Part shown: positions 1 through 64,000 of the stretch, one piece after another
Layout: the number at the start of each line of letters is the position of its first letter
How positions within the stretch are numbered: position 1 is the stretch's first letter
Assembly (NCBI RefSeq): GCF_054482595.1
Contig: NZ_CM137008.1
Reading direction: 5' to 3' (one strand)
DNA: 64,000 nucleotides
Position numbers and translations under genes: made by a program
The notes under the pieces: generated by a model
The model's database searches: none
Seen by the model: the letters and a program-made list of their open reading frames with translations, nothing else
Told to the model about the DNA's origin: nothing

Positions 1-770
<770 letters not shown>

Positions 771-1044
771 TTATAATTGAATTAATCCACGGATGCGATA
801 GTTGAGATCTTACATATTGTTGGTTAAAGAGATGTAGATCAAATTGATCGTAATTAAGCTTTTTTGATTATGTCCGAATTCGGACAAATGCTTTATAAAA
901 AAGGGTTTTAGCTTCATATCCTTCAAGTAATGAGGGAGAAAACAAGGCTGATAACCTTATTTTCCCGCCCTCATTTCGAGGCAGCATTTTGTGCTCTGTT
1001 TAAAATTTGTGATCACTGTGTGATTTTCACAAAAGCCACACTAT

Positions 1045-1938
<894 letters not shown>

Positions 1939-1974
1939 TTACCTCATCAATCGCTTGTAGTTATATGTTGTGTT

Positions 1975-2008
1975 GTGCACATCTATCCGTTTAGACGTCC
2001 AGATGTAA
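1975..2008 (-). promoter_or_regulatory. metF operator with tandem MetJ met-box-like octamers
   Basis: Minus-strand reading gives acatctGGACGTCTaaacggatagatgtg immediately upstream of metF, matching the AGACGTCT met-box consensus. Confidence 0.6.
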
Positions 2009-2283
2009 AGATGAAGGAAAAGCCGAAGGGCGTCAACCGAAAAATGACCAATGATGGTGAGGAAAAATCAGGGAAGATGAAAAAACTTCAGGATGGTAAG
2101 AAAAAGAAAATCCGGTATGCAAAGCAAACCGGACTGCAAATATTAACTAACCATGTACTTATTGCTTCTTGCCGGATTCGTCGTAAACGCTTCATCCGGC
2201 CTAATCCTATGATAATTCAATATATTTCATTAGAAACCATAGACCCGAAAACATGAGTACCGGACATTATTAAATTTCTGAAA

Positions 2284-4716
2284 TTACAACAACTGTGCCA
2301 GCCGGTTGATATCCGACTGAATCGCCCCGGCGGTGACGTCGCGCCCCGCGCCAGGCCCACGGATCACCAGCGGGTTATCGCGATACCAGCGGCTTTCGAT
2401 GGCAAAGACGTTGTCGCACGGCAGCAGTGATGCCAGCGGATGGTCTTCACGCACCGCCTCCACGCCCACACGCGCTTTGCCGTTGGCATCGAAACGCGCC
2501 ACGTAGCGCAGCACCAGCCCCATTTCGCGGGCCGCTTCCAGCCGTTGCACCATCTGCTCGTTAAGTTCATCGCCATTTTCAAAGAAATGGTCGATGCTGC
2601 CGCCTTCGCAATGAGCAGGCACCAGCGATTCCACACGTACCTGGTCCGGTTCAATGTTGTAACCCGCTTCACGCGCCAGAATCACCAGCTTGCGCATTAC
2701 GTCTTTGCCGGAGAGGTCGTCACGCGGATCAGGCTCGGTTAAGCCCTGCTGCCACGCCTGATCCACCAGCTCGGTAAACGGCACGCTACCGTCGAATTGC
2801 AGGAACAGCCAGGAGAGCGTGCCGGAGAAGATCCCACTGATCGACAAAATAGTATCGCCGCTGTCGATCAGATCGCGCACGGTGTGGTTGATCGGCAAGC
2901 CCGCACCGACGGTGGCGTTGTACAGCCAGTGACGCCCGGTTTTTTCGAAGGCGTCGTGGATCTGGCGATATTTATTGCTGTCGCTTGCTCCCGCCAGTTT
3001 GTTGGCACTGATGACGTGGAAACCGTGGCTGGCGAAATCAAGATACTGGTCAGCCAGCTGCTGGCTGGCGGTAACGTCCAGCACCACTAAATCATCATAC
3101 GGATGGGCGCGCATCCACAGGAAAAGCGACTCTTCATCCTGCTCGACCGCTTCATCGTTGAAGAAGGCTAACGCGCGGCTGGCGTCCAGCCCGTCATAAC
3201 TCAACAGACTGCGGCGGCTGTCCACCACGCCTGCCAGCACAAATTCAAAGCCGGTACGCGCCGAAAGCGAGCTCTGCTCGCGGGCGAACAGTTCCAGCCA
3301 GCGGGAACCGATATTGCCTTTGCCGAACAATACCAGGCCGATGCGTTTTTCTGCGCGGAAGACGGACTGATGCAGGCCCTGAATCAGGCTTTCGGTCGGG
3401 CCGGTGCGCAGTACTGCCACCAGGCTGATGCCGTCATCGGACTGCCAGGTAAACTCGACCGGCTGGCCTTTCAGTTGCTGCCAGAAGCGGTGGCAATGCA
3501 GCGGGTTACGGGTGACACCCGCCCCGACCATCGCCACCAGCGCCAGCCCCTGACGCAGGCGCAGTTCGCCAGGTAATCCCGCTTCGTCGAGGATTTTCAG
3601 CGCACTGTCGGCCACTTCTGAGGTGTAGCAAAATTGCAGCAACTGGCGATCGTTATGCACGCCAACCGCCAGTGGACGCACCTGGGCACGTTTCAGGATT
3701 TGGTCGATCTCTTTATGCGCCAGTTTGAAATCCTGACTGGCGGGCACCTGAAACTCAATCAAACAGACATCATCGTGGCTGGTGACAATACGCGCACCAG
3801 TACCGGAGGCCAGCACGCGTTCAATGCGCGTGGAACCTTGATCCGGCGTGTAGCTACAGCGCAGCTGCAGGTCGATTTCGCTGCCAGAAACTGGCTGTAA
3901 AGTACGGGCGTGAAGAACGGGAGCCGCCAGACGCGCCAGTTCGCTGGCCTCATCCAGACGCAGCAACGGCAGCAGGCAGGCATCTTTCACTTTACGCGGG
4001 TCGGCACTGTATACCCCGGCGACGTCGCTCCAGATGGTTACGCGAGAAACACCCGCCAGCGCACCGATTTGTGTCGCGGAATAGTCGGAACCGTTACGCC
4101 CCAGCAGCACCGTTTCACCGGCGTTGTTACGGCTGATAAACCCGGTCACCACCAGACGTTTACCCGGATGTTGTACCAGTAGCTGTTGCAGCAACGGGTA
4201 AGAAAGCCCTTCATCAACCTGCGGTTGCGCAGCGCGTTCAGCGCGTAAAAACTCGCGGGCATCAAGCCAGGCCGCTGGCAGCCCTTGTTGATTAAGTACC
4301 GCAGACATCAGTCGCGCCGACCACACTTCACCGTGGCCCACCACTTCCGCATACACTGCGTCGTTAATACCGCTGTCGAGCAGCGCCGCCAGGCGCTCAA
4401 GATCGCTGACAAAAGCGCTAATGAGGCTATCGGCTTCTTCGGCGGGTAGCAGGCCGCTAATCAGATCGCACTGATAGCGACGCAGCGTTTGTTGAACCTG
4501 ATGCGCAGAGAGACGATCGGTCTGGCTTAGTTTCAACCAGTTAATCAACTGGTTAGTGGTGCTACCGGCGGCGGAAACCACCATCATATCGTCAGGCTGA
4601 GAGTACTCCGCCATAATGCCCGCGACACGCAAATAACACTTCACATCAGCCAGACTACTGCCACCAAATTTATGCAGCTGACGACCTTTCGCCCCTGCCT
4701 GCGCAATCACACTCAT
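2284..4716 (-). CDS. metL: Bifunctional aspartokinase II / homoserine dehydrogenase II
   Basis: 810-aa ORF MSVIAQAGAKGRQLHKFGGSSLADVKCYLRVAGIMAEYSQPDDMMVVSAAGSTTNQL... recognised as MetL. Confidence 0.95.
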   Translation of the reverse strand: MSVIAQAGAKGRQLHKFGGSSLADVKCYLRVAGIMAEYSQPDDMMVVSAAGSTTNQLINWLKLSQTDRLSAHQVQQTLRRYQCDLISGLLPAEEADSLISAFVSDLERLAALLDSGINDAVYAEVVGHGEVWSARLMSAVLNQQGLPAAWLDAREFLRAERAAQPQVDEGLSYPLLQQLLVQHPGKRLVVTGFISRNNAGETVLLGRNGSDYSATQIGALAGVSRVTIWSDVAGVYSADPRKVKDACLLPLLRLDEASELARLAAPVLHARTLQPVSGSEIDLQLRCSYTPDQGSTRIERVLASGTGARIVTSHDDVCLIEFQVPASQDFKLAHKEIDQILKRAQVRPLAVGVHNDRQLLQFCYTSEVADSALKILDEAGLPGELRLRQGLALVAMVGAGVTRNPLHCHRFWQQLKGQPVEFTWQSDDGISLVAVLRTGPTESLIQGLHQSVFRAEKRIGLVLFGKGNIGSRWLELFAREQSSLSARTGFEFVLAGVVDSRRSLLSYDGLDASRALAFFNDEAVEQDEESLFLWMRAHPYDDLVVLDVTASQQLADQYLDFASHGFHVISANKLAGASDSNKYRQIHDAFEKTGRHWLYNATVGAGLPINHTVRDLIDSGDTILSISGIFSGTLSWLFLQFDGSVPFTELVDQAWQQGLTEPDPRDDLSGKDVMRKLVILAREAGYNIEPDQVRVESLVPAHCEGGSIDHFFENGDELNEQMVQRLEAAREMGLVLRYVARFDANGKARVGVEAVREDHPLASLLPCDNVFAIESRWYRDNPLVIRGPGAGRDVTAGAIQSDINRLAQLL

Positions 4717-4718
4717 TT

Positions 4719-5879
4719 TTACCCCTTGTTTGCAGCCCGGAAGCCATTTTCCAGGTCGGCAATTAAATCTTCGCCATCTTCAATACCGGTGGAGATACGC
4801 AGCAGCGTCTCGGAGATCCCGGCGGCAGCACGCGCTTCTGGCGCCATGCCTGCATGTGTCATGGTTGCGGCGTGAGAGATTAAACTTTCCACTCCCCCTA
4901 ACGATTCCGCCAGCGTAAACAACGACAGCCCGCCCAGGAAACGACGCAGCGTCTGCTCATCGCCATCCAGTTCAAAACTCAACATTGCGCCAAAGCCTTT
5001 TTGCTGACGCGCGGCAATTTCATGCCCCTGATTTTCCGGCAGCGACGGGTGATACAGTTTTTTCACCAACGGCTGGGTTTGCAGATATTTCACAATCGCC
5101 TGCGCGTTGCGCTGCGCCAGCTCCATACGCGGCACCAGCGTTCGCAACCCGCGTAGCAGCAGATAGCTGTCAAACGCGCCGCCCGTCACGCCAATATTGT
5201 TTGCCCACCAGGCAAGTTCAGTGACAACGTCCGGGTCTTTAGCAATCACCACGCCAGCCACCACGTCAGAGTGACCGTTCAGATATTTCGTACATGAATG
5301 CAACACCAGATCGGCACCCAATGCCAGCGGATTTTGTAATGCCGGGCTTAAGAAGGTGTTATCCACCACGCTCACCGCCCCGACTTCCCTTGCCAGATGG
5401 CAGATTTTCGCAATATCCACGACGCGTAACAATGGATTACTTGGGCTTTCTACCAGTACCAGTTTGGGGTTTTCTGCCAGCGCTGCCCGTAATGCCTGTT
5501 CATCGCCTTGATCAACAAACAACACGCGATAGCAACCGCGTTTCGCCAGGCTGTCGAACAGGCGATAGCTACCGCCGTAGCAGTCGTGCGGCGCAACCAG
5601 CAGATCGCCAGGTTTCAAAAAGACGGTCGTTACCAGGTGAATCGCGGACATGCCGGTATTAGTAAGTACTGCACCAGCACCGCCTTCCAGTTCTGCCAGC
5701 GCACGCTGAACCACATCGCGCGTTGGGTTGCCGCGACGCGAGTAATCATGCGCGCGCGGTTCATTAAATCCGGTAAAGTTATAGGTGCTGGAAAGATGGA
5801 TGGGAGGGACAACGCAACCATACTGTTCGTCGTCATTTAACCCGCTACGCACTGCGATGGTGGCCTGTTTACGCGTCAT
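4719..5879 (-). CDS. metB: Cystathionine gamma-synthase (PLP-dependent)
   Basis: ORF track gives 445 aa, but recognised MetB begins at internal MTRKQATIAVRSGLNDDEQYG...; ATG at 5879 gives 386 aa; 3 bp downstream of metL start (metBL operon). Confidence 0.9.
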   Translation of the reverse strand: MTRKQATIAVRSGLNDDEQYGCVVPPIHLSSTYNFTGFNEPRAHDYSRRGNPTRDVVQRALAELEGGAGAVLTNTGMSAIHLVTTVFLKPGDLLVAPHDCYGGSYRLFDSLAKRGCYRVLFVDQGDEQALRAALAENPKLVLVESPSNPLLRVVDIAKICHLAREVGAVSVVDNTFLSPALQNPLALGADLVLHSCTKYLNGHSDVVAGVVIAKDPDVVTELAWWANNIGVTGGAFDSYLLLRGLRTLVPRMELAQRNAQAIVKYLQTQPLVKKLYHPSLPENQGHEIAARQQKGFGAMLSFELDGDEQTLRRFLGGLSLFTLAESLGGVESLISHAATMTHAGMAPEARAAAGISETLLRISTGIEDGEDLIADLENGFRAANKG

Positions 5880-5940
5880 GTGATGAAGTTCCCTGGGCTT
5901 GGTCGGTGAAATGTCAGGCACCAGAGTAAACATTGTGTTA

Positions 5941-5976
5941 ATGGACGTCAATACATCTGGACATCTAAACTTCTTT
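5941..5976. promoter_or_regulatory. metB/metJ divergent control region with met boxes
   Basis: ggacgtcaatacatctggacatctaaac: tandem 8-bp units resembling AGACGTCT in the metB-metJ intergenic region. Confidence 0.6.
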
Positions 5977-6155
5977 GCGTATAGATTGAGCAAATCCCAA
6001 ATAGCCGTTAAAATTATATGCATTATCACGCCGACAGATGCATTACACGATGTCACGGTAACGCCTGTACGGTAAACTATGCGGGTTTACGGTCAGTACC
6101 CACATAAATTGTGTGGTCTGGTCTCAATTTATTGACGAAGAGGATTAAGTATCTC

Positions 6156-6473
6156 ATGGCTGAATGGAGCGGCGAATATATCAGCCCATACGCTGAGCAC
6201 GGCAAGAAGAGTGAACAAGTCAAAAAGATTACGGTTTCCATTCCTCTTAAGGTGTTAAAAATCCTCACCGATGAACGCACGCGTCGTCAGGTGAACAACC
6301 TGCGTCACGCTACCAACAGCGAGCTGCTGTGCGAAGCGTTTCTGCATGCCTTTACCGGGCAACCTTTGCCGGATGATGCCGATCTGCGTAAAGAGCGCAG
6401 CGACGAAATCCCGGAAGCGGCAAAAGAGATCATGCGTGAGATGGGGATTAACCCGGAGACGTGGGAATACTAA
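6156..6473 (+). CDS. metJ: Methionine repressor (ribbon-helix-helix)
   Basis: [62 protein letters not shown]... recognised as MetJ (105 aa); ORF-track start 6111 is an upstream extension. Confidence 0.95.
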
Positions 6474-6532
6474 AGCGGAAAAGAGCGGCGCGGAGTTAAC
6501 CTGCCGCTTTTTTCATACAAGGACGTTTAACG

Positions 6533-7141
6533 ATGAAAATCAGGCTACTGATCCTCAGCCTGCTGGTTTCTGTGCCTGCCTTTGCCTGGCAGCCGCAAAC
6601 TGGCGACATCATCTTTCAAATCTCTCGCTCATCGCAAAGTAAAGCGATCCAACTGGCGACCCATTCCGATTACAGCCACACCGGTATGCTGGTGATGCGT
6701 AACAAAAAGCCCTACGTTTTTGAAGCGGTCGGCCCGGTGAAATACACCCCGCTCAAGCAGTGGATTGCCCATGGTGAAAAGGGCAAATACGTTGTTCGCC
6801 GCGTTGAAGGCGGACTGAGTGTTGAACAACAGCAAAAACTGGCGCAAACGGCGAAACGTTATCTCGGCAAACCGTACGATTTCAGCTTCTCATGGAGCGA
6901 CGATCGCCAGTACTGTTCGGAAGTGGTGTGGAAGGTTTATCAGAATGCGCTGGGAATGCGCGTGGGCGAACAGCAGAAGTTGAAAGAGTTTGATCTCAGC
7001 AACCCGCTGGTCCAGGCGAAGCTCAAAGAACGCTACGGCAAAAATATTCCGCTTGAGGAAACGGTAGTTTCACCACAAGCCGTTTTCGACGCGCCACAAC
7101 TCACCACGGTCGCCAAAGAATGGCCGCTGTTTTCGTGGTAA
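6533..7141 (+). CDS. yiiX: YiiX family protein (permuted papain-fold/NlpC-P60-like putative lipid-binding hydrolase) with signal peptide
   Basis: 202-aa ORF MKIRLLILSLLVSVPAFAWQPQTGDIIFQISRSSQSKAIQLATHSDYSHTGMLV..., recognised as YiiX. Confidence 0.9.
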   Translation: MKIRLLILSLLVSVPAFAWQPQTGDIIFQISRSSQSKAIQLATHSDYSHTGMLVMRNKKPYVFEAVGPVKYTPLKQWIAHGEKGKYVVRRVEGGLSVEQQQKLAQTAKRYLGKPYDFSFSWSDDRQYCSEVVWKVYQNALGMRVGEQQKLKEFDLSNPLVQAKLKERYGKNIPLEETVVSPQAVFDAPQLTTVAKEWPLFSW

Positions 7142-7285
7142 TGGATGATAAAAAAAATAATTCCCGCCGTAGTCTGTTTGTTGCTTTGTAGTTGCACGAC
7201 CTTTCCGCAAGCTGTCGCTCCGGTAAACGGTGATGCCTCCAATTAGTTGAATTAAGGATATAATACTCGCTTTTAAGGTTGTTTC

Positions 7286-7558
7286 ATGGTCACAGTTAAC
7301 CTTCATTGTCCCCGTTGCCAGTCCGTTCAGGTTTACCGTCACGGGCAGAACCCCAAAAGACATGATCGATTCCGCGGCCGTGACTGTCACCGGGTATTTC
7401 AGCTCAGTTACTGTTACGAGCCCCGTAAACCGGGAGTTAAAGACCAAATCGCTGAAATGGCTTTCAACGGTGCCGGGGTTCGCTATACTGCCCGTACGCT
7501 GAAAATCGGCATTAATACAGTCATCCGAACTTTAAAAAACTCTCGCCACGAAGAATAA
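7286..7558 (+). CDS. insA: IS1 InsA-like protein (zinc-finger/HTH)
   Basis: 90-aa ORF MVTVNLHCPRCQSVQVYRHGQ...NGAGVRYTARTLKIGINTVIRTLKNSRHEE; CxxC...CxxC layout and C-terminal LKNS tail as in IS1 InsA, but strongly diverged. Confidence 0.8.
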   Translation: MVTVNLHCPRCQSVQVYRHGQNPKRHDRFRGRDCHRVFQLSYCYEPRKPGVKDQIAEMAFNGAGVRYTARTLKIGINTVIRTLKNSRHEE

Positions 7559-7990
7559 CGTCATCCCCGGTCGCTCATGCTGATGTGGCACTCATCTGCG
7601 AACTTAGTCAGCAATGGAGCTTTGTCGGCAGTAAAGCGCGACAGCACTGGCTCTGGTACGTGTACAACACGAAAACTGGTGGTGTTCTGGCCTACACTTT
7701 TGGCCCCCGGACTGATGAAACCTGTCGTGAATTGCTGGCGCTGCTTACCCTTTTACCATCGGCATGTTGACCACTGACGAATGGGGTAGTTACGCTAGAG
7801 AGTTACCAAAGGAGAAGCATCTGACTGGTAAGATTTTTACTCAGCACATTGAGCGTAACAATCTGACCCTGAGAACCCGAATCAAACGTCTGGCCCGCAA
7901 AACCATCTGTTTCTCGAGTTCTGTAGAACTTCATGAAAAAGTCATCGGTGCTTTTATCGAAAATATATGTTCTACTAATTGGAGTCATCA
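7540..7990 (+). pseudogene. insB: IS1 insB-like transposase region carrying an extra frameshift
   Basis: InsB-like similarity (QQWSFVGSKARQHWLWYVYN...) continues in one frame to a stop near 7770, then resumes in another frame (YPFTIGMLTTDEWGSYAREL...HEKVIGAF). Confidence 0.6.
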
Positions 7991-8047
7991 CCCTTCTGAT
8001 GAGCTTTCCTTGGATGATTACCAGACTGAATACACAGCCAAAGATTT

Positions 8048-8371
8048 TTACCTCATTCTGCTCTTTTTTCTCAAATGACATATATTATATTTTACATCAT
8101 ATTCATAGGCATATGACATTCCCCCGCCCCCCATTATGTCATTGTGGGTTGATGTTGGGCTTTCATAAAAAAATACATCTTTTTTTGAACTAGCATTAAT
8201 TATATTTACTTTATATATTAAAATATTTTCTCCATCTGGAAATATTTTAGCCACACAATATAAAGCAGCTAAATCCGAATTACTTAAAAATACATTGTCA
8301 TCACTCATAACTCCAGCCATTAAATGACTGGAGACTAAAGCAAGGAAATAACAACATTGTATTGCCTTCAT
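8048..8371 (-). CDS. Putative immunity protein for the adjacent Rhs C-terminal toxin; hydrophobic N-terminus
   Basis: ATG at 8371 lies 1 nt after the toxin stop (8373-8375) with GGGAG 8 nt upstream; product MKAIQCCYFLALVSSHLMAGV... about 107 aa; AT-rich. Confidence 0.65.
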   Translation of the reverse strand: MKAIQCCYFLALVSSHLMAGVMSDDNVFLSNSDLAALYCVAKIFPDGENILIYKVNIINASSKKDVFFYESPTSTHNDIMGGGGMSYAYEYDVKYNICHLRKKSRMR

Positions 8372-8372
8372 T

Positions 8373-9410
8373 TTAATTACTCCCTTGCCTGATAATTGTA
8401 ACTCCATTCCCTTTAGCTTTGGGATTATATTTTAGATAGGTGTTATTTGGTGTTCCCAAGTAACTACTGTATTCTTTTTTTCCCATTCCATTCATATAAG
8501 AATTCGTTAAATCTTTGCTTGAAAAATTTAGACTATCATAAACATCATTTTCTTTTGTTACTTTATTTCCTTTATCGTCAGAGTAAAAACCGTGAGTGTG
8601 ATAATCGCCTACTCTCTCTGAACCTTCAGGGCATTTTATATTTCGCAAGTCTACACTATCATTATCATTTGAACTTATCGGATTCATGGGAAAATATTCA
8701 CCTTGCTTCTTACATATTAGTCCACCATATTCTTTAATCTCGTTAATTGATTCTCCATTACACATTGCCAATGCAAATATTCCAATATCATCTATATTTT
8801 TTGATTTAAATTCATATAATCCCAATGGATCCATGCCATTCACCGGGCTCAGCGGATATGTATACAGGTTCCATCCCCCCTTCAGCCCAATCGGATCCTG
8901 AGTGATATACCGCCCCTGCAGCGGGTCATAATAGCGGTGGCGGTTGTAATACAGGCCGGACTCCTCATCATACTGCTGACCCGGCAGGCGGATGAGCTGC
9001 TGCAGCTGGTGCGGGTTCTCTTCATTCAGCAGGTTGCCCCATTCATCGTATTCTGCGCACCATTCTGTAGCCCCTTCCGTGCTGATAAGCGCCAGCGGCA
9101 GGCCGCGATGGTCGCAGTGGTACAGGTGGATTTTTCGCGCCGGCGTGTACACCGGGTCCATCTGGTTTTGCATCTGCTCCACCGTCAGGCCGCACGATGC
9201 CAGCCAGCGGCGACTTTCCTCACTCACCCGGTCAGCCAGGATTTCACTTTCCAGCCGGTCGAGCATCTGCACCAGCACCGGCGGGAACACCACACTGCCA
9301 CCGTCTTCGCCGCCGGACTGCTGAAGCGCATCCGCCAGGCTGCGGCGCTGCGTTTTCGCCAGCTCACCGGTGGCGGTTTCAACCCTGATGAGTGGCGTGA
9401 AGCCAGGGCA
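8373..9410 (-). CDS. Orphan Rhs core-end plus C-terminal toxin domain (5'-truncated, no native start)
   Basis: Frame is open from the H-repeat junction (about 9410): [32 protein letters not shown]...[17 protein letters not shown]...[10 protein letters not shown] followed by a 147-aa AT-rich variable domain (about 8373-8816). Confidence 0.8.
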
Positions 9411-10653
9411 AGATTACGAAAGCCCGCTCCCCGCAAGGACTGACGCCAGATAGTTTCTGTCCATGGCTGCTTTTCGCATCTTACGTCTTAACCCTGCCTT
9501 GAATACCTTATCATTCGTCAAAATATTAATAGCAATGTGCCGTATCCCTGAAAATAATTCTGCTGCATTTCCTCTTCTTATTTTGCAGTCGTCTTCATTC
9601 ATTACCACGTCCAGACGCCAGTGCAGCTTATTCTCCACGTGCCAGTGATTTCGGATCGCTGTGGCGAATTTCTCAGCGGTTAAATCAGCAGAACTGATAT
9701 AATATCTGACCGTCATTTCTGGCTCTTTCTTTTGCTCTGCTATTATGGACCGAAAGGAGACTGCCACGCATAATTTCTTCAGCCCTTTCCATTCAAACGT
9801 GAAATCAATAAGTTCATCAGGGACATCGCAAACAATATGAAGACGGATTTCTTCTCTGCCGTGACTCTTTTCACTAATTGCGTAACTGTCATGCTCTGGA
9901 TTATTTAATTCTTTCAGCGGAAATTTTTCCTCAAAGGCTTTATTAAGCCGCCCCTGGTTACCTTTTACCGCGAATAAATAATCACCGCCCTGTTTTTGTA
10001 TCTTCTCTGCGATATCTTTCTGGCAACCCATCGCATCAGTTGTGATAATTTTCCCTTTAATATCCAGCATGTTAAGAAGTTCAGGGATAGCTGTAATCTC
10101 ATTAGATTTCTCATCCGTCTTGATCTGTCCGATGACCAGACTGTGCATTGTTGAGAACGCACTAATGACATGAATCGCTCCCCTGCGGCGACTCTTGTCA
10201 TAAGAATGCCGGAGCGTTTTTCCATCAATTGCAATGACGTCTTTATCATCTGAAGAATGACAATCACGCATCCAGTTAATAAAGCACTCATGAAATTTTG
10301 TAGGGCTGATACAGGATACAACTCTGGCAATGGTATCGTGAACAGGAATACCATTTTCAAAATCACCATATTGCTTCAAAAAATCGAGATGTGTTTCCCC
10401 AAAATCCTCTATATCTTCCCAACCTTCTGCACCCGAAATAACGGCACAAATAGTCAACAGTAGAATATCTGATAATTTATGTTCCACTTTCTAGGCTTGT
10501 CTGTAATCGGGGATAATAGAAATATGTTCCATCAATTTTTTAAGTTCCATTTTGTTCTCCTTAATTATACAAGGAGTATTTGATCATGTATAAGCAATAA
10601 AAGACAGCTTTAGGTAATGAGGAATATCTCAATTTTTAAACATAAAATGCGAA
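9411..10653 (-). mobile_element. H-repeat (ISAs1-family) element inserted within the Rhs remnant; boundaries approximate
   Basis: Contains the ISAs1/H-rpt transposase reading frame; flanked by the Rhs N-terminal fragment on one side and the Rhs core-end on the other. Confidence 0.6.
9414..10550 (-). pseudogene. ISAs1-family (H-repeat-associated, YhhI-like) transposase with in-frame amber stop at codon 20
   Basis: ATG at 10550 reads MELKKLMEHISIIPDYRQA then TAG (10493-10491), continuing in frame as [37 protein letters not shown]... (357-aa ORF from GTG at 10487). Confidence 0.75.
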
Positions 10654-11076
10654 TTATTTAGTACAAAAAGTGTACTTCTGATGATCTTTCCCTGGAAACA
10701 GGTGCTCAAAATACAGGCTTCTGCCGCCGTTATCACTGAGTATCAGTGTGTTATCGCGCAGCTGTAAGCGGATATCCGCAGGCATTTTCCAGCCGGGGCC
10801 GAGGCTCCCCACCGGCGCGGGCGTTTTTGTCCGATAACTGCTGTAGGTGCGGGAGAGAATGAACGGCAGCGGGGCGGGCAGGGCGATGTCGGTTTCACCG
10901 GGAAGGACCTTTGCACCCAGCAGCGGATTGACCGGATGGCCGGACGTCACCCCGCCGGGGCACACCGAACAGGCCACGCCGGTGGGGGCACCGATGCGCA
11001 CCCCGGCTGAACCCTGGACAATGCTACCGCCATACTGCGTCATGTCGCCCTGACGCGCCGCCGGTTTTCCGCTCAT
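10654..11076 (-). pseudogene. Rhs N-terminal fragment (PAAR domain) truncated after about 125 aa of Rhs sequence
   Basis: MSGKPAARQGDMTQYGGSIVQGSAGVRIGAPTGVACSVCPGG...LRDNTLILSDNGGRSLYFEHL is the typical Rhs N-terminus; unrelated tail FPGKDHQKYTFCTK then stop. Confidence 0.8.
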
Positions 11077-11193
11077 CGTAAAATCCTTTTGAAATAAATA
11101 AGAACCAGAAGCCTAGCGCCAGTCAACAACAGGAAATGATAATGAGTTAACACCCCGGAATTTTTCAGAATTTATAAAAGGCAAATTACAGGC

Positions 11194-11223
11194 ACAAAAA
11201 AAGCGCCGTGCGGCGCTTTTTTC
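11194..11223. terminator. Bidirectional rho-independent terminator downstream of rpmE
   Basis: aaaaaaa GCGCCG tg CGGCGC tttttt: GC stem with A-run on one side and T-run on the other. Confidence 0.7.
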
Positions 11224-11235
11224 GGAAATCCGGTC

Positions 11236-11487
<252 letters not shown>

Positions 11488-11491
11488 CTAA

Positions 11492-13849
<2,358 letters not shown>

Positions 13850-14004
13850 ACCGCTCACGATGCGAGGCGGATCGAAAAATTCAATATTCATCACACTTTT
13901 CATGAAAATTCTGTAACCGTTTTCACGCGCTATCTGCTAAAAATGTTGCCGATGTGAAGTAAACATGGATGTAGTACGCCTGACGTGCCAGGCGAGGAGT
14001 GAGT

Positions 14005-27779: not shown

Positions 27780-28379
27780 ATGAAGCCAGGGTGTACGCTG
27801 TTTTTTCTCTTATGTTCTGCATTAACCGTTACAACAACGGCGCATGCACAAACACCAGATACGGCAACGACCGCGCCTTATCTGCTGGCTGGAGCCCCTA
27901 CTTTCGATCTCTCCATCAGCCAGTTTCGAGAAGACTTTAACAGCCAGAATCCTAGCCTGCCACTGAACGAATTTCGTGCCATCGACAGCAGTCCCGACAA
28001 AGCCAATCTCACTCGTGCTGCAAGTAAAATTAACGAGAACTTGTATGCTTCTACAGCGCTGGAGCGCGGTACCTTAAAAATCAAAAGCATTCAAATGACC
28101 TGGCTACCCATCCAGGGGCCAGAGCAAAAAGCAGCGAAAGCGAAAGCTCAGGAATACATGGCAGCAGTGATCCGCACACTCACCCCATTAATGACCAAAA
28201 CACAAAGCCAGAAAAAACTGCAGTCGCTACTAACGGCGGGGAAAAACAAACGTTATTACACCGAGACAGAAGGTGCACTGCGTTATGTTGTCGCGGACAA
28301 CGGCGAAAAGGGGCTGACCTTCGCTGTTGAACCGATTAAGCTGGCGCTATCTGAATCGCTTGAAGGTTTGAATAAATGA
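27780..28379 (+). CDS. yiiQ: YiiQ periplasmic protein (DUF1454) with signal peptide
   Basis: 199-aa ORF MKPGCTLFFLLCSALTVTTTAHAQTPDTATTAPYLLAGAPTFDLSIS... recognised as YiiQ. Confidence 0.85.
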   Translation: MKPGCTLFFLLCSALTVTTTAHAQTPDTATTAPYLLAGAPTFDLSISQFREDFNSQNPSLPLNEFRAIDSSPDKANLTRAASKINENLYASTALERGTLKIKSIQMTWLPIQGPEQKAAKAKAQEYMAAVIRTLTPLMTKTQSQKKLQSLLTAGKNKRYYTETEGALRYVVADNGEKGLTFAVEPIKLALSESLEGLNK

Positions 28380-28486
28380 CAAAAAGCAAAGCCTTTGTGC
28401 CGATGAATCTCTATACTGTTTCACAGACCTGCTGCCCTGCGGGGCGGCCATCTTCCTTTATTCGCTTATAAGCGTGGAGAATTAAA

Positions 28487-29254
28487 ATGCGACATCCTTT
28501 AGTGATGGGTAACTGGAAACTGAACGGCAGCCGCCACATGGTTCACGAGCTGGTTTCTAACCTGCGTAAAGAGCTGGCAGGTGTTGCTGGCTGTGCGGTT
28601 GCAATCGCACCACCGGAAATGTACATCGATATGGCGAAGCGCGAAGCTGAAGGCAGCCACATCATGCTGGGTGCGCAAAACGTGGACCTGAACCTGTCCG
28701 GCGCATTCACCGGTGAAACTTCTGCCGCTATGCTGAAAGACATCGGCGCTCAGTACATCATCATCGGCCACTCTGAACGTCGTACTTACCACAAAGAGTC
28801 TGACGAACTGATTGCGAAAAAATTCGCGGTGCTGAAAGAGCAGGGTCTGACTCCGGTTCTGTGCATCGGTGAAACCGAAGCTGAAAACGAAGCGGGAAAA
28901 ACTGAAGAAGTTTGCGCACGTCAGATCGACGCGGTACTGAAAACTCAGGGTGCTGCGGCATTCGAAGGTGCGGTTATCGCTTACGAACCTGTATGGGCAA
29001 TCGGTACTGGCAAATCTGCAACTCCGGCTCAGGCACAGGCTGTTCACAAATTCATCCGTGACCACATCGCTAAAGTTGACGCTAACATCGCTGAACAAGT
29101 GATCATTCAGTACGGCGGCTCTGTAAACGCGTCTAACGCTGCAGAACTGTTTGCTCAGCCAGACATCGACGGCGCGCTGGTTGGCGGTGCGTCTCTGAAA
29201 GCTGACGCTTTCGCAGTAATCGTTAAAGCTGCAGAAGCGGCTAAACAGGCTTAA
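28487..29254 (+). CDS. tpiA: Triosephosphate isomerase
   Basis: 255-aa [51 protein letters not shown]...IIGHSERR... recognised as TpiA. Confidence 0.95.
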
Positions 29255-29308
29255 GTCTGACAGGTGCCGGATTTCATATCCGGCACTTACTTTCCTTAAC
29301 TCCTCGCC

Positions 29309-30064
29309 TTAACGCAAAATCTCACACTGATGATCCTGGATTTCCTCGGCTGAAGCACGGTTCAGCGTCAGTAGATTTCGTTGTGTCGCCAGCAACACAA
29401 ACGAATTATCACTCTGCCGTACCATCGCCAGCCCGTAGCTTCCCATATGTTCCCGCGCCTCAGGTACTTCTTCTGCCAGCATCATAAATGGGCTGCGTTG
29501 TACCAGTTCGCTTTCCGTTACCCGACGCGCCAGGTATTCATGCCCGCGCAAACCACCTGGCAGTGGCAACCAGCGGCTGCTGATGTTCGCCAGATTGTTA
29601 TCCAGCTGTTCGCGCACATCAGGACGAATACAAGAGATATGAATATGAAAATGGTTTTGCGTACGTCCGGTGCGGGAGTTGATCGCCAAAGAAACCGCGC
29701 GATCGGGAACCGGCTGGCCGTATTTTTTGCTCATAAAATCACGCGCCTGCCAGGCCAACCAAAAGAAGTTCGGCGTTGAAGGATCGGTCAACAAAGGACT
29801 TTCAGTACCGTTAATACGATACGTTGGCATCAACAGATATTGCAGTGAGCCATTAAGATCTTTTAAAACCACGTATCCGGCATTGGGTTTGACTTCCGCA
29901 CATGGCGAAGGATTTTGATTTTGCTGCTGATTGGGCAAACATTCCTCAAGGACAATCTTACGTAATGTATCCGACTCTTCACCGGTTAATTTCCAGTAAC
30001 CAATACCGGCAGCCACAACGGCGATAACTATCATCACCAAAAAAAGAAGACCCGCTTTTTTCAT
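29309..30064 (-). CDS. cdh: CDP-diacylglycerol pyrophosphatase
   Basis: Recognised Cdh begins [47 protein letters not shown]... (251 aa from ATG at 30064); ORF-track start 30256 is an upstream extension. Confidence 0.9.
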
Positions 30065-30170
30065 CTTTTTTTCCCTGTACCTCAAAGAGATGCAAGGGTA
30101 ACGCAAAATCGTGACAAATAAAAAACCCGGTCGCGAGAAACCACCGGGTTTGATAATTATCCTGGGGAAA

Positions 30171-31160
30171 TCAGCGTTTGCTGATCTGATCGAACGTACC
30201 GCCGTTAGCAAAATGCTCTTTTTGCGCTTTCGTCCAGCCGCCGAACTCTTCATCAATGGTGAATAACTTCAGCTTTGGAAACGCATTTTCGTACTTTTTC
30301 GCTACCTCAGCGTCGCGCGGACGGTAGTAGTTTTTCGCGGCAATTTCCTGACCTTCTGGCGAGTAGAGATATTTCAGGTAGGCTTCCGCCACCTCTTTGG
30401 TGCCTTTTTTCTCGACCACTTTATCGACCACCGACACGGTTGGCTCTGCGAGGATAGACTCACTCGGCGTGACGATTTCGAATTTATCTTTCCCCAGTTC
30501 ATTCGCTGCCAGCAGAGCTTCGTTTTCCCAAGCGATCAGTACATCGCCAATCCCGCGCTCGACAAAGGTGTTAGTGGAGCCGCGCGCGCCAGAATCCAGA
30601 ACTTCGACGTTTTTATACAGTGCCCGAACAAAATCCTGTGCTTTTGCCTGATCGTTGTTGTTGTGATGCAGCGCGTAGCCCCAGGCAGCCAGGTAGTTCC
30701 AGCGTGCGCCACCAGAGCTTTTCGGATTAGGCGTGATCACCGAAACACCCGGTTTAATCAGATCGTTCCAGTCATGGATCTGCTTCGGATTGCCCTTACG
30801 CACCAGGAAAACAATGGTGGAAGTGTACGGTGCGGAGTTATCCGGCAGACGTTTGATCCACTCTTTATCAATCCGCCCGCGTTCCGCAATTGCGTCCACG
30901 TCATAGGCCAGAGCCAGAGTGACAACATCAGCTTCAATACCATTGATTACCGACGTCGCTTGTTTGCCTGAACCACCGTGTGACTGACGAATCACCACGT
31001 TATCGCCAGTTTGCTGTTTCCAGTGGGCGCTGAATGCCTTGTTGTACTGTTCGTACAATTCGCGCGTTGGATCATATGAAACGTTAAGAAGCTGAATATC
31101 CTTTGCCATAACGCTGGTTGCCGCCAGCAAAAATGTTAACCCTACGCCCCACTTGTTCAT
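30171..31160 (-). CDS. sbp: Sulfate-binding periplasmic protein
   Basis: 329-aa [57 protein letters not shown]... recognised as Sbp. Confidence 0.95.
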
Positions 31161-31329
31161 CGCCCGACTCTCTTATGTTGTGTTGTGATGAGCAAAGCGT
31201 GCCAGAAGGTTAACCAAACATTAAAGAATAAAAAAAGATTGGCTATAACTTGCGGGTATATGTTGGGGGATTAAAAAGGCGGAAGAAATCCGCCTCATAT
31301 TGCTGACAAAGTGCGCTTTGTCCATGCCA

Positions 31330-31425
31330 TATGCGGCGCGAACGCCTTATCCGGCCTACAAAAGTTTGCAAATTCAATAAATTGCAGAATTCATGTAGGC
31401 CTGATAAGCGAAGCGCATCAGGCAT
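31330..31425. repeat. REP/BIME element between sbp and pfkA
   Basis: tgcggcgcgaacgccttatccggcctaca ... tgtaggcctgataagcgaagcgcatcaggca: inverted REP pair. Confidence 0.85.
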
Positions 31426-31479
31426 TTTTGCTTCTGTCATCGGTTTCAGGCTAAAGGAATCTGCCTTTTTCCGAAATCA

Positions 31480-32442
31480 TTAATACAGTTTTTTCGCGCA
31501 GTCCAGCCAGTCACCTTTGAACGGACGCTTCATGTTTTCGATAGCGTCGATGATATCGTGGTGAACCAGCTGTTCGTTCTGGATACCTACACAACGACCG
31601 CCGTAACCTGCCAGCAGCAGATCGATAGCGTAAGCGCCCATACGGGAAGCCAGAATACGGTCGTAAGGCACCGGAGAACCACCGCGCTGGATGTGGCCCA
31701 GCACAGTTGCGCGGGTTTCACGACCGGTTTCTTTCTCGATGAAATGCGCCAGTTCGTCAACATCACACATATGTTCGGTAATCGCCACGATCGCGTGTTT
31801 TTTACCTTTCGCGATACCCGCTTTGATTTCGTTTACCAGGTCTTCACGGCTGAATTCAACTTCCGGAACTACAACGAATTCACAGCCACCGGCAATGGCC
31901 GCAGCCAGGGTCAGATCGCCACAATAACGACCCATCACTTCCACCACGGAAATACGCTGGTGAGAAGAAGAGGTGTCACGCAGACGGTCGATCGCTTCTA
32001 CAACGGTGCTCAGCGCAGTGAAGAAACCGATAGTGTAGTCAGTGCCTTTGATGTCGTTGTCGATAGTGCCCGGCAGACCGATGCACGGGAAGCCCATTTC
32101 GGTCAGACGCATTGCACCCATGTAGGAACCGTCACCGCCGATAACCACCAGCGCGTCGATACCACGTTTTTTCAGGTTTTCGATAGCCACGGCGCGGATG
32201 TTCTCGTCGCGGAATTCCGGGAAGCGCGCAGAACCGAGGAACGTACCGCCACGGTTGATCATGTCAGAAACGCTGTAACGGTCTAGCTGTACCATACGGT
32301 CTTCATACAGACCCAGATAGCCGTCATAAATGCCCATTACTTCCAGACCTTCTGTCAGCGCAGAACGAACAACCCCGCGAATTGCGGCGTTCATGCCTGG
32401 CGCATCACCGCCGCTTGTCAACACACCGATTTTCTTAATCAT
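31480..32442 (-). CDS. pfkA: 6-phosphofructokinase I
   Basis: Recognised PfkA begins [47 protein letters not shown]... (320 aa from ATG at 32442); ORF-track start 32538 is an upstream extension. Confidence 0.95.
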
Positions 32443-32622
32443 GACTACCTCTGAACTTTGGAATGCAAAATAAAATCTGTTGCCGGAAGTCTTCTTGCAC
32501 ATCGAAGTGATCCAACGAATGTGCAAATAGTATAACAATCACTTCCTGCTGAATTGATTCAGGTCAGGCCAAATGGCGGTATTTTATACACAAAATGCGG
32601 GTCTGGCTCTCTTTTATACTGA

Positions 32623-33525
32623 TTATGAAAGCATAGACCGTTTACCCTCCCTGGGTACGACGGAACAGGGGTCCTGATGGATAATTACATCCGATCCCGG
32701 AAAACGCCGTAAAATAGCCTGCTCTACCTGATCCGCCACCATATGTGCCTGAACCAAAGGCAGAGAGTCTTCCATTTCCAAATGAATCTGAATAAAGCGG
32801 GTCGGCCCTGACTGCCGCGTGCGAAGATCGTGAGCGCCGCTAACACCCGGCCAGGAAGTCACGATATCAATAATTTCTTGCCGTTCCTCATCAGGCAATG
32901 CGCGATCCAGTAATGACTGTACCGCCTCATATCCCATGCGTAACGCGCTATATAAAATATAGATGCCGATTCCCAATGCAAACAGAGCATCGGCGCGATG
33001 CCAGCCGTACCAGGACAACCCCAGCGCCAGCAGAATTGCGCCGTTCATCATAACATCAGACTGGTAATGTAGCATATCAGCCCGCACCGCCTGGCTTTGC
33101 GTCCGGCGCACCACCCAACGCTGAAACGAGACAAGGATAATCGTACAAATTAGCGCCACAATTGTCACGATAACCCCGACGCCTGGATCTGTCATCGGTG
33201 TTGGAGATATCAGATGTTGAATACCCGTCAAAAACAGGAATAGTGCCGAACCGGAGATAAACATACTTTGCGCCAGCGCCGCGAGGGACTCTGCTTTACC
33301 GTGACCAAACGAGTGATTATCGTCGGCAGGTTGCAGGGAATATCGCACCACCAGTAAATTCGTCAACGACGCGCCGATATCCACCAGCGAATCCACCAGC
33401 GCGGCGAGAATACTCACCGACCCGGTATACCACCATGCAAAAATTTTAATCAGCAATAGCAACGAAGCCATCGCCGTCGCAGCAATCGCCGCCCGACTGA
33501 CCAGCCGTCCATAAGATTGATTCAT
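32623..33525 (-). CDS. fieF: Cation diffusion facilitator (Fe/Zn efflux)
   Basis: Recognised FieF begins [49 protein letters not shown]... (300 aa from ATG at 33525). Confidence 0.9.
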
Positions 33526-33607
33526 AAATACTCCCGCTATCAACTGACGCTAGTATAACGGAAGCAAATCATCTGCAATGCATTAAGCAGCAGGCAAATT
33601 GAGGATA

Positions 33608-33668
33608 AAAAAAACCCCCACATCATGTGGGGGAAGACAGGGATGGTGTCTATGGCAAGGAAAACAGG
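33608..33668 (-). ncRNA. cpxQ: Probable CpxQ sRNA processed from the cpxP 3' UTR; 5' end approximate
   Basis: Minus-strand 3' UTR of cpxP ends in CCCCCACATGATGTGGGGG followed by a U-run, matching the reported CpxQ terminator; extent inferred. Confidence 0.5.
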
Positions 33669-33673
33669 GTTTA

Positions 33674-34174
33674 CTACTGGGAACGTGAGTTGCTACTACT
33701 CAATAGCTTCAACGATGAACTTTTTTGCCATTGCGTCACGTCACGCAACTGCTCCATTCGTTGTTGATGTTTCTCGTTTAAAACCGCTTGCTGCTCCGGC
33801 GTTAACAGGCGATACATTTGGTTGCGGACTTTTGCCATCTCAACCTGACGAGCAATTTGCTCATTCGCCATTTTTTCTGCCTGTGCGCGCACAGCGTTTT
33901 CATCAAAATTTTCTGCGGTGACAAGGCGATGCATTGTCTCCAGTTCGCTAACATTAACAGGAGGCTGTTCGTGCCGGGCCTGTTGCATAAGATCTCGCAT
34001 CTGCTGACGCTGATGTTCGGTTAAACTTATGCCGTCGAACATATGGCTCTGCGTACTGCGCTGCGTAAGTTCTTCACCCGGATGCCAGTTATCGCCTGAA
34101 CCGACTTCAGCAGCGTGGCTTAATGAACTGACTGCCAGCGTTGAGGCCATGACGGCAGCGGTAACTATGCGCAT
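33674..34174 (-). CDS. cpxP: Periplasmic stress adaptor CpxP
   Basis: [63 protein letters not shown]... recognised as CpxP (166 aa). Confidence 0.9.
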
Positions 34175-34253
34175 CATTTGCTCCCAAAATCTTTCTGTCG
34201 CGATTCAACGATAGAGAGTTTACGATTCAGGCTGCAAACATGCGTCAGGGGGT

Positions 34254-34268
34254 GTAAAACAACGTAAA
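34254..34268. promoter_or_regulatory. CpxR box (GTAAA-N5-GTAAA) in the cpxP/cpxRA divergent region
   Basis: gtaaaacaacgtaaa: exact tandem GTAAA pentamers with 5-bp spacer between cpxP and cpxR. Confidence 0.8.
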
Positions 34269-34323
34269 GTCATGGATTAGCGACGTCTGATGACGTAATT
34301 TCTGCCTCGGAGGTATTTAAACA

Positions 34324-35022
34324 ATGAATAAAATCCTGTTAGTTGATGATGACCGAGAGCTGACTTCCCTATTAAAGGAGCTGCTCGAGATGGAAGGCTT
34401 CAACGTGATTGTTGCCCACGATGGGGAACAGGCGCTTGATCTTCTGGACGACAGCATTGATTTACTTTTGCTTGACGTAATGATGCCGAAGAAAAATGGT
34501 ATCGACACATTAAAAGCACTTCGCCAGACACACCAGACGCCTGTCATTATGTTGACGGCGCGCGGCAGTGAACTTGATCGCGTTCTCGGCCTTGAGCTGG
34601 GCGCAGATGACTATCTCCCGAAACCGTTTAATGATCGTGAGCTGGTGGCACGTATTCGCGCGATCCTGCGCCGTTCGCACTGGAGCGAGCAACAGCAAAA
34701 CAACGACAACGGTTCACCGACACTGGAAGTTGATGCCTTAGTGCTGAATCCAGGCCGTCAGGAAGCCAGCTTCGACGGACAAACGCTGGAGTTAACCGGC
34801 ACTGAGTTTACCCTGCTCTATTTGCTGGCACAGCATCTGGGTCAGGTGGTTTCCCGTGAACATTTAAGCCAGGAAGTGCTGGGCAAACGCCTGACGCCTT
34901 TCGACCGCGCTATCGATATGCACATTTCCAACCTGCGTCGTAAACTGCCGGATCGTAAAGATGGTCACCCGTGGTTTAAAACCTTGCGTGGTCGCGGCTA
35001 TCTGATGGTTTCTGCTTCATGA
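34324..35022 (+). CDS. cpxR: Envelope-stress response regulator CpxR (OmpR family)
   Basis: 232-aa ORF MNKILLVDDDRELTSLLKELLEMEGFNVIVAHDGEQALDLL...; receiver plus winged-helix domains. Confidence 0.95.
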   Translation: MNKILLVDDDRELTSLLKELLEMEGFNVIVAHDGEQALDLLDDSIDLLLLDVMMPKKNGIDTLKALRQTHQTPVIMLTARGSELDRVLGLELGADDYLPKPFNDRELVARIRAILRRSHWSEQQQNNDNGSPTLEVDALVLNPGRQEASFDGQTLELTGTEFTLLYLLAQHLGQVVSREHLSQEVLGKRLTPFDRAIDMHISNLRRKLPDRKDGHPWFKTLRGRGYLMVSAS

Positions 35023-36392
35023 TAGGCAGCTTAACCGCGCGCATCTTCGCCATCTTCTGGCTGACGCTGGCGCTGGTGTTGATGTTGGTTTTGATGTTAC
35101 CCAAGCTCGATTCACGCCAGATGACCGAGCTTCTGGATAGCGAACAGCGTCAGGGGCTGATGATTGAGCAGCATGTCGAAGCGGAGCTGGCGAACGATCC
35201 GCCCAACGATTTAATGTGGTGGCGGCGTCTGTTCCGGGCGATTGATAAGTGGGCACCGCCAGGACAGCGTTTGTTATTGGTGACCACCGAAGGCCGCGTG
35301 ATCGGCGCTGAACGCAGCGAAATGCAGATCATTCGTAACTTTATTGGTCAGGCCGATAACGCCGATCATCCGCAGAAGAAAAAGTATGGCCGCGTGGAAC
35401 TGGTCGGTCCGTTCTCCGTACGTGATGGCGAAGATAATTACCAACTTTATCTGATTCGTCCGGCCAGCAGTTCTCAATCCGATTTCATTAACTTACTGTT
35501 TGACCGCCCGTTATTACTGCTGATTGTCACCATGTTGGTCAGTACGCCGCTGCTGTTGTGGTTGGCCTGGAGTCTGGCAAAACCGGCGCGTAAGCTGAAA
35601 AACGCTGCCGATGAAGTTGCCCAGGGAAACTTACGCCAGCACCCGGAACTGGAAGCGGGGCCACAGGAATTCCTTGCCGCAGGTGCCAGTTTTAACCAGA
35701 TGGTCACCGCGCTGGAGCGCATGATGACCTCTCAGCAGCGTCTGCTTTCTGATATCTCTCACGAGCTGCGCACCCCGCTGACGCGTCTGCAACTGGGTAC
35801 GGCGTTACTGCGCCGTCGTAGTGGTGAGAGCAAGGAACTGGAGCGTATTGAAACCGAAGCGCAACGTCTGGACAGCATGATTAACGACCTGTTGGTGATG
35901 TCACGTAATCAGCAAAAAAACGCGCTGGTTAGCGAGACCATCAAAGCCAATCAGTTGTGGAGTGAAGTGCTGGATAACGCGGCGTTCGAAGCCGAGCAAA
36001 TGGGCAAGTCGTTGACAGTTAACTTCCCGCCTGGGCCGTGGCCGCTGTACGGCAATCCGAACGCCCTGGAAAGTGCGCTGGAAAACATTGTTCGTAATGC
36101 TCTGCGTTATTCCCATACGAAGATTGAAGTGGGCTTTGCGGTAGATAAAGACGGTATCACCATTACGGTGGACGACGATGGTCCTGGCGTTAGCCCGGAA
36201 GATCGCGAACAGATTTTCCGTCCGTTCTATCGGACCGATGAAGCACGCGATCGTGAATCTGGCGGTACAGGTTTGGGGCTGGCGATTGTTGAAACCGCCA
36301 TTCAGCAGCATCGTGGCTGGGTGAAAGCAGAAGACAGCCCGCTGGGCGGTTTACGGCTGGTGATTTGGTTGCCGCTGTATAAGCGGAGTTAA
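35019..36392 (+). CDS. cpxA: Envelope-stress sensor histidine kinase CpxA
   Basis: 457-aa ORF; H-box LSDISHELRTPLTRL; overlaps cpxR stop by 4 bp. Confidence 0.95.
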   Translation: MIGSLTARIFAIFWLTLALVLMLVLMLPKLDSRQMTELLDSEQRQGLMIEQHVEAELANDPPNDLMWWRRLFRAIDKWAPPGQRLLLVTTEGRVIGAERSEMQIIRNFIGQADNADHPQKKKYGRVELVGPFSVRDGEDNYQLYLIRPASSSQSDFINLLFDRPLLLLIVTMLVSTPLLLWLAWSLAKPARKLKNAADEVAQGNLRQHPELEAGPQEFLAAGASFNQMVTALERMMTSQQRLLSDISHELRTPLTRLQLGTALLRRRSGESKELERIETEAQRLDSMINDLLVMSRNQQKNALVSETIKANQLWSEVLDNAAFEAEQMGKSLTVNFPPGPWPLYGNPNALESALENIVRNALRYSHTKIEVGFAVDKDGITITVDDDGPGVSPEDREQIFRPFYRTDEARDRESGGTGLGLAIVETAIQQHRGWVKAEDSPLGGLRLVIWLPLYKRS

Positions 36393-36490
36393 ACTCCGCA
36401 TTTGTAGGCAGGATAAGGCGTTTACGCCGCATCCGGCATTTGAGCAGGATGCCTGATGCGACGCTGATAGCGTCTTATCAGGCCTACACT
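36393..36490. repeat. REP/BIME element downstream of cpxA
   Basis: tgtaggcaggataaggcgtttacgccgcatccggca ... gcctgatgcgacgctgatagcgtcttatcaggcctac. Confidence 0.85.
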
Positions 36491-36497
36491 CCGAGGG

Positions 36498-37172
36498 TTA
36501 TTTTCCCCACAACCGGCGGGAAAAATCTTCGATCTTGCCGCTCAGTCGGCGCTTTTGCATCGTCCGCGTCCAGCTTTTCGATAACCCGGCGGCGGAGAGT
36601 AAACGGTGATACTGATCGTCATCAAACGGCATATGCCATGCGATGGCGGCAGCCTCCTGCACGGTCACATCGCTGACACGGGAAACCAACTCCAGCGGTG
36701 CGTCCGCAGACACTTTCCCTGGCGCTATCACGCTATACAACCATCCCACTTTACCCGTGTTTTGCATCAACTGCGCTATATCGCTGATATCAAAATGGTA
36801 ATTGAGTTTATAGCAAGGCGAGCGCGGCTGGCTGACCTGAATTAATGCCTCTCCCCAGCGGAAAATATCGCCCATATAAACATTACTTTCCGTCAGACCG
36901 TCGGTTGAGAGATTTTCACCAAACGCAGGCGCAACAAACAACTCCGCCTGTTCCGGAAATTCCCGCGCCCAGTAGAGATAGTGCTCACGAGGATAATGAC
37001 ACAGCGCTCTGTCTGGCCCGCCGTGAACCTTTTTCTCCGCCTGCTCGTCACCTTCCAGCCCCAGCTCCGTCAGCATCAACTCACCATCAACCTGGATTTT
37101 GGCAATTGCGCTGGGTTTGCCTTCGGGATAAGCCTGAATCTTGCCTGTGTATACATCAACCGGATATCGCAT
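36498..37172 (-). CDS. yiiM: MOSC-domain protein YiiM
   Basis: Recognised YiiM begins MRYPVDVYTGKIQAYPEGKPSAIAKIQVDGELMLTELGLEGDEQAEKKVHGG... (224 aa from ATG at 37172). Confidence 0.85.
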   Translation of the reverse strand: MRYPVDVYTGKIQAYPEGKPSAIAKIQVDGELMLTELGLEGDEQAEKKVHGGPDRALCHYPREHYLYWAREFPEQAELFVAPAFGENLSTDGLTESNVYMGDIFRWGEALIQVSQPRSPCYKLNYHFDISDIAQLMQNTGKVGWLYSVIAPGKVSADAPLELVSRVSDVTVQEAAAIAWHMPFDDDQYHRLLSAAGLSKSWTRTMQKRRLSGKIEDFSRRLWGK

Positions 37173-37320
37173 CTGTTCCCTCTCCACGAGAAATTTCCCC
37201 ATTAGACCATATTTATTTTATGTCAGGCGTGCTGTTTTCGCGGTAAGTATCCAGGCAGGAACTCAATAGCAAACCGGACGAACGTTAGTTCATCCGGCGG
37301 TGGGGATTAAGGAAGCAGGT

Positions 37321-38304
37321 TTATTTCACCGTACCTAAAATTTCGATTTTCGCCGCTCTGGCTTTGACTTTACGTGACCAGATAGAGGTAAGAATTGGCA
37401 CCAGAATCGAAGTCACAATGACTGCCGTCGCTACCAGCGAAGTTGCTGCCGGAGCCATCGGTTTAAACGCAGGCACCATTTCTGCAATCAGCACAGGTGT
37501 CGCTACCGCGGCCCCTGCGGAACTGGAAGCGGCAATTCCGGCAGTGCCATCGCCACCGCCAATCAATTTATCGGCGATAATCAACGGAATACCGGTCACG
37601 ATAATTACTGCCACACCCAACAGGATCCCCAGCAAACCTGTCTGGGCAATTACAGTCAAATCAATGGTATTGCCCAGTGCGAAGGCAAAGAATGGAATCA
37701 GCGTCTGCACCGCTTTGCTGAAAAATTCTCGTAATTCAGGGTCAAGGTTCCCCAGGGCAAAGCCCACCAGGAACGGTAATACTGCGCCGACGAAAACATG
37801 CGGTTCAAACGAGGCAATCCCGGCAGTGCCCAGAATAATCATCGTCATGAGCGGCCCGGACTCCAACGACATCAACACAAATGCCCCAGCTTCTTCTTTT
37901 GTGCCGTACTGCTGCATGATGGAAGCGTAAAGTCCGCCGTTGGTCATATCCATCGCCGCCACCAGCGCCAGCGTTGAAAGTCCGGCAAAGAATCCAACTT
38001 CAACACCATGTTCCGGAATAATGCGCGAGGCAATTGCCGCAACCACCCACGCGACGGCAATTTTAGTTACCACCAGCGTACCGGATTTACGCAGTACCGT
38101 TCCCGTCGCGCTTAATTTTATTGACGCCCCCATGCAAAAAAACCACACCGCCAGAATGGGCACCGTACCGGTAATCATCCCGTTGGTGAATGATCCAAAA
38201 TATTTCCCCGCCCCCGGCGAGAAGGTGTGGCACAGTGCGCCAAGGAATAGCGGGACGAGCATCATCCCCCCCGGGATTTTCTCAATCGAGCGTTTTATCT
38301 GCAT
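37321..38304 (-). CDS. kdgT: 2-keto-3-deoxygluconate permease
   Basis: Recognised KdgT begins [46 protein letters not shown]... (327 aa); polytopic membrane protein. Confidence 0.9.
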
Positions 38305-38563
38305 TTCCATCACCTGTCGGCATATTTTTAAGGGCTGATGCGTAATTCCTCAATGGAGCATCAGTGTTGATGGAAACGAAGATAGACATTCATTTAATCA
38401 ATAAAAGTGATCAAAACCACATCAATTGAAACGCTGTTTTATTTTTATCGGATCATTGTTTTTATTTTGAAATTGATCACAAAAAAACCACCGCCATTGG
38501 CGATGGTTCATTTTTTAAGCTGATATGCGGCGTAAACGCCTCATTGCAGCAGACGGCAAATGA

Positions 38564-39184
38564 TTATTTTTTCGCCGCGAAACGTGCCGCTGCTTCGTCC
38601 CAGTTCACCACGTTCCAGAACTCTTTGATGTAGTCCGGACGGCGGTTCTGGAATTTCAGGTAGTAAGCATGTTCCCACACATCCAGGCCCAGAATCGGGA
38701 AGCCGGAAGCGCCAGAAATAGCTTCACCCATCAGCGGGGAGTCCTGGTTAGCAGTAGAAACCACCGCCAGTTTATCGCCTTTCAGCACCAGCCATGCCCA
38801 GCCGGAACCAAAGCGGGAAGCTGCCGCTTTTTCAAATTCTGCTTTGAAGTTATCAACGGAGCCGAAGTCACGTTCGATAGCCGCTTTCAGGTCACCCTGC
38901 AGGGTGGTGCCTTTTTTCAGACCTTTCCAGAACAGGCTGTGGTTAGCGTGACCGCCAGCGTTGTTGCGCAGTACGGTTTTCTTGTCTGCTGGCAGCTGGT
39001 CCAGTTTGGTGATCAGCTCTTCAACCGGCAGGTTGGCAAATTCTGGCAGGCTTTCCAGCGCCGCGTTGGCGTTGTTTACGTAGGTCTGATGGTGTTTGGT
39101 GTGGTGGATTTCCATGGTCTGCTTATCGAAGTGCGGTTCCAGGGCATCGTAAGCATACGGCAGGGATGGCAGGGTATAGCTCAT
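38564..39184 (-). CDS. sodA: Manganese superoxide dismutase
   Basis: Recognised SodA begins [44 protein letters not shown]... (206 aa). Confidence 0.95.
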
Positions 39185-39468
39185 ATTCATCTCCAGTATT
39201 GTCGGGCGGCCGATTGTTAATGCCGCGTAAGCAGTTGGTTCATTATAGTTAATTAAATGATATTGAAAATGATTATCAATGCCGTACTTTTCGTAAGGGT
39301 ATGGTTTTGCAGGAAAATGCCCGAGATGTGAAGCAAATCACCCACTTAATGCCGTGATTGCCAGTAAATCGACAACGGCGGCAACAGGCGAAAGGTTAAT
39401 CGACAGCACGATTTTTACACTCATCTCGTCGGAGATGTGAAGCGACGAAAAATGATGAGGATAAGAAG

Positions 39469-40503
39469 ATGAGTAACGCGATTACGATGGGGATATTTTG
39501 GCATTTGATCGGCGCGGCCAGTGCAGCCTGTTTTTACGCTCCGTTCAAAAAAGTAAAAAAATGGTCATGGGAAACCATGTGGTCAGTCGGTGGGATTGTT
39601 TCGTGGATTATTCTGCCGTGGGCCATCAGCGCCCTGTTACTACCGAATTTCTGGGCGTATTACAGCTCGTTTAGTCTCTCTACGCTGCTGCCTGTTTTTC
39701 TGTTCGGCGCTATGTGGGGGATCGGTAATATCAACTACGGCCTGACCATGCGTTATCTCGGCATGTCGATGGGAATTGGCATCGCCATTGGCATTACGTT
39801 GATTGTCGGTACGCTGATGACGCCAATTATCAACGGCAATTTCGATGTGCTGATTAACACCGAAGGCGGACGCATGACGTTGCTCGGCGTTCTGGTGGCG
39901 CTGATTGGCGTAGGGATTGTAACTCGAGCCGGGCAGTTGAAAGAGCGCAAGATGGGCATTAAAGCCGAAGAGTTCAATCTGAAAAAAGGGCTGGTGCTGG
40001 CGGTGATGTGCGGCATTTTCTCTGCCGGGATGTCCTTTGCGATGAACGCCGCAAAACCGATGCATGAAGCCGCTGCCGCACTTGGCGTCGATCCACTGTA
40101 TGTCGCTCTGCCAAGCTATGTTGTCATCATGGGCGGCGGCGCGATCATTAACCTCGGTTTCTGTTTTATTCGTCTGGCAAAAGTGAAGGATTTGTCGCTA
40201 AAAGCCGACTTCTCGCTGGCAAAACCGCTGATCATTCACAATGTGTTACTCTCGGCACTGGGCGGGTTGATGTGGTATCTGCAATTCTTTTTCTATGCCT
40301 GGGGCCACGCCCGCATTCCGGCGCAATATGACTACATCAGTTGGATGCTGCATATGAGCTTCTATGTATTGTGCGGCGGTATCGTCGGGCTGGTGCTGAA
40401 AGAGTGGAACAATGCAGGACGCCGTCCGGTAACGGTGTTGAGCCTCGGTTGTGTGGTGATTATTGTCGCCGCTAACATCGTCGGCATCGGCATGGCGAAT
40501 TAA
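39469..40503 (+). CDS. rhaT: L-rhamnose-proton symporter
   Basis: 344-aa [47 protein letters not shown]... recognised as RhaT. Confidence 0.95.
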
Positions 40504-41348
40504 TCTTTCTGCGAATTGAGATGACGCCACTGGCTGGGCGTCATCCCGGTTTCCCGGGTAAACACCACCGAAAAATAGTTACTATCTTCAAAGCCACATT
40601 CGGTCGAAATATCACTGATTAACAGGCGGCTATGCTGGAGAAGATATTGCGCATGACACACTCTGACCTGCCGCAGATATTGATTGATGGTCATTCCAGT
40701 CTGCTGGCGAAATTGCTGACGCAAAACGCGCTCACTGCACGATGCCTCATCACAAAATTTATCCAGCGCAAAGGGACTTTTCAGGCTGGCCGCCAGCCGG
40801 GTAATCAGCTTATCCAGCAACGTTTCGCTGGATGTTGGCGGCAACGAATCACTGGTGTAACGATGGCGATTCAGCAACATCACCAACTGCCCGAACAGCA
40901 ACTCTGCCATTTCGTTAGCAAACGGCACATGCTGACTACTTTCATGCTCAAGCTGACCGATAACCTGCCGCGCCTGTGCCATCCCCATGCTACCTAAGCG
41001 CCAGTGTGGTTGCCCTGCGCTGGCGCTAAATCCCGGAATCGCCCCCTGCCAGTCAAGATTCAGCTTCAGCCGCTCCGGGCAATAAATAATATTCTGCAAA
41101 ACCAGATCGTTAACGGAAGCGTAGGAGTGTTTATCGTCAGCATGAATGTAAAAGAGATCGCCACGGGTAATGCGATAAGGGCGATCGTTGAGTACATGCA
41201 GACCATTACCGCGCCAGACAATCACCAGCTCACAAAAATCATGTGTATGTTCAGCAAAGACATCTTGCGGATAACGGTCAGCCACAGCGACTGCCTGCTG
41301 GTCGCTGGCAAAAAAATCATCTTTGAGAAGTTTTAACTGATGCGCCAC
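40500..41348 (-). CDS. rhaR: AraC-family activator RhaR
   Basis: Recognised RhaR region ...[46 protein letters not shown]... with C-terminal AraC HTH; start taken as GTG at 41348 (from memory of a 282-aa product); ORF-track start 41459. Confidence 0.8.
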
Positions 41349-41421
41349 CGTGGCTACCTCGGCCAGAGAACGAAGTTGATTATTCGCAATATGGCGTACA
41401 AATACGTTGAGAAGATTCGCG

Positions 41422-42258
41422 TTATTGCAGAAAACCATCCCGTCCCTGACGAATATCACGCGGTGACCAGTTAAACTCTCGGCGAAAAAGCGTCGAAAAG
41501 TGGTTACTGTCGCTGAATCCGCAGCGATAGGCGATGTCAGTAACGCTGGCCTCGCTGTGGCGTAGCAGATGTCGGGCTTTCATCAGTCGCAGGCGGTTCA
41601 GGTAACGCTGAGGCGTCAGTCCCGTTTGCTGCTTAAGCTGCCGATGTAGCGTACGCAGCGAAAGAGAAAATTGATCCGCCACGGCATCCCAATTCACCTC
41701 ATCGGCAAAATGGTCCTCCAGCCAGGCCAGAAGCAAGTTGAGACTTGATGCGCTGTTTTCCAGGTTCTCCTGCAAACTGCTTTTACGCAGCAAGAGCAAT
41801 AATTGCATAAACAAGATCTCGCGACTGGCGGTCGAGGGTAAATCATTTTCCCCTTCCTGCTGTTCCATCTGTGCAACCAGCTGTCGCACCTGCTGCAATA
41901 CGCTGTGGTTAACGCGCCAGTGAGACGGATACTGCCCATCCAGCTCTTGTGGCAGCAACTGATTCAGCCCGGCGAGAAACTGAAATCGATCCGGCGATCG
42001 ATACAGCACATTGGTCAGACACAGATTATCGGTATGTTCATACAGATGCCGATCATGATCGCGTACGAAACAGACCGTGCCACCGGTGATGGTATAGGGC
42101 TGCCCATTAAACACATGAATACCCGTGCCATGTTCGACAATCACAATTTCATGAAAATCATGATGATGTTCAGGAAAATCCGCCTGCGGGAGCCGGGGTT
42201 CTATCGCCACGGACGCGTTACCAGACGGAAAAAAATCCACACTATGTAATACGGTCAT
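41422..42258 (-). CDS. rhaS: AraC-family activator RhaS
   Basis: Recognised RhaS begins [50 protein letters not shown]... (278 aa from ATG at 42258). Confidence 0.9.
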
Positions 42259-45271
<3,013 letters not shown>

Positions 45272-45276
45272 ACACT

Positions 45277-45600
45277 GCCGGATGCGGCGCGAGCGCCTTA
45301 TCCGGCCTACAGGTCGGCAACAGTTGTAGGCCTGATAAGACGCGACAGCGTCGCATCAGGCATTGATTGCCGGATACGGCACGAGTGCCTTATCCGGCCT
45401 ACAGGTCGGCAATAGTTGTAGGCCTGATAAGACGCGACAGCGTCGCATCAGGCATTGATTGCCGGATGCGGCACGAGCGCCTTATCCGGCCTACAGGTCG
45501 GCAATAGTTGTAGGCCTGATAAGACGCGACAGCGTCGCATCAGGCATTGATTGCCGGATGCGGCACGAGCGCCTTATCCGGCCTACGGGTCGTGCATCCG
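45277..45600. repeat. Tandem BIME array: about 3.5 copies of a 92-bp unit built from REP palindromes
   Basis: gccggatgcggc recurs at 45277, 45369 (as gccggatacggc), 45461 and 45553, period 92 bp; each unit has an inverted REP pair (gccttatccggcctaca / tgtaggcctgataag...gcatcaggc). Confidence 0.9.
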
Positions 45601-45629
45601 ACAACACCGAATTTACAGGAACACAGAAC

Positions 45630-46454
45630 ATGCAAAATATTACCCAGTCCTGGTTTGTCCAGGGAATGATCAAAGCCACCACCGACGCCTGGCTAAAAGG
45701 CTGGGACGAGCGCAACGGCGGCAACCTGACGCTGCGCCTGGATGACGCCGATATCGCGCTTTATCACGACAACTTCCACCCACAACCGCGCTATATTCCG
45801 CTCAGCCAGCCCATGCCTTTACTGGCAAATACGCCGTTTATTGTCACCGGCTCCGGCAAATTCTTCCGTAACGTCCAGCTTGATCCTGCAGCTAACTTAG
45901 GCGTCGTAAAAGTCGACAGCGACGGCGCGGGCTACCATATTCTCTGGGGGTTAACCAACGAAGCCGTTCCAACTTCTGAACTTCCGGCTCACTTTCTCTC
46001 CCACTGCGAGCGTATTAAAGCCACCAACGGTAAAGATCGGGTGATCATGCACTGCCATGCCACCAACCTGATCGCCCTCACCTATGTACTGGAAAACGAC
46101 ACCGCGGTCTTCACTCGCCAACTGTGGGAAGGCAGCACCGAGTGTCTGGTGGTATTCCCGGATGGCGTTGGCATTCTGCCGTGGATGGTGCCCGGCACGG
46201 ACGAAATCGGCCAGGCAACTGCCCACGAGATGCAAAAACATTCGCTGGTGTTGTGGCCCTTCCACGGTGTGTTCGGTTCCGGACCGACGCTGGATGAAAC
46301 ATTCGGTTTAATCGACACCGCAGAAAAATCAGCGGAAGTGTTAGTGAAGGTGTATTCGATGGGCGGCATGAAACAGACCATCAGCCGTGAAGAGTTGATA
46401 GCGCTCGGCAAGCGCTTCGGCGTTACACCACTAGCCAGTGCGCTGGCGCTGTAA
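45630..46454 (+). CDS. rhaD: Rhamnulose-1-phosphate aldolase
   Basis: Recognised RhaD begins [47 protein letters not shown]... (274 aa from ATG at 45630); ORF-track extension 45459-45629 runs through the REP array. Confidence 0.95.
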
Positions 46455-46463
46455 GGAGCAAAC

Positions 46464-46778
46464 ATGATCCGCAAAGCCTTTGTCATGCAGGTTAACCCCG
46501 ACGCTCACGAAGAGTATCAGCGTCGGCATAACCCCATCTGGCCGGAACTGGAAGCAGTGTTGAAATCTCACGGTGCGCATAACTACGCCATTTACCTCGA
46601 CAAAGCGCGTAATCTGCTGTTTGCCACGGTAGAGATTGAATCTGAAGAGCGCTGGAATGCGGTTGCCAGTACTGATGTTTGCCAACGTTGGTGGAAATAT
46701 ATGACCGACGTCATGCCCGCGAACCCGGATAACAGCCCGGTGAGTAGCGAACTGCAAGAAGTGTTTTACCTGCCGTAA
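46464..46778 (+). CDS. rhaM: L-rhamnose mutarotase
   Basis: 104-aa [49 protein letters not shown]... recognised as RhaM (YiiL). Confidence 0.9.
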
Positions 46779-47090
46779 TTGCCTAATGTGCCGGAGACGC
46801 CTCCGGCACAATATTTTTAATTTCGATTTGAAAAATAAACATATTACACCTTCAGTTAATATATCCCGGTAACTTATATTTCCCCGATGCATTGTGAGTA
46901 AATCACAAAAATAATGAATAACTCATTAATGATTCATGTGGTTTATTTAAATAACCATTATGTGCATTACTCCGCAAATCTGACCTTTCACTCTGTCTCA
47001 AATTGTCATTGTTTACCGACATATCGCCTCTCATCACTTAATCGCTCCACCATTACAATTGATTAAAATATATTTCATGGAGTCCGATTA

Positions 47091-47537
47091 ATGGCAGCTC
47101 TTACTGCAAGCTGTATTGACCTGAATATTCAGGGCAATGGCGCTTATTCCATTCTGAAGCAGTTGGCGACAATGGCGTTACAAAACGGTTTTATCACCGA
47201 CTCACACCAATTCCTGCAAACCCTGCTGCTGCGCGAAAAAATGCACTCTACTGGATTTGGTTCCGGCATCGCCGTGCCGCACGGTAAAAGCGCCTGCGTT
47301 AAACAACCGTTCGTGTTATTCGCCCGCAAAGCGCAGGCTATTGACTGGAAAGCCAGCGATGGCGAAGACGTCAATTGCTGGATCTGCCTCGGCGTGCCGC
47401 AAAGCGGCGAAGAGGATCAGGTCAAAATCATCGGTACACTGTGTCGCAAAATTATCCACCAGGATTTTATTCACCAACTGCGACGAGGCGACGCCGACCA
47501 GGTGTTTGCCTTGTTAAATCAAACCCTCAGCTCATAA
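47091..47537 (+). CDS. frvA: PTS fructose-like EIIA component
   Basis: 148-aa ORF MAALTASCIDLNIQGNGAYSILKQLATMALQNGFITDSHQFLQTLLLREKMHSTGFGSGIAVPHGKS... recognised as FrvA. Confidence 0.9.
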   Translation: MAALTASCIDLNIQGNGAYSILKQLATMALQNGFITDSHQFLQTLLLREKMHSTGFGSGIAVPHGKSACVKQPFVLFARKAQAIDWKASDGEDVNCWICLGVPQSGEEDQVKIIGTLCRKIIHQDFIHQLRRGDADQVFALLNQTLSS

Positions 47538-47541
47538 GGAA

Positions 47542-48999
47542 GTGGCGATGGAGTCATCCTTACGTATTGTCGCGATCACCAACTGCCCCGCCGGGATCGC
47601 TCACACCTACATGGTGGCGGAAGCCCTGGAACAGAAAGCCCGTTCTCTCGGCCATACCATAAAAGTGGAAACTCAAGGGTCCAGTGGCGTTGAAAACCGC
47701 TTATCCAGCGAAGAGATTGCCGCTGCCGATTACGTCATTCTCGCTACCGGGCGTGGCCTGAGCGGCGATGACCGGGCGCGGTTTGCCGGGAAGAAGGTTT
47801 ATGAGATTGCCATCTCCCAGGCGTTGAAAAATATCGACCAGATTTTCAGTGAATTACCAACAAACTCGCAGCTTTTTGCCGCAGATAGCGGCGTGAAGCT
47901 CGGCAAACAGGAAGTACAAAGCGGCAGCGTAATGAGCCACCTGATGGCGGGCGTCTCTGCGGCGCTGCCGTTTGTTATCGGTGGCGGTATCCTGGTGGCG
48001 CTTGCCAACATGCTGGTGCAGTTCGGCCTGCCGTATACCGATATGTCGAAAGGCGCGCCGTCGTTTACCTGGGTGGTTGAATCCATCGGTTATCTCGGCT
48101 TCACCTTTATGATCCCCATCATGGGCGCTTATATTGCCTCGTCGATTGCCGATAAACCCGCTTTCGCTCCGGCGTTTCTGGTTTGCTATCTGGCGAATGA
48201 CAAAGCCCTGCTCGGCACCCAGTCAGGTGCGGGATTCCTCGGCGCGGTGGTGCTGGGGCTGGCGATTGGCTATTTCGTCTTCTGGTTCCGTAAAGTGCGC
48301 CTTGGCAAAGCATTACAACCGCTGCTCGGTTCAATGCTGATCCCGTTCGTTACTCTGCTGGTTTTCGGCGTGCTCACTTACTACGTTATCGGACCGGTAA
48401 TGTCCGACCTCATGGGCGGGTTGCTGCACTTCCTGAACACCATTCCTCCATCAATGAAATTTGCGGCAGCGTTTCTGGTCGGTGCGATGCTGGCGTTCGA
48501 TATGGGCGGCCCCATCAATAAAACCGCCTGGTTCTTCTGCTTCTCACTGCTGGAAAAACACATTTATGACTGGTACGCCATCGTCGGCGTTGTCGCGCTG
48601 ATGCCGCCCGTCGCGGCGGGTCTTGCGACGTTCATTGCGCCCAAACTGTTTACCCGACAGGAAAAAGAGGCTGCCAGTAGTGCCATTGTGGTCGGTGCCA
48701 CAGTCGCAACCGAACCTGCTATTCCTTACGCTCTGGCAGCTCCGTTACCGATGATTACCGCCAATACGCTGGCGGGCGGTATTACCGGCGTGCTGGTGAT
48801 CGCTTTCGGAATCAAACGTCTGGCACCTGGTTTGGGTATCTTTGACCCGCTGATCGGCCTGATGTCGCCGGTAGGTTCGTTTTATCTGGTGCTGGCGATT
48901 GGCCTCGCGCTAAACATTTCATTCATTATCGTCCTGAAAGGATTGTGGTTACGCCGCAAAGCGAAAGCCGCGCAACAGGAGCTTGTCCATGAACATTGA
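47542..48999 (+). CDS. frvB: PTS fructose-like EIIBC component
   Basis: 485-aa ORF; N-terminal IIB-like region (MAMESSLRIVAITNCPAGIAHTYMVAEALE) followed by polytopic IIC domain. Confidence 0.9.
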   Translation: MAMESSLRIVAITNCPAGIAHTYMVAEALEQKARSLGHTIKVETQGSSGVENRLSSEEIAAADYVILATGRGLSGDDRARFAGKKVYEIAISQALKNIDQIFSELPTNSQLFAADSGVKLGKQEVQSGSVMSHLMAGVSAALPFVIGGGILVALANMLVQFGLPYTDMSKGAPSFTWVVESIGYLGFTFMIPIMGAYIASSIADKPAFAPAFLVCYLANDKALLGTQSGAGFLGAVVLGLAIGYFVFWFRKVRLGKALQPLLGSMLIPFVTLLVFGVLTYYVIGPVMSDLMGGLLHFLNTIPPSMKFAAAFLVGAMLAFDMGGPINKTAWFFCFSLLEKHIYDWYAIVGVVALMPPVAAGLATFIAPKLFTRQEKEAASSAIVVGATVATEPAIPYALAAPLPMITANTLAGGITGVLVIAFGIKRLAPGLGIFDPLIGLMSPVGSFYLVLAIGLALNISFIIVLKGLWLRRKAKAAQQELVHEH

Positions 49000-50059
49000 G
49001 TTACTGCAACAGTTGTGCGAAGCCAGCGCCGTCAGCGGCGATGAACAGGAAGTTCGCGACATCCTGATAAACACGCTGGAACCTTGCGTTAATGAAATCA
49101 CCTTTGATGGTCTGGGCAGCTTTGTTGCCCGTAAGGGGAATAAAGGTCCAAAAGTTGCCGTTGTCGGGCATATGGATGAAGTCGGCTTTATGGTCACCCA
49201 CATCGACGAGAGCGGTTTTCTGCGTTTTACCACCATTGGCGGCTGGTGGAATCAGTCGATGCTCAACCACCGGGTAACCATACGCACACACAAGGGAGTG
49301 AAAATCCCTGGTGTGATTGGTTCCGTCGCGCCTCATGCGTTAACGGAAAAGCAAAAGCAACAACCGCTGTCATTTGATGAGATGTTCATTGATATTGGCG
49401 CGAACAGTCGCGATGAGGTGGAAAAACGCGGTGTGGCGATGGGCGATTTTATTAGCCCGGAAGCCAATTTTGCCTGCTGGGGCGAAGATAAAGTGGTCGG
49501 CAAGGCGCTGGATAACCGCATCGGCTGCGCAATGATGGCTGAACTATTGCAGACGGTGAATAATCCCGAAATTACGCTGTATGGCGTCGGCAGCGTGGAA
49601 GAAGAAGTTGGGCTACGCGGGGCACAAACCTCGGCGGAACACATTAAACCGGATGTGGTGATTGTGCTGGATACCGCTGTCGCAGGTGATGTTCCGGGCA
49701 TTGATAACATTAAATACCCGCTGAAACTGGGCCAGGGGCCGGGGCTGATGCTGTTTGACAAGCGCTACTTCCCCAACCAGAAACTGGTGGCGGCGTTAAA
49801 AAGCTGTGCCGCACATAACGATTTACCGCTGCAATTTTCCACCATGAAAACCGGTGCGACGGATGGCGGGCGCTACAACGTGATGGGCGGCGGGCGTCCG
49901 GTTGTTGCGCTGTGCCTGCCAACCCGCTATCTGCACGCTAACAGCGGCATGATTTCAAAAGCCGATTACGATGCTCTGCTCACGTTGATACGGGATTTTC
50001 TGACCACCTTAACCGCGGAGAAAGTCAACGCGTTTAGCCAGTTCCGTCAGGTGGATTAA
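48989..50059 (+). CDS. frvX: M42-family aminopeptidase/endoglucanase-like protein FrvX
   Basis: MNIELLQQLCEASAVSGDEQEVRDILINTLEPCVNEITFDGLGSFVARKG...VVGHMDEVGF... recognised as FrvX; start 48989 vs 48983 uncertain. Confidence 0.85.
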   Translation: MNIELLQQLCEASAVSGDEQEVRDILINTLEPCVNEITFDGLGSFVARKGNKGPKVAVVGHMDEVGFMVTHIDESGFLRFTTIGGWWNQSMLNHRVTIRTHKGVKIPGVIGSVAPHALTEKQKQQPLSFDEMFIDIGANSRDEVEKRGVAMGDFISPEANFACWGEDKVVGKALDNRIGCAMMAELLQTVNNPEITLYGVGSVEEEVGLRGAQTSAEHIKPDVVIVLDTAVAGDVPGIDNIKYPLKLGQGPGLMLFDKRYFPNQKLVAALKSCAAHNDLPLQFSTMKTGATDGGRYNVMGGGRPVVALCLPTRYLHANSGMISKADYDALLTLIRDFLTTLTAEKVNAFSQFRQVD

Positions 50060-51807
50060 TGCTAAACGAACGCCAGTTAAAGATTGTCGATCTGCTGGAG
50101 CAACAGCCGCGCACGCCTGGTGAGCTGGCGCAACAGACTGGCGTTTCAGGCAGGACCATCCTGCGTGATATTGACTATCTCAACTTTACCCTTAACGGCA
50201 AAGCCCGCATTTCCGCCAGTGGTAGTGCGGGCTATCAGCTGGAAATCTTCGAGCGCCGCAGCTTTTTTCAGTTGCTGCAAAAGCACGATAACGACGATCG
50301 GCTGCTGGCACTGTTATTACTGAATACCTTTACTCCCCGTGCGCAACTCGCCTCGGCGCTTAATTTGCCAGAAACGTGGGTCGCAGAGCGTCTGCCCCGG
50401 TTAAAACAGCGTTATGAACGCGCTTGTTGCCTGGCCAGCCGCCCCGGTTTGGGCCATTTCATTGATGAGACAGAAGAGAAGCGCGTTATCTTGCTGGCGA
50501 ACTTGCTGCGCAAAGATCCGTTTTTAATTCCGCTGGCGGGCGTAACACGAGACAACCTTCAGCATTTATCCACGGCCTGCGACAACCAACACCGCTGGCC
50601 GCTCATGCAGGGTGATTATCTCTCCAGCCTGATTCTGGCGATTTACGCCCTGCGTAATCAACTGACCGATGAGTGGCCGCAATATCCCGGTGACGAGATA
50701 AAACAAATCGTTGAACATAGCGGTCTGTTTCTTGGTGATAACGCTGTAAGAACCCTGACAGGTTTGATAGAGAAACAGCATCAGCAAGCGCAGATAATTT
50801 CTGCCGATAATGTGCAGCGGTTGCTGCAAAGGGTGCCGGGCATCGCGTCATTGAATATTATTGATACGCAGCTGGTTGAGAACATTACCGGGCATTTATT
50901 ACGTTGCCTTGCCGCACCGGTGTGGATTGCTGAGCACCGCCAAAGCAGCATGAATAACCTGAAAGCCGCCTGGCCTGCGGCCTTTGATATGAGTCTGCAC
51001 TTTATTACGCTACTGCGTGAACAGCTCGATATTCCCCTTTTCGACAGCGATCTGATCGGTTTGTATTTTGCCTGTGCGCTGGAGCGGCATCAAAACGAAC
51101 GCCAGCCGATCATTTTGCTCTCGGACCAGAACGCAATTGCCACTATTAATCAGCTCGCCATTGAGCGCGATGTTTTAAATTGTCGGGTAATTATTGCCCG
51201 TAGCTTAAGCGAACTTGTTGCCATTCGCGAAGAGATTGAGCCGTTATTGATCATTAACAATAGCCATTATTTACTGGAAGACGCGGTAAATAATTACATC
51301 ACCGTAAAAAATATCATTACGGCTGCCGGTATCGAACAAATAAAACATTTTCTGGCGACGGCATTTATTCGCCAGCAACCGGAGCGTTTTTTCTCTGCCC
51401 CCGGAAGTTTTCATTATTCGAATGTACGCGGTGAAAGCTGGCAACATATTACCCGGCAAATTTGTGCGCAATTAGTGGCACAACACCATATTACCGCCGA
51501 TGAAGCACAACGCATCATCGCCCGCGAAGGCGAAGGTGAAAACCTGATTGTTAATCGCCTCGCCATCCCACATTGCTGGAGCGAACAGGAGCGACGTTTT
51601 CGTGGATTTTTTATTACCCTCGCCCAATCAGTTGAGGTGAATAAAGAAGTCATTAACCATGTTTTGATCGCCTGCGCCGCCGCCGATGCGCGTCATGAGC
51701 TAAAAATATTCAGCTATCTGGCAAGCGTATTGTGTCAGCATCCGGCGGAGACTATTGTCGGACTAACGGGGTATGAAGGGTTTATGGCGTTACTTCGCCA
51801 GGGGTGA
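50059..51807 (+). CDS. frvR: frv operon transcriptional regulator with PTS regulatory domains
   Basis: 582-aa ORF MLNERQLKIVDLLEQQPRTPGELAQQTGVSGRTILRDIDYLNF... recognised as FrvR. Confidence 0.85.
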   Translation: MLNERQLKIVDLLEQQPRTPGELAQQTGVSGRTILRDIDYLNFTLNGKARISASGSAGYQLEIFERRSFFQLLQKHDNDDRLLALLLLNTFTPRAQLASALNLPETWVAERLPRLKQRYERACCLASRPGLGHFIDETEEKRVILLANLLRKDPFLIPLAGVTRDNLQHLSTACDNQHRWPLMQGDYLSSLILAIYALRNQLTDEWPQYPGDEIKQIVEHSGLFLGDNAVRTLTGLIEKQHQQAQIISADNVQRLLQRVPGIASLNIIDTQLVENITGHLLRCLAAPVWIAEHRQSSMNNLKAAWPAAFDMSLHFITLLREQLDIPLFDSDLIGLYFACALERHQNERQPIILLSDQNAIATINQLAIERDVLNCRVIIARSLSELVAIREEIEPLLIINNSHYLLEDAVNNYITVKNIITAAGIEQIKHFLATAFIRQQPERFFSAPGSFHYSNVRGESWQHITRQICAQLVAQHHITADEAQRIIAREGEGENLIVNRLAIPHCWSEQERRFRGFFITLAQSVEVNKEVINHVLIACAAADARHELKIFSYLASVLCQHPAETIVGLTGYEGFMALLRQG

Positions 51808-51814
51808 ATGATGT

Positions 51815-51895
51815 CGGATGCACCGCTAACACGGCTTAACGACGTTTAGGTCGGATAAGGCGTTTACGCCGCATCCGACCTTGTATTTCTCAGCA
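51815..51895. repeat. REP element downstream of frvR
   Basis: gtcggatgcaccgctaacacggcttaacgacgtttaggtcggataaggcgtttacgccgcatccgacc. Confidence 0.8.
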
Positions 51896-51908
51896 AAAAC
51901 AAAAACGT

Positions 51909-52964
51909 TTAACGCAGGCTATTATAGTCATCAACCATTTCGTTGTACTCGCGTAACGCTCGTGGAAATGAGTCTTCGACCATCCAGCTTGTGTTTGCAT
52001 CCTGAAGATGCTCTTTATCCCAGTCAGAGTACGGGACTTTATCTCTGACGCGGCGAACATATTTTTTAGTCTCGAGTTGATACTGGTCTGCCGAATTAAT
52101 GAACGAGAAATTCATACCGCCTTTATCCGCTTCTTTGGCCTGCGCTACCAGCGTTTCCAGTTCAGAGACTTTCTTCATTGCCGCATCAACATCAAACTTC
52201 TCTTGCGATATCAGGTTATTAATTTGTTTCGCTGAAATCATGACTGCCAGAGAGTAGTAGTGGAATGTTTTCCCTTCTCTTTCTTCAATATTTTTCAGTT
52301 CCGCAAGCTGGCGCTTATCATTAATTTCCTGAATCGCCGCATGATAAGATTCTGCTACAGGTTCAAAGGCTTCCAGATTTTTTAAGAATGTCTGGTGCAG
52401 CGTTTTCCCTTTCGCAAACGCATCGTCTTTATAATTTTCCTGGGTGTAATATTTATCCATTTCGTTAATGGTATTACCCAACGCCACGGCAGCATCGATA
52501 TAACTCACCGCCACGCCATCAATTGGTTGCAGCGCAGGCGTTAACGCCACAGCACTTTTTACGCCTTTTTCACACTCAGCGAGGCTGGATTCACTAATGC
52601 CGTAGATGCCATAAACAGTACGCTCTTCACCGGTAGGCCCCTGTTTAAAATCTTTCAGCCAGTCAGCATAACGCGCCAGACTGCTCTGTACCGGGATCTG
52701 TAACTTGTTGTAGCACTTGATATAGACATCCATTTTTTCGTCGAAAACCGCTTGTTCATCGACCACCGGTTGCGCAGGTGTTTCAGGTTTAGCATCTGCT
52801 TTTGCAACGGGAGCTTCAGTAGGTTTCGCTTCAGGAGCTGGTGCGGCAGGTTGACTATTGGCAGGCGGGGGCGTTTCTGTTTCGGCTTTTTTATCATCAC
52901 AACCCGTCAGACCGAGGGCCATGATGGCGACTATAATAGCGGAAGATAATAAATTCCTTTTCAT
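51909..52964 (-). CDS. yiiG: YiiG lipoprotein (DUF3829)
   Basis: 351-aa ORF MKRNLLSSAIIVAIMALGLTGCDDKKAETETPPPANSQPAAPAPEAK... with lipobox LTGC; recognised as YiiG. Confidence 0.85.
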   Translation of the reverse strand: MKRNLLSSAIIVAIMALGLTGCDDKKAETETPPPANSQPAAPAPEAKPTEAPVAKADAKPETPAQPVVDEQAVFDEKMDVYIKCYNKLQIPVQSSLARYADWLKDFKQGPTGEERTVYGIYGISESSLAECEKGVKSAVALTPALQPIDGVAVSYIDAAVALGNTINEMDKYYTQENYKDDAFAKGKTLHQTFLKNLEAFEPVAESYHAAIQEINDKRQLAELKNIEEREGKTFHYYSLAVMISAKQINNLISQEKFDVDAAMKKVSELETLVAQAKEADKGGMNFSFINSADQYQLETKKYVRRVRDKVPYSDWDKEHLQDANTSWMVEDSFPRALREYNEMVDDYNSLR

Positions 52965-53116
52965 TTAATTGCCTTATAAATATATAGATAAGAGAGTGAA
53001 CATAATAAATGAAAAAAGAAAACGCCACTACACGCATTTTGTTTATAAATAAAATAATAAAATTCACGAAATGAATAAGTCCTGCAATTTAATATATATC
53101 GCAGGACTTATTTTAA

Positions 53117-53950
53117 TTAATTGCTCAAACGCTGCGGATGGGTATAAACCGTTGCCCGACCCGGTTTACAAAAACCTACCAGTGTCAAATTACAGCGCTC
53201 AGCCACTTCTACAGCAAGCGTGGTCGCGGCAGACACCGCAAACAAAATCTCTACGCCGCACATCGCCGACTTTTGCACCATTTCATAACTGGCACGACTG
53301 GAAACCAGTACCGCACCTTGCTGCCAGCTTTCCCCTTCTTGTGACCGGCGGCCTAACAGTTTGTCCAGCGCCACATGGCGACCCACGTCTTCATGCCCGC
53401 CGACCAGTTCGCCAGATGGCAACATCCAGGCAGCGGCGTGAGTACAACCAGTCAGTTGCCCCACTGGCTGAAAATCGTTGAGATGACGTAATGCATCATC
53501 CAGTTTGTTGAGATCAAACGTCTGGGTGAACGGTAGCGGCTGCACCGGTTTTCCGATGTCATTAAGTTGCTCCACGCCGCATACGCCACAGCCCGTACGT
53601 CCCGCCAGCGCCCGGCGGCGCTCCTTCAACCCCATAAAGCGGCGGCTGGAAAGCTCAATTTGTACTTCAAGACCATTACAGGAAGGAACGACATCCATGC
53701 CGAAGATATCGCGCGGACTTTCTATTATCCCCTCGGAAAGCGAAAAACCGAGCGCAAAGTACTCAAGGTCTTTGGGCGACGCCATCATCACCACATGCGA
53801 AATGCCGTTGTAGACCAGCGCAACGGGAACTTCTTCCGCGACCTCATCCAACCGTGGGTGTTGTAAATCGTCACGCCGCCATAACTCAATTTGACGAACA
53901 CCTGTGATATTCATCACATTTTTGATTTCTTTTTGCTGTGTTTTTTTCAC
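53117..53950 (-). CDS. fdhD: Formate dehydrogenase accessory sulfurtransferase FdhD
   Basis: 277-aa [62 protein letters not shown]... recognised as FdhD. Confidence 0.9.
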
Positions 53951-54143
53951 TTTCTCTTAACCAGATAAGAACACACACACCAACATTATGGTATTCTGTT
54001 ACAAACCCTTCCTGGATGGAGGGAAATTGAGCCAATTCTGGACCTTTGCGGCCCCTTCCGCAAAGAAAAATAACTCCCACTCCCTGCACACTCAGCAAGC
54101 GAATGTAAATGGGACGTGACAATGTCGAAACAAGGAGCAATCC

Positions 54144-57100
54144 ATGCAGGTCAGCAGAAGGCAGTTCTTTAAGATCTGCGCTGGCGGTATGGCAGGCACC
54201 ACGGCAGCGGCACTGGGTTTTGCACCCAGCGTAGCACTCGCGGAAACCCGGCAGTATAAACTGCTGCGCACCCGCGAAACCCGTAATACCTGCACCTATT
54301 GTTCCGTAGGCTGTGGGCTGTTGATGTACAGCCTCGGTGACGGAGCAAAAAACGCCAAAGCATCTATCTTCCATATCGAAGGCGATCCGGATCACCCGGT
54401 CAACCGCGGTGCACTTTGTCCGAAAGGCGCTGGCCTGGTGGATTTCATCCACTCCGAAAGCCGTCTGAAGTTCCCGGAATACCGTGCCCCTGGTTCTGAT
54501 AAATGGCAGCAAATCAGTTGGGAAGAGGCGTTTGATCGCATCGCCAAACTGATGAAAGAAGACCGCGATGCTAACTACATTGCGCAAAACGCCGAAGGCG
54601 TGACCGTTAACCGCTGGCTCTCCACCGGGATGCTGTGTGCTTCCGCGTCGAGTAACGAAACCGGCTATTTAACGCAAAAATTCTCCCGCGCGCTGGGTAT
54701 GCTCGCGGTCGACAACCAGGCGCGTGTCTGACACGGACCAACGGTAGCAAGTCTTGCTCCAACATTTGGTCGCGGTGCGATGACCAACCACTGGGTCGAC
54801 ATCAAGAACGCCAACCTCGTCGTGGTGATGGGCGGTAACGCCGCTGAAGCTCACCCGGTCGGATTCCGCTGGGCGATGGAAGCCAAAATTCACAACGGCG
54901 CGAAGCTGATTGTGCTCGATCCTCGCTTTACGCGTACGGCGGCAGTGGCTGACTACTATGCCCCTATTCGTTCCGGTACTGACATTGCTTTCCTGTCAGG
55001 CGTATTGCTGTACCTGCTGAACAATGAAAAATTCAACCGCGAATACACCGAAGCCTATACCAACGCCAGCCTGATCGTGCGTGAGGATTACGGCTTTGAA
55101 GATGGCCTGTTCACCGGCTACGACGCAGAAAAACGCAAGTACGATAAATCCTCCTGGACTTACGAACTGGACGAAAACGGCTTCGCCAAACGCGATACCA
55201 CGCTGCAACATCCGCGCTGCGTGTGGAACTTGCTGAAACAGCACGTTTCCCGCTACACGCCAGATGTGGTTGAAAACATCTGTGGTACGCCAAAAGACGC
55301 GTTCCTGAAAGTCTGCGAATACATCGCAGAAACCAGTGCTCACGATAAAACTGCCTCGTTCCTGTATGCCCTCGGCTGGACGCAACACTCCGTTGGTGCG
55401 CAAAACATTCGTACGATGGCGATGATCCAGCTGCTGCTCGGCAACATGGGGATGGCAGGCGGCGGCGTTAACGCCCTGCGCGGTCACTCCAATATTCAGG
55501 GGCTGACGGACCTGGGCCTTCTGTCGCAGAGCCTGCCAGGTTACATGACGCTGCCAAGCGAGAAGCAGACCGATCTGCAAACCTACCTTACCGCCAACAC
55601 GCCAAAACCGCTGCTGGAAGGCCAGGTAAACTACTGGGGCAACTACCCGAAATTCTTCGTCTCCATGATGAAGGCTTTCTTTGGTGATAAAGCAACGGCG
55701 GAAAATAGCTGGGGCTTTGACTGGTTGCCGAAGTGGGATAAAGGCTACGACGTCCTGCAATACTTCGAGATGATGAAAGAGGGCAAGGTCAATGGCTATA
55801 TCTGCCAGGGCTTTAACCCTGTTGCCTCATTCCCGAACAAAAACAAAGTGATCGGTTGTCTGTCGAAACTGAAGTTCCTCGTCACCATCGACCCGCTGAA
55901 CACTGAAACCTCTAACTTCTGGCAGAACCACGGTGAGCTGAACGAAGTTGACTCGTCGAAGATCCAGACCGAAGTGTTCCGTCTGCCATCGACCTGCTTC
56001 GCGGAAGAGAACGGTTCTATCGTAAACTCAGGTCGCTGGTTGCAGTGGCACTGGAAAGGTGCGGACGCCCCAGGGATTGCGCTGACTGATGGCGAGATCC
56101 TCTCCGGTATCTTCCTGCGCTTGCGCAAGATGTATGCCGAACAGGGTGGCGCGAACCCGGACCAGGTGCTGAACATGACCTGGAACTACGCCATTCCGCA
56201 TGAGCCGAAGTCGGAAGAAGTAGCGATGGAGAGCAACGGTAAGGCGCTGGCCGATATTACCGATCCGGCAACCGGTGCGGTTATCGTCAAGAAAGGCCAA
56301 CAACTTAGCTCGTTTGCCCAACTTCGCGATGACGGTACAACTTCCTGTGGTTGCTGGATTTTCGCCGGTAGCTGGACGCCGGAAGGCAACCAGATGGCAC
56401 GCCGTGATAACGCCGATCCGTCTGGCCTCGGTAACACGCTGGGCTGGGCATGGGCATGGCCGCTTAACCGCCGCATTCTGTATAACCGCGCCTCCGCAGA
56501 TCCGCAGGGTAACCCGTGGGATCCGAAGCGTCAGTTGCTGAAATGGGACGGCACTAAGTGGACCGGCTGGGATATTCCGGACTACAGCGCAGCGCCTCCG
56601 GGTAGCGGCGTCGGGCCGTTTATCATGCAGCAGGAAGGCATGGGGCGTCTGTTTGCCCTCGATAAGATGGCGGAAGGTCCGTTCCCGGAACACTACGAGC
56701 CGTTTGAAACGCCGCTGGGAACTAACCCGCTGCATCCAAACGTTATCTCGAACCCGGCTGCACGTATCTTTAAAGACGACGCCGAAGCATTGGGTAAAGC
56801 CGATAAGTTCCCGTATGTCGGAACCACCTATCGTCTGACCGAGCACTTCCACTACTGGACCAAACACGCGCTGTTGAACGCGATTTTGCAACCAGAGCAG
56901 TTTGTGGAAATCGGGGAGTCGCTGGCGAATAAACTTGGCATTGCCCAGGGCGATACCGTGAAAGTCTCCTCCAACCGTGGCTATATCAAAGCCAAAGCGG
57001 TGGTGACCAAACGTATTCGTACGCTGAAAGCGAACGGCAAAGATATCGATACCATCGGTATTCCGATTCACTGGGGTTATGAAGGCGTAGCTAAAAAAGG

Positions 57101-57194
57101 CTTTATTGCCAATACGTTAACGCCATTCGTTGGTGATGCGAACACGCAGACGCCGGAGTTTAAGTCCTTCCTTGTGAATGTGGAAAAGGTGTAA
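54144..57194 (+). CDS. fdoG: Formate dehydrogenase-O alpha subunit; selenoprotein with in-frame UGA (Sec) at 54729-54731
   Basis: Two ORF-track pieces (54144-54731 and 54780-57194) share one frame across a single TGA; TAT signal MQVSRRQFFKICAGGMAGTTAAALGFAPSVALA; ...LAVDNQARV-U-HGPTVASLAPTFGRGAMTNHW...; 1016 codons in total. Confidence 0.9.
54732..54780 (+). promoter_or_regulatory. Putative SECIS element directing selenocysteine insertion at the fdoG UGA
   Basis: Stem-loop-capable sequence immediately 3' of the UGA (ggtAGCAAGtcTTGCTcc); bacterial SECIS elements lie directly downstream of the recoded codon. Confidence 0.5.
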
Positions 57195-57206
57195 CGGAGA
57201 CGACAT

Positions 57207-58109
57207 ATGGCTTATCAATCTCAAGATATCATTCGTCGTTCCGCGACTAACGGTCTGACCCCCGCGCCTCAGGCGCGGGACTTCCAGGAAGAAGTGGCGA
57301 AACTCATCGACGTCACCACCTGTATCGGCTGTAAAGCCTGTCAGGTGGCGTGTTCAGAGTGGAACGACATTCGCGATACCGTCGGCAATAACATTGGGGT
57401 GTACGACAACCCCAATGATTTAAGCGCCAAATCGTGGACGGTAATGCGCTTCTCGGAAGTGGAGCAGAACGACAAACTGGAATGGCTGATCCGCAAAGAC
57501 GGCTGTATGCACTGTTCCGATCCAGGCTGCCTGAAAGCGTGCCCGGCGGAAGGTGCAATTATTCAGTATGCCAACGGTATCGTCGACTTCCAGTCCGAGC
57601 AGTGCATTGGCTGCGGTTATTGCATTGCGGGCTGTCCGTTCGACATTCCGCGCCTCAACCCGGAAGACAACCGCGTCTACAAATGTACGCTGTGCGTTGA
57701 CCGCGTGGTGGTTGGGCAAGAACCAGCCTGCGTGAAGACCTGCCCAACGGGCGCGATTCACTTCGGTACGAAAGAGTCGATGAAAACGCTGGCGAGCGAG
57801 CGCGTTGCTGAGCTGAAAACCCGCGGTTACGACAATGCGGGTCTGTACGATCCGGCAGGCGTCGGTGGTACACACGTCATGTACGTGCTGCACCATGCTG
57901 ACAAGCCAAATCTGTATCATGGCTTGCCGGAGAACCCGGAAATCAGCGAAACCGTGAAATTCTGGAAAGGCATCTGGAAACCGCTCGCGGCTGTTGGCTT
58001 TGCGGCTACCTTTGCGGCCAGTATCTTCCACTACGTGGGTGTCGGTCCGAACCGTGCGGATGAGGAAGAGAATAATCTGCACGAAGAGAAAGACGAGGAG
58101 CGCAAATGA
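57207..58109 (+). CDS. fdoH: Formate dehydrogenase-O iron-sulfur (beta) subunit
   Basis: 300-aa ORF with multiple CxxCxxCxxxCP ferredoxin motifs; recognised as FdoH. Confidence 0.95.
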
Positions 58110-58741
58110 AACGACGTGACACCATCGTGCGCTACACCGCGCCGGAACGTATCAACCACTGGATCACCGCCTTCTGCTTCATCCTGGCGGCGGTGAGCGG
58201 GCTGGGCTTTTTGTTCCCGTCCTTCAACTGGTTGATGCAAATCATGGGCACACCGCAGCTGGCGCGAATTCTGCACCCGTTTGTCGGCGTGGTTATGTTT
58301 GCCTCGTTCATCATCATGTTTTTCCGTTACTGGCATCACAACCTAATCAATCGGGATGATATCTTTTGGGCGAAGAATATTCGTAAGATCGTCGTCAACG
58401 AGGAAGTAGGTGACACCGGGCGTTATAACTTCGGTCAGAAATGCGTTTTCTGGGCGGCGATTATTTTCCTGGTTCTGCTGCTGGTGAGCGGCGTGATTAT
58501 CTGGCGTCCTTATTTTGCGCCTGCTTTCTCAATCCCGGTGATCCGATTCGCGTTAATGCTGCATTCATTTGCCGCAGTGGCGTTAATTGTGGTTATCATG
58601 GTGCATATCTACGCCGCCCTTTGGGTGAAAGGCACGATTACCGCCATGGTGGAAGGATGGGTTACCAGCGCCTGGGCGAAGAAACATCACCCGCGCTGGT
58701 ACCGTGAGGTCCGCAAGACAACGGAAAAGAAAGCTGAATGA
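58106..58741 (+). CDS. fdoI: Formate dehydrogenase-O cytochrome b556 (gamma) subunit
   Basis: 211-aa polytopic [40 protein letters not shown]...; overlaps fdoH stop. Confidence 0.9.
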
Positions 58742-59667
58742 GTATTCGCATAATCCCGCAAGATGAGCTGGGTTCGAGCGAGAAACGTACGGCGGATATG
58801 ATTCCGCCGTTATTGTTCCCTCGGCTCAAGAATTTATACAACCGCCGCGCCGAGCGTCTGCGCGAGCTGGCAGAAAATAATCCGCTGGGTGATTACCTGC
58901 GCTTTGCTGCGCTTATCGCCCACGCCCAGGAAGTGGTGCTGTACGACCATCCGCTGGAGATGGATCTGACCGCGCGCATTAAAGAAGCCAGCGCACAGGG
59001 CAAGCCCCCGCTGGATATTCACGTTCTGCCGCGTGATAAGCACTGGCAAAAGCTGCTGATGGCGCTGATTGCTGAGCTGAAACCTGAAATGAGCGGCCCG
59101 GCGCTGGCAGTGATTGAGAATCTGGAGAAGGCATCAACTCAGGAGCTGGAAGATATGGCCAGCGCACTGTTTGCCTCTGATTTCTCATCCGTCAGCAGCG
59201 ATAAAGCGCCGTTTATCTGGGCTGCACTGTCGCTCTACTGGGCGCAGATGGCCAATCTGATCCCCGGCAAAGCCCGCGCTGAATACGGCGAGCAACGTCA
59301 ATATTGCCCGGTTTGTGGTTCTATGCCGGTGTCCAGCATGGTGCAAATTGGCACCACTCAGGGTCTGCGTTACCTGCACTGCAACCTGTGTGAAACCGAA
59401 TGGCACGTAGTGCGCGTAAAATGCAGCAACTGCGAGCAGAGCGGCAAACTGCATTACTGGTCGCTGGATGACGAACAGGCCGCGATTAAAGCCGAAAGCT
59501 GCGATGACTGTGGCACTTACCTGAAGATTCTTTATCAGGAAAAAGAACCGAAAGTTGAAGCCGTGGCAGATGACCTCGCTTCTCTGGTACTGGACGCGCG
59601 AATGGAGCAAGAAGGCTATGCCCGCAGTTCCATCAACCCGTTCCTGTTTCCGGGTGAAGGGGAGTAA
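58738..59667 (+). CDS. fdhE: Formate dehydrogenase formation protein FdhE
   Basis: 309-aa [51 protein letters not shown]... with paired CxxC motifs; recognised as FdhE. Confidence 0.9.
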
Positions 59668-59859
59668 TCTCTGACGTTTTCCGGGTGGCGCTGGTCGCCC
59701 GGATTACAGCTCATAGGGTGTGACGACACCATCTCTCGTATTCCGCGTTACCCATTCAAGATCATGCCGCAATTGTCTGTTTGCCTCGTTCTTCCCTCCA
59801 ACACATCGATAAGGTTATGGGTATGTCACTGATGACAAGCGTATGATTGCCTGATGCGC

Positions 59860-59950
59860 TGCGCTTATCAGCCCTACCAATAAACTTCAATATATTGAAT
59901 TTGCATGACTTTGTAGGCCGGATAAGGCGTTCACGCCGCATCCGGCATGA
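59860..59950. repeat. REP/BIME element downstream of fdhE
   Basis: gcctgatgcgctgcgcttatcagccctac ... tgtaggccggataaggcgttcacgccgcatccggca. Confidence 0.85.
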
Positions 59951-59996
59951 ACAACGCGCACGTTGTCAGCAATCTGATTGACATCATTTTTTCCCA

Positions 59997-60215
59997 TTAC
60001 CATTCCTCGCGCAGCTTACGCTGATATTCGACACCATCTTCCTCACACCCTTGCCAGATGCCAGGAACACTGGTTCTTGCTGTTTGCGATTGATTTATCA
60101 GGTATTGATCTACCGCTTCCCTTAATAGGTCCGCACGAGGAAGATTACGCTGCACCTCGAGATCATCAAGTTGCTTAATCACCTCATTCGATAAATCGAG
60201 TAAAATTCTGCCCAT
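59997..60215 (-). CDS. yiiF: Small ribbon-helix-helix (CopG/MetJ-like) putative regulator
   Basis: [42 protein letters not shown]... (72 aa from ATG at 60215); gene name assigned from position next to fdhE. Confidence 0.65.
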
Positions 60216-60458
60216 ATCTATACCTACCAGAGAGTTCATAAATATCTCGCCAATATCATTTTTGAATCTATGGAGAGAAAAGTACCCTTGTCGAATCTTT
60301 AAAGAAAGCTCATTTACGAATCATTTTTTATTTTTGCGAGGCGTTTTCCAGATATGATGTAACAGTTGCAGTTATTATAAGTTCAAGTAAAACAACCTTG
60401 TATTAATACCAGAATAAGGGCATCTGGTTTTTTATATTCAAGAATAAAAAAATTTTTG

Positions 60459-60677
60459 TCATTCCTTATGATCCTTACACTGATCATAAACACCTACTGT
60501 CTCACCCCTTTGCCTGCCTCTCTTTGCTTTACGCACCGGAAATTGCTGCCGCTCCAGATATTGCTCAACCGCTTCGCGTAAAATTGCAGATCGTGAAACC
60601 TTACGCCAGCCCCGAAGCTTGTTCAGCCGTTTAATTGCCTCTTCTGATAAATGAAGAAAAACCGTATTCATCGCCAT
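60459..60677 (-). CDS. yiiE: Small ribbon-helix-helix (CopG/MetJ-like) putative regulator, paralog of the upstream gene
   Basis: MAMNTVFLHLSEEAIKRLNKLRGWRKVSRSAILREAVEQYLERQQ... (72 aa from ATG at 60677); shares the LxxEAVxQYL RHH signature and a homologous upstream region with yiiF. Confidence 0.65.
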   Translation of the reverse strand: MAMNTVFLHLSEEAIKRLNKLRGWRKVSRSAILREAVEQYLERQQFPVRKAKRGRQRGETVGVYDQCKDHKE

Positions 60678-61262
60678 TACCACCACCTTACATATATTAC
60701 TCATTAATGTATGTGCGAAAATTACGCCGGAAAATCATTTAAAAAAAGCGGATTTTTGCATGTTGTTTTGTTTTTGCGAGGTGTTTTCCAGAAATAATAA
60801 GAGTGTTGCAGTTGTTTCATTTATTACTCAAAAATGGTTTAGTTATCGCCCAGGATGAGTTATGGATGCTATGAATATATTATATTCAGAGATATTTATT
60901 TGCATAATCTGAATGGTGTAGCCGAAAAACGTCAGCATCCTAACAGCACCAGGATTTAAGGTGAAATTAATCATCCATCACAGACCGGTCAGTACTGCCA
61001 CCAACCGGTCTTTACTTGTTCATCGTTATAATTTTGTTGGTAACAGTTCGGGAAACAAGGAATTCCTTCCGGAACCCCCCGGTATCATCCGATAGCATTG
61101 ACGTCAATCATCAGCGCGACGATGAGTTTTTTTAATCGCATCATAGGGTGGCGACGTTCAGCACGATTACGGGTCATAGCAAAACTCCTGGGCAGGCGAC
61201 CACTATGCCGCTTTCACAGGAGTTCTGAATGCTAGTGCTTTCTGTATGGCATAACCATGCCT

Positions 61263-61553
61263 CTAACGGTTAAGTGCTTGCAGCACATGTTGCGGATCAT
61301 TGGCAATCGCTCGCAGCAAAGCCTTTGCAGGCCCGGTCGGTGAACGTCGCCCCTGCTCCCAGTTACGCAACGTGTCTACGCTTACAGAAATAAGATCGGC
61401 AAATTTAGATTGTGACAACCCTGAAGCGCGGCGTATTTCTTTGATTTTCATAGCATCAACTTCAAAAGTCCGCGAAGGCTGTCGCGTTCCTTCAATAATT
61501 TCATTCATCTGGGCCATGCTGTGAGTCAACCGCTCAAAAAGTGCCTTATCCAT
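61263..61553 (-). CDS. XRE-family HTH protein, putative antitoxin (HigA-like)
   Basis: 96-aa ORF MDKALFERLTHSMAQMNEIIEGTRQPSRTFEVDAMKIKEIRRASGLSQSKFADLISVSVDTLRNWEQGRRSPTGPAKALL...; HTH_XRE signature; starts directly after the upstream toxin ORF stop. Confidence 0.8.
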   Translation of the reverse strand: MDKALFERLTHSMAQMNEIIEGTRQPSRTFEVDAMKIKEIRRASGLSQSKFADLISVSVDTLRNWEQGRRSPTGPAKALLRAIANDPQHVLQALNR

Positions 61554-61865
61554 TTACCACCTCGTATTTAACAACCGGAGCATTGCTTTTTCCTGGGGAG
61601 ACAGATCATCTTTAATACCCTTACGATAAATAAGCAGTAATCTGATCTCATAATGTTTAACCTGATGAAAGTAAATAACCCTGACACCAGCACGTTTCCC
61701 CTTTCCTCCTGAAACCCATCGAACCTTTCTTAACCCACCAGTTTCAGGTATTACCTCACCATAGTCAGGATTCAAGGCCAGGAAAAACTGAAAACGACTG
61801 AATTCATCGTCGGTCAGCAGTTTTTGAACATCTTCAGTAAAAATTTCCGTTTCGATGAAGAGCAT
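61554..61865 (-). CDS. RelE/HigB-like type II toxin (mRNA interferase family), toxin-first operon
   Basis: 103-aa ORF MLFIETEIFTEDVQKLLTDDEFSRFQFFLALNPDYGEVIPETGGLRKVRWVSGGKGKRAGVRVIYFHQVKHYEIRLLLIYRKGIKDDLSPQE...; small basic protein of RelE-like pattern upstream of an XRE partner. Confidence 0.7.
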   Translation of the reverse strand: MLFIETEIFTEDVQKLLTDDEFSRFQFFLALNPDYGEVIPETGGLRKVRWVSGGKGKRAGVRVIYFHQVKHYEIRLLLIYRKGIKDDLSPQEKAMLRLLNTRW

Positions 61866-62018
61866 AATTATACGCCATTGGCTTAGAGTAACAATCCTTT
61901 TTGTACGTCATTGACGTACCCTTGAAACCACTAGCTTACTGATAGTGCTCCAGCAAAACCACGTCTCTGCCGGGTTTGTCTTTAGATTTGCGAGGCGCTT
62001 TCCAGATTTTTCACGCCC

Positions 62019-63002
62019 GTGAATTTCCCTGTATCCATCCAGCAAAAACGGGTGTATAAGACTGTGCATTCATACAGCAAAATAAGTTCTACTATGGCAC
62101 TGGAAAAAGGAATTGCAGAGTTAGTCGAAAAGTTTATCGCTGCGGGTCGCCCCTCATCGCGTCAACAAAGTATTGCGCAGCGCAGGGAGGGCTATATCGC
62201 CAGCGCTGTCCTTGCGGGTGAGACAGAAACGCGGGTAGATATTCAGACTATCGAACTTGAAGGGATGACCTTACGAATAGTGTCGCCGCTGAATGCCCCG
62301 ACATTACTCCCGACGATAATTTATTACTACGGTGGCTGTTTTGTTAGCGGCGGGTTCGCAACTCACGACAACCAGCTGCGCCAGTTAGCCTATTACGGGC
62401 AATGTCGGGTTATTGCCGTCCAGTATCGGCTGGCACCGGAACATACTTTCCCCGCCGCCCATGATGATGCGCAACGAGGTGCAGAAATAGTCTGGCAACA
62501 CGCCGAACGACTCGGCGTTGATAAACAACGTATAACTCTTGCCGGTGACAGTGCGGGCGGACATCTGGCGCTGGTAACTGCTTTGCGATTAAAGCGTGCT
62601 GGCGAGTGGCAACCGGCACAACTCATCTTAATTTATCCTATGCTTGATGCGACTGCGCATTTCGAAAGCTACATACGCAATGGTCACGATTACATCATCA
62701 CACGCGACACTTTACTGAGCGGCTTTGAGATGTATCTGCCAGGCATTGAACGCAGGCATCCTGAAGCCAGCCCTCTTTGGCGCGATGATTTCAATGGCTT
62801 GCCACCTGTACATATCATTACCGCTGAATACGACCCACTTTGCGATGAAGGTGAAGCGTTGTATCACCGCATGACAGGGCAAGGAGTGCAATGCACCTGC
62901 CAACGCTACCTTGGCGTTATCCACGGATTTTTTCAGTTAGGTGGTATCAGCGAGGCCGCGCGATCGGCACTACGGGATGTTGCCTGGAGAGCGGGAAGGT
63001 AA
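62019..63002 (+). CDS. Alpha/beta-hydrolase, hormone-sensitive-lipase-family esterase (Aes-like)
   Basis: Oxyanion-hole region YYYGGCFVSGG, nucleophile elbow GDSAGG, C-terminal GVIHGFF; true start may be the internal ATG at 62094 (MALEKGIAEL...). Confidence 0.75.
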   Translation: MNFPVSIQQKRVYKTVHSYSKISSTMALEKGIAELVEKFIAAGRPSSRQQSIAQRREGYIASAVLAGETETRVDIQTIELEGMTLRIVSPLNAPTLLPTIIYYYGGCFVSGGFATHDNQLRQLAYYGQCRVIAVQYRLAPEHTFPAAHDDAQRGAEIVWQHAERLGVDKQRITLAGDSAGGHLALVTALRLKRAGEWQPAQLILIYPMLDATAHFESYIRNGHDYIITRDTLLSGFEMYLPGIERRHPEASPLWRDDFNGLPPVHIITAEYDPLCDEGEALYHRMTGQGVQCTCQRYLGVIHGFFQLGGISEAARSALRDVAWRAGR

Positions 63003-63065
63003 CTTCGGACCTGGGCCCTGAAAAGGTTTTCAGATTGAAAACCTTTTCAGTCAAGTAAAACGCCC

Positions 63066-64000
63066 CTACTCTTCTTCGTTCCCGCCCTCTTCATACGGGC
63101 CAAATGGCTTCGCGGGCAGAACGATATACGTGCCTTCAAACACTGCACCCGGCGTCTCGTCGCCAAAGATTTCAACTTGCATCTGCACCCGTGCTTTTCG
63201 TCCGCGCGCCAGACGGTCGAGATCGCCGCTTAAGGCACCAAGGTCGGCTACCGCATGAGGTTTACCGCTAATCGGCTTGCTGTAGCGGATATGCGCATCC
63301 GCCAGAATAATCGTTCCGCCGAGATGGCGTTCGCGCAGCATCAGCCAGATAAGCCCCCAACCGGTGAGCGTCGCCAGCGAGAATAAACTCCCGGCAAACA
63401 GCGTATGGTGCGGATTCTGATTGCCGGTTTCCGGCATGGTGGTGATAAATTTTTGCCCGGTATATTGTTGAATACGCACGCCCATTTTTTCACTAAGCGG
63501 GATATGTTCGTACCACGCCTGTTGCAGCTGCGCGCACCAGTCGCCGCGATGCAAAATATCATCCAGAGTGGCGACGGGCTTAATCATCAAAAAATGGCGA
63601 ATCGGCGTGGTGGTTGGCGTGGTGATTTCTCCCTGATTAACAAACCCCAGCTTGGCGAAAAACTCCACCGCGTCTTCACGGGCGCTACAGGTCACGCGCT
63701 TAACGCCTTCCTGACGCGCCACCGACTCCAGGGTCATCGCCATCAGCGTTCCTAACCCTTTGTCCTGCACGTCCGGGTGAACGGCCATAAAGCGAATGGA
63801 CGCTTCATTGTCGGCATTAATATACAGTCGGCCTACCGCCACCAGATTACCCTGCTCGTCGACGACCATCTGGTGATGCGCCATCGCATCCCACGCGTCG
63901 CGTTCCGAACCTTTTGGTTGATGCAGGGGCTTACGCAACATTTCCCAGCGAAACTGATAGTAACGCTCTAATTCTTCTTCTGTTTGTGGAACCCGAAGGT
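63066..64000 (-). CDS. yiiD: GNAT acetyltransferase / thioesterase fusion protein YiiD, C-terminal part (start beyond window end)
   Basis: Frame open to the window end; ...[64 protein letters not shown]... recognised as YiiD. Confidence 0.85.

Follow-up and report, generated by a model that had tools for sequence, protein, structure and literature searches.

The segment of about 4 kb that separates yiiX (6533-7141) from rpmE (11236-11448) in the window, a stretch of 64,000 nucleotides from contig NZ_CM137008.1 (assembly GCF_054482595.1), is very probably a decayed allele of a known Escherichia coli rhs locus situated between yiiX and rpmE/priA; we put the probability of this reading at roughly 0.85. 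Read on the minus strand, the segment consists of an rhs head, an ISEc1 element, an rhs core-end with a DPLGL motif and a DUF4329 toxin, the small gene dsORF-f3 and, at last, a defective IS1 (Table 1). This is the layout listed in the original prediction, made from the letters of the sequence, and each of its parts was found in its place. Also borne out is an extra segment absent from K-12: the gap measures 4,094 bp from the stop of yiiX (7141) to the stop of rpmE (11236), compared with a spacing of 60 bp in K-12 MG1655, and a check of K-12 for the segment itself, as a possible refutation, found it absent. Alignment of the window with K-12 stops at 7142 and picks up again at about 11183-11188.

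Table 1. Features of the yiiX-rpmE segment, with the matches on which their assignment is based.
Feature	Position	Strand	Basis
TIGR02117-family gene, 5' remnant, 86 bp	7143-7228	+	matches BL21(DE3) locus L006, 6084-6169
IS1-type element (IS1H-like), defective, 764 bp	7229-7992	+	NCBIfam transpos_IS1 on three separate ORFs
dsORF-f3, presumed immunity gene, 107 aa, intact	8048-8371	-	RefSeq product 'RHS element protein dsORF-f3'
rhs tail (core-end and toxin tip)	8373-9403	-	NCBIfam RHS_core positions 1067-1261, E 1.4e-114
rhs toxin tip, DUF4329 (Tox-JAB-2)	8373-8816	-	Pfam DUF4329 (PF14220), E 8.7e-14
Surviving 3' rhs core, ~197 codons (591 bp of core homology)	8817-9403	-	TIGR03696 Rhs_assc_core, E 1.1e-23; Pfam RHS, E 5.8e-15
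ISEc1 (ISAs1 family, 'H-repeat'), 1,292 bp, both ends intact	9404-10695	-	NCBIfam transpos_ISAs1, E 2.6e-125
rhs head, 127 Rhs codons, PAAR-like N-terminus and DUF6531	10696-11076	-	NCBIfam RHS_core positions 1-131, E 1e-82
AT-rich rhs upstream region (GC 0.339), right end of element	11077-11188	-	homology picks up at 11189 (BL21) / ~11183 (K-12)

The evidence that carries this reading comes from intact alleles of the same site. In E. coli O157:H7 NE 1169-1 an intact 4,185-nt rhs gene with the same toxin tip adjoins rpmE, and in strain 120899 the arrangement is the same, one rhs gene of 4,185 nt extending from rpmE to dsORF-f3 and containing one internal stop. Over positions 6504-9403 and 10691-11700 the window runs colinear with strain 120899, the sole difference being that about 2,773 bp of the latter (L005, 9924-12696) are replaced by ISEc1. 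Both pieces align to one intact O157:H7 protein of the locus (1,394 aa), the head to residues 1-131 with 128 of 131 identical and the tail to residues 1050-1395 with 340 of 346 identical. The RHS_core profile is covered in the window only at positions 1-131 and 1067-1261 of 1,261, on two separate ORFs, and a continuous YD-repeat core (the shell) of about 1,200 aa is absent from the window. The loss of most of the core of one rhs gene, with the H-repeat now lying between head and toxin tail, had been predicted and is supported by this colinearity; its size needs correction, as about 924 codons are missing rather than about 1,200, and about 197 aa of the core remain in the tail. The prediction had also treated an intact rhs gene in other E. 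coli genomes as evidence against decay. This test was mis-stated: an intact full-length rhs gene at the site was found, and it favours decay. In five of six segments compared, the allele nearest to the window is the single-gene one of O157:H7 or that of strain 120899, and identity to single-gene alleles reaches 99.4% in the metJ-yiiX flank, in the remnant with IS1 and in the toxin and immunity segment.

The head ORF (10654-11076) encodes 140 aa, composed of the 127 Rhs codons followed by 13 IS-derived codons and a stop. Its former label, a PAAR fragment, holds as far as an Rhs N-terminal piece of 140 aa is meant; the PAAR match itself is weak (PAAR_motif, PF05488, best E 0.047 over 19 residues, second E 2.6), and the solid match is to DUF6531 (Pfam, E 3.5e-18). 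Residues 5-8 are a literal PAAR tetrapeptide, and the combination of PAAR-like sequence with DUF6531 is that of a clade I-type N-terminus. On the outer side, a terminator-like site of rpmE (11191-11211) abuts the right end of the rhs element. The tail core ends in the DPLGL motif (8817-8831), within a PxxxxDPxGL boundary (8817-8846) after which the variable tip follows. At its other end the reading frame is bounded, as read from the sequence, by a TAA that lies three codons within the end of ISEc1; a start codon first appears in frame in the tail at 9293, a GTG 38 codons in, and a promoter scan gave sites not above chance (10 versus 7.4 +/- 2.7).

The toxin tip can be assigned as a putative Tox-JAB-2/DUF4329 domain on the basis of both the profile and the conserved residues, HTH at 8592-8600 (tail residues 270-272) and SSKD at 8511-8522 (tail residues 296-299). 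DUF4329 corresponds to Tox-JAB-2, with the motif E, H[ST]H, S, D (PMC3482391). No homologue with a solved structure was found by sequence, and one N-to-I change in the toxin domain is private to the window. Directly downstream of rhs, where the cognate immunity gene is expected, lies the 107-aa dsORF-f3, whose immunity role is presumed; an alternative start at 8407 would give 119 aa, overlapping the rhs stop. Its exact sequence occurs on 626 contigs, its cluster has 1,460 members, and neither Pfam nor NCBIfam holds a family that matches it. The AT-richness proposed for this part is confirmed, with a GC content of 0.309 in the toxin and 0.306 in dsORF-f3 versus 0.604 in the tail core, 0.635 in the head and 0.512 in the window. 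One O157:H7 genome combines an intact toxin gene with a dsORF-f3 annotated as frameshifted, which weakens the assumption of strong selection on the pair.

How common each arrangement is was counted across 5,426 complete E. coli genomes. The K-12-type empty junction is present in 2,958 of them, the junction of rpmE with the rhs head in 2,176, that of yiiX with IS1 in 2,174, and an intact TIGR02117-family gene takes the place of rhs in 288; together, the empty, rhs-occupied and TIGR02117 alleles account for nearly all of the genomes. The site is a three-allele polymorphism and not a fresh insertion, and a genome scan that tests for K-12 adjacency picks out a polymorphic site here rather than something newly inserted. 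The usual occupied allele, e.g. that of O157:H7, comprises IS1, dsORF-f3 and a single rhs gene of 1,394 codons with the same toxin tip. The toxin and dsORF-f3 segment is found in 2,107 genomes, about 40% of E. coli genomes have this tip, and in 26 of 31 evenly sampled matches it lies under a gene named full-length rhs. Both ISEc1 junctions occur together in exactly 23 complete genomes, and none of the complete genomes has only one of the two. Exact copies of the 140-aa chimeric head protein are on record for 198 contigs. Because 23 independent complete genomes share the identical structure and the head protein is so often recorded, an assembly artefact is ruled out.

The left side of the segment is older than the rhs decay. 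In BL21(DE3) an intact 624-nt TIGR02117-family gene sits between yiiX and rpmE, and positions 7143-7228 of the window correspond to the 5' part of this gene, which E. coli B has intact; the island therefore does not begin at 7142, as had been supposed. The 86-bp remnant is older chromosome and not part of the Rhs element, and its end coincides exactly with the left end of IS1. Elements of the IS1 type are about 768 bp long, have inverted repeats of about 23 bp and two genes, insA and insB, joined via one programmed frameshift, and generate a 9-bp target-site duplication. The copy in the window has inverted repeats GGTGATGCCTCCAATTAGTTGAA and GGTGATGACTCCAATTAGTAGAA, matching at 21 of 23 positions, and an intact insA (7286-7558); an extra frameshift divides insB into two ORFs, and RefSeq labels the element 'frameshifted'. 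Its flanks, CCGGTAAAC and CTTCTGATG, contain no 9-bp duplication. This IS1 copy is, by all appearances, a defective member of its family and an old part of the rhs locus.

Members of the ISAs1 family, as described in ISfinder, are 1.2-1.5 kb long, have inverted ends of the CAGGG type and one gene for a DDE transposase, and generate a direct target-site duplication of 8-10 bp at a simple insertion. The ISEc1 element agrees with the family in size, ends (CCAGGG...CCCTGG; CCAGGGCAAGAT and CCAGGGAAAGAT) and transposase, and departs from it in that no target-site duplication is present, the flanks GGCGTGAAG and AAACAGGTG being different. An adjacent deletion, or recombination of two copies, would be expected to leave the element without a duplication in this way. 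The transposase gene (9414-10550) carries a nonsense mutation at codon 20 (W20, TGG to TAG), noted by RefSeq as an internal stop. The element is 98.1% identical to the copy in locus L004 and 95.4% identical to the resident H-repeat of strain TUM14771 (L002).

We propose that the ancestral occupied state would have consisted of the defective IS1, dsORF-f3 and the 1,394-codon rhs gene with its DUF4329/Tox-JAB-2 tip, an arrangement that persists in about 2,000 complete genomes, O157:H7 among them, and in which the rhs gene is transcribed away from rpmE. ISEc1 would then have entered the rhs core, and the adjoining ~2,773 bp (codons ~128-1051) would have been lost, either by an adjacent deletion made by the IS or by recombination of two ISEc1 copies within the gene. 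Either route leaves one intact IS without a duplication, which agrees with the flanks observed. No genome with the IS inserted and the core complete was found, so the order of insertion and deletion, as well as the route, is inferred.

A different ancestry would start from an 11-kb composite allele, in which the main rhs gene, bearing another tip and accompanied by an immunity gene of the sel1 type, is followed by a resident H-repeat, ybfB and a downstream orphan f3 toxin/immunity pair. Two deletions flanking the resident H-repeat could bring such an allele to the state of the window, and head and tail would then never have belonged to one reading frame. The composite does exist at the site (TUM14771, L002) and makes up about 150 of the 175 genomes in which 80% or more of the query is covered. 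Its H-repeat separates the main gene from the f3 orphan and points the same way as that of the window, and the tail core, the exception among the six segments, is marginally closest to the orphan copy of the composite (97.97% versus 97.1-97.5% for single-gene alleles). This descent nevertheless requires two deletions ending exactly at the IS termini versus one event from a single-gene ancestor. The resident H-repeat of the composite, moreover, differs by mismatches that are evenly spread, whereas ISEc1 copies elsewhere are 98-99.5% identical; the head with its upstream region is 96.96% identical to the composite versus 98.2-98.6% to single-gene alleles, the yiiX flank 97.4% versus 99.4%, and the single-gene allele is about ten times commoner. 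We consider the composite route very unlikely. More improbable still is the insertion of an already degraded 4-kb composite, as one unit, into an empty K-12-like yiiX-rpmE junction, the island 'inserted' of the prediction taken literally and an idea suggested by the absence of the segment from K-12 and 2,958 genomes, by IS elements at or near its edges and by the AT-rich cassette. About 2,175 genomes, most of them with the intact gene, have the very same outer junctions, so the boundaries are older than the decay, and the defective IS1 belongs to this old structure; on these grounds the recent insertion of a composite island is rejected. Junction alignments show no target-site duplication at the island edges, and the left edge is IS1 against a truncated TIGR02117-family gene and not a K-12 junction. 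The decayed allele could have spread between strains by homologous recombination of its flanks, which would be replacement and not insertion.

Under decay of a single-gene allele the rhs delivery protein is presumably dead, as the 140-aa head lacks the YD shell and the tail lacks its own promoter and a start at the junction. The tail would in practice be a toxin/immunity orphan, able to recombine with the core of another rhs gene, and dsORF-f3, being intact, may continue to shield the cell from neighbours firing the same toxin, since about two fifths of E. coli genomes carry the tip. It is quite unlikely, to our mind, that the remnant is itself active, with an internal transcript yielding truncated toxin and dsORF-f3 as a toxin-antitoxin-like or regulatory pair. 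Retention of HTH and SxxD in a toxin-bearing tail so close to the intact protein, together with the intact dsORF-f3, would suit such a role, as would the internal transcript with truncated toxin and immunity protein described at a different EHEC rhs locus (PMC7618764) and the type II toxin-antitoxin role claimed for Salmonella rhs (PMC7043789). These papers, however, concern other loci and other toxin tips, and the chance-level promoter sites, the late GTG start and the private N-to-I change all speak against activity.

A second, independent ISEc1 copy, present in about 30 genomes, interrupts the rhs core of the yibF-yibH locus, again with no duplication and with 195 bp lost, a parallel that favours the decay reading of the window. 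From these two independent ISEc1 elements in rhs cores, lacking duplications and accompanied by the loss of 2,773 bp and 195 bp, one might suppose that H-repeats are naturally mobile, prefer rhs cores and make adjacent deletions, so that rhs delivery genes would be killed recurrently and specifically and orphan toxin/immunity cassettes kept; we regard this generalization as unlikely. Transposition of H-repeats in E. coli has, according to PMC3032704, not been observed. The allele in the window is comparative evidence of recent movement of ISEc1 in E. coli.

Published work already covers the locus with its components and variability, and the segment is an ordinary disrupted version of an Rhs toxin gene known from E. 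coli, about two thirds of which ISEc1 has replaced. The site is rhs locus 11 (yiiX/priA) of E. coli clade I in Jackson et al. 2009 (PMC2935791), who score the rhs loci of some strains as 'pseudogene' or 'relic', and region b3936-b3937 (rhsW7, EcolC_4081) in the E. coli W genome paper (PMC3032704). In the 23 complete RefSeq genomes that carry the allele, each piece is already named or marked as a pseudogene. The allele is a clean example of rhs decay in which the shell-forming core is lost in association with an IS while the toxin tip and the immunity gene stay, and its significance reaches little beyond annotation.

Compared with the locus 11 alleles of strain 120899 and O157:H7, the window shares the chromosomal site, the outer junctions, IS1, dsORF-f3 and the toxin tip, and its head and tail match the intact protein at 98-99% identity; unlike those alleles, it has about 2,773 bp of the core replaced by ISEc1 and is therefore a pseudogene. 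EDL933 z5488 ('RhsB') is reported to end in a C-terminal DUF4329 motif (PMC7216683). This tip is shared with the window and is present at yiiX-rpmE in the O157:H7 genome examined, whereas the EHEC gene is full length. From gene numbering and the same O157:H7 genome, we presume that z5488 is the yiiX-rpmE locus. Rhs-associated H-repeats likewise are 1,292 bp long, have CAGGG-type ends and an ISAs1-family transposase, and lie within Rhs elements, but the copy in the window interrupts the rhs reading frame instead of following it, lacks a duplication, adjoins a large deletion and has a nonsense codon in its transposase gene. Orphan rhs tip/immunity modules, known as 'dissociated tips' or as products of C-terminal displacement (PMC2935791, PMC3150448), resemble the tail of the window in being promoterless fragments with core homology over a few hundred bp, a DPxGL boundary, a variable AT-rich toxin and an immunity gene downstream. 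In contrast to these modules, the tail in the window is the original tip left after deletion of its own core, not one displaced downstream of a live rhs gene, and its locus holds no full-length rhs with which it could recombine in cis.

The window belongs to the E. coli chromosome and has the gene order metB, metJ, yiiX, a segment of about 4 kb, rpmE and priA; in K-12 MG1655, the gap between yiiX and rpmE is 60 bp. Alignment of the window to K-12 ends at 7142 and restarts at about 11183-11188, and by these break points the originally predicted segment bounds, 7142-11190, are correct within a few bases. All its described parts were found where they had been placed. The one weak label is "PAAR" for the rhs head: a literal PAAR tetrapeptide is present at residues 5-8, but Pfam PAAR_motif matches with E 0.047 only. 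The predicted 140-amino-acid head ORF is composed of 127 rhs codons and 13 codons of the insertion sequence end, into which its frame extends. The toxin and immunity genes are AT-rich (GC 0.31) against both rhs core pieces (0.60-0.64) and the whole window (0.51). The ISEc1 copy has the ends CCAGGG...CCCTGG, and codon 20 of its transposase is changed from TGG to TAG. An alternative dsORF-f3 of 119 codons, starting at 8407, overlaps the rhs stop.

Features of the yiiX-rpmE segment and its flanking genes
Feature	Coordinates	Strand	Size	Matches and remarks
yiiX	6533-7141	+		
IS1-type element	7229-7992	+	764 bp	inverted repeats 21/23; insA intact, insB broken
dsORF-f3	8048-8371	-	107 codons	
Toxin tip	8373-8816	-	147 codons	Pfam DUF4329, E 8.7e-14
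rhs core end	8817-9403	-	last ~197 codons	RHS_core positions 1067-1261, E 1.4e-114; DPLGL motif at its end
ISEc1 (ISAs1-family "H-repeat")	9404-10695	-	1,292 bp	transpos_ISAs1, E 2.6e-125
rhs head	10696-11076	-	127 codons	NCBIfam RHS_core positions 1-131, E 1e-82; Pfam DUF6531, E 3.5e-18
rhs upstream region, AT-rich	11077-11188	-	112 bp	
rpmE	11236-11448	-		

Comparison of the site among 5,426 complete E. coli genomes revealed three alleles, which cover essentially all of them: the K-12-type empty junction (2,958 genomes), an rhs allele (rpmE/rhs-head junction in 2,176 genomes, yiiX/IS1 junction in 2,174) and an intact 624-nt gene of the TIGR02117 family, as in E. coli B (288 genomes). In BL21(DE3), the latter gene lies between yiiX and rpmE (6089-6712 of the extracted locus). 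The 86 bp following the yiiX stop in the window (7143-7228) match the 5' start of this gene, the start codon being ATA in the window, and the match ends exactly at the IS1 end; IS1 and the rhs element therefore displaced most of an older gene. Insertion into a K-12-like empty junction does not hold. The site between yiiX and priA corresponds to rhs locus 11 (Jackson et al. 2009, PMC2935791) and to region b3936-b3937, occupied by rhsW7 in E. coli W and by EcolC_4081 in Crooks (PMC3032704).

Several further features of this neighbourhood were observed. The K-12 junction contains an 11-bp filler, ACGACCAAAAT (reverse complement 3717-3727 of the K-12 locus), that resembles the right end of the rhs element, GGCAAATTA (window 11177-11188), and the right breakpoint of this junction lies within 1 bp of the right boundary of the element. 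The K-12 empty state may be a secondary deletion instead of the ancestral form. Between metJ and yiiX, K-12 (reverse complement 2947-3079), BL21 and strain 120899 have about 133 bp of REP/BIME-type sequence, which is missing from the window (6497-6503), O157:H7 and TUM14771. Rfam matches at gathering score are located at 45329-45583, 36407-36484, 54726-54784, 16119-16176 and 11455-11507; they comprise three tandem naRNA4 (REP-type) copies and one more, a SECIS_3 element, the ClpQY promoter element and, upstream of rpmE, the L31 leader, none of which is surprising in that part of the E. coli chromosome.

Strains 120899 and O157:H7 NE 1169-1 carry a single-gene rhs allele with the order yiiX, the same defective IS1 as in the window, dsORF-f3 and one 4,185-nt rhs gene, which spans from beside rpmE to dsORF-f3. 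This gene is intact in O157:H7, whereas strain 120899 carries it with one internal stop. The window is colinear with the allele of strain 120899 over 6504-9403 and 10691-11700, the sole difference being that 2,773 bp of the latter (9924-12696, with a junction ambiguity of +/- 2-4 bp) are replaced by the 1,292-bp ISEc1. The head aligns to residues 1-131 of the intact 1,394-amino-acid O157:H7 protein (128/131 identical) and the tail to residues 1050-1395 of the same protein (340/346). The simplest reading of this colinearity and of the alignment of both pieces to one protein is thus a single rhs gene whose middle was lost, so that only the H-repeat now separates its head from its tail. This is what the original prediction had proposed, except that the loss amounts to about 924 codons and not to about 1,200. 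In O157:H7 NE 1169-1, dsORF-f3 is annotated as frameshifted (5045-5367 of the locus) beside the intact 1,394-codon, DUF4329-tipped rhs. If toxin and immunity gene form an active pair, it is odd that the former is live and the latter broken.

The segment with toxin and dsORF-f3 is present in 2,107 genomes, and in 26 of 31 matches sampled evenly down the ranking it lies under a gene named as full-length rhs. A rarer arrangement, found in about 150 genomes, is the 11-kb composite allele of strain TUM14771, in which a main rhs with a different tip and a sel1-type immunity gene is followed by a fragment of rhs, then by a resident H-repeat and ybfB, and finally by the f3 tip with dsORF-f3 as a downstream orphan. 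Derivation of the window from this composite, which already harbours an H-repeat, is improbable. It would require two deletions that both have an end point exactly at an IS terminus, and the resident H-repeat shares only 95.4% identity with that of the window, with mismatches evenly spread, compared to 98-99.5% for other ISEc1 copies. Moreover, five of six window segments are closest to a single-gene allele. The O157:H7 allele is 99.4% identical to the window in each of the metJ-yiiX flank, the gene remnant with IS1, and the toxin with immunity gene, and it is also the closest in the rpmE-priA flank (97.9%), while strain 120899 is the closest in the head with its upstream region (98.6%). The one exception is the tail core, in which all rhs copies share 97-98% identity. 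A hybrid origin of the window ISEc1 from two H-repeat variants was also considered and rejected, as mismatches to the TUM14771 copy show no sign of a breakpoint. The stretch 5010-7747 in TUM14771 holds ybfB and the sel1-repeat immunity gene, together with a small rhs fragment that has an internal stop and with the H-repeat, which is bounded by the 8-bp repeat TCATTAGA, offset 4-5 bp from its CAGGG ends.

Starting from the single-gene allele, two routes could have led to the present structure. ISEc1 might have inserted into the rhs core and caused an IS-mediated adjacent deletion, or two copies in the same orientation within the gene might have recombined. The flanks of ISEc1 in the window differ (GGCGTGAAG and AAACAGGTG) and form no duplication, which is the expected outcome of both. 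Both ISEc1 junctions in one piece occur in exactly the same 23 of the 5,426 genomes, and no genome with just one of them was found as an intermediate; apparent extra matches, 30 at the tail junction and one at the head junction, proved to be two-piece joins at other rhs loci. The 23 carriers, among them strains Santai and XH990, have humans, poultry, pigs, an otter and water as their sources and share 99.3-100% identity across 5.3 kb, and the chimeric 140-amino-acid head protein is listed for 198 contigs. The ISEc1-disrupted allele is real, moderately spread and of single-event origin. In a second, independent case, ISEc1 breaks the rhs core between yibF and yibH in strain 05-3629 (7538-8831 of the locus); there is no target-site duplication, 195 bp of the core are missing, and about 30 similar genomes share the two-piece pattern. 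This case supports the pattern of rhs core interruption without duplication and with core missing. The recurrent presence of ISEc1 beside deletions in rhs cores, with two cases so far, is the only mildly new thread of our analysis. Strain G3/10 carries a truncated rhs head ("DUF6531 domain-containing protein", NZ_CP060075.1 3497003-3497436) at a different genome position, with an ISAs1-type end about 230 bp away.

The delivery function of the remnant is probably gone, because the YD shell core (RHS_core positions 132-1066) is missing and the head ORF stops after 13 codons derived from the IS. As read from the sequence, the frame of the tail is closed by a TAA that lies three codons within the IS end, and no start codon precedes a GTG 38 codons into the tail. 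The toxin domain is otherwise intact, and its HTH and SxxD motifs fit a predicted Tox-JAB-2 domain. DUF4329 has been equated with Tox-JAB-2, and toxin JAB domains are possibly nucleases, not peptidases (PMC3482391); elsewhere, citing others, DUF4329 is called an RNase domain (PMC7216683). Among solved structures, none shows a sequence relationship to the toxin tip (best match E 0.18, irrelevant). The dsORF-f3 gene is intact, has 1-3 residue differences to other alleles and matches no family in Pfam or NCBIfam. As the f3 toxin tip occurs in about 40% of E. coli genomes, this intact gene would most plausibly still serve as an orphan immunity gene. With 591 bp of core homology retained, the cassette may also remain open to recombination with other rhs cores. 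Promoter and terminator counts in 7000-11500 did not exceed those of shuffled controls, so the scan is silent on expression. The N-terminus of dsORF-f3 (8309-8371), MKAIQCCYFLALVSSHLMAGV, is moderately hydrophobic and signal-peptide-like; if it is a real signal peptide, the immunity protein, and hence the toxin target, would be periplasmic, in conflict with the nuclease and RNase predictions for DUF4329.

The segment behaves like, and stems from, a clade I E. coli Rhs toxin locus, but it does not belong among functional rhs genes because a continuous core is absent. RefSeq annotation of identical genomes agrees part by part: "DUF6531 domain-containing protein, incomplete", "ISEc1 family transposase, internal stop", [quoted passage not shown], "IS1 family transposase, frameshifted" and "RHS element protein dsORF-f3", a name that we take to originate from the Hill lab and its element RhsF of ECOR-50. 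A link to EHEC RhsF/RhsFI was discarded, that pair being ECs0604 in S-loop 44, a different locus (PMC7618764). Some strains have rhs loci already scored as pseudogenes or relics (Jackson et al., PMC2935791). The original prediction is correct and its interpretation supported; the finding itself is ordinary and already known, and the segment is best filed as a pseudogenised locus 11 allele, now resembling an orphan tip/immunity module.

Follow-up and report, generated by a model that had tools for sequence, protein, structure and literature searches.

A frameshifted IS1H copy, very probably a fossil, at the left edge of an Rhs remnant island in Escherichia coli

We analyzed a 64,000-nucleotide stretch of DNA (contig NZ_CM137008.1 of assembly GCF_054482595.1; hereafter the window) which carries, between yiiX and rpmE, the 5' remnant of a TIGR02117-family lipoprotein gene, an IS1-family element of 764 bp (7229-7992) and the remainder of an Rhs remnant island (Table 1). 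Island features were taken from the annotation of E. coli XH990, which shows 3 mismatches to the window in 50 kb. In strains S10 and NCTC10537, an intact 207-aa TIGR02117-family gene lies between yiiX and rpmE, and the same arrangement is also found in E. coli C and B derivatives. In the window, homology to this ancestral arrangement breaks off precisely at 7228|7229 and is picked up again at 11189, directly ahead of the rpmE terminator; in between, 550 bp of the TIGR02117-family gene are replaced by the 3960 bp of the 3.96-kb Rhs remnant island. The left boundary of the island thus coincides exactly with the IS1 element, which the preliminary description of this DNA had already taken to mark the island edge.

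Table 1. Features of the IS1H copy and of the adjoining Rhs remnant island (window coordinates)
Feature	Position	Strand	Evidence or remark
TIGR02117-family lipoprotein gene, 5' remnant (signal peptide and ca. 13 residues), cut by the IS	7143-7228	+	Homology ends at 7228
Left inverted repeat (IRL)	7229-7251	+	GGTGATGCCTCCAATTAGTTGAA; 21/23 positions identical to IRR
insA ORF, 90 aa, open	7286-7558	+	Pfam Zn_ribbon_InsA 3.7e-19, HTH_Tnp_IS1 1.4e-28
A6C programmed -1 frameshift motif (AAAAAAC)	7534-7540	+	Direct sequence reading
First insB' segment (-1 frame relative to insA)	7537-7770	+	Ended by TGA 7768-7770
Unprogrammed 1-nt deletion, CCCC to CCC	7748-7750	+	Alignment to intact relatives
Second insB' segment (further -1 frame)	7749-7963	+	Carries conserved TTDEW and QxIERNN
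Second unprogrammed 1-nt deletion, A5 to A4	7960-7963	+	Overlooked in the preliminary description
Right inverted repeat (IRR) of the IS1H copy	7970-7992	-	21/23 positions identical to IRL
Island remainder after IS1H	7993-11188	-	RefSeq annotation of near-identical strain XH990
dsORF-f3	8048-8371	-	RefSeq annotation, XH990
Rhs C-terminal fragment	8373-9407	-	RefSeq annotation, XH990
ISEc1/H-repeat pseudogene	9414-10550	-	RefSeq annotation, XH990
Rhs N-terminal fragment	10684-11076	-	RefSeq annotation, XH990

The yiiX-rpmE interval occurs as three alleles in E. coli, namely the intact TIGR02117-family gene (E. coli B, C, S10 and NCTC10537; loci L009 and L010 7048-7671), the IS1H element with the Rhs remnant island (ca. 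2400 genomes), and a clean deletion (K-12 and many others). In K-12, the region corresponding to 7143-11181 is entirely absent. Within the island, rhs (8373-11076, minus strand) is split by a copy of ISEc1 (H-repeat, ISAs1 family) which has an internal stop of its own. Two further loci (L007 and L015) carry a long rhs ORF at the same site; the window keeps only N- and C-terminal Rhs fragments. The name RhsF used in an EHEC paper refers to a different locus.

Both ends of the element carry imperfect terminal inverted repeats of ca. 23 bp beginning with GGT(G/A)ATG, as is characteristic of the IS1 family. An 18-mer (GGTGATGMCTCCAATTAG) is found exactly and in inverted orientation at both element ends and nowhere else in a search of the 64-kb window, where its chance expectation is 0.04. 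With 764 bp, the copy falls within the family range of ca. 760 to 770 bp, compared with 768 bp for IS1A and 766 bp for IS1N and the intact members of the IS1H group. The coding region follows the family layout in that insA, encoding a zinc ribbon and a helix-turn-helix (HTH) domain, precedes insB' (DDE_Tnp_IS1), which is read in the -1 frame (Pfam PF03811, PF12759 and PF03400), with the A6C motif in the overlap between the two, and the repaired protein scores 247.9 bits against NCBIfam NF033558. An uninterrupted InsAB' with conserved acidic catalytic residues is missing. Two 1-nt deletions and an Asp108Ser substitution make the copy a pseudogene member of the IS1 family. It also lacks an 8-9-bp target duplication, which is a trait of the window copy and not of the family. 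The classical IS1 of E. coli K-12 (IS1A) shares with the copy inverted repeats starting with GGTGATG, insA, the A6C motif and insB' at an overall length of ca. 768 bp but is only 52.6% identical at the nucleotide level, and its InsA matches that of the window at 34 of 90 positions (38%). These results bear out the preliminary description, which had reported IS1-like terminal inverted repeats, an A6C slippery motif at the end of insA, and a divergent IS1-family element whose InsA is far removed from that of classical IS1.

The copy is assigned to the IS1H isoform group (IS1H being an ISfinder isoform name) via the IS1H label that RefSeq gives to copies from this locus with 99.1-99.7% identity to it. 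In E. coli, the RefSeq name (PGAP) is either 'IS1-like element IS1H family transposase' or plain 'IS1 family transposase', and every record opened gives the status as pseudogene, 'frameshifted'. The window allele bears the plain name, probably as a result of two extra amino acid changes, Arg206Lys and Arg212Ser. The element is thus already known, both as a named isoform and as an annotated frameshifted pseudogene. One IS1H has been reported for E. coli W and a pseudogene copy for strain Crooks (PMC3032704).

Intact members of the IS1H group were found on plasmids pSA20083530.1 of Salmonella enterica (L020; WP_114047604.1) and pEM148 of Escherichia marmotae (L021; WP_103194758.1). Both elements are 766 bp long, are 94.6% and 94.2% identical to the window copy at the nucleotide level, respectively, and have the same inverted repeats, A6C site and gene layout. 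Unlike the window copy, they possess an uninterrupted insB', Cys31, Asp67, Asp108 and the natural stop, and they encode a 231-aa InsAB' via the single programmed A6C shift. At the protein level, they match the repaired window product with 92-93% identity. A protein search had listed no intact relative above 87%, an impression overturned by the plasmid DNA search. On pEM148, an 8-bp target duplication (TGGTAAGT) borders the element on both sides. IS1N, an iso-IS1 from Shigella dysenteriae, has the same architecture and is ca. 80% identical to the window copy at the nucleotide and 85-86% at the amino acid level; in contrast to the window copy, it is intact, represents a separate isoform clade and is present in many copies in S. 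dysenteriae. An 8-bp duplication (GGGAAATT) surrounds one IS1N copy (L013). Intact 766-bp copies that are ca. 80% identical to the window element also occur in Enterobacter and Izhakiella.

Given the 94-95% identity between the element and intact members of the IS1H group, the divergence of its InsA is an isoform-level feature and not the result of decay. The A6C motif is shared, at the equivalent position, with IS1A, with IS1N and with the intact copies of the IS1H group. Two substitutions affect the InsA domains. The zinc-ribbon ligand Cys31 is replaced by Gly (7376-7378) in the window and in all copies from the yiiX site. Asp67Tyr in the HTH domain (7484-7486) is found in the window lineage and is absent from the orthologous copy L007. 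Cys31 and Asp67 are kept in every intact relative that was aligned.

Beyond the programmed shift, similarity to the DDE_Tnp_IS1 profile is divided between two frames, with profile positions 1-55 found in frame 1 (7552-7770) and positions 61-127 in frame 0 from 7764 onwards (Pfam, E = 9.1e-32). The alignment shows that one C is gone from ACC CCT TTT (7747-7754), where the window reads ACCCTTTT; the corresponding sequence in L017, L020 and L021 is CTTACCCCTTTTACC or encodes an equivalent Thr/Ala-Pro-Phe-Thr in frame. A second frame switch in insB had been described near 7755-7770; the switch is real, but the indel behind it lies slightly upstream, at 7748-7750. The resulting CCC causes translation after the programmed shift to end at the TGA, and the product predicted with the programmed shift alone has 161 aa instead of 231. 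It therefore stops before the invariant Asp165, located in the TTDEW motif of InsAB', and before the conserved Glu190, in line with the earlier claim that InsAB is truncated ahead of its C-terminal catalytic region. Judging from conservation in the alignment, these positions presumably belong to the DDE triad. When one C and one A are restored, a 231-aa protein is obtained that aligns end to end and without gaps with the intact 231-aa transposases.

Owing to the second deletion, the natural stop (TAA, 7976-7978) is no longer read, and the open frame extends across the IRR as far as 8078. At this site, ATCGAAAAA is found in all other copies of the IS1H group and of IS1N in the alignment, their proteins ending in EK(Y/H)MFY directly before the stop. 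In addition, the first insB' segment carries Asp108Ser/Glu109Gln (7606-7611), changing ELDEQW to ELSQQW; position 108 is Asp in IS1A and likewise in all intact relatives that were compared. Judging from these lesions, the copy can make no transposase any more and today is no more than a mark of the left island boundary.

With its natural stop lost, the open frame at 7764-8078 (plus strand) exits the IS and overlaps the 3' end of dsORF-f3, which is encoded on the opposite strand, by ca. 30 bp. This overlap is probably meaningless.

Among 5426 complete E. coli genomes, 2401 (ca. 44%) contain a full-length copy. In 1957 of these, the two junctions fall inside the 964-bp span expected, and all full-length copies with at least 97.9% identity appear to belong to one locus. 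The remaining ca. 440 full-length carriers are presumed to have the element at the same site with a nested IS1F, one such locus (L015) having been opened. Here, a classical-type IS1F (L015 4775-5542) lies inside IS1H at the equivalent of window positions 7894-7903 and is flanked by a 9-10-bp duplication (CCGCAGAAC). L015 represents a live IS1 inserted in a fossil IS1, and by subtraction ca. 440 genomes would have this arrangement. At other loci, IS1H-group copies (L005, L006 and L017) show 90-94% identity to the window copy and have each been disabled by different lesions, all E. coli IS1H-group copies sampled being defective. L005, in a chromosomal island adjoining sul2 (92% identical), shows the CCC state together with other indels and a stop; this CCC may be due either to homoplasy in a homopolymer or to shared descent. 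L006, on plasmid pUTME-13, has a +1 change at the same site as the CCC deletion of the window. In L017 (Logan ERR4783725; 94% identical), two 1-nt deletions affect insA whereas insB' is undamaged, and an 8-bp duplication (AAGGGATG) is present. Virulence plasmids of O157 carry a fragment corresponding to element bases 1-555 at 89.7% identity.

Direct repeats of 8-9 bp at 7229 and 7992, for which a check had been proposed in the preliminary description, are absent, as the flanks read ccggtaaac and cttctgatg. The same inspection of flanks does detect the duplications at L013, L017, L021 and the nested IS1F. The loss of 550 bp of target DNA beside the element would account for the missing repeats. 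No empty site with both IS flanks contiguous was found in all complete E. coli genomes, and a simple insertion consisting of the IRR, a 9-bp duplication and the rest of the TIGR02117-family gene gave no match in E. coli genomes. A second IS1H end or solo inverted repeat is not present at the other island boundary. We also considered a composite transposon and rejected it for want of a second inverted repeat; the only other weak match (39813) has 3 mismatches and is located inside rhaT.

The interruption of insB' could be read in ways other than decay. Both deletions sit in short homopolymer runs (C4 and A5), which speaks for a sequencing or assembly error, an option also raised in the preliminary description. 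However, the identical 764-bp sequence is present in 21 independent complete genomes, and the 764-bp length and both deletions recur in every yiiX-site copy from complete genomes that was aligned. A query with both missing bases restored found no repaired allele in 5426 complete E. coli genomes, where the best match of 99.3% means that both gaps are still there. We thus regard the probability of an error as negligible. The two-shift arrangement might instead be natural, with a functional IS using a second programmed -1 frameshift near 7750. The shift required at this site is likewise -1, a C3T4 run is present, and the copy L005 at another locus is in the same state. Nevertheless, the intact 766-bp relatives, 94-95% identical, read straight across the site in a single frame, and those on pSA20083530.1 and pEM148 show the standard single -1 arrangement, in agreement with the original view that the second frameshift is non-programmed. 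CCCTTTT would be a slippery heptamer in the downstream frame only and not in the incoming frame. The copy further lacks a stop codon, the invariant Asp108 and the zinc-ligand Cys, the substitutions on its branch look neutral, and no movement is evident in 5426 genomes. A second programmed shift accordingly receives almost no credence from us, although somewhat more than an error does. A metagenome contig of 1166 bp that covers this locus (L016; ENA ERZ27262323, k119_31431) has CCCC at the base equivalent to 7747/7748, which makes the mid-insB frame continuous, and still carries the A-run deletion and Ser108. This CCCC allele was not found in complete E. coli genomes (best match 99.1% over a 214-bp span). 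Possible explanations for the contig are a rare older allele, in which case the mid-insB deletion may postdate the insertion, a reversion, or a fault in assembly.

Decay by neutral lesions also has to be weighed against continued use of the copy or of its parts. The insA ORF is open in every yiiX-site copy examined, which would fit a role of InsA for the host, e.g. as a repressor of other IS1 copies. Against such a role, all copies at the yiiX site have exchanged the zinc-ligand Cys for Gly, the family-conserved Asp of the HTH domain has become Tyr inside the window's own lineage, branch substitutions in insA fall mostly on codon positions 1 and 2, and a 270-nt ORF remaining open at no more than 2% divergence corresponds to chance expectation. 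We consider host use of insA exceedingly unlikely. Alternatively, the copy may be a non-autonomous element and not a fossil, its ends being movable in trans by transposases of the IS1H group or of the IS1N type. The inverted repeats, with their 21 of 23 matching positions, are nearly identical to those of intact relatives, several differently damaged IS1H-group copies occupy different loci, one of them (L017) with its 8-bp duplication, and some E. coli contain intact IS1N-like transposases. On the other hand, all full-length copies of at least 97.9% identity appear to sit at one locus, the lesions of L005, L006 and L017 differ and may postdate insertion, and IS1 transposase has been reported to act mainly in cis (PMC12903888). 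Mobility of the ends in trans is therefore very unlikely in our estimation, if less so than host use of insA. We place similarly little weight on the more specific scenario in which plasmid-borne transposases mobilised the IS1H copy and the group persists in E. coli as non-autonomous elements. If mobilisation in trans were true, the IS1H group would survive in E. coli as a non-autonomous family.

We consider it highly probable that 7229-7992 is a dead, vertically inherited IS1H copy that was joined to an Rhs element by rearrangement and then underwent neutral decay. On its branch, 18 coding substitutions have become fixed, with a distribution of 7/4/7 over the three codon positions, while two intact relatives differ by 14/7/56 (Fisher p = 0.011); this pattern fits neutral decay. 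From its distribution and sequence the copy appears to be immobile, with no sign that the yiiX copy ever moved. The preliminary description had likewise called it an immobile fossil, which agrees with both junctions being common to at least 1957 genomes.

The active ancestor would have had a length of 766 bp and the customary IS1 organisation, and would have generated 8-9-bp target duplications upon insertion. Its InsA, with zinc ribbon and HTH domain, would have acted as repressor, and its InsAB' transposase would have been produced via a -1 ribosomal slip at A6C. This ancestor presumably inserted in or beside the TIGR02117-family lipoprotein gene downstream of yiiX. The missing duplication points towards a subsequent rearrangement at one IS end, which may have joined IS1H to the distal end of an Rhs element and would have removed the 550 bp of the target gene together with one copy of the target duplication. 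Such a rearrangement could have been an IS1-type adjacent deletion or a recombination between two IS1H copies; an intermediate state of the IS1H-Rhs joining was not found. Later, one C (7748-7750) and one A (7960-7963) would have been lost neutrally and Cys31Gly and Asp108Ser/Glu109Gln gained, with Asp67Tyr as a further change in the window lineage.

In conclusion, the finding matters little beyond annotation. The IS1H copy has three minor uses. It is a stable phylogenetic marker for the ca. 44% of E. coli genomes that have the yiiX-rpmE Rhs island, and its edge provides an exact junction for reconstructing how the island replaced the TIGR02117-family gene. It also shows, as a clean example, how an insertion sequence decays neutrally, with near-identical live relatives at hand for comparison.

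Follow-up and report, generated by a model that had tools for sequence, protein, structure and literature searches.

A disrupted rhs gene with a Tox-JAB-2 (DUF4329) tip and an intact gene for dsORF-f3, a putative and probably exported immunity protein, between yiiX and rpmE in Escherichia coli

The window, that is, the whole 64,000-nucleotide stretch of E. coli DNA that was analysed, carries an rhs locus at the site between yiiX and rpmE. The features follow one another in the order metB, metJ, yiiX, IS1, a small ORF, an rhs 3′ fragment, ISEc1, an rhs 5′ fragment, rpmE and priA. The toxin and immunity ORFs, both rhs fragments and ISEc1 are all on the minus strand. The features of the locus are the following.

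7286..7978, plus strand: IS1 transposase CDS (frameshifted insAB) flanking the immunity gene; from the ORF list and the annotation of related genomes.
8048..8371, minus strand: dsORF-f3, putative immunity gene, 107 aa plus stop; from the ORF and the RefSeq name 'RHS element protein dsORF-f3'.
8380..8384, minus strand: Shine-Dalgarno sequence GGGAG for dsORF-f3, inside the last toxin codons; read from the sequence.
8373..8816, minus strand: Rhs C-terminal toxin domain, Tox-JAB-2 / DUF4329, 147 aa plus stop.
8817..8897, minus strand: DPxG-(18)-DPxG motif at the core/toxin boundary; from the sequence and a TIGR03696 match.
8817..9403, minus strand: rhs core 3′ fragment, ~195 codons, 587 bp; from blastn, alignment and NF041261.
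9404..10693, minus strand: ISEc1 (ISAs1-family H-repeat element); from blastn breakpoints and the RefSeq annotation of the identical XH990 locus.
10694..11076, minus strand: rhs 5′ fragment with the start codon and ~127 codons, N-terminal PAAR-like/DUF6531 region; from blastn and annotation.

The toxin ORF (8373..9293, minus strand) has 306 aa when counted from its first GTG. Residue 160, a Tyr, starts at 8816, and 147 aa remain from there to the stop at 8375-8373. The ATG of dsORF-f3 (8371-8369) is located one base past this stop, with its own GGGAG (8384-8380) 8 nt upstream and its own stop at 8050-8048. The ORFs, their strand and coordinates and the 147-aa tip after the core boundary, which an initial annotation had read from the letters of the DNA, are all borne out. 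Its view of the pair, as the C-terminal toxin of an Rhs protein followed by a translationally coupled immunity gene, is supported. The GC content is 0.60-0.65 in the rhs core and 0.29-0.34 across 8048-8816, falling from ~0.62 to ~0.31 at the boundary, which is the usual signature of a variable Rhs tip. IS1 has an equal position in all four related genomes with inspected annotation. A megablast search with 8000-9450 finds loci with 100% identity in RefSeq, for example in strain XH990, and in these identical loci the labels are 'RHS element protein dsORF-f3' and 'ISAs1-like element ISEc1 family transposase'. The feature is therefore already known, since its sequence is identical to annotated loci and the toxin family has had a name since 2012, and the copy in the window is a broken one.

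The Rhs core of the toxin ORF ends in DPIGL-(17 aa)-DPLGL (8817-8897), a DPxG-(18)-DPxG arrangement which is the autoproteolysis motif of Rhs C-termini. The RHS repeat-associated core is recognized by TIGR03696 (Rhs_assc_core, with 83.8 bits where the cutoff is 32.5), by NF041261 (RHS_core, model positions 1104-1261, E 1.2e-94) and by Pfam RHS PF03527 (E 4.9e-15). No native start is present in the frame, which stays open as far as the end of ISEc1 at ~9404-9407, and in RefSeq it bears the label 'missing N-terminus'. The piece at 10694..11076 is annotated as 'DUF6531 domain-containing protein, missing C-terminus', and the transposase ORF of ISEc1 (9414-10550) is itself annotated with an internal stop. 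Based on blastn, window positions 7001-9403 align with positions 8815-6414 of the O157:H7 locus (L003) at 98.8% identity, and window positions 10694-11600 align with positions 3642-2736 of the same locus at 98.9%. Between these two blocks 2771 bp of the rhs core are absent, and both the blastn breakpoints and the alignment put ISEc1 exactly in their place. Since both flanks are collinear with the intact gene, the window copy derives from an internal deletion of the main rhs gene, and the gene therefore no longer joins its N-terminal PAAR region, shell and toxin in one protein. A single continuous PAAR/YD shell/toxin ORF is absent from the window, which retains the first ~127 and the last ~342 codons, and such an ORF is present in the O157:H7 and AR_0015 alleles. 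The junctions with ISEc1 are rare, the 3′ junction occurring in 53 and the 5′ junction in 24 of 5426 complete E. coli genomes. The window copy is a lineage-specific, ISEc1-associated wreck of the main rhs gene of the locus rather than a classical orphan cassette. The start-less core fragment of the classical layout is present, but the intact upstream rhs gene is not, and the rhs piece that does lie upstream is, by blastn, the 5′ end of the same gene and not a separate main gene.

The toxin/immunity module is common in the species. The 769 bp that comprise the tip and the small ORF are found at an identity of at least 95% in 2169 of the 5426 complete E. coli genomes (~40%), always on the chromosome, in one to three copies per genome and nearly always with the tip paired with dsORF-f3. 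Of 40 records sampled evenly, about three quarters have the tip under a full-length annotation, 'RHS element core protein' or 'rhsC'. Two alleles at the same chromosomal site, with the same IS1 alongside, have the tip at the end of an intact rhs gene, which has 1394 codons in O157:H7 strain 8368 and ~1390 codons in AR_0015. The O157:H7 locus and the window also have collinear flanks, and their toxin and immunity DNA is 99.3% identical. They differ in what is damaged: in the window ISEc1 replaces the 2771 bp of core and the toxin has an N27I substitution, whereas in O157:H7 the rhs gene is intact and dsORF-f3 is frameshifted by the loss of one base from an A7 run. In most carrier strains, the tip forms the end of an intact PAAR-Rhs protein of ~1390 aa.

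The toxin domain, for which no family had been assigned from the sequence, matches Pfam DUF4329 (PF14220) at residues 173-293, covering model positions 6-108 of 116 with an E-value of 6.7e-14. Given this match and the conservation of the pair at the identity and in the genomes given above, the toxin/immunity arrangement is not due to chance. DUF4329 is the Tox-JAB-2 family catalogued by Zhang et al. 2012, Biol Direct 7:18 (PMC3482391), who describe a deaminase-like/JAB fold in which E, H[ST]H, S and D are conserved, fusion to RHS repeats, export by several routes including the T6SS, and a partner listed as 'Imm-NTF2 family 2'. The window toxin is a member of Tox-JAB-2 by its HMM match, motif, fold, Rhs fusion and link to the T6SS. 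With residues counted from the first residue of the toxin, E29, H73-T74-H75, S99 and D102 are invariant in 50 sequences that include the window copy. The HxH element, in which the initial annotation saw a hint of metal-dependent or peptidase-like activity, is the H73-T-H75 part of this JAMM metal-hydrolase motif. The tip is modelled with high confidence as a JAMM/MPN (deaminase-like JAB) fold, its best structural matches are isopeptidases, not nucleases, and the toxin is predicted to be a JAMM/MPN-fold zinc hydrolase.

The fold and the order of the motif residues resemble those of the JAMM/MPN+ isopeptidases Rpn11, BRCC36, AMSH, archaeal JAMM1 and the bacterial Cap3 and BilC. However, the Pfam scan gives no JAB or Prok-JAB match to the toxin, and 23 residues separate H75 from S99, compared with seven in the canonical E-x(n)-H-x-H-x(7)-S-x(2)-D spacing. 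The domain is thus not a canonical JAMM and has only the fold and the residue order in common with that group. A profile search of the PDB sequences with the toxin alignment finds no relative with a solved structure. We know of no ubiquitin-like substrate in the target compartment. The groove that accommodates the ubiquitin tail is not conserved in Tox-JAB-2, according to Zhang et al.

The enteric clade has two distinctive Cys residues in addition to the family motif. C35 and C62 covary perfectly, both being present in 10 of the 50 family sequences and neither in the other 40, which suggests a clade-specific disulfide. The Cys residues that had looked conserved in the single sequence are thus a feature of one clade and not catalytic residues of the whole family. 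The window copy is unusual within Tox-JAB-2 in lacking an otherwise invariant residue: position 27, two residues before the catalytic Glu (N-x-E-Y-G-G), is Ile, in place of the Asn found in all 49 other aligned sequences and in the intact E. coli alleles. Among the aligned toxin ORFs from fetched loci, Asn27 is present in 38 of 42, two of the other four being gapped at this column. The substitution is compatible with a relaxation of selection once the gene had been broken. A profile search with the toxin yields 241 relatives, which include small PAAR-DUF4329 proteins encoded beside VgrG; because of this adjacency, the family is tied to the T6SS. A word-indexed single-sequence protein search finds enteric relatives only, and the breadth of the family becomes visible in the exhaustive profile search and the genome scan.

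Genome surveys call DUF4329 an 'RNase', citing Ma et al. 2017. According to a review, the tests in that study were confined to Rhs-CT1, CT3 and CT5, and CT5-CT8 were 'putative' RNases. Zhang et al. suggested a nuclease, by analogy with RadC (PMC3482391), and a 2024 preprint describes the activity and substrate of Rhs-Tox-JAB-2 as 'still unknown'. The 'RNase' label repeated in later papers traces to a prediction. In the papers found to mention DUF4329 or Tox-JAB-2, there was no experimental report of toxicity or of metal-dependent hydrolase activity, and a search for JAMM-type T6SS effectors gave no relevant paper. A confident match to a characterised toxin family, which the initial annotation had named as grounds against its reading, was obtained in part: the family is named, and no biochemical characterization of it was found in these searches. 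The pair occurs in 40% of complete E. coli genomes, O157:H7 among them, yet the activity of its toxin is a prediction only.

The small ORF next to the toxin encodes a protein with its own distinctive features. The N-terminus of dsORF-f3, MKAIQCCYFLALVSSHLMAG, is hydrophobic and resembles a Sec-type signal peptide, and the mature domain of ~85 aa has a conserved GGGG loop and a C-terminal Arg. The protein has no match in Pfam (none at E<=10), NCBIfam or PHROG, and a Pfam scan of 36 members of its family gives chance-level matches only. A search with the single sequence finds relatives in E. coli only. Behind the homologous toxins of Enterobacter (71% identical) and Salmonella (53-58%), related ORFs begin no more than ~35 bases past the toxin stop. 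A profile built from four such downstream proteins has only 39 matches among 1.84 billion representatives, and the full-length ones among these 39 are proteins of 100-112 aa that start with textbook Sec signal peptides. Scanning genomes with the toxin alignment adds another 31 loci, which belong to many phyla. A family HMM of dsORF-f3 and its relatives matches the ORF directly downstream of the toxin in 19 of 40 distinct toxin loci (E 4e-35 to 3e-4), or in 21 of the 40 if two weaker matches (E 2e-3 and 5e-3) are included; the matched loci include those of Janthinobacterium, Undibacterium (twice), Breznakiella, Aestuariibacter, Pseudoalteromonas and Luteibacter. The family has members in Proteobacteria and, with lower HMM scores, also in Spirochaetota, Planctomycetota and Acidobacteriota. 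Almost all of the downstream ORFs have, when inspected by eye, the same pattern, in which a helix containing A..A..F is followed by two strands, then by an R-G-(G/S)-G loop and finally by two more strands, and 34 of 36 downstream sequences have an Arg or Lys at the C-terminal end. Some members of the family are tandem duplications. dsORF-f3 is thus a member of a widespread family, absent from Pfam, that is encoded directly downstream of DUF4329 toxins in many phyla, and we infer that it is the immunity protein of the toxin. The co-occurrence of the two ORFs in other genomes is strongly confirmed and goes beyond vertically inherited E. coli copies.

The model of dsORF-f3 (pLDDT 85.5) has a helix and a four-stranded sheet. 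Its structural neighbours are amine-oxidase cystatin-like domains, the PepSY domain of YpeB (6.1), cystatins, metalloprotease propeptides, fetuin-B, latexin and NTF2-like proteins (about 5). The good matches in AFDB50 are uncharacterised members of its own family only, and a profile search of the PDB sequences with the immunity alignment finds no relative with a solved structure. Zhang et al. 2012 assigned Imm-NTF2-2 (PF15631), 'E. coli only', as the immunity protein of Tox-JAB-2. Like Imm-NTF2-2, dsORF-f3 is encoded directly downstream of Tox-JAB-2, and it is modelled as a small alpha+beta protein that has NTF2-like proteins among its structural neighbours and may have an NTF2-type fold. However, PF15631 has no match at E<=0.1 in any of the 36 relatives and none in dsORF-f3 itself, and the dsORF-f3 family is not confined to E. 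coli. Imm-NTF2-2 has a conserved Tyr and a conserved Trp; a conserved Tyr is present in the dsORF-f3 family, and dsORF-f3 has no Trp.

The hydrophobic N-terminus, from which the initial annotation had proposed a membrane- or envelope-associated immunity protein, proves to be a feature of the whole family. Signal peptides were called by a hydrophobicity rule (an uncharged 10-residue window whose mean hydropathy is 1.6 or more and whose start falls in the first 14 residues), together with calls by eye. By the rule, a signal-peptide-like N-terminus is present in 34 of 42 family members (~80%), dsORF-f3 included; L041, which is counted among the 34, is probably a false positive, and the count by eye is therefore ~33. 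The signal of the E. coli protein is among the weaker ones, with a best 10-residue hydropathy of 2.11. The remaining eight of the 42 homologues have no signal peptide, and their frames cannot be extended upstream. As a feature of most of the family, this N-terminus gives good support to an envelope location of dsORF-f3. To judge from sequence, what goes beyond the literature is a widespread family, absent from Pfam, in which ~80% of the members appear to have Sec-type signal peptides, and this family-wide feature argues for an envelope target rather than for the 'RNase' label.

Immunity proteins are normally located where the toxin acts. Since the immunity protein appears to be exported and the Cys pair of the enteric toxins probably forms a disulfide, the toxin target is expected to lie in the periplasm or envelope, at least for the enteric clade, and a peptidase or amidase activity appears likelier than that of an RNase. 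The Cys-pair toxins are followed by a signal-peptide-bearing ORF in eight of nine loci; in the remaining one (L007) the toxin is truncated and the immunity ORF is shorter at its N-terminal end. The idea that signal peptides are exclusive to the Cys35/Cys62 clade was rejected, because exported partners also accompany many toxins that lack the Cys pair; what does hold, in those eight of nine loci, is the reverse association of a Cys-pair toxin with a signal-peptide-bearing partner. In the sister JAB-fold family Tox-JAB-1, found in Rhs toxins of Bacteroidetes, the partner Imm65 is likewise exported, having a signal peptide and a lipobox, and is described as a lipoprotein (PMC3482391). By sequence Tox-JAB-1 is a family apart from Tox-JAB-2; it has an NxxxE motif, and its immunity proteins are unrelated. 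The phage and NCLDV (giant-virus) forms of the Tox-JAB-2 family are described as secreted (PMC3482391). The combination of a T6SS-delivered hydrolase and an immunity protein with a signal peptide is also like that of the Tae/Tsi amidase pairs. These effector/immunity pairs act in the periplasm; their folds are unrelated to those of the present pair, and a cell-wall substrate for Tox-JAB-2 is hypothetical.

Three observations count against an envelope target. The minority of immunity proteins that lack signals implies that some family members are cytoplasmic, which fits poorly with a purely periplasmic target; the toxin resembles RadC; and dsORF-f3 is frameshifted in O157:H7 next to an intact rhs gene, which is odd if the toxin is active and is delivered between sister cells. 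Tox-JAB-2/DUF4329 could instead be a nuclease ('RNase') that acts in the cytoplasm with the activity proposed from RadC and is neutralized by direct binding of dsORF-f3. This explanation is unlikely, since the RNase label is a prediction only, about four fifths of the cognate immunity proteins carry Sec signal peptides, and the closest structures are those of isopeptidases. What we favour, as probably correct, is a broken main-locus rhs gene with a Tox-JAB-2 tip, an intact and probably exported dsORF-f3, a predicted hydrolase that acts in the envelope, and a role for the locus in immunity only. Inside the target cell, the toxin would act as a zinc-dependent hydrolase, most likely in the periplasm or envelope and on a peptidase or amidase substrate. 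dsORF-f3, with its small predicted cystatin/PepSY/NTF2-like fold, would probably block the active site, perhaps by means of the conserved flexible RGG(G) loop.

A more general reading, to be taken as tentative, is that Tox-JAB-2/DUF4329 proteins are periplasmic zinc peptidases or amidases of the JAMM type, not nucleases, and that their inhibitors form a widespread, uncatalogued family of exported proteins. The substrates could be, for example, amide bonds in the stem peptides or cross-links of peptidoglycan, or the isopeptide link between Lpp and peptidoglycan. The conserved RGG(G) loop is reminiscent of the ...RGG tail of ubiquitin-like proteins, and in the cystatin/PepSY-like inhibitor this flexible loop, the C-terminal Arg/Lys, or both would enter the JAMM groove as a pseudo-substrate. 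If the action is indeed periplasmic, the current annotation would be overturned, a JAMM-fold enzyme would join the T6SS effectors that target the envelope, and Tox-JAB-2 would be a new mechanistic class of cell-envelope-targeting Rhs/T6SS effectors.

The role of the locus in this strain is a separate matter. The immunity gene is intact, and the simplest account is that the strain has retained it in working order, with a Shine-Dalgarno sequence of its own, as protection from a toxin that many other E. coli strains carry, and that the toxin remnant is decaying. Most likely, the sole remaining role of the locus would then be immunity to the intact toxin of ~40% of E. coli, and it is a clean example of a strain that lost its weapon and kept its shield. 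The initial annotation suggested that the fragment may be a silent reservoir or orphan cassette. In such a role, recombination through its 587 bp of homologous rhs core would join it to a full-length rhs gene at another site and give the cell a new toxin tip. The fragment is indeed start-less, and its retained core matches other rhs cores at 97% (L002 alignment). Strain GF43 has the same toxin/immunity module as a distal orphan, preceded by an intact rhs gene that has another tip and a Sel1-repeat partner, and the AR_0015 allele has a recombination breakpoint just upstream of DPLGL. Koskiniemi and co-workers are said to have described, in 2014, the re-arming of an rhs gene by an orphan in Salmonella. 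However, the window copy is what the ISEc1-associated deletion has left of the 3′ part of the main rhs gene at this very locus, the site has no intact rhs gene upstream, and N27I, at an invariant position, may leave a re-armed copy inactive, so that a reservoir is quite unlikely here.

Expression of the fragment on its own, from an internal promoter or by read-through from ISEc1, would make the two genes an intracellular pair similar to a toxin-antitoxin system. A 2025 paper reports internal promoters in two EHEC rhs loci, upstream of the autoprotease site, that drive transcription of the tip and the immunity gene independently of the T6SS (PMC7618764), and in-frame GTG/ATG codons are present in the window at 9293 and downstream. 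Self-expression is nevertheless very unlikely, since the EHEC precedents are other rhs loci whose toxin has a restriction-endonuclease-like fold, the number of promoter-like sites (four) is that expected in shuffled sequence (4.0), and an exported immunity protein could not neutralize a toxin in the cytoplasm. The promoter and terminator scans around the fragment are at chance level and thus uninformative on expression. That 2025 paper, published in NAR and devoted to 'RhsFI', deals with another locus, ECs0604 (S-loop 44) of EHEC, whose toxin is restriction-endonuclease-like, and it serves here only as a precedent for an internal promoter.

The toxin tip encoded in the window, a 147-aa JAMM-type Rhs C-terminal domain (DUF4329/Tox-JAB-2), departs from its relatives at residue 27, counted from the first toxin residue.

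Window 8736-8738, minus strand: toxin-tip codon 27, ATT (Ile); AAT (Asn) in intact E. coli alleles.

Asn27 is invariant in the alignment, being present in all 49 other family members aligned, and its replacement by Ile in the window toxin tip is probably inactivating. The Ile27 substitution is found within the lineage in which the rhs gene is disrupted by an insertion sequence, ISEc1, a member of the ISAs1 family.

Window 9414-10550, minus strand: ISEc1 transposase gene, with an internal stop annotated in the identical RefSeq locus.

The ORF listing gives a 357-aa frame starting from GTG in this region, and the window copy of ISEc1 may be defective. P0003, a 257-aa E. coli protein from another strain, is an in-frame fusion of the ISEc1 transposase N-terminus to the rhs core, which is followed by the same toxin tip as in the window. 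Here ISEc1 meets this rhs gene at a second junction, independent of the one in the window.

Other E. coli strains present the toxin tip, and the dsORF-f3 gene directly downstream that encodes its putative 107-aa immunity protein, in different arrangements.

L002 (strain GF43) 9049-17877: same locus, with an intact 1409-aa Rhs protein that carries a different tip and has a Sel1-repeat partner.
L003 (O157:H7 strain 8368) 7446-7768: frameshifted dsORF-f3, one A gone from a run of seven.

Behind the intact Rhs gene of GF43 lie, in order, an rhs fragment, an ISAs1 element and a ybfB-linked fragment; the toxin/dsORF-f3 module comes last, as a distal orphan. In strain AR_0015 (L004), the window's toxin tip sits behind a different core end, with NFYQYPLNPISNIDPLGL in place of the other sequence; the switch, about 45 bp upstream of the codons for the DPLGL motif that closes the core, marks a recombination breakpoint exactly where core and tip meet. 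In O157:H7 strain 8368, the rhs gene upstream of the frameshifted dsORF-f3 is intact and encodes 1394 aa; this toxin appears to be left without a working partner, and the A run could be a slippage-prone tract. E. coli DNA wrongly binned with a Firmicutes MAG is the most likely origin of a 2.2-kb contig labelled as a Lachnospiraceae bacterium MAG (SFGN01000258.1), which shares 99% identity with the toxin tip plus dsORF-f3 of E. coli.

Among the 36 immunity-family sequences aligned (A7 alignment), the very C-terminus is Arg or Lys in 34, and nearly all contain an R-G-(G/S)-G loop. These two features are reminiscent of the ...RGG tail that JAMM isopeptidases recognise. In several non-enteric loci (L011, L013, L021, L024 and L027), the downstream ORF encodes a partner protein of about 180-200 aa that consists of a tandemly duplicated dsORF-f3-like domain.

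L011 3245-3855: duplicated partner ORF downstream of the toxin, with a lipobox-like N-terminus (LALCVGC).
L013 3274-3870: duplicated partner ORF downstream of the toxin, with the tandem dsORF-f3-like domain.

The 367-aa Salmonella enterica protein of AFDB entry A0A603L4H5 is annotated as the toxin ('DUF4329 domain-containing protein'), and part of it matches the immunity-like fold. This hints that toxin and immunity gene have been called as a read-through or fusion in some genomes of Salmonella.

Follow-up and report, generated by a model that had tools for sequence, protein, structure and literature searches.

A premature amber codon in the transposase gene of an ISEc1 copy at a degraded Rhs locus of Escherichia coli

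The H-repeat element situated beside rpmE in the Escherichia coli chromosome analysed here is very probably a dead copy of ISEc1, in which a single G-to-A change converted the tryptophan codon 20 (TGG) of the transposase gene into the amber codon TAG. Ribosomes that initiate at the normal, well-equipped ATG would release a peptide of 19 residues and full-length transposase would not be made, while the rest of the gene would be open only for having accumulated few further mutations yet. The mutation appears to have arisen once, at this place, when the element was already the junction of a 2.8-kb Rhs deletion next to rpmE, and a set of E. coli strains has presumably since acquired the allele by descent or through homologous recombination. 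Such decay of a mobile element, here within an already degraded Rhs locus, is ordinary.

The element and its interrupted reading frame

The window, that is the whole stretch of DNA that was analysed (64 kb), contains a complete ISEc1 or H-repeat element of the ISAs1 family at positions 9404-10694 on the minus strand. Its limits and its length of 1,291 bp were set from the comparison with ten ISEc1 copies elsewhere in chromosomes, since similarity among the copies starts and stops exactly at 9404 and 10694, at the ends CAGGG...CCCTG, and the adjoining bases vary. The left terminal inverted repeat, CAGGGAAAGAT (10684-10694, minus strand), and the right one, ATCTTGCCCTG (9404-9414, minus strand), which overlaps the TAA of the transposase frame, were detected as a repeat pair of 12 nt with 92% complementarity and were trimmed by 1 nt according to the comparison of copies. 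Set against each other, CAGGGAAAGAT (10694-10684) and CAGGGCAAGAT (9404-9414) match at 10 of 11 positions. Only 4-5 differences in about 1,290 bp compared separate the element from the copies L007, L009, L011 and L012, and in the NCBI annotation pipeline (PGAP) the identical sequence bears the name 'ISAs1-like element ISEc1 family transposase'. Of 5,426 complete E. coli genomes, 5,346 contain ISEc1-related matches, the median number of places being 7 per genome; a second H-repeat copy was sought within the 64-kb window and the element proved to be the single one there. Judged from its two domains, near-identity to known copies, terminal repeats and conserved acidic residues, the element is the H-repeat of Rhs elements, ISEc1, a member of the ISAs1 family. 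Features of an active copy that are missing from it are an intact reading frame, because of the nonsense mutation, and a target duplication, because of the adjacent deletion.

Read on the minus strand, the transposase frame opens with ATG at 10550-10548, passes through 19 sense codons for MELKKLMEHISIIPDYRQA (10494-10550), the sole part translatable from the normal start, and meets an in-frame TAG at 10493-10491, followed by AAA and then by GTG at 10487-10485. The coordinates and the peptide MELKKLMEHISIIPDYRQA are exactly those of the original prediction. Beyond the stop the frame stays open for 358 sense codons, from K21 to S378, and ends with TAA at 9416-9414; what remains of PF13808 and the PF01609 DDE domain in full are encoded in this part (9414-10490, minus strand). 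The continuation of the frame had been correctly recognised, but its predicted length of 357 codons is that of the open reading frame listed from the GTG (357 aa, 9414-10487, minus strand), which lies within it.

When codon 20 was restored to sense, the product passed the Pfam cut-offs for PF13808 over residues 8-94 (E=8e-34) and for PF01609 over residues 102-343 (E=1.7e-30), and was 96-98% identical to E. coli ISEc1 transposases. Since both domains and these transposases are matched, the long open frame is not due to chance. The stop at residue 20 falls within the conserved N-terminal domain PF13808, and everything downstream, including the DDE domain, is lost to translation from the ATG; the part cut off is probably required for the function of the protein. 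D109, D172 and E306, which are invariant columns among 18 relatives and are all retained in the window copy, likely form the catalytic triad, as suggested by the IS4-like pattern of motifs.

The nucleotide change at codon 20 is G to A on the coding strand at position 10492, or C to T on the plus strand. Alignment with other H-repeat/ISAs1 copies, proposed as a check on the TGG-to-TAG change, confirmed it: codon 20 is TGG in all ten intact ISEc1 copies aligned at the DNA level (L003, L004 and L007-L014). The tryptophan that had been expected at this position was also found at the protein level, in 16 of 18 full-length relatives (66-97% identity), the two most distant (67% identity) having glycine; a stop codon occurs at the site in no other copy or relative, which carry W or G throughout. 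The nearest intact copies, L007 and L009, show two nucleotide differences in the 1,137-nt frame, one at nt 59 (G vs A, the TGG/TAG site) and the other, synonymous, at nt 354, and at several further Rhs loci an ISEc1 transposase annotated in public data has exactly the sequence of the restored protein. An exact 61-mer with TGG matched 11 records only, since synonymous differences close by set other copies apart; it was therefore unsuitable for counting intact copies, and alignments were used instead.

The Rhs locus and the distribution of the TAG allele

The window is collinear with the chromosome of E. coli XH990 (2 mismatches in 13,371 bases), so that the XH990 annotation could be transferred to it. 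The resulting gene order along the minus strand is priA, rpmE, a 5' remnant of rhs, ISEc1, a 3' remnant of rhs, a gene for 'RHS element protein dsORF-f3', IS1, yiiX, metJ and metB. The 5' remnant (10695-11076, minus strand) comprises the first ~127 codons of a PAAR/Rhs gene cut off by the insertion sequence; it shares 97.6% identity with nt 1-381 of an intact rhsA-type gene of 4,167 nt and is labelled by PGAP 'DUF6531 domain-containing protein, missing C-terminus'. The 3' remnant (8373-9403, minus strand), comprising the end of the core and the C-terminal tip, resumes at about nt 3156 of the intact gene, with 96.6% identity to nt 3156-3709 of intact rhsA, and bears the label 'RHS repeat-associated core domain-containing protein, missing N-terminus' (coordinates transferred from XH990). 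As the flanks of the insertion sequence map to nt ~381 and ~3156 of the intact gene and match nt 1-381 and nt 3156 onward, the Rhs core lacks about 2.8 kb, and the ISEc1 copy, by this comparison, constitutes the junction of a ~2.8-kb deletion in the Rhs core beside rpmE. No target-site duplication was found at the element's flanks, ...CACCTGTTTC and GCTTCACGCC, which contain no repeat, and its absence is accounted for by the position of the element at the border of the deletion. It lowers confidence in a simple insertion and takes nothing from the family assignment. Taken as a whole, the locus is an Rhs element in decay.

Downstream of the insertion sequence, the 3' Rhs remnant has an AT-rich C-terminal tip (about 8373-8850, minus strand) past the DPxGL motif (DPLGLY), and an open reading frame of 107 aa (8048-8371, minus strand), annotated 'RHS element protein dsORF-f3', follows the tip; the tip could be that of an orphan toxin and the frame its immunity-like partner. 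A copy of IS1 on the plus strand at 7286-7978 (from 8743-9435 of L001), situated between the Rhs remnant and yiiX, is annotated 'IS1 family transposase, frameshifted'. IS1 normally employs a programmed -1 frameshift, and this flag therefore need not mean inactivation.

A 61-mer centred on the TAG was recovered with 100% identity in 23 complete genomes among the 5,426 of E. coli, and the left rhs/IS junction occurs in the same 23 and is absent from the rest. The carriers, which came from human, pig, chicken, duck, otter and river water on several continents, always have the TAG at this same junction between rpmE and yiiX, and the exact 357-aa frame that follows the stop is on record on 101 contigs. 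That the TAG is an error of sequencing or assembly in a gene that is really intact had been offered as one explanation, and a difference of a single base from the nearest intact copies is what such an error would look like. Nevertheless, the same TAG stands at the same junction in 23 independently sequenced complete assemblies from various hosts and countries, besides the contigs with the 357-aa frame, which makes an error extremely improbable. An intact TGG allele at the same junction was found in none of the complete genomes, the junction query having returned the 23 TAG carriers. Since no genome combines the junction with TGG, the mutation would have arisen at this locus after the rearrangement. 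Strain G3/10, the one further hit of that query, was considered as an instance of the same locus with an intact allele and was rejected, as its intact transposase gene belongs to RhsC next to ybfA, a different locus.

The age of the allele was approached through the carrier A16, whose flanking housekeeping genes and Rhs remnants are 0.8-1.0% divergent from those of the window. Within the insertion sequence the two differ at 2 of 1,291 positions, both changes being nonsynonymous (I225M and E234K); this fits relaxed constraint, two changes being too few as proof, and the low divergence may be due to youth, to recombination or to some remaining constraint. The IS1 region of A16 (L002), compared with that of the window (7286-7978), shows 0 differences in 827 positions. 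The mobile-element segments thus seem to be of more recent date than the DNA around them, which points to recombination or homogenisation in patches. Compared with an intact RhsB-borne copy, 19 codons of the window gene differ, of which 17 are synonymous and the nonsynonymous ones are W20stop and A84T. With 17 of the 19 differing codons synonymous, purifying selection would have acted on the gene until not long before the stop arose, and the stop appears to be late relative to the divergence of the ISEc1 copies. The prediction of a very recent inactivating point mutation is upheld as to the point mutation, all ten intact copies having TGG, but 'very recent' does not agree with an allele shared by 23 genomes and with flanks that differ by ~0.8-1% in A16.

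The allele is already known, being annotated in RefSeq as 'pseudo; internal stop', and the PGAP label at the locus reads 'ISEc1 family transposase, pseudogene, internal stop'. Its significance is small, because in-place decay of insertion-sequence copies is common and the allele is flagged as a pseudogene in the RefSeq annotations of the 23 genomes. Combined with the rhs/IS deletion junction, the TAG nevertheless provides a clean marker for E. coli strains with the rpmE-yiiX Rhs remnant. The 357-aa frame after the stop (9414-10487, minus strand) has also been deposited as a protein (APY06343.1, BBW72842.1, BCG33993.1 and BCG39054.1) under the name 'H repeat-associated protein YhhI', and annotations are thus inconsistent, the same locus being a protein in GenBank and a pseudogene in RefSeq. 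The GenBank entry 'H repeat-associated protein YhhI' at this frame is best read as an annotation artefact.

Translation signals and competing explanations

The ATG is preceded, at a distance of 6 nt, by a Shine-Dalgarno sequence AAGGAG (10562-10557) whose duplex with the anti-Shine-Dalgarno sequence is calculated at -9.2 kcal/mol. The same AAGGAG forms the 3' arm of a predicted stem-loop at 10557-10576 (minus strand) with a 7-bp stem, CTCCTT...AAGGAG, of -8.5 kcal/mol. The stem sequence is retained in the ISEc1 copies L003 and L004, and, by analogy with certain other insertion sequences, the hairpin may reduce translation from read-through transcripts. A promoter-like site at 10592-10564 was rejected, the regional count of such sites being 4 against a mean of 3.0 in shuffled sequence and its -10 box placing the transcript start inside the Shine-Dalgarno sequence.

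Expression from the GTG at 10487, by independent initiation or by reinitiation, would yield a protein of 357 aa, which might be a working transposase or an inhibitor of ISEc1 in trans. In its favour are the in-frame position of the GTG, 3 nt beyond the TAG, the intact DDE domain, the annotation of the frame as a protein in some GenBank submissions, e.g. APY06343.1, and the presence in the carriers of other ISEc1 copies as possible targets (2-11 places per record). Low-level reinitiation after termination at the TAG is possible given this spacing. Nevertheless, this explanation, which the original prediction had also raised, is quite unlikely, as no Shine-Dalgarno sequence serves the GTG: the anti-Shine-Dalgarno duplex there comes to +0.1 kcal/mol, against -9.2 kcal/mol at the ATG, and 79% of element positions pair more strongly. 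The GTG is also the ordinary codon for Val22, with V or I at this residue in all relatives (n=18); the product would be without the invariant residues 10-18 of PF13808 (I10 and I13 to Q18 among the 18 relatives); the allele is confined to one locus; and the pseudogenes of K-12 include ybfL, an H-repeat frame without its first ~25 codons. A particular form of this explanation takes Inh of Tn5/IS50 as its model, a transposase shortened at its N-terminus that blocks transposition. Ribosomes terminating at the TAG would reinitiate at the GTG and make a DDE-bearing protein of 357 residues without the N-terminal 21, which would interfere with intact ISEc1 copies elsewhere in the genome, as a repressor that evolved spontaneously and was retained in this lineage; such a function is considered very unlikely. 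It had further been stated that the stop would disrupt nothing if intact H-repeat transposases normally start at the downstream GTG. Nothing was found in favour of such a start, and it is practically out of the question, since the upstream Met opens 17 of the 18 relatives and Met7, still upstream of the GTG, opens P0009, residues 10-18 are invariant, PF13808 begins at residue 8 and the strong Shine-Dalgarno sequence serves the ATG.

Full-length transposase could also be supplied by amber suppression or by natural read-through of the TAG. UAG is read through in E. coli at very low frequency, and the downstream frame is intact. A search for tRNA genes within the 64-kb window was negative, and none of the 5,426 complete genomes, the 23 carriers included, has a tyrosine suppressor allele of the supF type. 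The supE44-type amber-suppressor allele of glnV exists in 155 complete-genome records; among the matches listed (60 of 155) all are K-12-type laboratory strains and none carries the TAG, and a supE suppressor would put glutamine at a nearly invariant tryptophan. The suggestion of amber read-through thus gained no support from the sequences examined (the window, the 5,426 genomes for supF and the listed supE44 matches), and the stop is conserved in no other copy; full-length synthesis by this route is highly improbable. Programmed read-through or recoding was likewise rejected, because the stop exists at one locus only and no other ISEc1 copy conserves it. The simple loss of the gene through the nonsense mutation at codon 20 is accordingly preferred to all of these.

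Comparison with known systems

Published work on RhsF, H-rpt and ISEc1, as far as it was found, consists of passing mentions, and according to one genome paper transposition of H-rpt has never been observed (PMC3032704). Intact ISEc1/H-rpt elements such as YhhI, YdcC, WP_000420795.1 and P0122 resemble the window copy in their length of 1,291 bp, their terminal repeats and the combination of PF13808 and PF01609; the frames are 98-99.8% identical and both are tied to Rhs elements. Whereas intact ISEc1 has TGG at codon 20, the window copy has TAG, and it forms a deletion junction inside an rhs gene, unlike other ISEc1 copies, which lie downstream of the rhs gene.

The relatives in K-12, among them 'H repeat-associated putative transposase YbfD', offer a closer parallel. 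The H-repeats at RhsC, namely ybfL (a pseudogene), ybfQ ('inactive transposase') and ybfD (truncated), have likewise been inactivated in place beside an Rhs gene, and in ybfL, as in the window copy, the rest of the frame is open, its N-terminal ~25 residues being missing. These three were inactivated by truncation or rearrangement at another Rhs locus, whereas the window copy would owe its inactivation to a single nonsense substitution. Inh of Tn5 is built into every IS50 copy by design and starts from conserved signals of its own. Initiation at the GTG of the window would likewise give a transposase without an N-terminal segment; in contrast, the GTG has no ribosome-binding site and the truncation exists at one locus only. 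The locus itself is found in identical form in the 23 RefSeq E. coli genomes, for instance XH990 (BW242_RS24270) and A16 (AOY69_RS01035), with the same junctions and the same TAG, and nothing substantive differs between them and the window.

Follow-up and report, generated by a model that had tools for sequence, protein, structure and literature searches.

CpxQ, which can be regarded as the noncoding branch of the Cpx response to inner-membrane stress, was reportedly described in E. coli K-12 and Salmonella by Chao and Vogel in 2016 and by Grabowicz et al. in 2016. It is a small RNA of approximately 58-60 nt, is Hfq-dependent, and is released by RNase E from the cpxP mRNA; in vitro, RNase E together with Hfq is sufficient for this step, with Hfq both sharpening the cut and shielding the product (PMC9438474). 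The endogenous RNA is very stable, with a half-life above 16 min, and its repression of nhaB does not depend on the phosphorylation state of its 5' end (PMC10250213). Published work places the seed for nhaB and cfa at the 5' end of CpxQ (PMC6755755), and both RIL-seq and CLASH recover the cpxP 3' UTR on Hfq with many targets (PMC5145812, PMC7213987), the CLASH target motifs being G-rich and complementary to two known CpxQ seeds (PMC7213987). When the Cpx system is active, CpxQ lowers Skp and so prevents this protein from placing outer-membrane proteins wrongly in the inner membrane (PMC4817254).

Several other sRNAs are built on the same plan. Like SroC, SdhX, NarS, and GlnZ, CpxQ has a terminator that doubles as an Hfq module, a 5' end generated by RNase E near the stop codon, and a seed at or near that 5' end (PMC9438474); unlike these RNAs, it has a parental gene, seeds, and a regulon of its own, its mRNA is monocistronic, and the sRNA spans nearly the whole 3' UTR. 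In Erwinia amylovora, the Hfq-regulated RNA Hrs1 is 74 nt long, ends in a rho-independent terminator, and lies between cpxP and fieF, co-oriented with both; it was reported to be conserved in the genus Erwinia and not in other Enterobacteriaceae, in a paper that predates the naming of CpxQ (PMC4070566). Because of its cpxP-fieF position, its orientation, and its terminator, Hrs1 is evidently the Erwinia orthologue of CpxQ.

The DNA analysed here (64,000 nt in all, referred to below as the window) is a segment of an E. coli chromosome in which cpxA-cpxR are on the plus strand and cpxP, fieF, and pfkA are on the minus strand. The order along the minus strand is cpxP, CpxQ (33664..33607), and fieF, a layout identical to that of MG1655, and the gene name cpxP was given in all of the E. 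coli records among the matches listed. The features of the locus were as follows:

34254..34268, plus strand: perfect CpxR box, GTAAA-N5-GTAAA, GTAAAACAACGTAAA, in the cpxR-cpxP intergenic region upstream of cpxP
34177..33674, minus strand: cpxP coding sequence (ORF of 167 aa, TAG stop at 33676..33674), encoding the parental mRNA of CpxQ
33664..33669, minus strand: putative RNase E processing site, context CCCUG↓U, the cut placed between 33665 and 33664 from the K-12 annotation
33607..33664, minus strand: CpxQ sRNA (an almost certain assignment), 58 nt, 5' UUUUCCUUGCC ... GGGGGUUUUUUUU 3', 57/58 identical to cpxQ b4716
33652..33664, minus strand: 5' seed, CpxQ nt 1-13, UUUUCCUUGCCAU, invariant in 81 sequences
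33635..33651, minus strand: predicted small hairpin of the MFE fold, nt 14-18 (AGACA) with nt 26-30 (UGUCU)
33607..33633, minus strand: rho-independent terminator from a terminator scan, stem 33633..33626 with 33622..33615, loop 33625..33623, U8 at 33614..33607

With great confidence, we assign window 33664..33607 on the minus strand to the gene of CpxQ, the 58-nt sRNA that depends on Hfq and comes from the cpxP 3' UTR, and the feature is one that has already been described. The MG1655 reference record contains an ncRNA cpxQ (b4716, "small regulatory RNA CpxQ") of 58 nt, which starts 10 nt past the cpxP stop and lies upstream of fieF. This locus resembles K-12 CpxQ in position, length, terminator, seeds, and an upstream promoter region under CpxR control, and alignment of b4716 to window 33664..33607 gave 57/58 identity. 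The single difference was the third base of the terminator loop (nt 42, window 33623), which on the RNA strand is A here and C in K-12; A was also present in nearly all of 80 other species, so that K-12 MG1655 has the minority variant, and no functional difference is expected from this change. The CpxQ core was unique in the window, with no second copy found there, and of 5426 complete E. coli genomes, 5425 contained the 161-nt query region with an identity of at least 95%. Nothing was found that contradicts the CpxQ explanation.

An earlier note, made from the letters of the sequence, had proposed a probable CpxQ in a cpxP 3' UTR ending in a GC hairpin and U-tract on the coding strand, and its reading was borne out on each of these points. 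The hairpin (33633..33615) and U8 (33614..33607) are on the minus strand, which is that of cpxP; the alignment that it had suggested against known CpxQ sequences confined the one change to the terminator loop; and a processed fragment of about 60 nt, the other observation it had called for, is found in published E. coli Northern blots, which show a 58-nt CpxQ arising from longer cpxP-derived transcripts (PMC6755755, PMC10250213). The 3' UTR is 67 nt long on the minus strand, and the segment 33608..33673 delimited in that note is the whole UTR minus its last U.

Following the cpxP stop, the minus strand reads UAAACCCUG UUUUCCUUGCCAUAGACACCAUCCCUGUCUU CCCCCACA-UGA-UGUGGGGG UUUUUUUU. The terminator hairpin, CCCCCACA-UGA-UGUGGGGG at 33633..33615, has 8 pairs, 6 of them G-C, closed by a 3-nt loop and followed by UUUUUUUU at 33614..33607; this terminator is presumably also the Hfq-binding 3' module of CpxQ. 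The 67-nt UTR folded at -17.4 kcal/mol (z = -2.35 versus shuffles). Upstream of the terminator, the loop and 3' side of the predicted internal hairpin hold the second C/U-rich seed, CCAUCCCUGUCUUCC. All 5 pairs of this internal hairpin were invariant, and covariation neither supports nor contradicts it. Two plus-strand ORFs antisense to cpxP, 33625..33921 (98 aa) and 33627..33767 (46 aa), both begin within the CpxQ terminator; these are mechanical products of ORF calling and almost certainly not genes.

To assess conservation independently of the UTR itself, cpxP loci from 80 other Enterobacteriaceae species were fetched by protein similarity (CpxP 71-100% identical) from genera including Escherichia, Citrobacter, Salmonella, Klebsiella, Enterobacter, Kosakonia, Raoultella, Kluyvera, Franconibacter, and Atlantibacter, giving a joint alignment of 81 sequences. 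The element was located immediately after the cpxP stop in every one of the 80 loci, and the core at 33660..33630 was identical in all of these species. In the joint alignment, window 33664..33634 was invariant and 33669..33665 was 98-100% conserved, with 57-97% conservation per 10-nt block over the last 150 nt of cpxP and 22-65% in the downstream spacer past the U-tract. Conservation sets in at CCCUG, immediately ahead of the annotated 5' end, and covers the single-stranded 5' part, which is more than a plain terminator would require. Variation within the element was confined to the terminator stem and was compensatory: 98.7% of stem cells were paired, two pairs showed compensatory changes (A-U / U-A / C-G at one and C-G / U-A at the other), none of 500 shuffles reached the covariation score, and slid registers of the stem all fell to 41-61% paired.

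These patterns bear directly on the possibility that the segment serves cpxP solely in cis, as its terminator and 3' UTR, and gives rise to no trans-acting RNA. A terminator is certainly present, and hairpins of this kind occur in the region at about chance frequency (2 terminator-like hairpins in 1.1 kb, against 1.0 +/- 1.1 in shuffled sequence), so that the case for a feature beyond chance is made by the identity to an annotated sRNA and the extreme conservation, not by the hairpin alone. A terminator, however, needs only a stem and a U-tract, yet the 27 single-stranded nt upstream are invariant in 80 species while the codons of cpxP and the interior of the stem vary. In addition, deletion or over-expression of cpxQ has been published to alter the expression of Skp, nhaB, and cfa (PMC6755755, PMC10250213, PMC4817254), and a stable 58-nt species and the loss of regulation in seed mutants have already been published for K-12 and Salmonella. 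On this evidence, we consider a purely cis-acting role very improbable.

We give similarly little credence to the idea that CpxQ is a primary transcript with a promoter of its own inside the cpxP coding region. Internal promoters do occur among 3' UTR sRNAs, MicL and DapZ being examples. A consensus scan of the minus strand from 33665 to 34177, crude and restricted to sigma-70, nevertheless revealed no sigma-70-like site within cpxP. Mutation of the conserved RNase E cleavage site abolishes CpxQ in vivo while leaving the cpxP mRNA little affected (PMC9438474), and in E. coli, constructs with an upstream start still yield the 58-nt species by processing (PMC6755755), both of which argue for processing over independent initiation.

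The locus itself is consistent with CpxQ being released from the cpxP mRNA by RNase E. The sequence around the cleavage site was identical to that of K-12, and the cut is followed by three U residues (+1 to +3), in keeping with the RNase E motif RN↓WUU, in which U at +2 is the key determinant (PMC5222698); position -2 was U, not the preferred purine. Further upstream, the CpxR box at 34254..34268 was the sole match with zero mismatches across the 64-kb window. We take GTAAA-N5-GTAAA to be the established CpxR consensus, and the cpxP promoter of this window would, at the sequence level, fit CpxR control. Under envelope stress, then, CpxA/CpxR would become active and CpxR-P would drive the cpxP promoter, yielding an mRNA predicted to end at the intrinsic terminator 33633..33607. 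Hfq, bound to the terminator and U-tail module, would first guide and then block RNase E, and a cut at CCCUG↓UUUU, 9-10 nt past the stop, would free the stable 5'-monophosphate RNA that is CpxQ. From the literature, we infer that in this strain, too, the RNA is cut out by RNase E, binds Hfq, and represses its targets.

Once released, the single-stranded C/U-rich 5' end and the second C/U-rich stretch of CpxQ would pair with G-rich sites in the nhaB, skp, cfa, agp, ydjN, and fimA mRNAs, and this pairing would either block ribosome binding or promote decay by RNase E. The expected outcome would be reduced synthesis of inner-membrane proteins and of Skp, with the CpxP protein made from the same mRNA acting in the periplasm. 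For three of these targets, the energies of the predicted duplexes were only modestly better than those of shuffled sequences. With the seed alone (CpxQ nt 1-13), the duplex with skp covered -18..-6, in the Shine-Dalgarno region, at a dG of -15.9 kcal/mol (7 of 500 shuffles as good), and that with cfa covered -136..-127, which is the published site, at -14.1 (20/500); the result for nhaB, at -17..-5, was weaker, with 63 of 500 shuffles as good as its -15.1. Duplexes computed with CpxQ nt 1-40 were long and loop-filled and did no better than shuffles for nhaB (170/300) and skp (231/300); among the three mRNAs only cfa stood out in that comparison (1/300).

The 3' part of cpxQ also coincides with a bacteriophage attachment site, which in this window is unoccupied:

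33604..33650, minus strand: empty att core (47 bp) of Wphi-type P2-like phages, equal to CpxQ nt 15-58 plus AUC (3 nt)

In approximately 835 of the 5426 E. coli genomes, the match to our query broke 3 nt past the U-tract, and about 15% of complete E. coli genomes have a P2-like prophage or integrase directly past cpxQ. Strain ATCC 8739 has a 32-kb P2-like prophage (int ... ogrK) between cpxQ and fieF, with perfect 47-bp direct repeats, identical to window 33650..33604, on either side (positions 573-619 and 32987-33033 of our locus L083). The same 47 bp were present in phages Wphi, fiAA91-ss, and R18C, in several P2-like phages of Yersinia and Salmonella, and in a circular 32-kb episome; positions 3001-3045 of our locus L084 are also assigned to this core. 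Among the loci of the 80 other species, 6 had a P2-type integrase gene directly past cpxQ. A separate set of loci had neither a P2-type integrase match nor fieF within 1.5 kb downstream of cpxQ, namely L024-L026 (Citrobacter spp., from about 2070 onward), L004, L007, L015, L021, L039, and L040; some of these are short contigs, and in others a different insertion may occupy this position.

The phage site between cpxP and fieF is known, because E. coli W was reported to carry Wphi1 at "cpxP-fieF" (PMC3032704); in the open-access literature, we found no paper linking this Wphi site to CpxQ. Integration regenerates an intact cpxQ at attL. Since the att core takes up the 3' three-quarters of cpxQ, the phages themselves have an exact duplicate of its second seed along with the Hfq/terminator module. 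In the ATCC 8739 lysogen, this copy (L083, 32987-33033) follows the phage ogr gene at a distance of about 110 nt, in the same orientation. A phage might accordingly express a truncated mimic of CpxQ, as the 3' end of an ogr transcript or by read-through at attR, and so tap or titrate the Cpx/Hfq network of its host, although we regard this as unlikely. If true, it would matter only after lysogenisation, the site in the window being empty.

With the core of Wphi-type phages coinciding with 33650..33604, it could be asked whether the conservation reflects a DNA-level attachment site and not the function of an RNA. The host has nothing to gain from keeping attB, however, and phages for their part tend to use sequences that were conserved beforehand. 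The block of conservation also runs 19 nt beyond the core, to 33669, taking in the 5' seed and the cleavage site, while the 3 core bases past the U-tract show poor conservation among the species (17-95%). We therefore attach next to no probability to this explanation and retain CpxQ as the reason for the conservation. The copy of cpxQ in this window changes nothing that is known about the sRNA; its value lies in a correctly placed annotation and in the reminder that prophages integrate at what is also an sRNA gene.

Such an annotation is easily missed. The earlier note had cautioned that an ORF-only annotation would overlook CpxQ, and the PGAP E. coli records among the 60 matches listed do name only cpxP at this position. 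At gathering thresholds, Rfam 15 gave no match at the CpxQ locus. A permissive Rfam search returned RF02628 (Hrs1) on the plus strand at 33607-33679 with 44.5 bits (E 3.9e-7), below the gathering score of 56.4; the other permissive matches at the locus, such as RyhB, NsiR1, and OmrA-B, were rejected as terminator-driven noise. In the RF02628 consensus, an initial A7 precedes a reverse-complemented terminator, and for this reason the model appears to have been built on the wrong strand. Once the consensus is reverse-complemented, it has the CCUUGCCA and CCCUGUCU motifs in common with CpxQ, and the differences from the Hrs1 model are that CpxQ scores below its threshold and lies on the opposite strand. 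Because the sole related model is on the wrong strand and matches below threshold, pipelines based on ORFs and Rfam omit CpxQ. That the functional RNA is instead on the plus strand, as the orientation of this one Rfam similarity would have it, is extremely improbable given the sub-threshold score, a consensus that starts with an A-run and an inverted terminator, the cpxP/fieF orientation of Hrs1 in its source paper (PMC4070566), and a hairpin that on the plus strand has no U-tract behind it.

Several other structured elements were present in the window. Matches at Rfam gathering level were found for ES036 (CssrF) at 31361-31402 (+), between sbp and pfkA, for the ClpQY promoter element at 16119-16176 (+), and for the L31 ribosomal-protein leader at 11455-11507 (-). 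A strong SECIS_3 selenocysteine insertion element (84.3 bits) was located at 54726-54784 (+), presumably in fdoG judging by map position relative to cpxP. Four naRNA4 (CssrE) or REP-type elements were also identified, one at 36407-36484 (+) and three on the minus strand at 45329-45399, 45421-45491, and 45513-45583, the latter forming a tandem array with a spacing of approximately 92 bp.

Follow-up and report, generated by a model that had tools for sequence, protein, structure and literature searches.

REP and BIME elements have been described since 1984, and the REP pair between malE and malF is a classical stabiliser of mRNA 3′ ends. Newbury et al. reportedly found in 1987 that the intercistronic REP hairpins of malE-malF shield the upstream mRNA from 3′ exonucleases. 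The locus studied here, the rhaA-rhaD spacer in a 64,000-nucleotide stretch of DNA (the window), also contains intercistronic REP hairpins; malE-malF has two REPs, whereas the rha locus has a seven-REP tandem array.

Clusters of REP palindromes are the element class associated with the REP-associated tyrosine transposase (RAYT, TnpA_REP), which cleaves and recombines BIMEs in vitro (PMC3333891). BIME-2 is defined by z2 and y REPs in tandem copies with short linkers, and BIME-1 by z1 and y REPs in single copy with a long L linker that contains an IHF site; IHF binding is a property of this long linker (PMC3333891).

REP325 (yjdM-yjdN, the source of naRNA1-6) is the best-studied stabiliser and partial Rho-dependent attenuator. 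In the yjdMN operon it stabilised the upstream gene and cut expression of the downstream gene about 8-10 fold; at the native locus, neighbour expression was shifted roughly 3-fold (upstream) to 10-fold (downstream), and attenuation was partly Rho-dependent, with Rho dependence seen only for the full array (bioRxiv 10.64898/2026.03.23.713779). Across the genome, where two tandem genes flank a REP, expression is biased toward the upstream one. We took the REP325 sequence from K-12 for comparison. Like the rha array, REP325 is a tandem Y/Z2 array within an operon, between co-directional genes, and starts near the upstream stop codon. It differs in orientation to transcription (sense strand Z2> Y<, versus Y> Z2< in the rha array), in linkers and period (17 + 11 nt and 100, versus 15 + 5 nt and 92) and in REP number (12 versus 7).

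The window array is orthologous to EcoCyc REP299 of K-12. The description of REP299a-i reads 'located within an operon (rhaBAD)', places it no more than 15 nt from the upstream gene and lists it as a REPIN with a predicted RAYT association, and a mobilome preprint reported exonuclease-protected coverage at REP299 under stress (bioRxiv 10.1101/2024.07.17.603846). The rhaA-rhaD spacer of K-12 MG1655 was 450 bp long and had nine REPs, in agreement with the EcoCyc name. The two arrays share locus and frame ('acac', Y REP, modules, and an identical 43-nt leader to rhaD), the 92-bp module and its linkers. K-12 has four modules (9 REPs, 450 bp) against three (7 REPs, 358 bp) in the window, and the internal Y loop and stem are GGCACAAGTGCC in K-12 versus GGCACGAGCGCC or GGCACGAGTGCC in the window. 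In a gyrase Topo-Seq table, W3110 'rhaA>-rhaD>' is listed as a BIME-2 of 401 bp, with 4 cleavage sites under ciprofloxacin, 2 under rifampicin + ciprofloxacin, 1 under microcin B17 and 0 under oxolinic acid; the K-12 orthologue was cleaved by DNA gyrase in vivo even with transcription blocked (PMC6379681 supplement). The rhaA-rhaD array is therefore already known, from the K-12 annotation REP299 and as a listed gyrase-cleaved BIME-2. By analogy with K-12, the window array is a likely gyrase target on DNA.

The BIME-2 between araA and araD (araBAD) also lies in an operon for sugar catabolism, where it separates the isomerase gene from the one that follows, and is gyrase-cleaved (3 sites under ciprofloxacin and 3 under rifampicin + ciprofloxacin; PMC6379681 supplement); it has been used as a TnpA_REP substrate (PMC3333891). 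It occupies another locus and is shorter (247 bp in K-12), and is likened to the rha array by description.

Structure of the rhaA-rhaD array

The rhaA-rhaD array is a textbook BIME-2, ordinary and already catalogued in E. coli. It was first noticed as about 3.5 copies of a 92-bp repeat at 45277-45600 between rhaA and rhaD, which was right to within a few bases. Tandem Repeats Finder (TRF) reported period 92 at 45276-45592, with 3.4 copies, 96% matches, no indels and a score of 599, and a repeat search placed three 92-nt copies, in register and 96-100% identical, at 45276, 45368 and 45460. A lack of 92-bp periodicity was looked for by both methods, and the periodicity was present. The identity of the flanking genes was likewise confirmed. 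The features are as follows.

44012-45271, + strand: rhaA (L-rhamnose isomerase), NCBIfam TIGR01748/NF002203 equivalog, E about 1e-249
45269-45271, + strand: rhaA stop codon TAA
45276-45310, + strand: REP 1, Y type (TGCCGGATGCGGCGCGAGCGCCTTATCCGGCCTAC); consensus scans; RNA hairpin -21.3 kcal/mol
45311-45325, + strand: 15-nt tail-to-tail linker AGGTCGGCAACAGTT (short, S-type position)
45326-45362, - strand: REP 2, Z2 type, inverted (+ strand GTAGGCCTGATAAGACGCGACAGCGTCGCATCAGGCA); consensus scans; RNA hairpin -21.9 kcal/mol
45363-45367, + strand: 5-nt head-to-head linker TTGAT, also at 45455-45459 and 45547-45551
45368-45402, + strand: REP 3, Y type, variant GATACGGCACGAGTGCC; consensus scans, repeat search, RNA folding
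45418-45454, - strand: REP 4, Z2 type, inverted; consensus scans
45460-45494, + strand: REP 5, Y type; consensus scans, RNA folding
45510-45546, - strand: REP 6, Z2 type, inverted; consensus scans
45552-45586, + strand: REP 7, Y type, terminal; consensus scans
45587-45629, + strand: unique leader, 43 nt, with the rhaD ribosome-binding site (…ACAGGAACACAGAAC ATG)
45630-46454, + strand: rhaD (rhamnulose-1-phosphate aldolase), NCBIfam NF002963 equivalog, E 9e-143
46464-46778, + strand: rhaM (L-rhamnose mutarotase), NCBIfam equivalog

The spacer was 358 nt long, and the array (45276-45586) took up 311 of these; 4 nt (ACAC) separated the rhaA stop codon from the array start. Consensus scans revealed seven REPs which, read along the + strand, alternate strictly (Y> Z2< Y> Z2< Y> Z2< Y>). 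The Y, Z1 and Z2 consensus sequences used follow the Gilson/Bachellier nomenclature; the four Y and three Z2 units each showed 1-5 differences from them (substitutions and edge insertions). Each 92-bp unit combined a Y REP with an inverted Z2 REP, as expected from the preliminary description, which had recognised an inverted REP pair in every unit and called the array a BIME. The 15-nt linker recurred at 45403-45417 and 45495-45509 with one C/T difference, and its general form was AGGTCGGCAA(C/T)AGTT. The layout was thus one resident Y REP followed by three 92-bp modules, each composed of the 15-nt linker, an inverted Z2, TTGAT and a Y. REP 7 is the sole REP remaining in strains with zero inserted modules.

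The sequence features that define BIME-2 were present: Y and Z2 REPs by consensus scans of the spacer, with no Z1 REP found there; alternating REP/iREP in tail-to-tail and head-to-head arrangement; short linkers (15 nt and 5 nt); and a strain-variable tandem number (0-6 modules) with like copies at one locus (96-100% identity). All Y units ended in CCTAC and all inverted Z2 units began with GTAGG, and the predicted REP hairpins contained an internal mismatch or bulge (RNA folding). The GTAG/CTAC foot and imperfect stem needed for TnpA_REP recognition were therefore present at the sequence level. Since REP stems are imperfect, an inverted-repeat search gave no match with a 9-nt seed; a 6-nt seed found the palindromes and detected inverted-repeat pairs among the array units. 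A strict-mismatch REP scan missed some Y variants; a gapped-loop pattern recovered most.

RNA folding of the spacer had been suggested at the outset. The sense strand of 45260-45640 folded as RNA with -200.1 kcal/mol (z = -10.9) and the antisense strand with -187.5 kcal/mol (z = -9.3), so that either strand is predicted to fold very strongly. Single-REP hairpins gave -19 to -22 kcal/mol on either strand, and a Y-linker-Z2 pair can alternatively fold as one long hairpin of -55 kcal/mol.

All five genes of the locus (rhaA, rhaD, rhaB, rhaS and rhaM) were NCBIfam equivalogs far over the cut-off, with E <1e-140 for rhaA and rhaD. Upstream lay rhaB, co-oriented with rhaA, and rhaS, on the other strand; rhaM lay downstream. 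Consensus scanning of 44800-46900 found no intrinsic terminator (GC-rich hairpin plus U tract) within 45272-45629; the sole terminator-like site was at 46787-46810, 3′ of rhaM. The same scan found no separate promoter for rhaD; the one promoter-like match near the spacer (45612-45641) overlapped the rhaD start codon. Moralejo et al., in the original rhaBAD sequence paper of 1993, reportedly found the region upstream of rhaD to be without promoter activity. The array is co-transcribed in rhaBAD(M) unless transcription ends inside it. It does not look like a classic Rho loading site, because it is not C-rich and G-poor: in a Rho-loading composition test the array was highly structured with C/G = 0.90, and C exceeded G only from 45572-45649 (C/G 1.71), on into early rhaD. 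This C-rich, G-poor stretch starts at the 43-nt rhaD leader, which was kept in all alleles of the main spacer-length series described below.

The array also gave rise to artefact open reading frames: 45459-46454 (+), a 331-aa ORF that starts at a TTG and prolongs the rhaD frame upstream across the REPs, and 45078-45356 (-) and 45491-45724 (-) over the REP array and its flanks. Annotators should not over-read such spurious ORFs, or the wrong-strand Rfam 'naRNA4' match that the array produces.

Module number and the junction in other bacteria

Copy number in the array had been proposed to vary among strains. We searched 5,426 complete genomes with flank-only queries (300 + 300 nt and 420 + 420 nt) and drew two 'spread' samples of 59 full rows each; spacer length was the span of the joined flank matches. 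In the two 59-genome samples, spacer lengths were 82 + 92n with n = 0 to 6 (1 to 13 REPs), which bore out the proposal, and a parallel series of 92 + 92n occurred in lineages with a 53-nt leader. The 82 + 92n rule was confirmed by fetched sequence for n = 0, 1, 2, 3, 4, 5 and 6, and every fetched allele had ACAC, then Y, then n modules, then the leader. The classes were distributed as follows (combined samples); the frequencies are rough, as the database is biased and a few records were shared by both samples.

n = 0: 26 of 118 rows; single-REP alleles, about 22%
n = 1: 22 of 118 rows
n = 2: 18 of 118 rows
n = 3: 5 of 118 rows; the class of the window
n = 4: 28 of 118 rows; includes K-12
n = 5: 2 of 118 rows
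n = 6: 1 of 118 rows
241-bp spacer: 16 of 118 rows, about 14%

The seven-REP (n = 3) allele of the window is a minority form. The HKUOPY1 array had 6.4 units and 13 REPs. Strains with equal flank identity differed in spacer length (450, 266 and 82 bp), O157:H7 had a spacer of 174 bp versus 450 or 542 bp in O55:H7 strains, and PK8241 reached a 358-bp spacer through K-12-like internal units, unlike those of the window. Like flanks with unlike n, the O157/O55 contrast and the PK8241 units point to frequent and recurrent change in module number. Such change probably arises when the 92-bp direct repeats recombine or slip against one another, or through strand exchange mediated by RAYT. The window was 100% identical to E. 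coli XH990 over every segment tested near the spacer (up to 1,101 nt). Array length ranges from 1 to 13 REPs in E. coli and is a handy hypervariable marker.

The 241-bp class (E. coli E24377A, extract 401-641) had one Y REP and an unrelated element of ~176 nt with arms CCCTCACCCC…CCCTCTCCC / GGGAGAGGGTTAGGGTGAGGGG. This CCCTCACCCC…GGGTGAGGGG element could be aligned with elements that Enterobacter, Lelliottia and Pseudocitrobacter carry at the same junction.

In two strains the spacer was interrupted by IS1397 (annotated IS3-like), with insertions of about 1.4 kb.

Z1323HEC0300, extract 1789-3500: IS1397 in the loop of a Z2 REP
IAI39, extract 1984-3500: IS1397 in the loop of the single Y REP, in opposite orientation to Z1323HEC0300

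IS1397 inserts specifically into REPs (PMC1525189). Its presence in REP loops here is thus an independent confirmation that the units behave as bona fide REPs. Both extracts also had a carbohydrate porin gene 3′ of rhaM (4690-6084 in each), which in IAI39 lay before frvA.

Outgroups were retrieved with a degenerate DNA pattern for rhaD codons 8-17, which gave at least 120 species-level genomes. Among the matches listed, rhaA and rhaD were adjacent in 113 of 120; E. coli, E. albertii and E. fergusonii were absent from this list. The junction, again among the matches listed, was 4 nt in Pectobacterium and Brenneria, 6-25 nt in Serratia, Dickeya, Hafnia, Pasteurellaceae and Gilliamella, and 35-236 nt with genus-specific palindromes in most Enterobacteriaceae. 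Salmonella arizonae had two REPs at the junction. Superficieibacter electus had an independent 8.2 x 49-bp array (TRF score 619) in a 466-nt rhaA-rhaD spacer, composed of another REP type with all copies in one orientation. The junction is a recurrent landing and expansion site. Because the junction is 4-25 nt in other families, the array is dispensable and the operon works without it.

Probable effects on rhaBAD(M) expression

The array is very probably best explained as a BIME-2 in rhaBAD(M), orthologous to REP299, whose effects would be modulatory side-effects of a semi-selfish repeat that the operon does not need in order to function. The role as transcript stabiliser or attenuator put forward in the preliminary description is plausible by analogy. 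Seven hairpins in the rhaBAD mRNA, as well as the long Y-Z2 hairpins, would block 3′-to-5′ exonucleases and protect the rhaB-rhaA message. The 358-nt untranslated, structured gap may let fewer transcripts continue into rhaD-rhaM, to an extent that depends on copy number and partly on Rho. The first hairpin, whose first paired base (45277) lies 5 nt past the rhaA stop codon, may hinder termination of RhaA translation; a '15-nt rule' on REPs near stop codons is cited in bioRxiv 10.1101/2024.07.17.603846. For these three RNA-level steps the models are REP325 and other REPs. The REP325 analogy is imperfect, because its orientation to transcription is opposite and its linkers differ. The 2026 REP325 preprint with its supplements and the RepRanger paper contained nothing useful on REP299, rhaA or rhaD.

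Published RNA-seq of AIEC strain LF82 gave RPKM values of 554 for rhaD, 376 for rhaA and 452 for rhaB in minimal medium, and 303, 39 and 65, respectively, with bile salts; the response to growth condition was 1.8-fold for rhaD versus 7-10-fold for rhaA and rhaB (PMC6379400). The operon halves on either side of the spacer are clearly uncoupled in LF82. The direction of uncoupling fits differential decay better than termination, and rhaD above rhaA and rhaB, in this one published table, is the reverse of what simple attenuation would produce.

In the main alternative view, the array is nothing more than a selfish or neutral REPIN/BIME expansion that leaves rha expression essentially unaffected, at a junction that merely tolerates insertions. 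This view concerns host benefit and does not conflict with BIME-2 identity. It agrees with module numbers from 0 to 6 and single-REP alleles in about 22% of the sample, with equally similar flanks that carry 450-, 266- and 82-bp spacers, and with the tolerance of about 1.4 kb IS1397 insertions. The junctions of only 4-25 nt in Pectobacterium, Serratia, Hafnia and Pasteurellaceae, and the other palindromic elements at the same junction in Enterobacteriaceae, including the Superficieibacter array, point the same way. However, a 311-nt mRNA block that folds with about -200 kcal/mol is unlikely to be kinetically silent, the intra-operon REP325 alters its neighbours to the extent given above (roughly 3-fold upstream to 10-fold downstream), the K-12 orthologue is cleaved by gyrase, and rhaD is uncoupled from rhaBA in LF82. 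We regard complete neutrality as possible but on the unlikely side. Any host benefit of the array must be small or conditional, because single-REP alleles are common and the junction measures 4-25 nt in other families.

It is rather doubtful that module number (0-6) acts as a fast-mutating heritable dial, similar to a contingency locus, that sets the ratio of RhaB/RhaA to RhaD/RhaM. If it did, the ratio would set exposure to rhamnulose-1-phosphate, and lineages would have been selected repeatedly to different settings; the array, opposite to REP325 in orientation, would then also tell whether orientation matters for BIME effects on mRNA. The BIME-2 alleles form a natural series in a well-understood inducible operon and would provide a clean system in which to study how mRNA decay, Rho attenuation and gyrase targeting respond to the number and orientation of REPs.

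naRNA4 matches, IHF sites and other elements of the window

Rfam naRNA4 (RF02564) matched the array three times with 72.8-73.3 bits, above the gathering score of 59.5.

45329-45399, - strand: naRNA4 match
45421-45491, - strand: naRNA4 match
45513-45583, - strand: naRNA4 match

Each match spanned one head-to-head Z2/Y pair. These matches, and the likewise Y/Z2 composition of REP325, from which naRNA4 derives, could suggest a cluster of genes for nucleoid-associated ncRNAs that bind HU and condense the chromosome. We consider this very improbable and rejected it: the matches are antisense to rhaBAD, the sense strand scored about 51-53 bits (50.8-53), below the gathering threshold, and the sole minus-strand promoter-like match (45661-45634) is misplaced. 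This match lies downstream of the array on the minus strand and therefore cannot drive minus-strand transcription of the array. REP325 is, moreover, opposite in orientation to operon transcription, with other linkers and a 100-bp period, and REP325/naRNA4 was found to be without measurable nucleoid compaction in a 2026 preprint that shares an author with the original naRNA4 paper (bioRxiv 10.64898/2026.03.23.713779). The Rfam model in effect models a single BIME-2 unit, and the naRNA4 match is a match to one such unit, with no evidence of an sRNA gene.

The preliminary description had also suggested gyrase and IHF sites. Its gyrase part is supported by the K-12 Topo-Seq data (PMC6379681 supplement), whereas the IHF part failed, the array being a BIME-2 with neither Z1 nor a match to the IHF consensus WATCAANNNNTTR. 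A BIME-1 or RIP-type element with IHF binding as its main role would share with the array an extragenic Y REP and inverted partner REP, and the core ATCAA does occur on the minus strand of each TTGAT linker. However, Z1, single copy and a long L linker with an IHF site, which characterise BIME-1, RIP and RIB, are all lacking in the array, whose linkers are 15 and 5 nt. No match to WATCAANNNNTTR was found in 45272-45629, and four were found elsewhere in the window. BIME-1 elements, furthermore, occur as single copies and not as tandem arrays (PMC3333891). The BIME-1 reading is effectively refuted.

A degenerate or orphan CRISPR array, although suggested by the regular periodicity and palindromic repeats, is ruled out by the sequence, in line with the earlier remark that unique spacers are lacking: the 'spacers' are two constant, near-identical linkers (15 + 5 nt), the repeats are of two types in alternating orientation, the array units recur elsewhere in E. 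coli (median 9 places in each genome), and the array sits within a sugar operon.

Other REP elements were present in the window. A second BIME-2-type pair (Y< then Z2>) was located at 36400-36487; within it, 36407-36484 (+) matched Rfam naRNA4 with 78.6 bits, above any match in the rha array. A Z2/Y pair was located at 24216-24309, and two degenerate single Y units were near 2170-2204 and 51844-51880. Two Y/Z1 pairs with linkers of about 30 nt (31322-31424 and 59845-59947) were BIME-1-like, and neither contained an exact IHF consensus. The linker of the pair at 31322-31424 matched Rfam ES036/CssrF (31361-31402, 48.2 bits). Three further Rfam matches exceeded the gathering score: an L31 ribosomal-protein leader at 11455-11507 (-), a ClpQY (hslVU) promoter element at 16119-16176 (+) and a SECIS_3 selenocysteine insertion element at 54726-54784 (+).

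Follow-up and report, generated by a model that had tools for sequence, protein, structure and literature searches.

An in-frame TGA within the coding sequence of a formate dehydrogenase alpha subunit raises the question of whether the codon ends translation or is read as selenocysteine (Sec). The window analysed here, a stretch of 64,000 nucleotides from contig NZ_CM137008.1 (assembly GCF_054482595.1), is, judging from its collinearity with E. coli strain XH990 (NZ_CP019359.1; 3 mismatches in 49,911 nt plus 1 in 11,401 nt, that is, 4 in 61 kb), a piece of the Escherichia coli chromosome. On its plus strand, positions 54144-57194 hold fdoG, the gene for the alpha (catalytic) subunit of formate dehydrogenase-O, which comprises 3051 nt and 1017 codons including the terminal TAA, and in which the only in-frame stop before the end is the TGA at 54729-54731 (+), codon 196. 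We consider, with a probability of about 97%, that this TGA is translated as selenocysteine rather than as a stop, and that a selenocysteine insertion hairpin (SECIS) lies directly downstream of it.

The sequence-only reading had stated that the open reading frames on the two sides of the TGA share one frame and together encode 1016 amino acids, and translation of 54144-57194 in a single frame gives exactly this, with one internal stop and the frame running for 820 more codons past the UGA. The nucleotides around the stop are GCG CGT GTC TGA CAC GGA, with a C as the base 3' of it (UGAC), and the peptide context is ...VDNQARV-*-HGPTVASL..., which in the selenocysteine form becomes ...QARV-U-HGPTVASLAPTFGR. 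A mechanical list of open reading frames splits the gene into 54144-54731 (195 aa) and 54780-57194 (804 aa), both on the plus strand, the latter starting at 54780 because no in-frame ATG lies between the TGA and that point. Both pieces belong to the same NCBIfam profile, TIGR01553 (cutoff 814.2 bits), of which the N-terminal piece covers positions 1-194 (271.4 bits) and the C-terminal piece positions 196-1009 (1276.3 bits); the TGA therefore fills exactly profile position 195. Further upstream in the product, the translation shows the motif SRRQFFK at codons 4-10 (54153-54173, +), the twin-arginine (Tat) motif of the signal peptide, an assignment that we take from established knowledge on FdnG and FdoG. 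Residues 1-33 are near-identical to those of FdnG (1kqf) in the alignment, and the [4Fe-4S] cysteine motif C50-x2-C53-x3-C57...C92 is present in FdoG, with the same residues in the aligned sequence of the FdnG structure.

The identity of the gene deserves some attention, since E. coli has in fdnG a paralog of fdoG, located in another operon (fdnGHI, next to yddG and yddM). In XH990, the NCBI annotation pipeline PGAP describes a single 3051-nt CDS under the label 'fdnG, formate dehydrogenase-N subunit alpha'. Despite this RefSeq/PGAP label, fdoG is by all comparisons of sequence and gene order the right name, because the gene is 98.75% identical at the nucleotide level to K-12 fdoG (b3894), with two amino acid differences, and only 74.9% identical to K-12 fdnG, because its neighbours are those of the fdo operon, and because the gamma subunit is of the FdoI type. 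The name given to the gene from sequence alone was hence the correct one. The gene order is the canonical fdhD<>fdoG-fdoH-fdoI-fdhE, with the same neighbours as in K-12. Downstream lie fdoH, for the iron-sulfur beta subunit (57207-58109, +; TIGR01582, 478.7 bits), fdoI, for the cytochrome b556 gamma subunit (58106-58741, +; NF007924), and fdhE, for a formate dehydrogenase accessory protein (58738-59667, +; NF002925, 604.1 bits); upstream and divergent lies fdhD, for the accessory sulfurtransferase (53117-53950, -; TIGR00129, 340 bits). These assignments agree with XH990 and K-12, where the beta subunit gene is likewise named fdoH. The two types of gamma subunit are separable by NCBIfam, and the one encoded here scores 453.3 bits with NF007924 (FdoI type) versus 243.6 bits with NF007558 (FdnI type). 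The gene yiiG is also found on the upstream side of fdoG, together with the divergent fdhD. A consensus scan for promoters and terminators over 53900-60100 returned fewer sites than shuffled sequences did and was uninformative.

Compared with its K-12 counterpart, fdoG in the window has the same 3051 nt, the TGA at the same codon 196, the same neighbours and identical sequence over the 60 nt from the UGA. The two genes differ at 38 nt over their whole length and at none within gene nucleotides 570-660, and nothing functional distinguishes them. A 3.4-kb query around fdoG matches 5425 of the 5426 complete E. coli genomes.

The position of the TGA within the protein is the first line of evidence for its recoding. 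The best match among solved structures is chain A of 1kqf, the structure of FdnG, the formate dehydrogenase-N alpha subunit (1902 bits, residues 1-1015). In this alignment, residue X196 of the query falls on the X (Sec196) of 1kqf inside the identical segment VDNQARVxHGPTVASLAPTFGRGAMTNHWVDIKNAN. Local alignment with K-12 FdhF places codon 196 on Sec140, within the homologous motif ...ARV-U-HGP... that both proteins share. The TGA thus stands at the catalytic position where it had been expected, and where Sec196 would provide the selenium that ligates the molybdenum (bis-MGD cofactor) in the active site. The second line of evidence comes from the relatives of this locus, which were collected by a scan with the pattern GTNGAYAAYCARGCNCGNGTNTGNCAYGG, taking one genome per species. 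In this pattern, VDNQARV upstream and His-Gly directly after the codon are required, the codon itself may be any TGN, and nothing is specified beyond His-Gly; at least 120 DNA stretches matched, of which 119 were usable. Among these listed matches, the codon is TGA in 119 of 119 loci, and none has a cysteine codon (TGC or TGT) at the Sec position, within a scope of close relatives that does not extend to the distant Cys-type formate dehydrogenases.

These observations bear on the simplest alternative, according to which the TGA would be a true stop or a nonsense mutation, leaving either a 195-aa fragment and a separately initiated 804-aa protein, or a pseudogene. Mechanical calling does yield two pieces, at least 1000 contigs carry the 195-aa one as a protein entry of its own, and some ribosomes are expected to terminate at the UGA, as selenocysteine insertion competes with RF2 (PMC4513850). 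Nevertheless, a genuine stop would not be expected to recur in all 119 listed relatives with the frame conserved on both sides, to coincide with selenocysteine in solved structures and to be followed by a SECIS element, or to separate two pieces that are contiguous in one family profile (TIGR01553), and no record exists of the 804-aa piece by itself. We regard termination as the normal fate of this codon as extremely improbable.

A downstream SECIS had been put forward as a candidate from the letters alone, and the search against Rfam identifies it as a bona fide one. The family RF01989 (SECIS_3) matches 54726-54784 (+) over its full model (1-59) with 84.3 bits and E = 1.6e-19, well above the gathering score of 63 bits, and this is the top Rfam match of the whole window. 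The location given by the sequence-only reading, 54729-54780, falls slightly short of the end of the Rfam match at 54784. The fdoG and fdnG genes of K-12 have the same SECIS_3 score and the same sequence as the element described here.

Within this element, the minimum free energy (MFE) and centroid folds agree on an apical hairpin at 54743-54760 (+), presumed to be the SelB-binding minihelix, in which 54743-54744 pair with 54759-54760 and 54746-54750 pair with 54754-54758. The U at 54745 is bulged, and the loop is formed by G-U-C at 54751-54753. Counting from the U of the UGA, the bulged nucleotide is U17, the loop nucleotides are G23, U24 and C25, and the hairpin consists of G15-G16, the bulged U17 and a stem at 18-22, starting with nucleotide 15, 11 nt after the UGA. 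Below it, a lower helix on the plus strand (54731-54776) pairs 54731-54741 with 54766-54776, although its register is uncertain, as the MFE fold is shifted by one position relative to the consensus of Rfam.

The folding energy was considered as evidence for the SECIS and rejected. The MFE of 54729-54780 is -14.6 kcal/mol, with z = -0.61 for these 52 nt, and 59 of 200 dinucleotide shuffles fold as well or better; for the 111 nt of 54700-54810, z is 0.10. With such values, no better than those of shuffles, the description of this sequence as stem-loop-capable is no evidence by itself, and the support for the element comes from the covariance model, from covariation and from the conservation of synonymous sites. 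Membership of the SECIS_3 family is not defined by stability above background.

The experimentally dissected bacterial SECIS is that of fdhF, which provides the reference for the hairpin found here. The two elements share the UGAC start, the beginning of the hairpin at nucleotide 15, the bulged U17 and the loop G23-U24-C25. For the fdhF element, binding by SelB is reported in a review (PMC8659212) to need a hairpin that starts 11 nt after the UGA, together with U17, G23 and U24, and the spacing and the three positions in fdoG agree with these requirements. There are also differences, since the fdhF element belongs to another family, Rfam RF01988 (SECIS_2), where K-12 fdhF scores 87.1 bits and the window only 28.1 bits against a gathering score of 70. 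The apical stem-loop has 18 nt here versus 17 nt in fdhF, A22 replaces G22, one extra potential A-U pair is present, and the sequence of the lower stem differs. The paralog fdnG from E. coli (1kqf/1kqg) likewise has Sec196, and its 60-nt SECIS is identical and falls into the same Rfam family with an equal score; FdnG also shares the Tat signal and the [4Fe-4S] cysteine motif with the FdoG described here. A literature search gave general SECIS reviews, with no dissection specific to fdoG among them.

Comparison among relatives supports the apical helix. The 62-mer from -3 to +59 is identical in 95 of the 119 listed loci, which hold 21 distinct 62-mers in total, and among these matches the identical version spans genera such as Citrobacter, Yersinia, Photorhabdus, Serratia and Proteus, plus others. 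Where the matches listed do differ, the changes are compensatory: the pair 54746/54758 goes from A-U to G-C in five cases and to U-A in one, and the pair 54749/54755 goes from A-U to C-G in three. Across the same listed matches, 99.7% of the cells of the apical helix are paired. Its covariation score was reached by none of 500 shuffles, and sliding the partners against each other makes pairing drop from 95% to 22-48%. RNAalifold recovers the apical helix independently, and an alignment of 109 sequences and 132 columns from the matches listed agrees with it. For the lower helix, 98.5% of the cells are paired among the listed matches, with six of the ten pairs invariant and a double change in one cell only; being near-invariant and of ambiguous register between Rfam and MFE, this helix is poorly tested by covariation.

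The hairpin also bears on a different way of reading the codon, in which the UGA would be decoded by a standard tRNA for Trp or Cys, acting as a near-cognate, and not by Sec-tRNA(Sec). The C that follows the stop lends this some plausibility, as UGAC is a weak termination context for RF2 that tolerates some near-cognate read-through. It leaves without explanation, however, the SECIS match with the bases of SelB recognition at their expected positions, and in solved structures selenocysteine occupies the corresponding residue. In addition, tRNA-Sec is nearly universal in E. coli, having been found in 5424 of 5426 complete genomes. A search for tRNA genes within the window found none, and hence no tRNA-Sec in it, and the machinery for selenocysteine lies elsewhere, so that the capacity for decoding is deduced from the species and not from the present sequence; the source genome very probably carries tRNA-Sec. 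Taken with the structural evidence, this makes decoding by a standard tRNA scarcely credible, and insertion of selenocysteine is the reading that we retain.

The third line of evidence is found in the coding sequence itself, where a zone of suppressed synonymous variation extends over 54729-54794 (+), as seen both in third-position entropy and in the identity between fdoG and fdnG. Among the 112 loci of the listed matches used for this purpose, and taking codons with conserved amino acids, with flanks that are equally conserved, codons +1 to +17 have a third-position entropy of 0.24 bit, versus 1.23 bit in codons -40 to -8, 1.06 bit in +18 to +40 and 1.17 bit in +41 to +69. The fall across the SECIS is about fivefold. 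Compared over their full length, fdoG from the window and fdnG from K-12 have their longest stretch of uninterrupted identity, 71 nt, at 54726-54796. Synonymous third positions are identical between both genes at 18 of 18 sites in the SECIS codons, in comparison with 348 of 557 gene-wide, and the chance of observing 18 identical sites would be 0.625^18, about 2e-4. Frozen synonymous sites of this kind are the expected mark of an RNA signal that lies within a coding sequence.

The same conservation might instead stem from gene conversion between fdoG and fdnG, or from recent horizontal spread, with no selection on RNA structure. The longest exact run between the paralogs (71 nt) does sit here, and in K-12 the two paralogs agree at all 60 nt following the UGA; conversion could add to the identity within a genome. 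What it does not account for is that the same 62-mer is found across many genera while the flanking synonymous sites are near saturation, that the changes in the element, where it differs, are compensatory within the apical helix, and that the conserved block begins exactly at the UGA. An origin of the pattern in conversion or horizontal spread is thus very unlikely, leaving selection on the RNA structure as the preferred explanation.

The lower stem ends at 54776 on its 3' side, but the synonymous freeze goes on for about 18 nt more, to approximately 54794, in many enterobacterial genera and in both paralogs. It is conceivable, though rather doubtful, that this constraint on the RNA past the hairpin marks an additional functional segment of the FdnG/FdoG type of SECIS, one undescribed for the model element of fdhF. 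Such a 3' tail could take part in a longer base helix around the UGA, or could serve as a spacer for the geometry between ribosome and SelB or for the competition with RF2. No more than some five informative codons carry the signal of extended constraint, which may be trivial. An outer helix between 54708-54719 (GUCGAC..CCAG) and 54791-54800 (CUGG GUCGAC), present in the MFE fold of the window, was considered as an explanation of this constraint and discarded, as it is not conserved: in 109 of the listed relatives, the pair 54710/54798 is unpaired in 54, 54719/54791 in 23 and 54711/54797 in 14. The apparent pairing arises because both arms encode Val-Asp.

With selenocysteine as the reading of codon 196, the expression of fdoG would proceed in the way established for bacterial selenoproteins; the binding of SelB, the incorporation of selenium and the part of Sec196 in catalysis are taken from that established knowledge. 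The apical stem-loop at 54743-54760 would present the bulged U17 and the loop nucleotides G23 and U24 at 11 nt after the UGA. When the ribosome stands at this codon, the hairpin would tether the elongation factor SelB carrying Sec-tRNA(Sec), the product of selC charged through SelA and SelD, so that a SelB·GTP·Sec-tRNA(Sec) complex would sit on the apical hairpin. SelB would then deliver selenocysteine, competing with release factor 2 at the UGA. The expected outcome is a full-length, Tat-exported FdoG of 1016 amino acids with molybdopterin and [4Fe-4S], the catalytic subunit of formate dehydrogenase-O, which would assemble with FdoH and FdoI, encoded immediately downstream.

The consequences of this reading are mainly practical. 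Recognising the UGA as recoded gives the correct 1016-aa subunit, where otherwise one obtains a 195-aa stub and a remainder lacking its N-terminus, a common error in public data; the gain concerns the quality of annotation only. The warning about automated callers splitting or truncating the gene holds for many pipelines, as the fragment on record attests, but not for PGAP, which reports one 3051-nt CDS. The exact 195-aa fragment appears as a separate predicted protein on those contigs, at least 1000 in number, and its cluster at 90% identity has 3382 members, nearly all of them of 195 aa; some copies of the stub are misnamed 'sulfate ABC transporter substrate-binding protein'.

Sec196 of fdoG and its SECIS constitute one of the three classic selenoprotein cases of E. 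coli. The finding is confirmed as correct and as already known, being that of a textbook selenoprotein gene which reference genomes already annotate and for which Rfam and the PDB have entries, and nothing new on recoding is learned from this locus. What fdoG does offer is a clean illustration of dual coding, in which an overlapping RNA signal freezes the synonymous sites of the sequence that carries it.

Beyond the selenocysteine insertion hairpin (SECIS) of fdoG, the third-codon synonymous sites of 54777-54794 are nearly invariant over about 18 nt 3' of the end of its lower stem (112 loci among the matches listed), and this near-invariance spans many genera and both paralogs, fdoG and fdnG. 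When these two genes are compared with each other, they share an exact run of 71 nt, whose 3' end lies at 54796. A candidate outer helix pairing 54708-54719 with 54791-54800 was rejected, since its conservation is absent.

The gene at 54144-57194 (4245-7295 in the database locus L001) is named in RefSeq/PGAP annotations of E. coli genomes as "fdnG, formate dehydrogenase-N subunit alpha", a label that comes from the NCBIfam model TIGR01553. Despite this label, sequence and synteny identify it as fdoG. Its 195-aa N-terminal stub (54144-54728, P0001), which ends at the selenocysteine codon, appears as an independent protein entry on at least 1000 contigs, in a cluster of 3382 members. In databases, some copies from Cronobacter and Hafnia carry the name "sulfate ABC transporter substrate-binding protein", which is evidently an annotation error.

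Regarding other elements of the window, the REP-type repeats, which appear in Rfam as naRNA4 and ES036, stand as an array of three in the rhaA-rhaD interval (45329-45583, minus strand) and singly downstream of cpxA and close to pfkA, with sub-threshold partial copies 3' of fdhE; other Rfam coordinates are 36407-36484, 31361-31402 and 59916-59952 (plus strand), and 59870-59912 (minus strand). All belong to the ordinary repeats found between E. coli genes. Two gathering-level Rfam matches, the L31 ribosomal protein leader 5' of rpmE (11455-11507, minus strand) and the ClpQY (hslVU) promoter element (16119-16176, plus strand), are each found at their expected location. Between yiiX and rpmE, collinearity with the L125 stretch of the near-identical strain XH990 places a group of clustered, degraded elements of mobile and RHS type (~7286-11076). 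In that strain the group consists of two transposases, one of IS1 (frameshifted) and one of ISEc1 (interrupted by an internal stop), together with fragments of an RHS core and of DUF6531.

At the 5' end of fdoG, the Rfam family RF02778 ("FdoG-1 5' UTR thermometer") gives a sub-threshold match at 53975-54173 on the plus strand (31.9 bits, E = 4.6e-5; gathering score, 50), positioned exactly over both the fdhD-fdoG intergenic region and the fdoG start codon. The region may represent a diverged homolog of an RNA thermometer already described.

Follow-up and report, generated by a model that had tools for sequence, protein, structure and literature searches.

What are yiiF and yiiE, two small tandem genes that have stood among the y-genes of Escherichia coli K-12 for a long time, and where did they come from? 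Literature naming either gene contained nothing on the origin of yiiE or yiiF. A preliminary description suggested that both may be lone repressors resembling antitoxins, or what is left of decayed toxin-antitoxin modules. Here, we report an analysis of the locus in a window of 64,000 nucleotides (one strand of contig NZ_CM137008.1, NCBI RefSeq assembly GCF_054482595.1), which now gives the two genes an origin. At a joint probability of about 0.8, we read yiiF as the orphan vapB of a decayed vapBC module, yiiE as a tandem-duplicate repressor, and the motif that precedes both as a selected cis element.

Two RHH genes and a vapC pseudogene

The genes lie in minus-strand open reading frames (59997 to 60239 and 60459 to 60704) whose internal ATG codons give the 72-aa K-12-style proteins (Table 1); the PGAP annotation of yiiF is an 80-aa form that extends up to 60239. 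Across a gap of 243 bp (60216 to 60458), YiiE and YiiF aligned by BLASTP with 24 of 62 residues identical (39%; E, 2e-12), and the alignment takes in the helix signature of both proteins (a 10-residue segment and ILREAVEQYL), in agreement with the earlier account of tandem 72-aa ribbon-helix-helix (RHH) paralogues with a common helix signature about 240 bp apart. An N-terminal RHH DNA-binding domain was identified in YiiE with Pfam (RHH_1; E, 2.1e-11, above the gathering cut-off) and in YiiF through its orthologues, which carry PF01402, and through its 100% identity to residues 9 to 80 of PDB 2K5J, the RHH_1 match of YiiF itself (E, 0.0063) being below the cut-off. AlphaFold2 monomers were all-helical and did not reproduce the RHH strand (pLDDT, 72.7 for YiiF and 61.5 for YiiE), and a Foldseek search with both models returned no PDB match. 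These monomer models are uninformative, probably because strand pairing in the RHH fold is expected in the dimer alone.

Table 1. Features of the yiiF-yiiE locus, in coordinates of the 64,000-nucleotide window
Feature	Position	Strand	Description
vapC fragment C	59704-59762	-	About the last 20 codons plus stop
vapC fragment B	59763-59824	-	5' PIN segment (DTNILIDLFSGR...), frameshifted
REP/BIME-type insertion in vapC	59825-59987	.	Without homology to the vapC+ locus; partial Rfam matches
vapC fragment A	59988-59997	-	Start codon overlapping the yiiF stop (TAATGG)
yiiF	59997-60215	-	72-aa RHH protein (MGRILLDL...), predicted orphan VapB antitoxin; 100% identity to PDB 2K5J
Decayed promoter-proximal block of yiiF	60237-60260	-	AATGATATTGGCGAGATATTTATG
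Duplicated leader block of yiiF	60277-60376	-	Partner at 60717-60816 upstream of yiiE; 71% identity over 100 nt
Motif copy 1	60333-60352	-	TCTGGAAAACGCCTCGCAAA; TGG 135 nt upstream of the yiiF ATG
yiiE	60459-60677	-	72-aa RHH protein (MAMNTVFL...), Escherichia/Shigella-specific tandem paralogue of yiiF/vapB
Motif copy 2	60773-60792	-	TCTGGAAAACACCTCGCAAA; upstream of yiiE
HigB-2-like toxin (61554-61865) and NadS/MqsA-like HTH protein (61263-61553)	61263-61865	-	Intact neighbouring toxin-antitoxin module
Motif copy 3	61987-62006	-	TCTGGAAAGCGCCTCGCAAA; upstream of the HigB-2-like gene
LexA-box-like site	62062-62077	+	CTGTGCATTCATACAG; ends 16 nt before the alpha/beta-hydrolase start at 62094

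YiiF matched the VapB chain of a Klebsiella pneumoniae VapBC crystal structure (7BY2_A) over residues 1 to 72 (~68% identity; E, 1.7e-27), and YiiE matched the same chain over residues 3 to 45 only (E, 1.6e-7). The partner chain, 7BY2_B, is named Ribonuclease VapC and is identical to VapC of the syntenic K. pneumoniae locus. A vapC sequence lies directly 3' of the yiiF orthologue in all 37 non-Escherichia loci compared among Enterobacteriaceae, full-length or nearly so in most of them (fragments in three, L027, L030, and L034), and most of the 37 have fdhE as a neighbour, together with the hydrolase gene or fabY. In Citrobacter, Salmonella diarizonae, Klebsiella, and ~30 other species, a 124-aa PIN/VapC gene overlaps the yiiF orthologue at this fdhE-fabY locus, and the 21-residue tail of YiiF is nearly identical to that of VapBs that have partners. 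By homology and synteny, yiiF is the orthologue of vapB in this enterobacterial VapBC module, and the loci compared show an ancestral order of fabY, a divergent alpha/beta hydrolase, vapB-vapC, and fdhE. Within E. coli, yiiE, vapB, and an intact vapC adjoin fdhE in 57 of 5,426 complete genomes, and these vapC+ alleles are chromosomal, at the same fdhE-fabY locus. An E. coli VapC is encoded by strain 2016C-3878 (WP_001129490.1).

The module in the window was once a VapBC but no longer works as one: an intact PIN gene overlapping the antitoxin stop, as found in the orthologous loci and the 57 E. coli genomes, is absent from the window. Homology to a vapC+ E. coli allele (L007) continues past the vapC start as far as 59988, where the local reading frame begins MVMGK, versus MVMAK or MVMVK in VapC. 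The insertion that follows has partial Rfam matches to the REP-derived naRNA4 and ES036 (59870 to 59952), both below the gathering score. Two gaps of one base each interrupt the alignment of fragment B with L007 positions 4026 to 4089 (blastn; 75% identity; E, 2.6e-6), and about 215 nt of vapC are absent between fragments B and C. Fragment C, translated, gave HDLEWVTRNTRD-----GVVTPYEL against VapC residues 100 to 124 (tblastn; E, 2.7e-5), and positions 59600 to 59759 were 88% identical to L007 at the DNA level. When the fragments were scored with a VapC HMM, the real score was reached in 2 of 1,000 shuffles. Judged from these alignments, an insertion of REP type together with an internal deletion destroyed vapC here, as in most E. 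coli.

The preliminary description had seen no obvious adjacent toxin partner, a statement contradicted by the degraded vapC fragments that adjoin yiiF (59704 to 59997). It had proposed a search for toxin remnants downstream of both genes, which succeeded for yiiF (three fragments) and failed for yiiE: a segment reading EYKKPDALILVLIQ at 60398 to 60439 resembles the PIN segment KLPDAIILATAQ, but 121 of 1,000 shuffles scored as well, and this candidate was rejected. Comparison of the locus across Enterobacteriaceae, also proposed there, found yiiF orthologues followed by vapC at the fdhE-fabY locus. The orphan or remnant reading therefore holds for yiiF, through the syntenic vapBC loci, 7BY2, and the vapC fragments, and for yiiE only in the sense of an antitoxin-derived paralogue.

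All yiiE homologues came from Escherichia or Shigella, and the homology to VapB covers the whole YiiE protein. The duplication unit begins ~30 nt upstream of the motif and includes the gene; yiiE is the product of a tandem duplication of motif, leader, and vapB in the Escherichia lineage. In natural YiiE::YiiF and YiiF::YiiE hybrids, the crossover lies in LREAV(D/E)QYL.

Upstream elements and the surrounding locus

In all vapC+ loci, E. coli L007 included, the promoter-proximal block of vapB reads (A)TGATATACTGGAGGTATATATG, which combines an extended -10-like TGnTATACT with GGAGG and the palindrome ATATAC-N5-GTATAT. The palindrome, conserved in vapC+ loci, would be an operator overlapping its own promoter. 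The block is mutated in the window (where the palindrome has become ATATTGGCGAGATAT), in K-12, and in L008; among the alleles examined, its decay is limited to those without vapC.

Farther upstream, the leader of yiiF is repeated before yiiE, as previously described, and the cores of the two copies match at 19 of 20 positions (Table 1). The core motif, TGGAAAG-N3-CTCGCAAA, is conserved across genera. It had 3 matches in the window versus 0.04 expected, and none of 100 shuffles reached 3. In most of the 37 loci it stands 134 to 135 nt from vapB between randomised flanks. The third copy is homologous to the hydrolase-side motif of other genera; like the toxin-gene fragments directly 3' of yiiF, it had been missed in the preliminary description. 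At a distant locus, a copy (TTCTGGAAAGCGGCTCGCAA) lies 25 nt before ybiA, an Escherichia-only accessory NADAR gene, beside the dinG SOS box, and no second copy was found downstream of ybiA. The motif also precedes an integrase-like open reading frame of a P4-like element. A metagenome scan gave, among the matches listed, mostly chance ones in unrelated contigs; matches labelled as plasmid proved to be chromosomal fragments filed as plasmids. A literature search for the motif string found no paper carrying it.

Several candidate identities were discarded. Readings as a sigma-70, sigma-E, sigma-32, or sigma-28 promoter, on either strand, found no conserved -10/-35 partner at proper spacing on inspection of a 24-species alignment, and a simple promoter scan gave gene-proximal candidates only. 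RNAalifold predicted 0 pairs over 22 leader sequences, and Rfam returned nothing on the leader or locus except the partial REP-derived matches. A mini-ORF across the motif was dismissed on inspection, the start codons not being conserved and the variable N3 altering codons. The motif also bears what we take to be a resemblance to the Ada box (AA[A/G]-N6-GCAA). Its conservation marks it as a putative cis element under selection, and our leading guess is a distal operator common to VapB-family RHH proteins. Internal symmetry is usual for RHH operators; the motif has none, which counts against this guess, and the beta-strand residues differ between YiiE (NTVFLHL) and YiiF (GRILLDL), which makes it less likely that YiiE and YiiF read the very same motif.

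Between motif copies 2 and 3 lies the intact neighbouring module. Its 103-aa toxin matched the HigB-2 chains of PDB 5JA8 and 5JA9 (E, 1e-18 to 1e-19), and its HTH partner matched NCBIfam NadS (60.7 bits; cut-off, 60), HTH_3 (E, 7.5e-10), and an MqsA family. The layout is that of HigB-2/HigA-2, with the RelE-fold HigB-2 toxin encoded first and the HTH antitoxin after it. The HigB-2/NadS module occupies the same spot in two other genera; S. diarizonae has another HigB/HTH pair there, and some E. coli have DUF6708 genes. These occupants uphold the earlier suggestion of a locus prone to such capture. CTGT-N8-ACAG occurs once in the window, and this putative LexA box is kept at the same position in 24 species (CTGTaTg.ATaTaCAG).

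Selection and alternative readings

One alternative holds that yiiE and yiiF are functionless relics on the way to loss, surviving as small and harmless genes. The mutated promoter/operator and GGAGG of yiiF would fit, as would the AT-rich composition of the region (34 to 44% GC versus 53 to 57% in flanking core genes) and the placement of yiiF, per a review, in a region active in bicyclomycin (transcription-termination) data sets. Truncated alleles of both genes (51 to 69 aa) and hybrid alleles are common, and the intact pair is absent from 24% of complete E. coli genomes (kept at a coverage of at least 80% in 4,142 of 5,426); on the evidence of truncation and retention, both genes may be dispensable. 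Selection speaks otherwise. Over yiiE residues 1 to 52, each of 10 pairwise comparisons among five alleles had 0 non-synonymous versus 1 to 7 synonymous differences, where neutrality predicts about 3 times more non-synonymous than synonymous ones; the dN/dS of yiiF against the vapC+ E. coli allele was 0.26, below 1 (0.05 for intact vapB, Citrobacter versus Salmonella); and the upstream motif is kept in every copy. We regard the relic reading as unlikely, if still worth weighing. The strong constraint on the yiiE DNA-binding domain would also suit ordinary stand-alone transcription factors with distal targets, whose likeness to antitoxins is incidental, and ybiA would be such a target if RHH proteins read the motif before it. 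Binding of the motif by YiiE or YiiF is hypothetical, however, and a toxin-antitoxin origin is shown by the vapC fragments, by the conserved tail with which YiiF would bind the toxin, and by its orthology to a VapB that has been crystallised; this second alternative is improbable.

Other alternatives concern the motif. As a junction or attachment-like site for the insertion and excision of small modules, it would make the locus a miniature cassette array. Two copies, arranged as direct repeats, bound the HigB-2/NadS module in Pseudocitrobacter (L013) and K. spallanzanii (L034), where the flanking copies agree without mismatch over 19 and 28 nt, species-specific variants included, with no homology outside; in E. 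whittamii the hydrolase-side spacer is joined via one motif directly to the yiiE leader; and the motif precedes Escherichia-only ybiA and the integrase-like open reading frame. Yet the locus contains no recombinase gene, the motif has no inverted-repeat core, ybiA is not followed by a second copy, and plain tandem duplication explains yiiE and yiiF, whose homology extends well beyond the motif. The motif is also equally conserved in single-module genomes, which points to a function in expression, and we consider a junction improbable. A sigma-54 (-24/-12) promoter for each small module is suggested by the GG-N10-GC spacing, which fits TGGCACG-N4-TTGC: on inspection, TGG-N9-TCGC places GG and GC canonically, with the variable N3 inside the spacer of such a promoter. 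The -12 element of glnAp2 likewise has TCGC. On a weight matrix built from 163 sigma-54 ChIP-seq sites, however, the motif scored 4.7 to 5.6 bits versus a site median of 12.9, below 99% of real sites, and 240 to 350 other 17-mers in the window scored as well or better. Its non-consensus bases are invariant across genera, and the high- and low-stringency ChIP-seq lists of PMC4591121 contain no yiiE or yiiF peak, while K-12 has both motif copies. The matrix score and the lack of peaks leave this promoter with next to no likelihood. More speculatively, and rather doubtfully, the motif could be a previously undescribed enterobacterial cis element marking accessory or toxin-antitoxin-type genes beside SOS (LexA) boxes, either read by VapB-family RHH proteins or serving as a capture junction; copies of it stand before ybiA beside dinG as well as before vapBC, yiiE, and the HigB-2 module. 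If VapB-family RHH proteins read it, YiiF and YiiE would regulate a small regulon that includes the neighbouring toxin module and ybiA; alternatively, if true, it would be the junction where such modules are captured.

We thus keep to the reading of yiiF as orphan vapB and yiiE as duplicated repressor. YiiF would still fold into an RHH dimer whose VapC-binding tail is intact. Since its proximal promoter/operator and SD-like GGAGG have decayed and the constraint on the protein is relaxed, YiiF is probably a relic expressed at a low level, which could at most counteract a VapC of its own family that arrives from outside. The tail of YiiE (residues 53 to 72) is hypervariable and differs between strains (omega, 0.2 to 2.7), and by these substitution counts yiiE is a gene that keeps only its DNA-binding half under selection. 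With that domain strictly conserved and the tail drifting freely, YiiE is most likely a stand-alone RHH repressor of this promoter cluster and not an antitoxin. DNA binding and repression are predicted for both proteins by homology. Overall, this is ordinary toxin-antitoxin decay except for the conserved upstream motif, the only element here able to lead to something new. The locus nevertheless displays several stages of such decay inside one species, with intact vapBC in ~1% of complete genomes, an orphan antitoxin beside a fragmented toxin gene in most E. coli genomes, and, in the other genomes, alleles that are hybrid, truncated, or deleted; yiiE exemplifies a duplicated antitoxin of which only the DNA-binding half stays under selection.

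Comparison with known systems

The neighbouring module matches Vibrio cholerae HigB-2/HigA-2 (5JA8, 5JA9) in toxin sequence, toxin-first order, and the presence of an HTH partner; unlike that system, its partner is filed by NCBI in the NadS family with an MqsA-like match, and the module sits between motif copies. Integron cassettes and pdif modules are small units, in many cases toxin-antitoxin pairs, with a short repeated site as their boundary. The motif-flanked modules are alike in layout only; unlike in integron cassettes and pdif modules, no integrase, Xer-like dyad, or attC-like structure was found at this locus.

Orphan chromosomal antitoxins, such as the chromosomal ccd of Erwinia, can act as anti-addiction modules. 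Like them, yiiF is an antitoxin kept without a functional cognate toxin, and it could neutralise a related incoming toxin; unlike in the anti-addiction case, the E. coli vapC+ alleles are chromosomal at the same locus, and a meeting of YiiF with VapC in trans is hypothetical. In FitA/FitB of Neisseria gonorrhoeae, an RHH antitoxin is paired with a PIN toxin and recognises an inverted repeat of its own promoter. The likeness of yiiF/vapC to FitAB-type modules would lie in the way of working.

A close relative is K. pneumoniae VapBC (7BY2/7BY3), an RHH-type VapB with a PIN ribonuclease VapC, to whose antitoxin the likeness of YiiF extends through the tail. The K. pneumoniae genes share with the ancestral arrangement of yiiF the hydrolase-fdhE locus, the upstream motif, and the proximal palindrome. 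The window differs in its three-piece vapC pseudogene, its decayed palindrome, and a second paralogue upstream, yiiE, whose relatives were not found outside Escherichia/Shigella. Together, the vapC+ strains of E. coli and the K. pneumoniae structure permit the orphan antitoxin to be tested against its former toxin.

yiiF and the remains of vapC

A PDB sequence search with YiiF returned 2K5J (YiiF itself) and chain A of 7BY2/7BY3 (E, 1.7e-27), which is labeled "CopG family transcriptional regulator"; chain B of these entries ("Ribonuclease VapC") is identical to the product of the gene directly 3' of the yiiF orthologue in Klebsiella pneumoniae ATCC 13883. In Citrobacter freundii and Salmonella enterica diarizonae, the orthologue lies between the hydrolase gene or fabY and fdhE and is overlapped by a 124-aa PIN-domain gene. 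The locus was scanned in one genome per species (41 loci), and vapC sequence followed the yiiF orthologue in all 37 non-Escherichia loci (Citrobacter, Pseudocitrobacter, Klebsiella, Kluyvera, Enterobacter, Trabulsiella, Kosakonia, Lelliottia, Cedecea, Buttiauxella, Franconibacter, Superficieibacter, and others), decayed in three and with fdhE flanking most. Intact vapC was present in 57 of 5,426 complete E. coli genomes, in the order fabY ... yiiE-vapB-vapC-fdhE. The toxin-binding tail of YiiF (21 residues) is nearly identical to the tails of VapBs with partners.

Remnants of vapC were mapped by aligning the window to an E. coli strain that retains the gene (see table), and a VapC profile scored higher on the spacer 3' of yiiF than on 998 of 1,000 dinucleotide shuffles. 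The insert disrupting vapC carries REP-type palindromes (59870-59952) with sub-threshold Rfam matches to naRNA4 and ES036. VapB homology, vapC synteny, and the vapC fragments in the window together mark yiiF as an orphan vapB. The genes yiiF and yiiE and the ribbon-helix-helix (RHH) fold were already annotated, and the orthologous VapBC has been crystallized.

Layout of the yiiF-yiiE locus and of the vapC remnants
Feature	Position	Strand	Remark
fdoG-fdoH-fdoI-fdhE	fdhE end, 59667	+	Gene order of window
Last ~20 vapC codons and stop	59704-59762		Beyond internal deletion of ~215 nt
Frameshifted 5' PIN fragment of vapC	59763-59824		75% identity; E, 2.6e-6
REP-type insert	59825-59987		Partial Rfam matches to REP-derived families
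vapC start codon overlapping yiiF stop	Homology down to 59988		Alignment to vapC-retaining strain
yiiF	59997-60215	-	72 aa in K-12 annotation; 80 aa by PGAP
yiiE	60459-60677	-	72 aa in K-12 annotation
Two-gene toxin-antitoxin module	61263-61865	-	Between yiiE and hydrolase gene
Alpha/beta hydrolase	62094-63002	+	Between two-gene module and fabY/yiiD
fabY/yiiD			Next after hydrolase in gene order; minus strand

A proximal block, TGATATACTGGAGGTATATATG, is common to all loci that keep vapC (E. coli 2016C-3878 included) and combines an extended -10-like element with a GGAGG and the palindrome ATATAC-N5-GTATAT, which we infer to be the VapB operator. The window, K-12, and one further strain lacking vapC have TGATATTGGCGAGATATTTATG in its place. 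The dN/dS ratio between orphan yiiF alleles and those with vapC was 0.26, versus 0.05 when intact vapB of Citrobacter was compared with that of Salmonella, so constraint on yiiF is relaxed but not abolished. Both yiiF and yiiE were intact (at least 80% coverage) in 4,142 of 5,426 genomes, and truncated alleles of each are on record.

The yiiF start is ambiguous between an 80-aa start (60237-60239) and a 72-aa ATG (60213-60215). The former is preceded by a GGAGG that is conserved in vapC-retaining loci and mutated in the window, and its start codon is ATT, ATA, or GTG in some species; the 72-aa ATG (MGRI) is invariant. One YiiF variant (P0004) carries the UniRef name "Thymol sensitivity protein." In E. 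whittamii (L049, 3337-3404), the yiiF-promoter motif is fused to the vapC 3' end across a short CGCAA-like microhomology, with yiiF and most of vapC deleted.

yiiE, a paralogue in Escherichia

The preliminary description of yiiF and yiiE as tandem 72-aa RHH paralogues about 240 bp apart, with a common helix, held: they are spaced by 243 bp and their products are identical at 24 of 62 residues (E, 2e-12), the helix LREAV(D/E)QYL included. YiiE passes Pfam RHH_1 (E, 2.1e-11); YiiF falls under the cut-off and is identical to the protein solved as 2K5J. Each gene also has its own upstream motif block, as proposed (60277-60376 and 60717-60816; 71% identity across 100 nt), with 20-nt cores agreeing at 19 positions; a third core copy (61987-62006), 5' of the HigB-2/NadS module, extends the pattern (three matches in the window versus 0.04 expected).

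All 114 YiiE homologues came from Escherichia or Shigella, and no yiiE-like gene was found outside these genera, including in the hydrolase-vapB spacers inspected. The YiiE-VapB alignment spans the full YiiE length, and homology between the yiiE and yiiF leaders begins ~30 nt 5' of the motif and reaches the start codon. This combination indicates that yiiE arose when a unit of motif, leader, and vapB was duplicated in tandem within the Escherichia lineage; the duplication predates vapC loss. Among five alleles, residues 1 to 52 showed 0 nonsynonymous versus 1 to 7 synonymous changes, and the tail (53 to 72) had an omega of 0.2 to 2.7; thus, YiiE maintains its DNA-binding half but not the half that formerly bound toxin. 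Natural YiiE(N)::YiiF(C) hybrids and their reciprocals, recombined within the helix common to both proteins, occur in E. coli and E. albertii and in a metagenome (P0100, P0103, P0106, P0209, P0211, P0218, and P0197).

The suggestion that the two genes may be orphan antitoxin-like repressors or remnants of degraded modules lacking an obvious toxin partner is borne out. No intact partner is present here, but vapC fragments adjoin yiiF, the orphan vapB; yiiE is an Escherichia-specific paralogue reduced to a putative DNA-binding protein, and the PIN-like "KKPDALILVLIQ" in the 68 nt 3' of it was not significant as a toxin remnant (121/1,000 shuffles).

The shared upstream motif

In most of the 37 loci, 134 to 135 nt separate the motif, TGGAAAG-N3-CTCGCAAA, from the vapB ATG 3' of it (148 to 150 nt in the most distant genera), and its flanks are essentially randomized on both sides. 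It is one of three footprints in the hydrolase-vapB spacer, with the proximal block and a LexA-like box by the hydrolase start. The HigB-2/NadS module sits between two copies in Pseudocitrobacter (L013, 1745 and 2890) and K. spallanzanii (L034, 1418 and 2891), identical over 19 and 28 nt, respectively, species-specific variants included; beyond the copies there is no homology. In E. whittamii, the hydrolase-side spacer runs through a single motif straight into the yiiE leader.

E. coli genomes have a median of three detectable copies, of which one, inside livM, is probably a chance match. A perfect 20-mer, TTCTGGAAAGCGGCTCGCAA, is present between dinG and ybiA (L052, 2441-2545); the dinG SOS box is 47 nt away, and ybiA, a NADAR gene, follows after 25 nt. 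Among the matches listed, every close enterobacterial relative of ybiA belonged to Escherichia or Shigella, and the others (~70% identity) were from unrelated bacteria. Weaker copies are located close to rayT/yafL and, in Klebsiella, close to uspF. The motif is also present in a P4-like element, 20 nt from a CTGT-N8-CCAG box.

A sigma-54 promoter would fit the GG-N10-GC spacing, but the motif scored 4.7 to 5.6 bits on a matrix derived from 163 ChIP-seq sites (site median, 12.9), and K-12 has no sigma-54 peak at either stringency despite carrying both copies; this reading is rejected. No sigma-70 hexamer partners, conserved RNA structure, or coding potential was found at the motif. Three possible roles can be ranked: foremost, a putative distal operator for VapB-family RHH proteins; behind that, a putative site for a protein contacting two successive major grooves; and last, a candidate junction for module capture. 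The motif is the one part of the locus that might repay experiments. Separately, fdoI contains (58259-58275, plus strand) an exact copy of IS47 (CTGGCGCGAATTCTGCA), an intragenic sigma-54 binding site reported from ChIP-seq of K-12 (PMC4591121).

Neighboring genes and comparison with other strains

The window comes from the chromosome of E. coli; strain XH990 is 100% identical across 59600-63100. GC content is 34 to 44% in the yiiF-yiiE stretch versus 53 to 57% in surrounding core genes. The intact module next door, as first described, is confirmed: it encodes a 103-aa HigB-2 homologue (E, ~1e-18 versus PDB 5JA8 and 5JA9) and a helix-turn-helix (HTH) partner of the NadS/MqsA-like kind; the HigB-2-like gene is frameshifted in E. 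coli AVS0970 (L008). A stretch of ~135 nt 3' of the NadS-like gene (61118-61253, minus strand), with an imperfect inverted repeat of 19 nt (61180-61227) and an open reading frame of 30 codons, is ~80% conserved with Pseudocitrobacter and matches K. spallanzanii in part (75% across 80 nt).

A LexA-box-like sequence, CTGTGCATTCATACAG (62062-62077, plus strand), ends 16 nt 5' of the hydrolase start. It is the sole CTGT-N8-ACAG in the 64 kb, and its position is kept in 24 species, which suggests an SOS-controlled esterase; the divergent toxin-antitoxin genes may perhaps be under SOS control too.

The view of the locus as prone to capture is supported by other strains: S. diarizonae has a different HigB/HTH pair at this locus, and a DUF6708 gene and a hypothetical gene are inserted between yiiF and yiiE in some E. 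coli (such as AVS0970; L008, 2282-3895). K-12, unlike the window, has yiiE and yiiF but lacks both the two-gene module and the hydrolase.

Follow-up and report, generated by a model that had tools for sequence, protein, structure and literature searches.

[quoted passage not shown] (2009), Jaskolska and Gerdes (2015) and Sondberg et al. (2019). Compared with canonical CRP-N sites (TGTGA-N6-TCACA), sites of the CRP-S type are poor binders of CRP and depend on Sxy. As quoted by Sondberg et al. (2019; PMC6728893), the motif that Sinha et al. (2009) gave for E. coli reads T4G5C6G7A8-6N-T15T16C17C18A19. According to Sondberg et al. (2019), CRP-S sites are non-palindromic, their two unlike halves are both required, their orientation is irrelevant, and activation from them requires activating region 1 of CRP, as it does at class I promoters. 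In Enterobacteriaceae, the canonical T and A are never found at position 6 and at the position that mirrors it, 17 (Cameron and Redfield, 2006), and the CRP-Sxy complex is entered in RegulonDB v12, its site being asymmetric. Control of toxin-antitoxin operons from CRP-S sites has been described for hicAB of E. coli, at its P1 promoter, and for toxTA of H. influenzae, and overexpression of sxy leads to higher expression of chpSB, higBA and hokD.

Three copies of a motif and the CRP-S consensus

The plus strand of the window (the whole 64-kb stretch of DNA that was analyzed) carries the motif TTGCGAGGYGYTTTCCAGA exactly three times, at 60334-60352, 60774-60792 and 61988-62006, with no additional copies in the window at up to three mismatches. 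The chance expectation derived from shuffles is 0.08 copies, and three copies were reached in none of 100 shuffles. The sequence-only reading from which we started was therefore right to treat the motif as a real, non-random cis element associated with the small units beside it. These units lie on the minus strand. Measured from the motif end that faces the gene, the start codon is 95 bp away for yiiF (ATG at 60239), 97 bp for yiiE (annotated ATG at 60677) and 123 bp for a toxin gene (ATG at 61865), close to the 100-150 bp first estimated. The motif centers lie 106-132 bp upstream of the ATG.

[quoted passage not shown] In the 22-bp CRP frame, site 1 (60332-60353, minus strand), upstream of yiiF, has TGCGA at 60335-60339 and TTCCA at 60346-60350 on the plus strand, with the conserved TGCGA/TCGCA half proximal to the gene. 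Site 2 (60772-60793, minus strand), upstream of yiiE, has the same halves at 60775-60779 and 60786-60790, and site 3 (61986-62007, minus strand), in the spacer that separates the toxin-nadS operon (minus strand) from a divergent hydrolase gene (plus strand), has them at 61989-61993 and 62000-62004. The strong half, TGCGA, corresponds to a CRP half-site whose position 6 is occupied by C, while the weaker and unlike half, TTCCA, stands at an exact 6-bp spacing in three of three copies, so that the site is asymmetric. The bases at position 6 are thus C (in TGCGA) and G (in TGGAA, the opposite-strand reading of TTCCA), in agreement with the non-T rule for Enterobacteriaceae. In a diverged, B2-type allele of yiiE (locus L003), the half-sites are retained (TGCGA..ATCCA) and the entire 6-bp spacer is different, which indicates a bipartite constraint. 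Judged by its sequence, the motif is a known kind of transcription-factor site and not a new element, and each copy is very probably an asymmetric 22-bp CRP-S site at which cAMP-CRP would bind productively only with Sxy. A literature query with the motif sequence itself returned nothing relevant.

The closest counterparts are the promoters of the K-12 Sxy regulon. The sxy promoter carries TTTTCGGAAAGAGCCTCGCAAATTT 136 bp upstream of the gene, identical to the motif at 18 of 21 positions and with the TCGCA half gene-proximal, as in the window copies; its halves are given as TGCGA (promoter-proximal) and TTCCG by Sondberg et al. (2019; PMC6728893). The ppdD and ybaV (comEA) sites agree with the motif at 16/21 positions, as does the inverted ppdA site, and the yifB (comM) site, likewise inverted, at 14/21. 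A random 300-bp sequence attained 16/21 in only 3 of 2000 trials, and the window outside the copies scored 15/21 at best; the likeness to the experimentally Sxy-dependent sxy, ppdD, ybaV and ppdA promoters is therefore beyond chance. Against the consensus that the motif shares with the sxy, ppdD and ybaV sites, site 1 scores 19/21 and site 3 scores 20/21. Within 300 bp of hofM and smf, also of the K-12 Sxy regulon, likeness to the motif was not above chance, and the hicA region has only the TTCTGGAA half in common with it (13/21).

The window copies thus resemble the sites of sxy, ppdD and ybaV in their unlike halves, 6-bp spacing, asymmetry and use in either orientation, as well as in position. 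The centers of the K-12 ppdD, ybaV, ppdA and yifB sites lie 110-140 bp upstream of the ATG and the sites of sxy, ppdD and ybaV at 136-140 bp; the overall range, window copies included, is 105-140 bp upstream of the start codon. The difference lies in the targets, which in the window are antitoxin-like ribbon-helix-helix (RHH) genes and a toxin-antitoxin operon instead of genes for DNA uptake. Since the CRP-S match is perfect, these small antitoxin-type genes probably belong to the CRP/Sxy DNA-uptake regulon, with yiiF, yiiE and toxin-nadS as its predicted members.

With canonical CRP-N sites the motif shares the 22-bp frame and the positions T4, G5, A8 and T15C16-C18A19, but it has C or G instead of T at position 6, lacks G7 in one half and is non-palindromic. 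It could be asked whether the copies are ordinary, weak CRP sites that act independently of Sxy, considering that the TCGCA half and the T4, G5 and A8 of the other half are CRP-like and that CRP by itself has a weak affinity for CRP-S sites in vitro (Cameron and Redfield, 2006). We regard this as very unlikely: a non-T base at position 6, which defines enterobacterial CRP-S, is present in both halves, the absence of G7 from one half speaks against it as well, and the motif matches the Sxy-dependent consensus exactly and the autoregulatory sxy site closely.

Genes adjoining the sites

The gene downstream of site 1, yiiF (59997-60239, minus strand), encodes an 80-amino acid RHH protein, an orphan antitoxin of the VapB type; in strain CDE6306 and in two further loci, L022 and L032, the yiiF gene is followed by a gene for a VapC PIN toxin. 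Its paralog yiiE (60459-60677, minus strand, within an open frame that reaches 60704) encodes a 72-amino acid CopG/RHH protein. For neither gene did we find a functional study in the literature. YiiF and YiiE are 40% identical over 58 amino acids (E = 3e-12), and an 84-bp block upstream of yiiF (60294-60376, minus strand), which holds site 1 and GTTGCAGTT, is duplicated ahead of yiiE (60733-60816, minus strand). The longer homologous block suspected around copies 1 and 2 does exist, although it measures 84 bp at 77% identity and not about 50 bp, and GTTGCAGTT lies within it at 60365-60373 and 60805-60813, as had been proposed. Together, the block and the protein identity support the view, already put forward from the sequence, that yiiF and yiiE are a tandem duplication that took its upstream region along. 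Between site 1 and yiiF, the best sigma-70-like promoter, a match to consensus only, is TCGACA-18-TAGATT (60265-60294, minus strand), and reckoned from it the center of site 1 is predicted to lie at about -84; positions of the class I type are about -62, -73 or farther upstream of the transcription start.

Site 3 precedes an operon that is accessory and that K-12 lacks; strain XH990 is one that has the hydrolase/toxin-nadS module. Its first gene (61554-61865, minus strand), called HigB-like in the sequence-only reading, encodes a RelE/ParE-type toxin of 103 amino acids with a weak match to Pfam RelE PF06296 (E = 0.006), and the annotation of strain TW10828 lists it as a toxin of the RelE/ParE family. 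The second gene, nadS (61263-61553, minus strand), encodes an XRE/HTH antitoxin that is annotated as such in RefSeq and matches NCBIfam NadS NF041265 at the cut-off (60.7 bits). A perfect palindrome, GTACGTCA-A-TGACGTAC (61903-61919), stands in the interval from site 3 to the start codon of the toxin gene and is likely to be the antitoxin operator. This putative arrangement, an upstream CRP-S site with a separate, gene-proximal antitoxin operator, is like that of hicAB P1 and toxTA, although the families in the window are different: an orphan antitoxin derived from VapBC, YiiE, and a PF06296-like RelE with NadS.

Divergent from the toxin operon is a gene for an alpha/beta hydrolase of the hormone-sensitive-lipase type (62094-63002, plus strand), whose ATG lies 97 bp from the center of site 3 and which is possibly a second target of that site. 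A LexA-box-like sequence, CTGT-N8-ACAG (CTGTGCATTCATACAG, 62062-62077), of putative function, is located 17 bp upstream of the hydrolase ATG and is conserved in the Superficieibacter and Enterobacter sp. kpr-6 loci L022 and L032. With copies 1 and 2, copy 3 has nothing beyond the 19-21-bp core in common, and it had been suggested that copy 3 might be the leader of a former third unit whose place an inserted module has taken. This idea is borne out only in part. Because the orthologous hydrolase spacer of Superficieibacter and Enterobacter sp. kpr-6 bears the same site ahead of a yiiF-like vapB-vapC pair, copy 3 is the ancestral spacer site; in E. coli today, what follows that site is the toxin-nadS operon.

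The motif in other genomes and alternative explanations

The exact 19-mer was found, in one or the other orientation, in about 11 unrelated intergenic contexts that span at least 10 genera of enterobacteria, and many of these contexts adjoin toxin-antitoxin modules. In L016 and L035 the neighbors are Gp49/XRE pairs that fall into the toxin superfamily to which H. influenzae toxTA is assigned, and the L016 genes, at 119 and 98 amino acids, have the same sizes as those of toxTA. The site is inverted at a relBE islet as well as at ppdA and yifB, and two C4-RNA loci carry it in opposite orientations. Genomes of the K-12 type contain a median of two copies, located almost exclusively upstream of the two RHH genes, and a count of merely one to three per genome rules out a dispersed E. 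coli repeat. The motif is also far more uniform in spacer and flanks than the published "6N" would suggest, in that the approximately 11 unrelated loci of at least 10 genera are identical both in the spacer, A(G/A)C(G/A)CC, and in the flanks, TC and AAA. The GCC of spacer positions 12-14 appears again in the sites of sxy, ppdD and ybaV, which were chosen independently. As far as these sequences go, the constraint extends beyond the published 10-base consensus, and recognition of the CRP half-sites alone is no explanation for it.

An operator for YiiE and YiiF, one of two functions that the sequence-only reading had offered for the motif, would provide autoregulation together with cross-regulation of the toxin operon. 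The near-restriction of the 19-mer to the two RHH genes in K-12-type genomes agrees with such an operator, as does the fact that the RelB and VapB contexts likewise encode RHH proteins. However, the same site lies upstream of K-12 sxy, ppdD and ybaV, and in many genera it precedes operons devoid of RHH genes, with HTH or AbrB-type partners or lacking toxin-antitoxin genes. The motif also lacks an internal repeat or dyad of the kind used by RHH dimers, it lies at least about 40 bp upstream of the best -35 match instead of over the promoter, and it occurs in both orientations. Given, in addition, its base-for-base match to CRP-S, we consider an RHH operator highly improbable.

Alternatively, the motif could mark a terminus of a mobile element, or a target of site-specific recombination, by which small toxin-antitoxin cassettes are moved. 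An exact 19-mer in many unrelated contexts and at the borders of variable DNA would then be accounted for; the 19-mer is identical, spacer included, in about 11 non-homologous contexts, it stands at the edge of conserved sequence in two context groups, and the relBE islet carried in its own copy. Nevertheless, the inverted or direct partner copy that a MITE or terminal repeat would have does not flank the cassettes at 30 loci (up to five mismatches), and no recombinase gene is linked. Strain breakpoints lie off the motif, at 61055 and 63066 in comparison with BL21 and, for the relBE islet, 95 bp within it, and an inserted-cassette junction was rejected because the breakpoints relative to BL21, L003 and the relBE islet miss the motif. 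The motif is, moreover, essentially absent from plasmid and phage collections (viral contigs gave only three matches) and, wherever the sequences on its two sides are orthologous, has the character of a conserved footprint, and we therefore give a mobile origin very little credence. An attachment site linked to tRNA was dismissed on the absence of tRNA genes from 15 loci.

Two further explanations can be set aside briefly. Read towards the genes as TGG-N9-TCGCA, each of the three copies has the GG-N10-GC spacing of a sigma-54 (-24/-12) promoter, as does the diverged L003 allele, but on a weight matrix from 50 ChIP-seq sites the copies score 3.7-5.2 bits against 7.9 for the weakest real site, 185-313 window positions score as high, neither sigma-54 ChIP-seq nor RpoN genomic SELEX has a reported site at yiiE or yiiF, and the motif can face the adjoining genes in either orientation; the matrix scores and absent peaks effectively refute such a promoter. 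The other function first offered, a structured RNA leader or small RNA, has almost no probability left: a location 95-123 bp upstream of the start codons would place the motif in the transcript if promoters lay farther upstream, but the leaders show no greater folding stability than shuffled sequence (z = +1.0, +1.3 and -0.75), Rfam has no match at the motif even at E up to 1, the flanks are unrelated across contexts, and the element acts as a unit in either orientation. The remnant of a split intrinsic terminator was also rejected, the 3' part of the motif being the left arm of a real hairpin in L020 and L047 and the right arm being absent elsewhere, as was an abutting -10 element, for which weak hexamers occur inconsistently in some contexts. 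With the marbox, the Ada box, the SdiA box, IclR-type half-sites and Hin/Gin hix half-sites, the motif shows partial matches only.

A predicted place in the Sxy regulon

Under the CRP-S interpretation, accumulation of Sxy together with high cAMP would bring CRP-Sxy onto each site, and the bound complex would activate the downstream sigma-70 promoter in a class I-like manner, through contact of CRP activating region 1 with the alpha subunit of RNA polymerase. In this way yiiF, yiiE and toxin-nadS would be switched on together with the competence (DNA-uptake) regulon, and because the orientation of CRP-S is irrelevant, the divergent hydrolase gene may also be activated from site 3. Local repressors could be superimposed on this control, with RHH or NadS proteins acting at their own operators, H-NS, and LexA at the hydrolase gene.

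Two linked readings are more tentative and less likely than not. The uniformity of spacer and flanks may mean that CRP-Sxy reads far beyond 10 bases, and the Sxy regulon may have repeatedly captured toxin-antitoxin modules. An extended reading may imply sequence-specific contacts, or a requirement for DNA shape, contributed by Sxy. The captures in Enterobacteriaceae may include VapBC, YiiE-type RHH, RelE/NadS, Gp49/XRE, RelBE and SymE-like modules as well as C4-RNA operons. If this were true, induction of competence would be systematically coupled to toxin-antitoxin expression.

In summary, CRP-Sxy, the competence switch, is a concrete candidate regulator for yiiE, yiiF and an accessory toxin-antitoxin operon, and possibly for a hydrolase gene that bears a LexA-like box. 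The short list of toxin-antitoxin operons wired to competence, hicAB and toxTA, would be extended by these sites to several more families and genera, which bears on the question of when chromosomal toxin-antitoxin systems are expressed.

Predicted CRP-S sites upstream of yiiF, yiiE and the toxin-nadS operon

The motif TTGCGAGGYGYTTTCCAGA occurs three times on the plus strand of the window, at 60334, 60774 and 61988 (0.08 copies expected by chance), with no fourth copy at three or fewer mismatches, which confirms the triplicate noted in the sequence-only reading. Each copy precedes a minus-strand gene, and the distance to the start codon is 95 bp for yiiF, 97 bp for yiiE and 123 bp for the RelE-type toxin gene. 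All three are predicted CRP-S sites, a known kind of asymmetric site at which cAMP-CRP activates only together with Sxy (TfoX), and this replaces the earlier proposal of an RHH operator or a structured leader.

The right half of the motif, TCGCAAA, resembles an Sxy-dependent CRP half-site. The E. coli CRP-S motif of Sinha 2009, T4G5C6G7A8-6N-T15T16C17C18A19, is non-palindromic, requires both of its unlike halves, was found by experiment to be indifferent to orientation and supports class-I-like activation (Sondberg et al., 2019; PMC6728893). On the plus strand our motif reads T-TGCGA-GGCGTT-TTCCA-GA, matching both published halves perfectly, and a perfect TGCGA-N6-TTCCA is found in the window at the three copies only. 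Furthermore, a natural B2-type allele of the yiiE site, at the AVS0223 locus (L003), keeps the halves (TGCGA..ATCCA) and has an entirely different spacer, the two-part constraint that a CRP-type site should show.

When MG1655 Sxy-regulon promoters were compared with the 21-mer consensus TTCTGGAAAGCGCCTCGCAAA, the matches were sxy (18/21, TTTCGGAAAGAGCCTCGCAAA), ppdD (TTCTTCGTAACGCCTCGCAAA), ybaV (comEA; ATCCTGAAGCCGCCTCGCAAA) and ppdA (inverted) with 16/21 each, yifB (comM; inverted, 14/21), hicA (13/21), smf (12/21) and hofM (11/21). Match centres for the first five lie 110-140 bp upstream of the ATG. A score of 16/21 was reached in 3 of 2000 random 300-bp sequences, and the 64-kb window, the three copies aside, never exceeded 15/21. 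In the sxy site found here, both halves are identical to those published, with TGCGA on the promoter side and TTCCG further away (Sondberg et al., 2019; PMC6728893), and the strong half is gene-proximal as in the window. Sxy-dependent CRP control of toxin-antitoxin operons is already known for hicAB P1 and H. influenzae toxTA; our literature search, which did not extend to the 34 CRP-S units of Sinha et al. (2009), found no paper linking yiiE or yiiF to Sxy.

Alternative readings of the motif

In the direction of the genes, the motif, TCTGGAAA(A/G)C(G/A)CCTCGCAA, shows sigma-54 promoter spacing (GG-N10-GC). This candidate was rejected: a weight matrix derived from 50 ChIP-seq sites gave the copies only 3.7-5.2 bits, versus 7.9 for the weakest real site, and neither sigma-54 ChIP-seq nor RpoN genomic SELEX reported a site at them. 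The top match of this matrix in the window, CTGGCGCGAATTCTGCA, lies within fdoI (58259-58275) and is IS47, an intragenic sigma-54 site described by Bonocora et al. (2015).

A mobile-element end was rejected as well. Neither partner repeats (in the loci examined) nor split terminators were found at the motif, the breakpoints examined (versus BL21, and of a relBE islet) do not coincide with it, and it is essentially absent from plasmid and phage collections; the motif is thus a chromosomal site, conserved and independent of orientation. In L020 and L047 (Silvania and a viral contig), an endoglucanase-like gene is followed by a genuine intrinsic terminator (GCGCCTCGCAA..TTGCGGTGGCGC plus a T tract), and the motif supplies the left arm of this hairpin with its 3' part. 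The structured leader fails, as the leaders are unstructured and an Rfam search gave no match.

Distribution of the 19-mer

The sequence-only reading called for a genome-wide search for further copies. Within E. coli the exact 19-mer does not behave as a dispersed repeat (1-3 per genome, median 2). The occasional extra E. coli copy lies inside a ~680-bp relBE islet between nrdG and cybC, inverted and 64 bp upstream of relB. With one genome scanned per species, exact matches occurred in ~25 Enterobacteriaceae genomes of at least 10 genera, and about a dozen in unrelated phyla, in line with the ~9 expected by chance.

The enteric matches represent ~11 non-homologous contexts. These include a hydrolase/vapBC spacer in Superficieibacter and Enterobacter sp. 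kpr-6 (L022, L032), orthologous to copy 3; Gp49/XRE toxin-antitoxin pairs (L016, L035; Pfam Gp49, E = 1.5e-22); a SymE-like gene (L043); two loci encoding a C4-type antisense RNA together with a ~150-aa ORF; and a divergent lipoprotein/PTS spacer in which perfect conservation of the motif contrasts with the diverged sequence around it. The remainder were grouped as other. Spacer and flanks are more uniform across unrelated loci than the published CRP-S consensus, and GCC at positions 12-14 is also present in the sxy, ppdD and ybaV sites. Either additional recognition by CRP-Sxy or the copying of a promoter module may account for such uniformity.

The C4 RNA (Rfam RF01695) precedes the ORF at L007 863-949, L016 5250-5333, L037 6127-6214, L019 1783-1867 and L028 7359-7444, and in each locus type a predicted CRP-S site lies 150-170 bp upstream, in opposite orientations. 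The ORFs of the two types are homologous to each other (E = 1e-8); neither has an NCBIfam match, and that of one type has no Pfam match. One type sits between clpA and infA; a type I-F CRISPR array adjoins it in L037 (6881-7987).

Locus variation and proposed regulation

The window, to which E. coli strain XH990 is identical, has the order fdoI-fdhE, yiiF, yiiE, nadS-toxin, alpha/beta hydrolase, fabY. This locus is highly variable across 5,426 complete E. coli genomes, with DUF6708, ClbS or IS insertions in some strains. Segment 61056-63065, comprising the toxin-nadS operon, copy 3 and the hydrolase gene, is absent from K-12 and BL21, and copy 3 travels with this module. Copies 1 and 2 lie in an 84-bp block of 77% identity (60294-60376 versus 60733-60816) and YiiF and YiiE are 40% identical; the tandem duplication proposed from sequence therefore stands. 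Both blocks keep GTTGCAGTT (60365-60373 and 60805-60813), 13-22 bp distal to the CRP-S site, and L003 homology to the window ends just past it, at 60377.

In strain CDE6306 a VapC toxin gene, missing from the window and K-12, follows a yiiF-like gene, which identifies yiiF as an orphan VapB-type antitoxin gene. The same yiiF gene (window 59997-60239) precedes a VapC (PIN) gene in CDE6306 (L004 4055-4671), Superficieibacter and Enterobacter sp. kpr-6. The fdhE-yiiF interval contains REP-type palindromic elements (59870-59952) with sub-threshold Rfam matches to ES036 and naRNA4. K-12 yiiE has been reported to be H-NS-bound and SlyA-activated.

Because CRP-S orientation is irrelevant, site 3 could act on the divergent hydrolase gene too, whose ATG is 97 bp from the site centre. 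A perfect palindrome, GTACGTCA-A-TGACGTAC (61903-61919), between site 3 and the toxin start codon is probably the NadS/antitoxin operator, more likely so than the motif. The LexA-box-like CTGT-N8-ACAG (CTGTGCATTCATACAG, 62062-62077) lies 17 bp upstream of the hydrolase ATG; a LexA box and a CRP-S site are similarly paired in the K-12 sulA-sxy spacer. Superficieibacter and Enterobacter sp. kpr-6 retain the LexA-box-like sequence in their orthologous spacers, and AVS0223 carries an ISEc53 and ClbS insertion within it (window 62067-62073).

By analogy with the family, cAMP-CRP and Sxy would bind the sites and activate the downstream sigma-70 promoters via CRP activating region 1, in which case yiiF, yiiE and the toxin-nadS operon would belong to the competence regulon. 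Two points are possibly new: the toxin-nadS/hydrolase site, and the association of the motif with toxin-antitoxin modules across genera.
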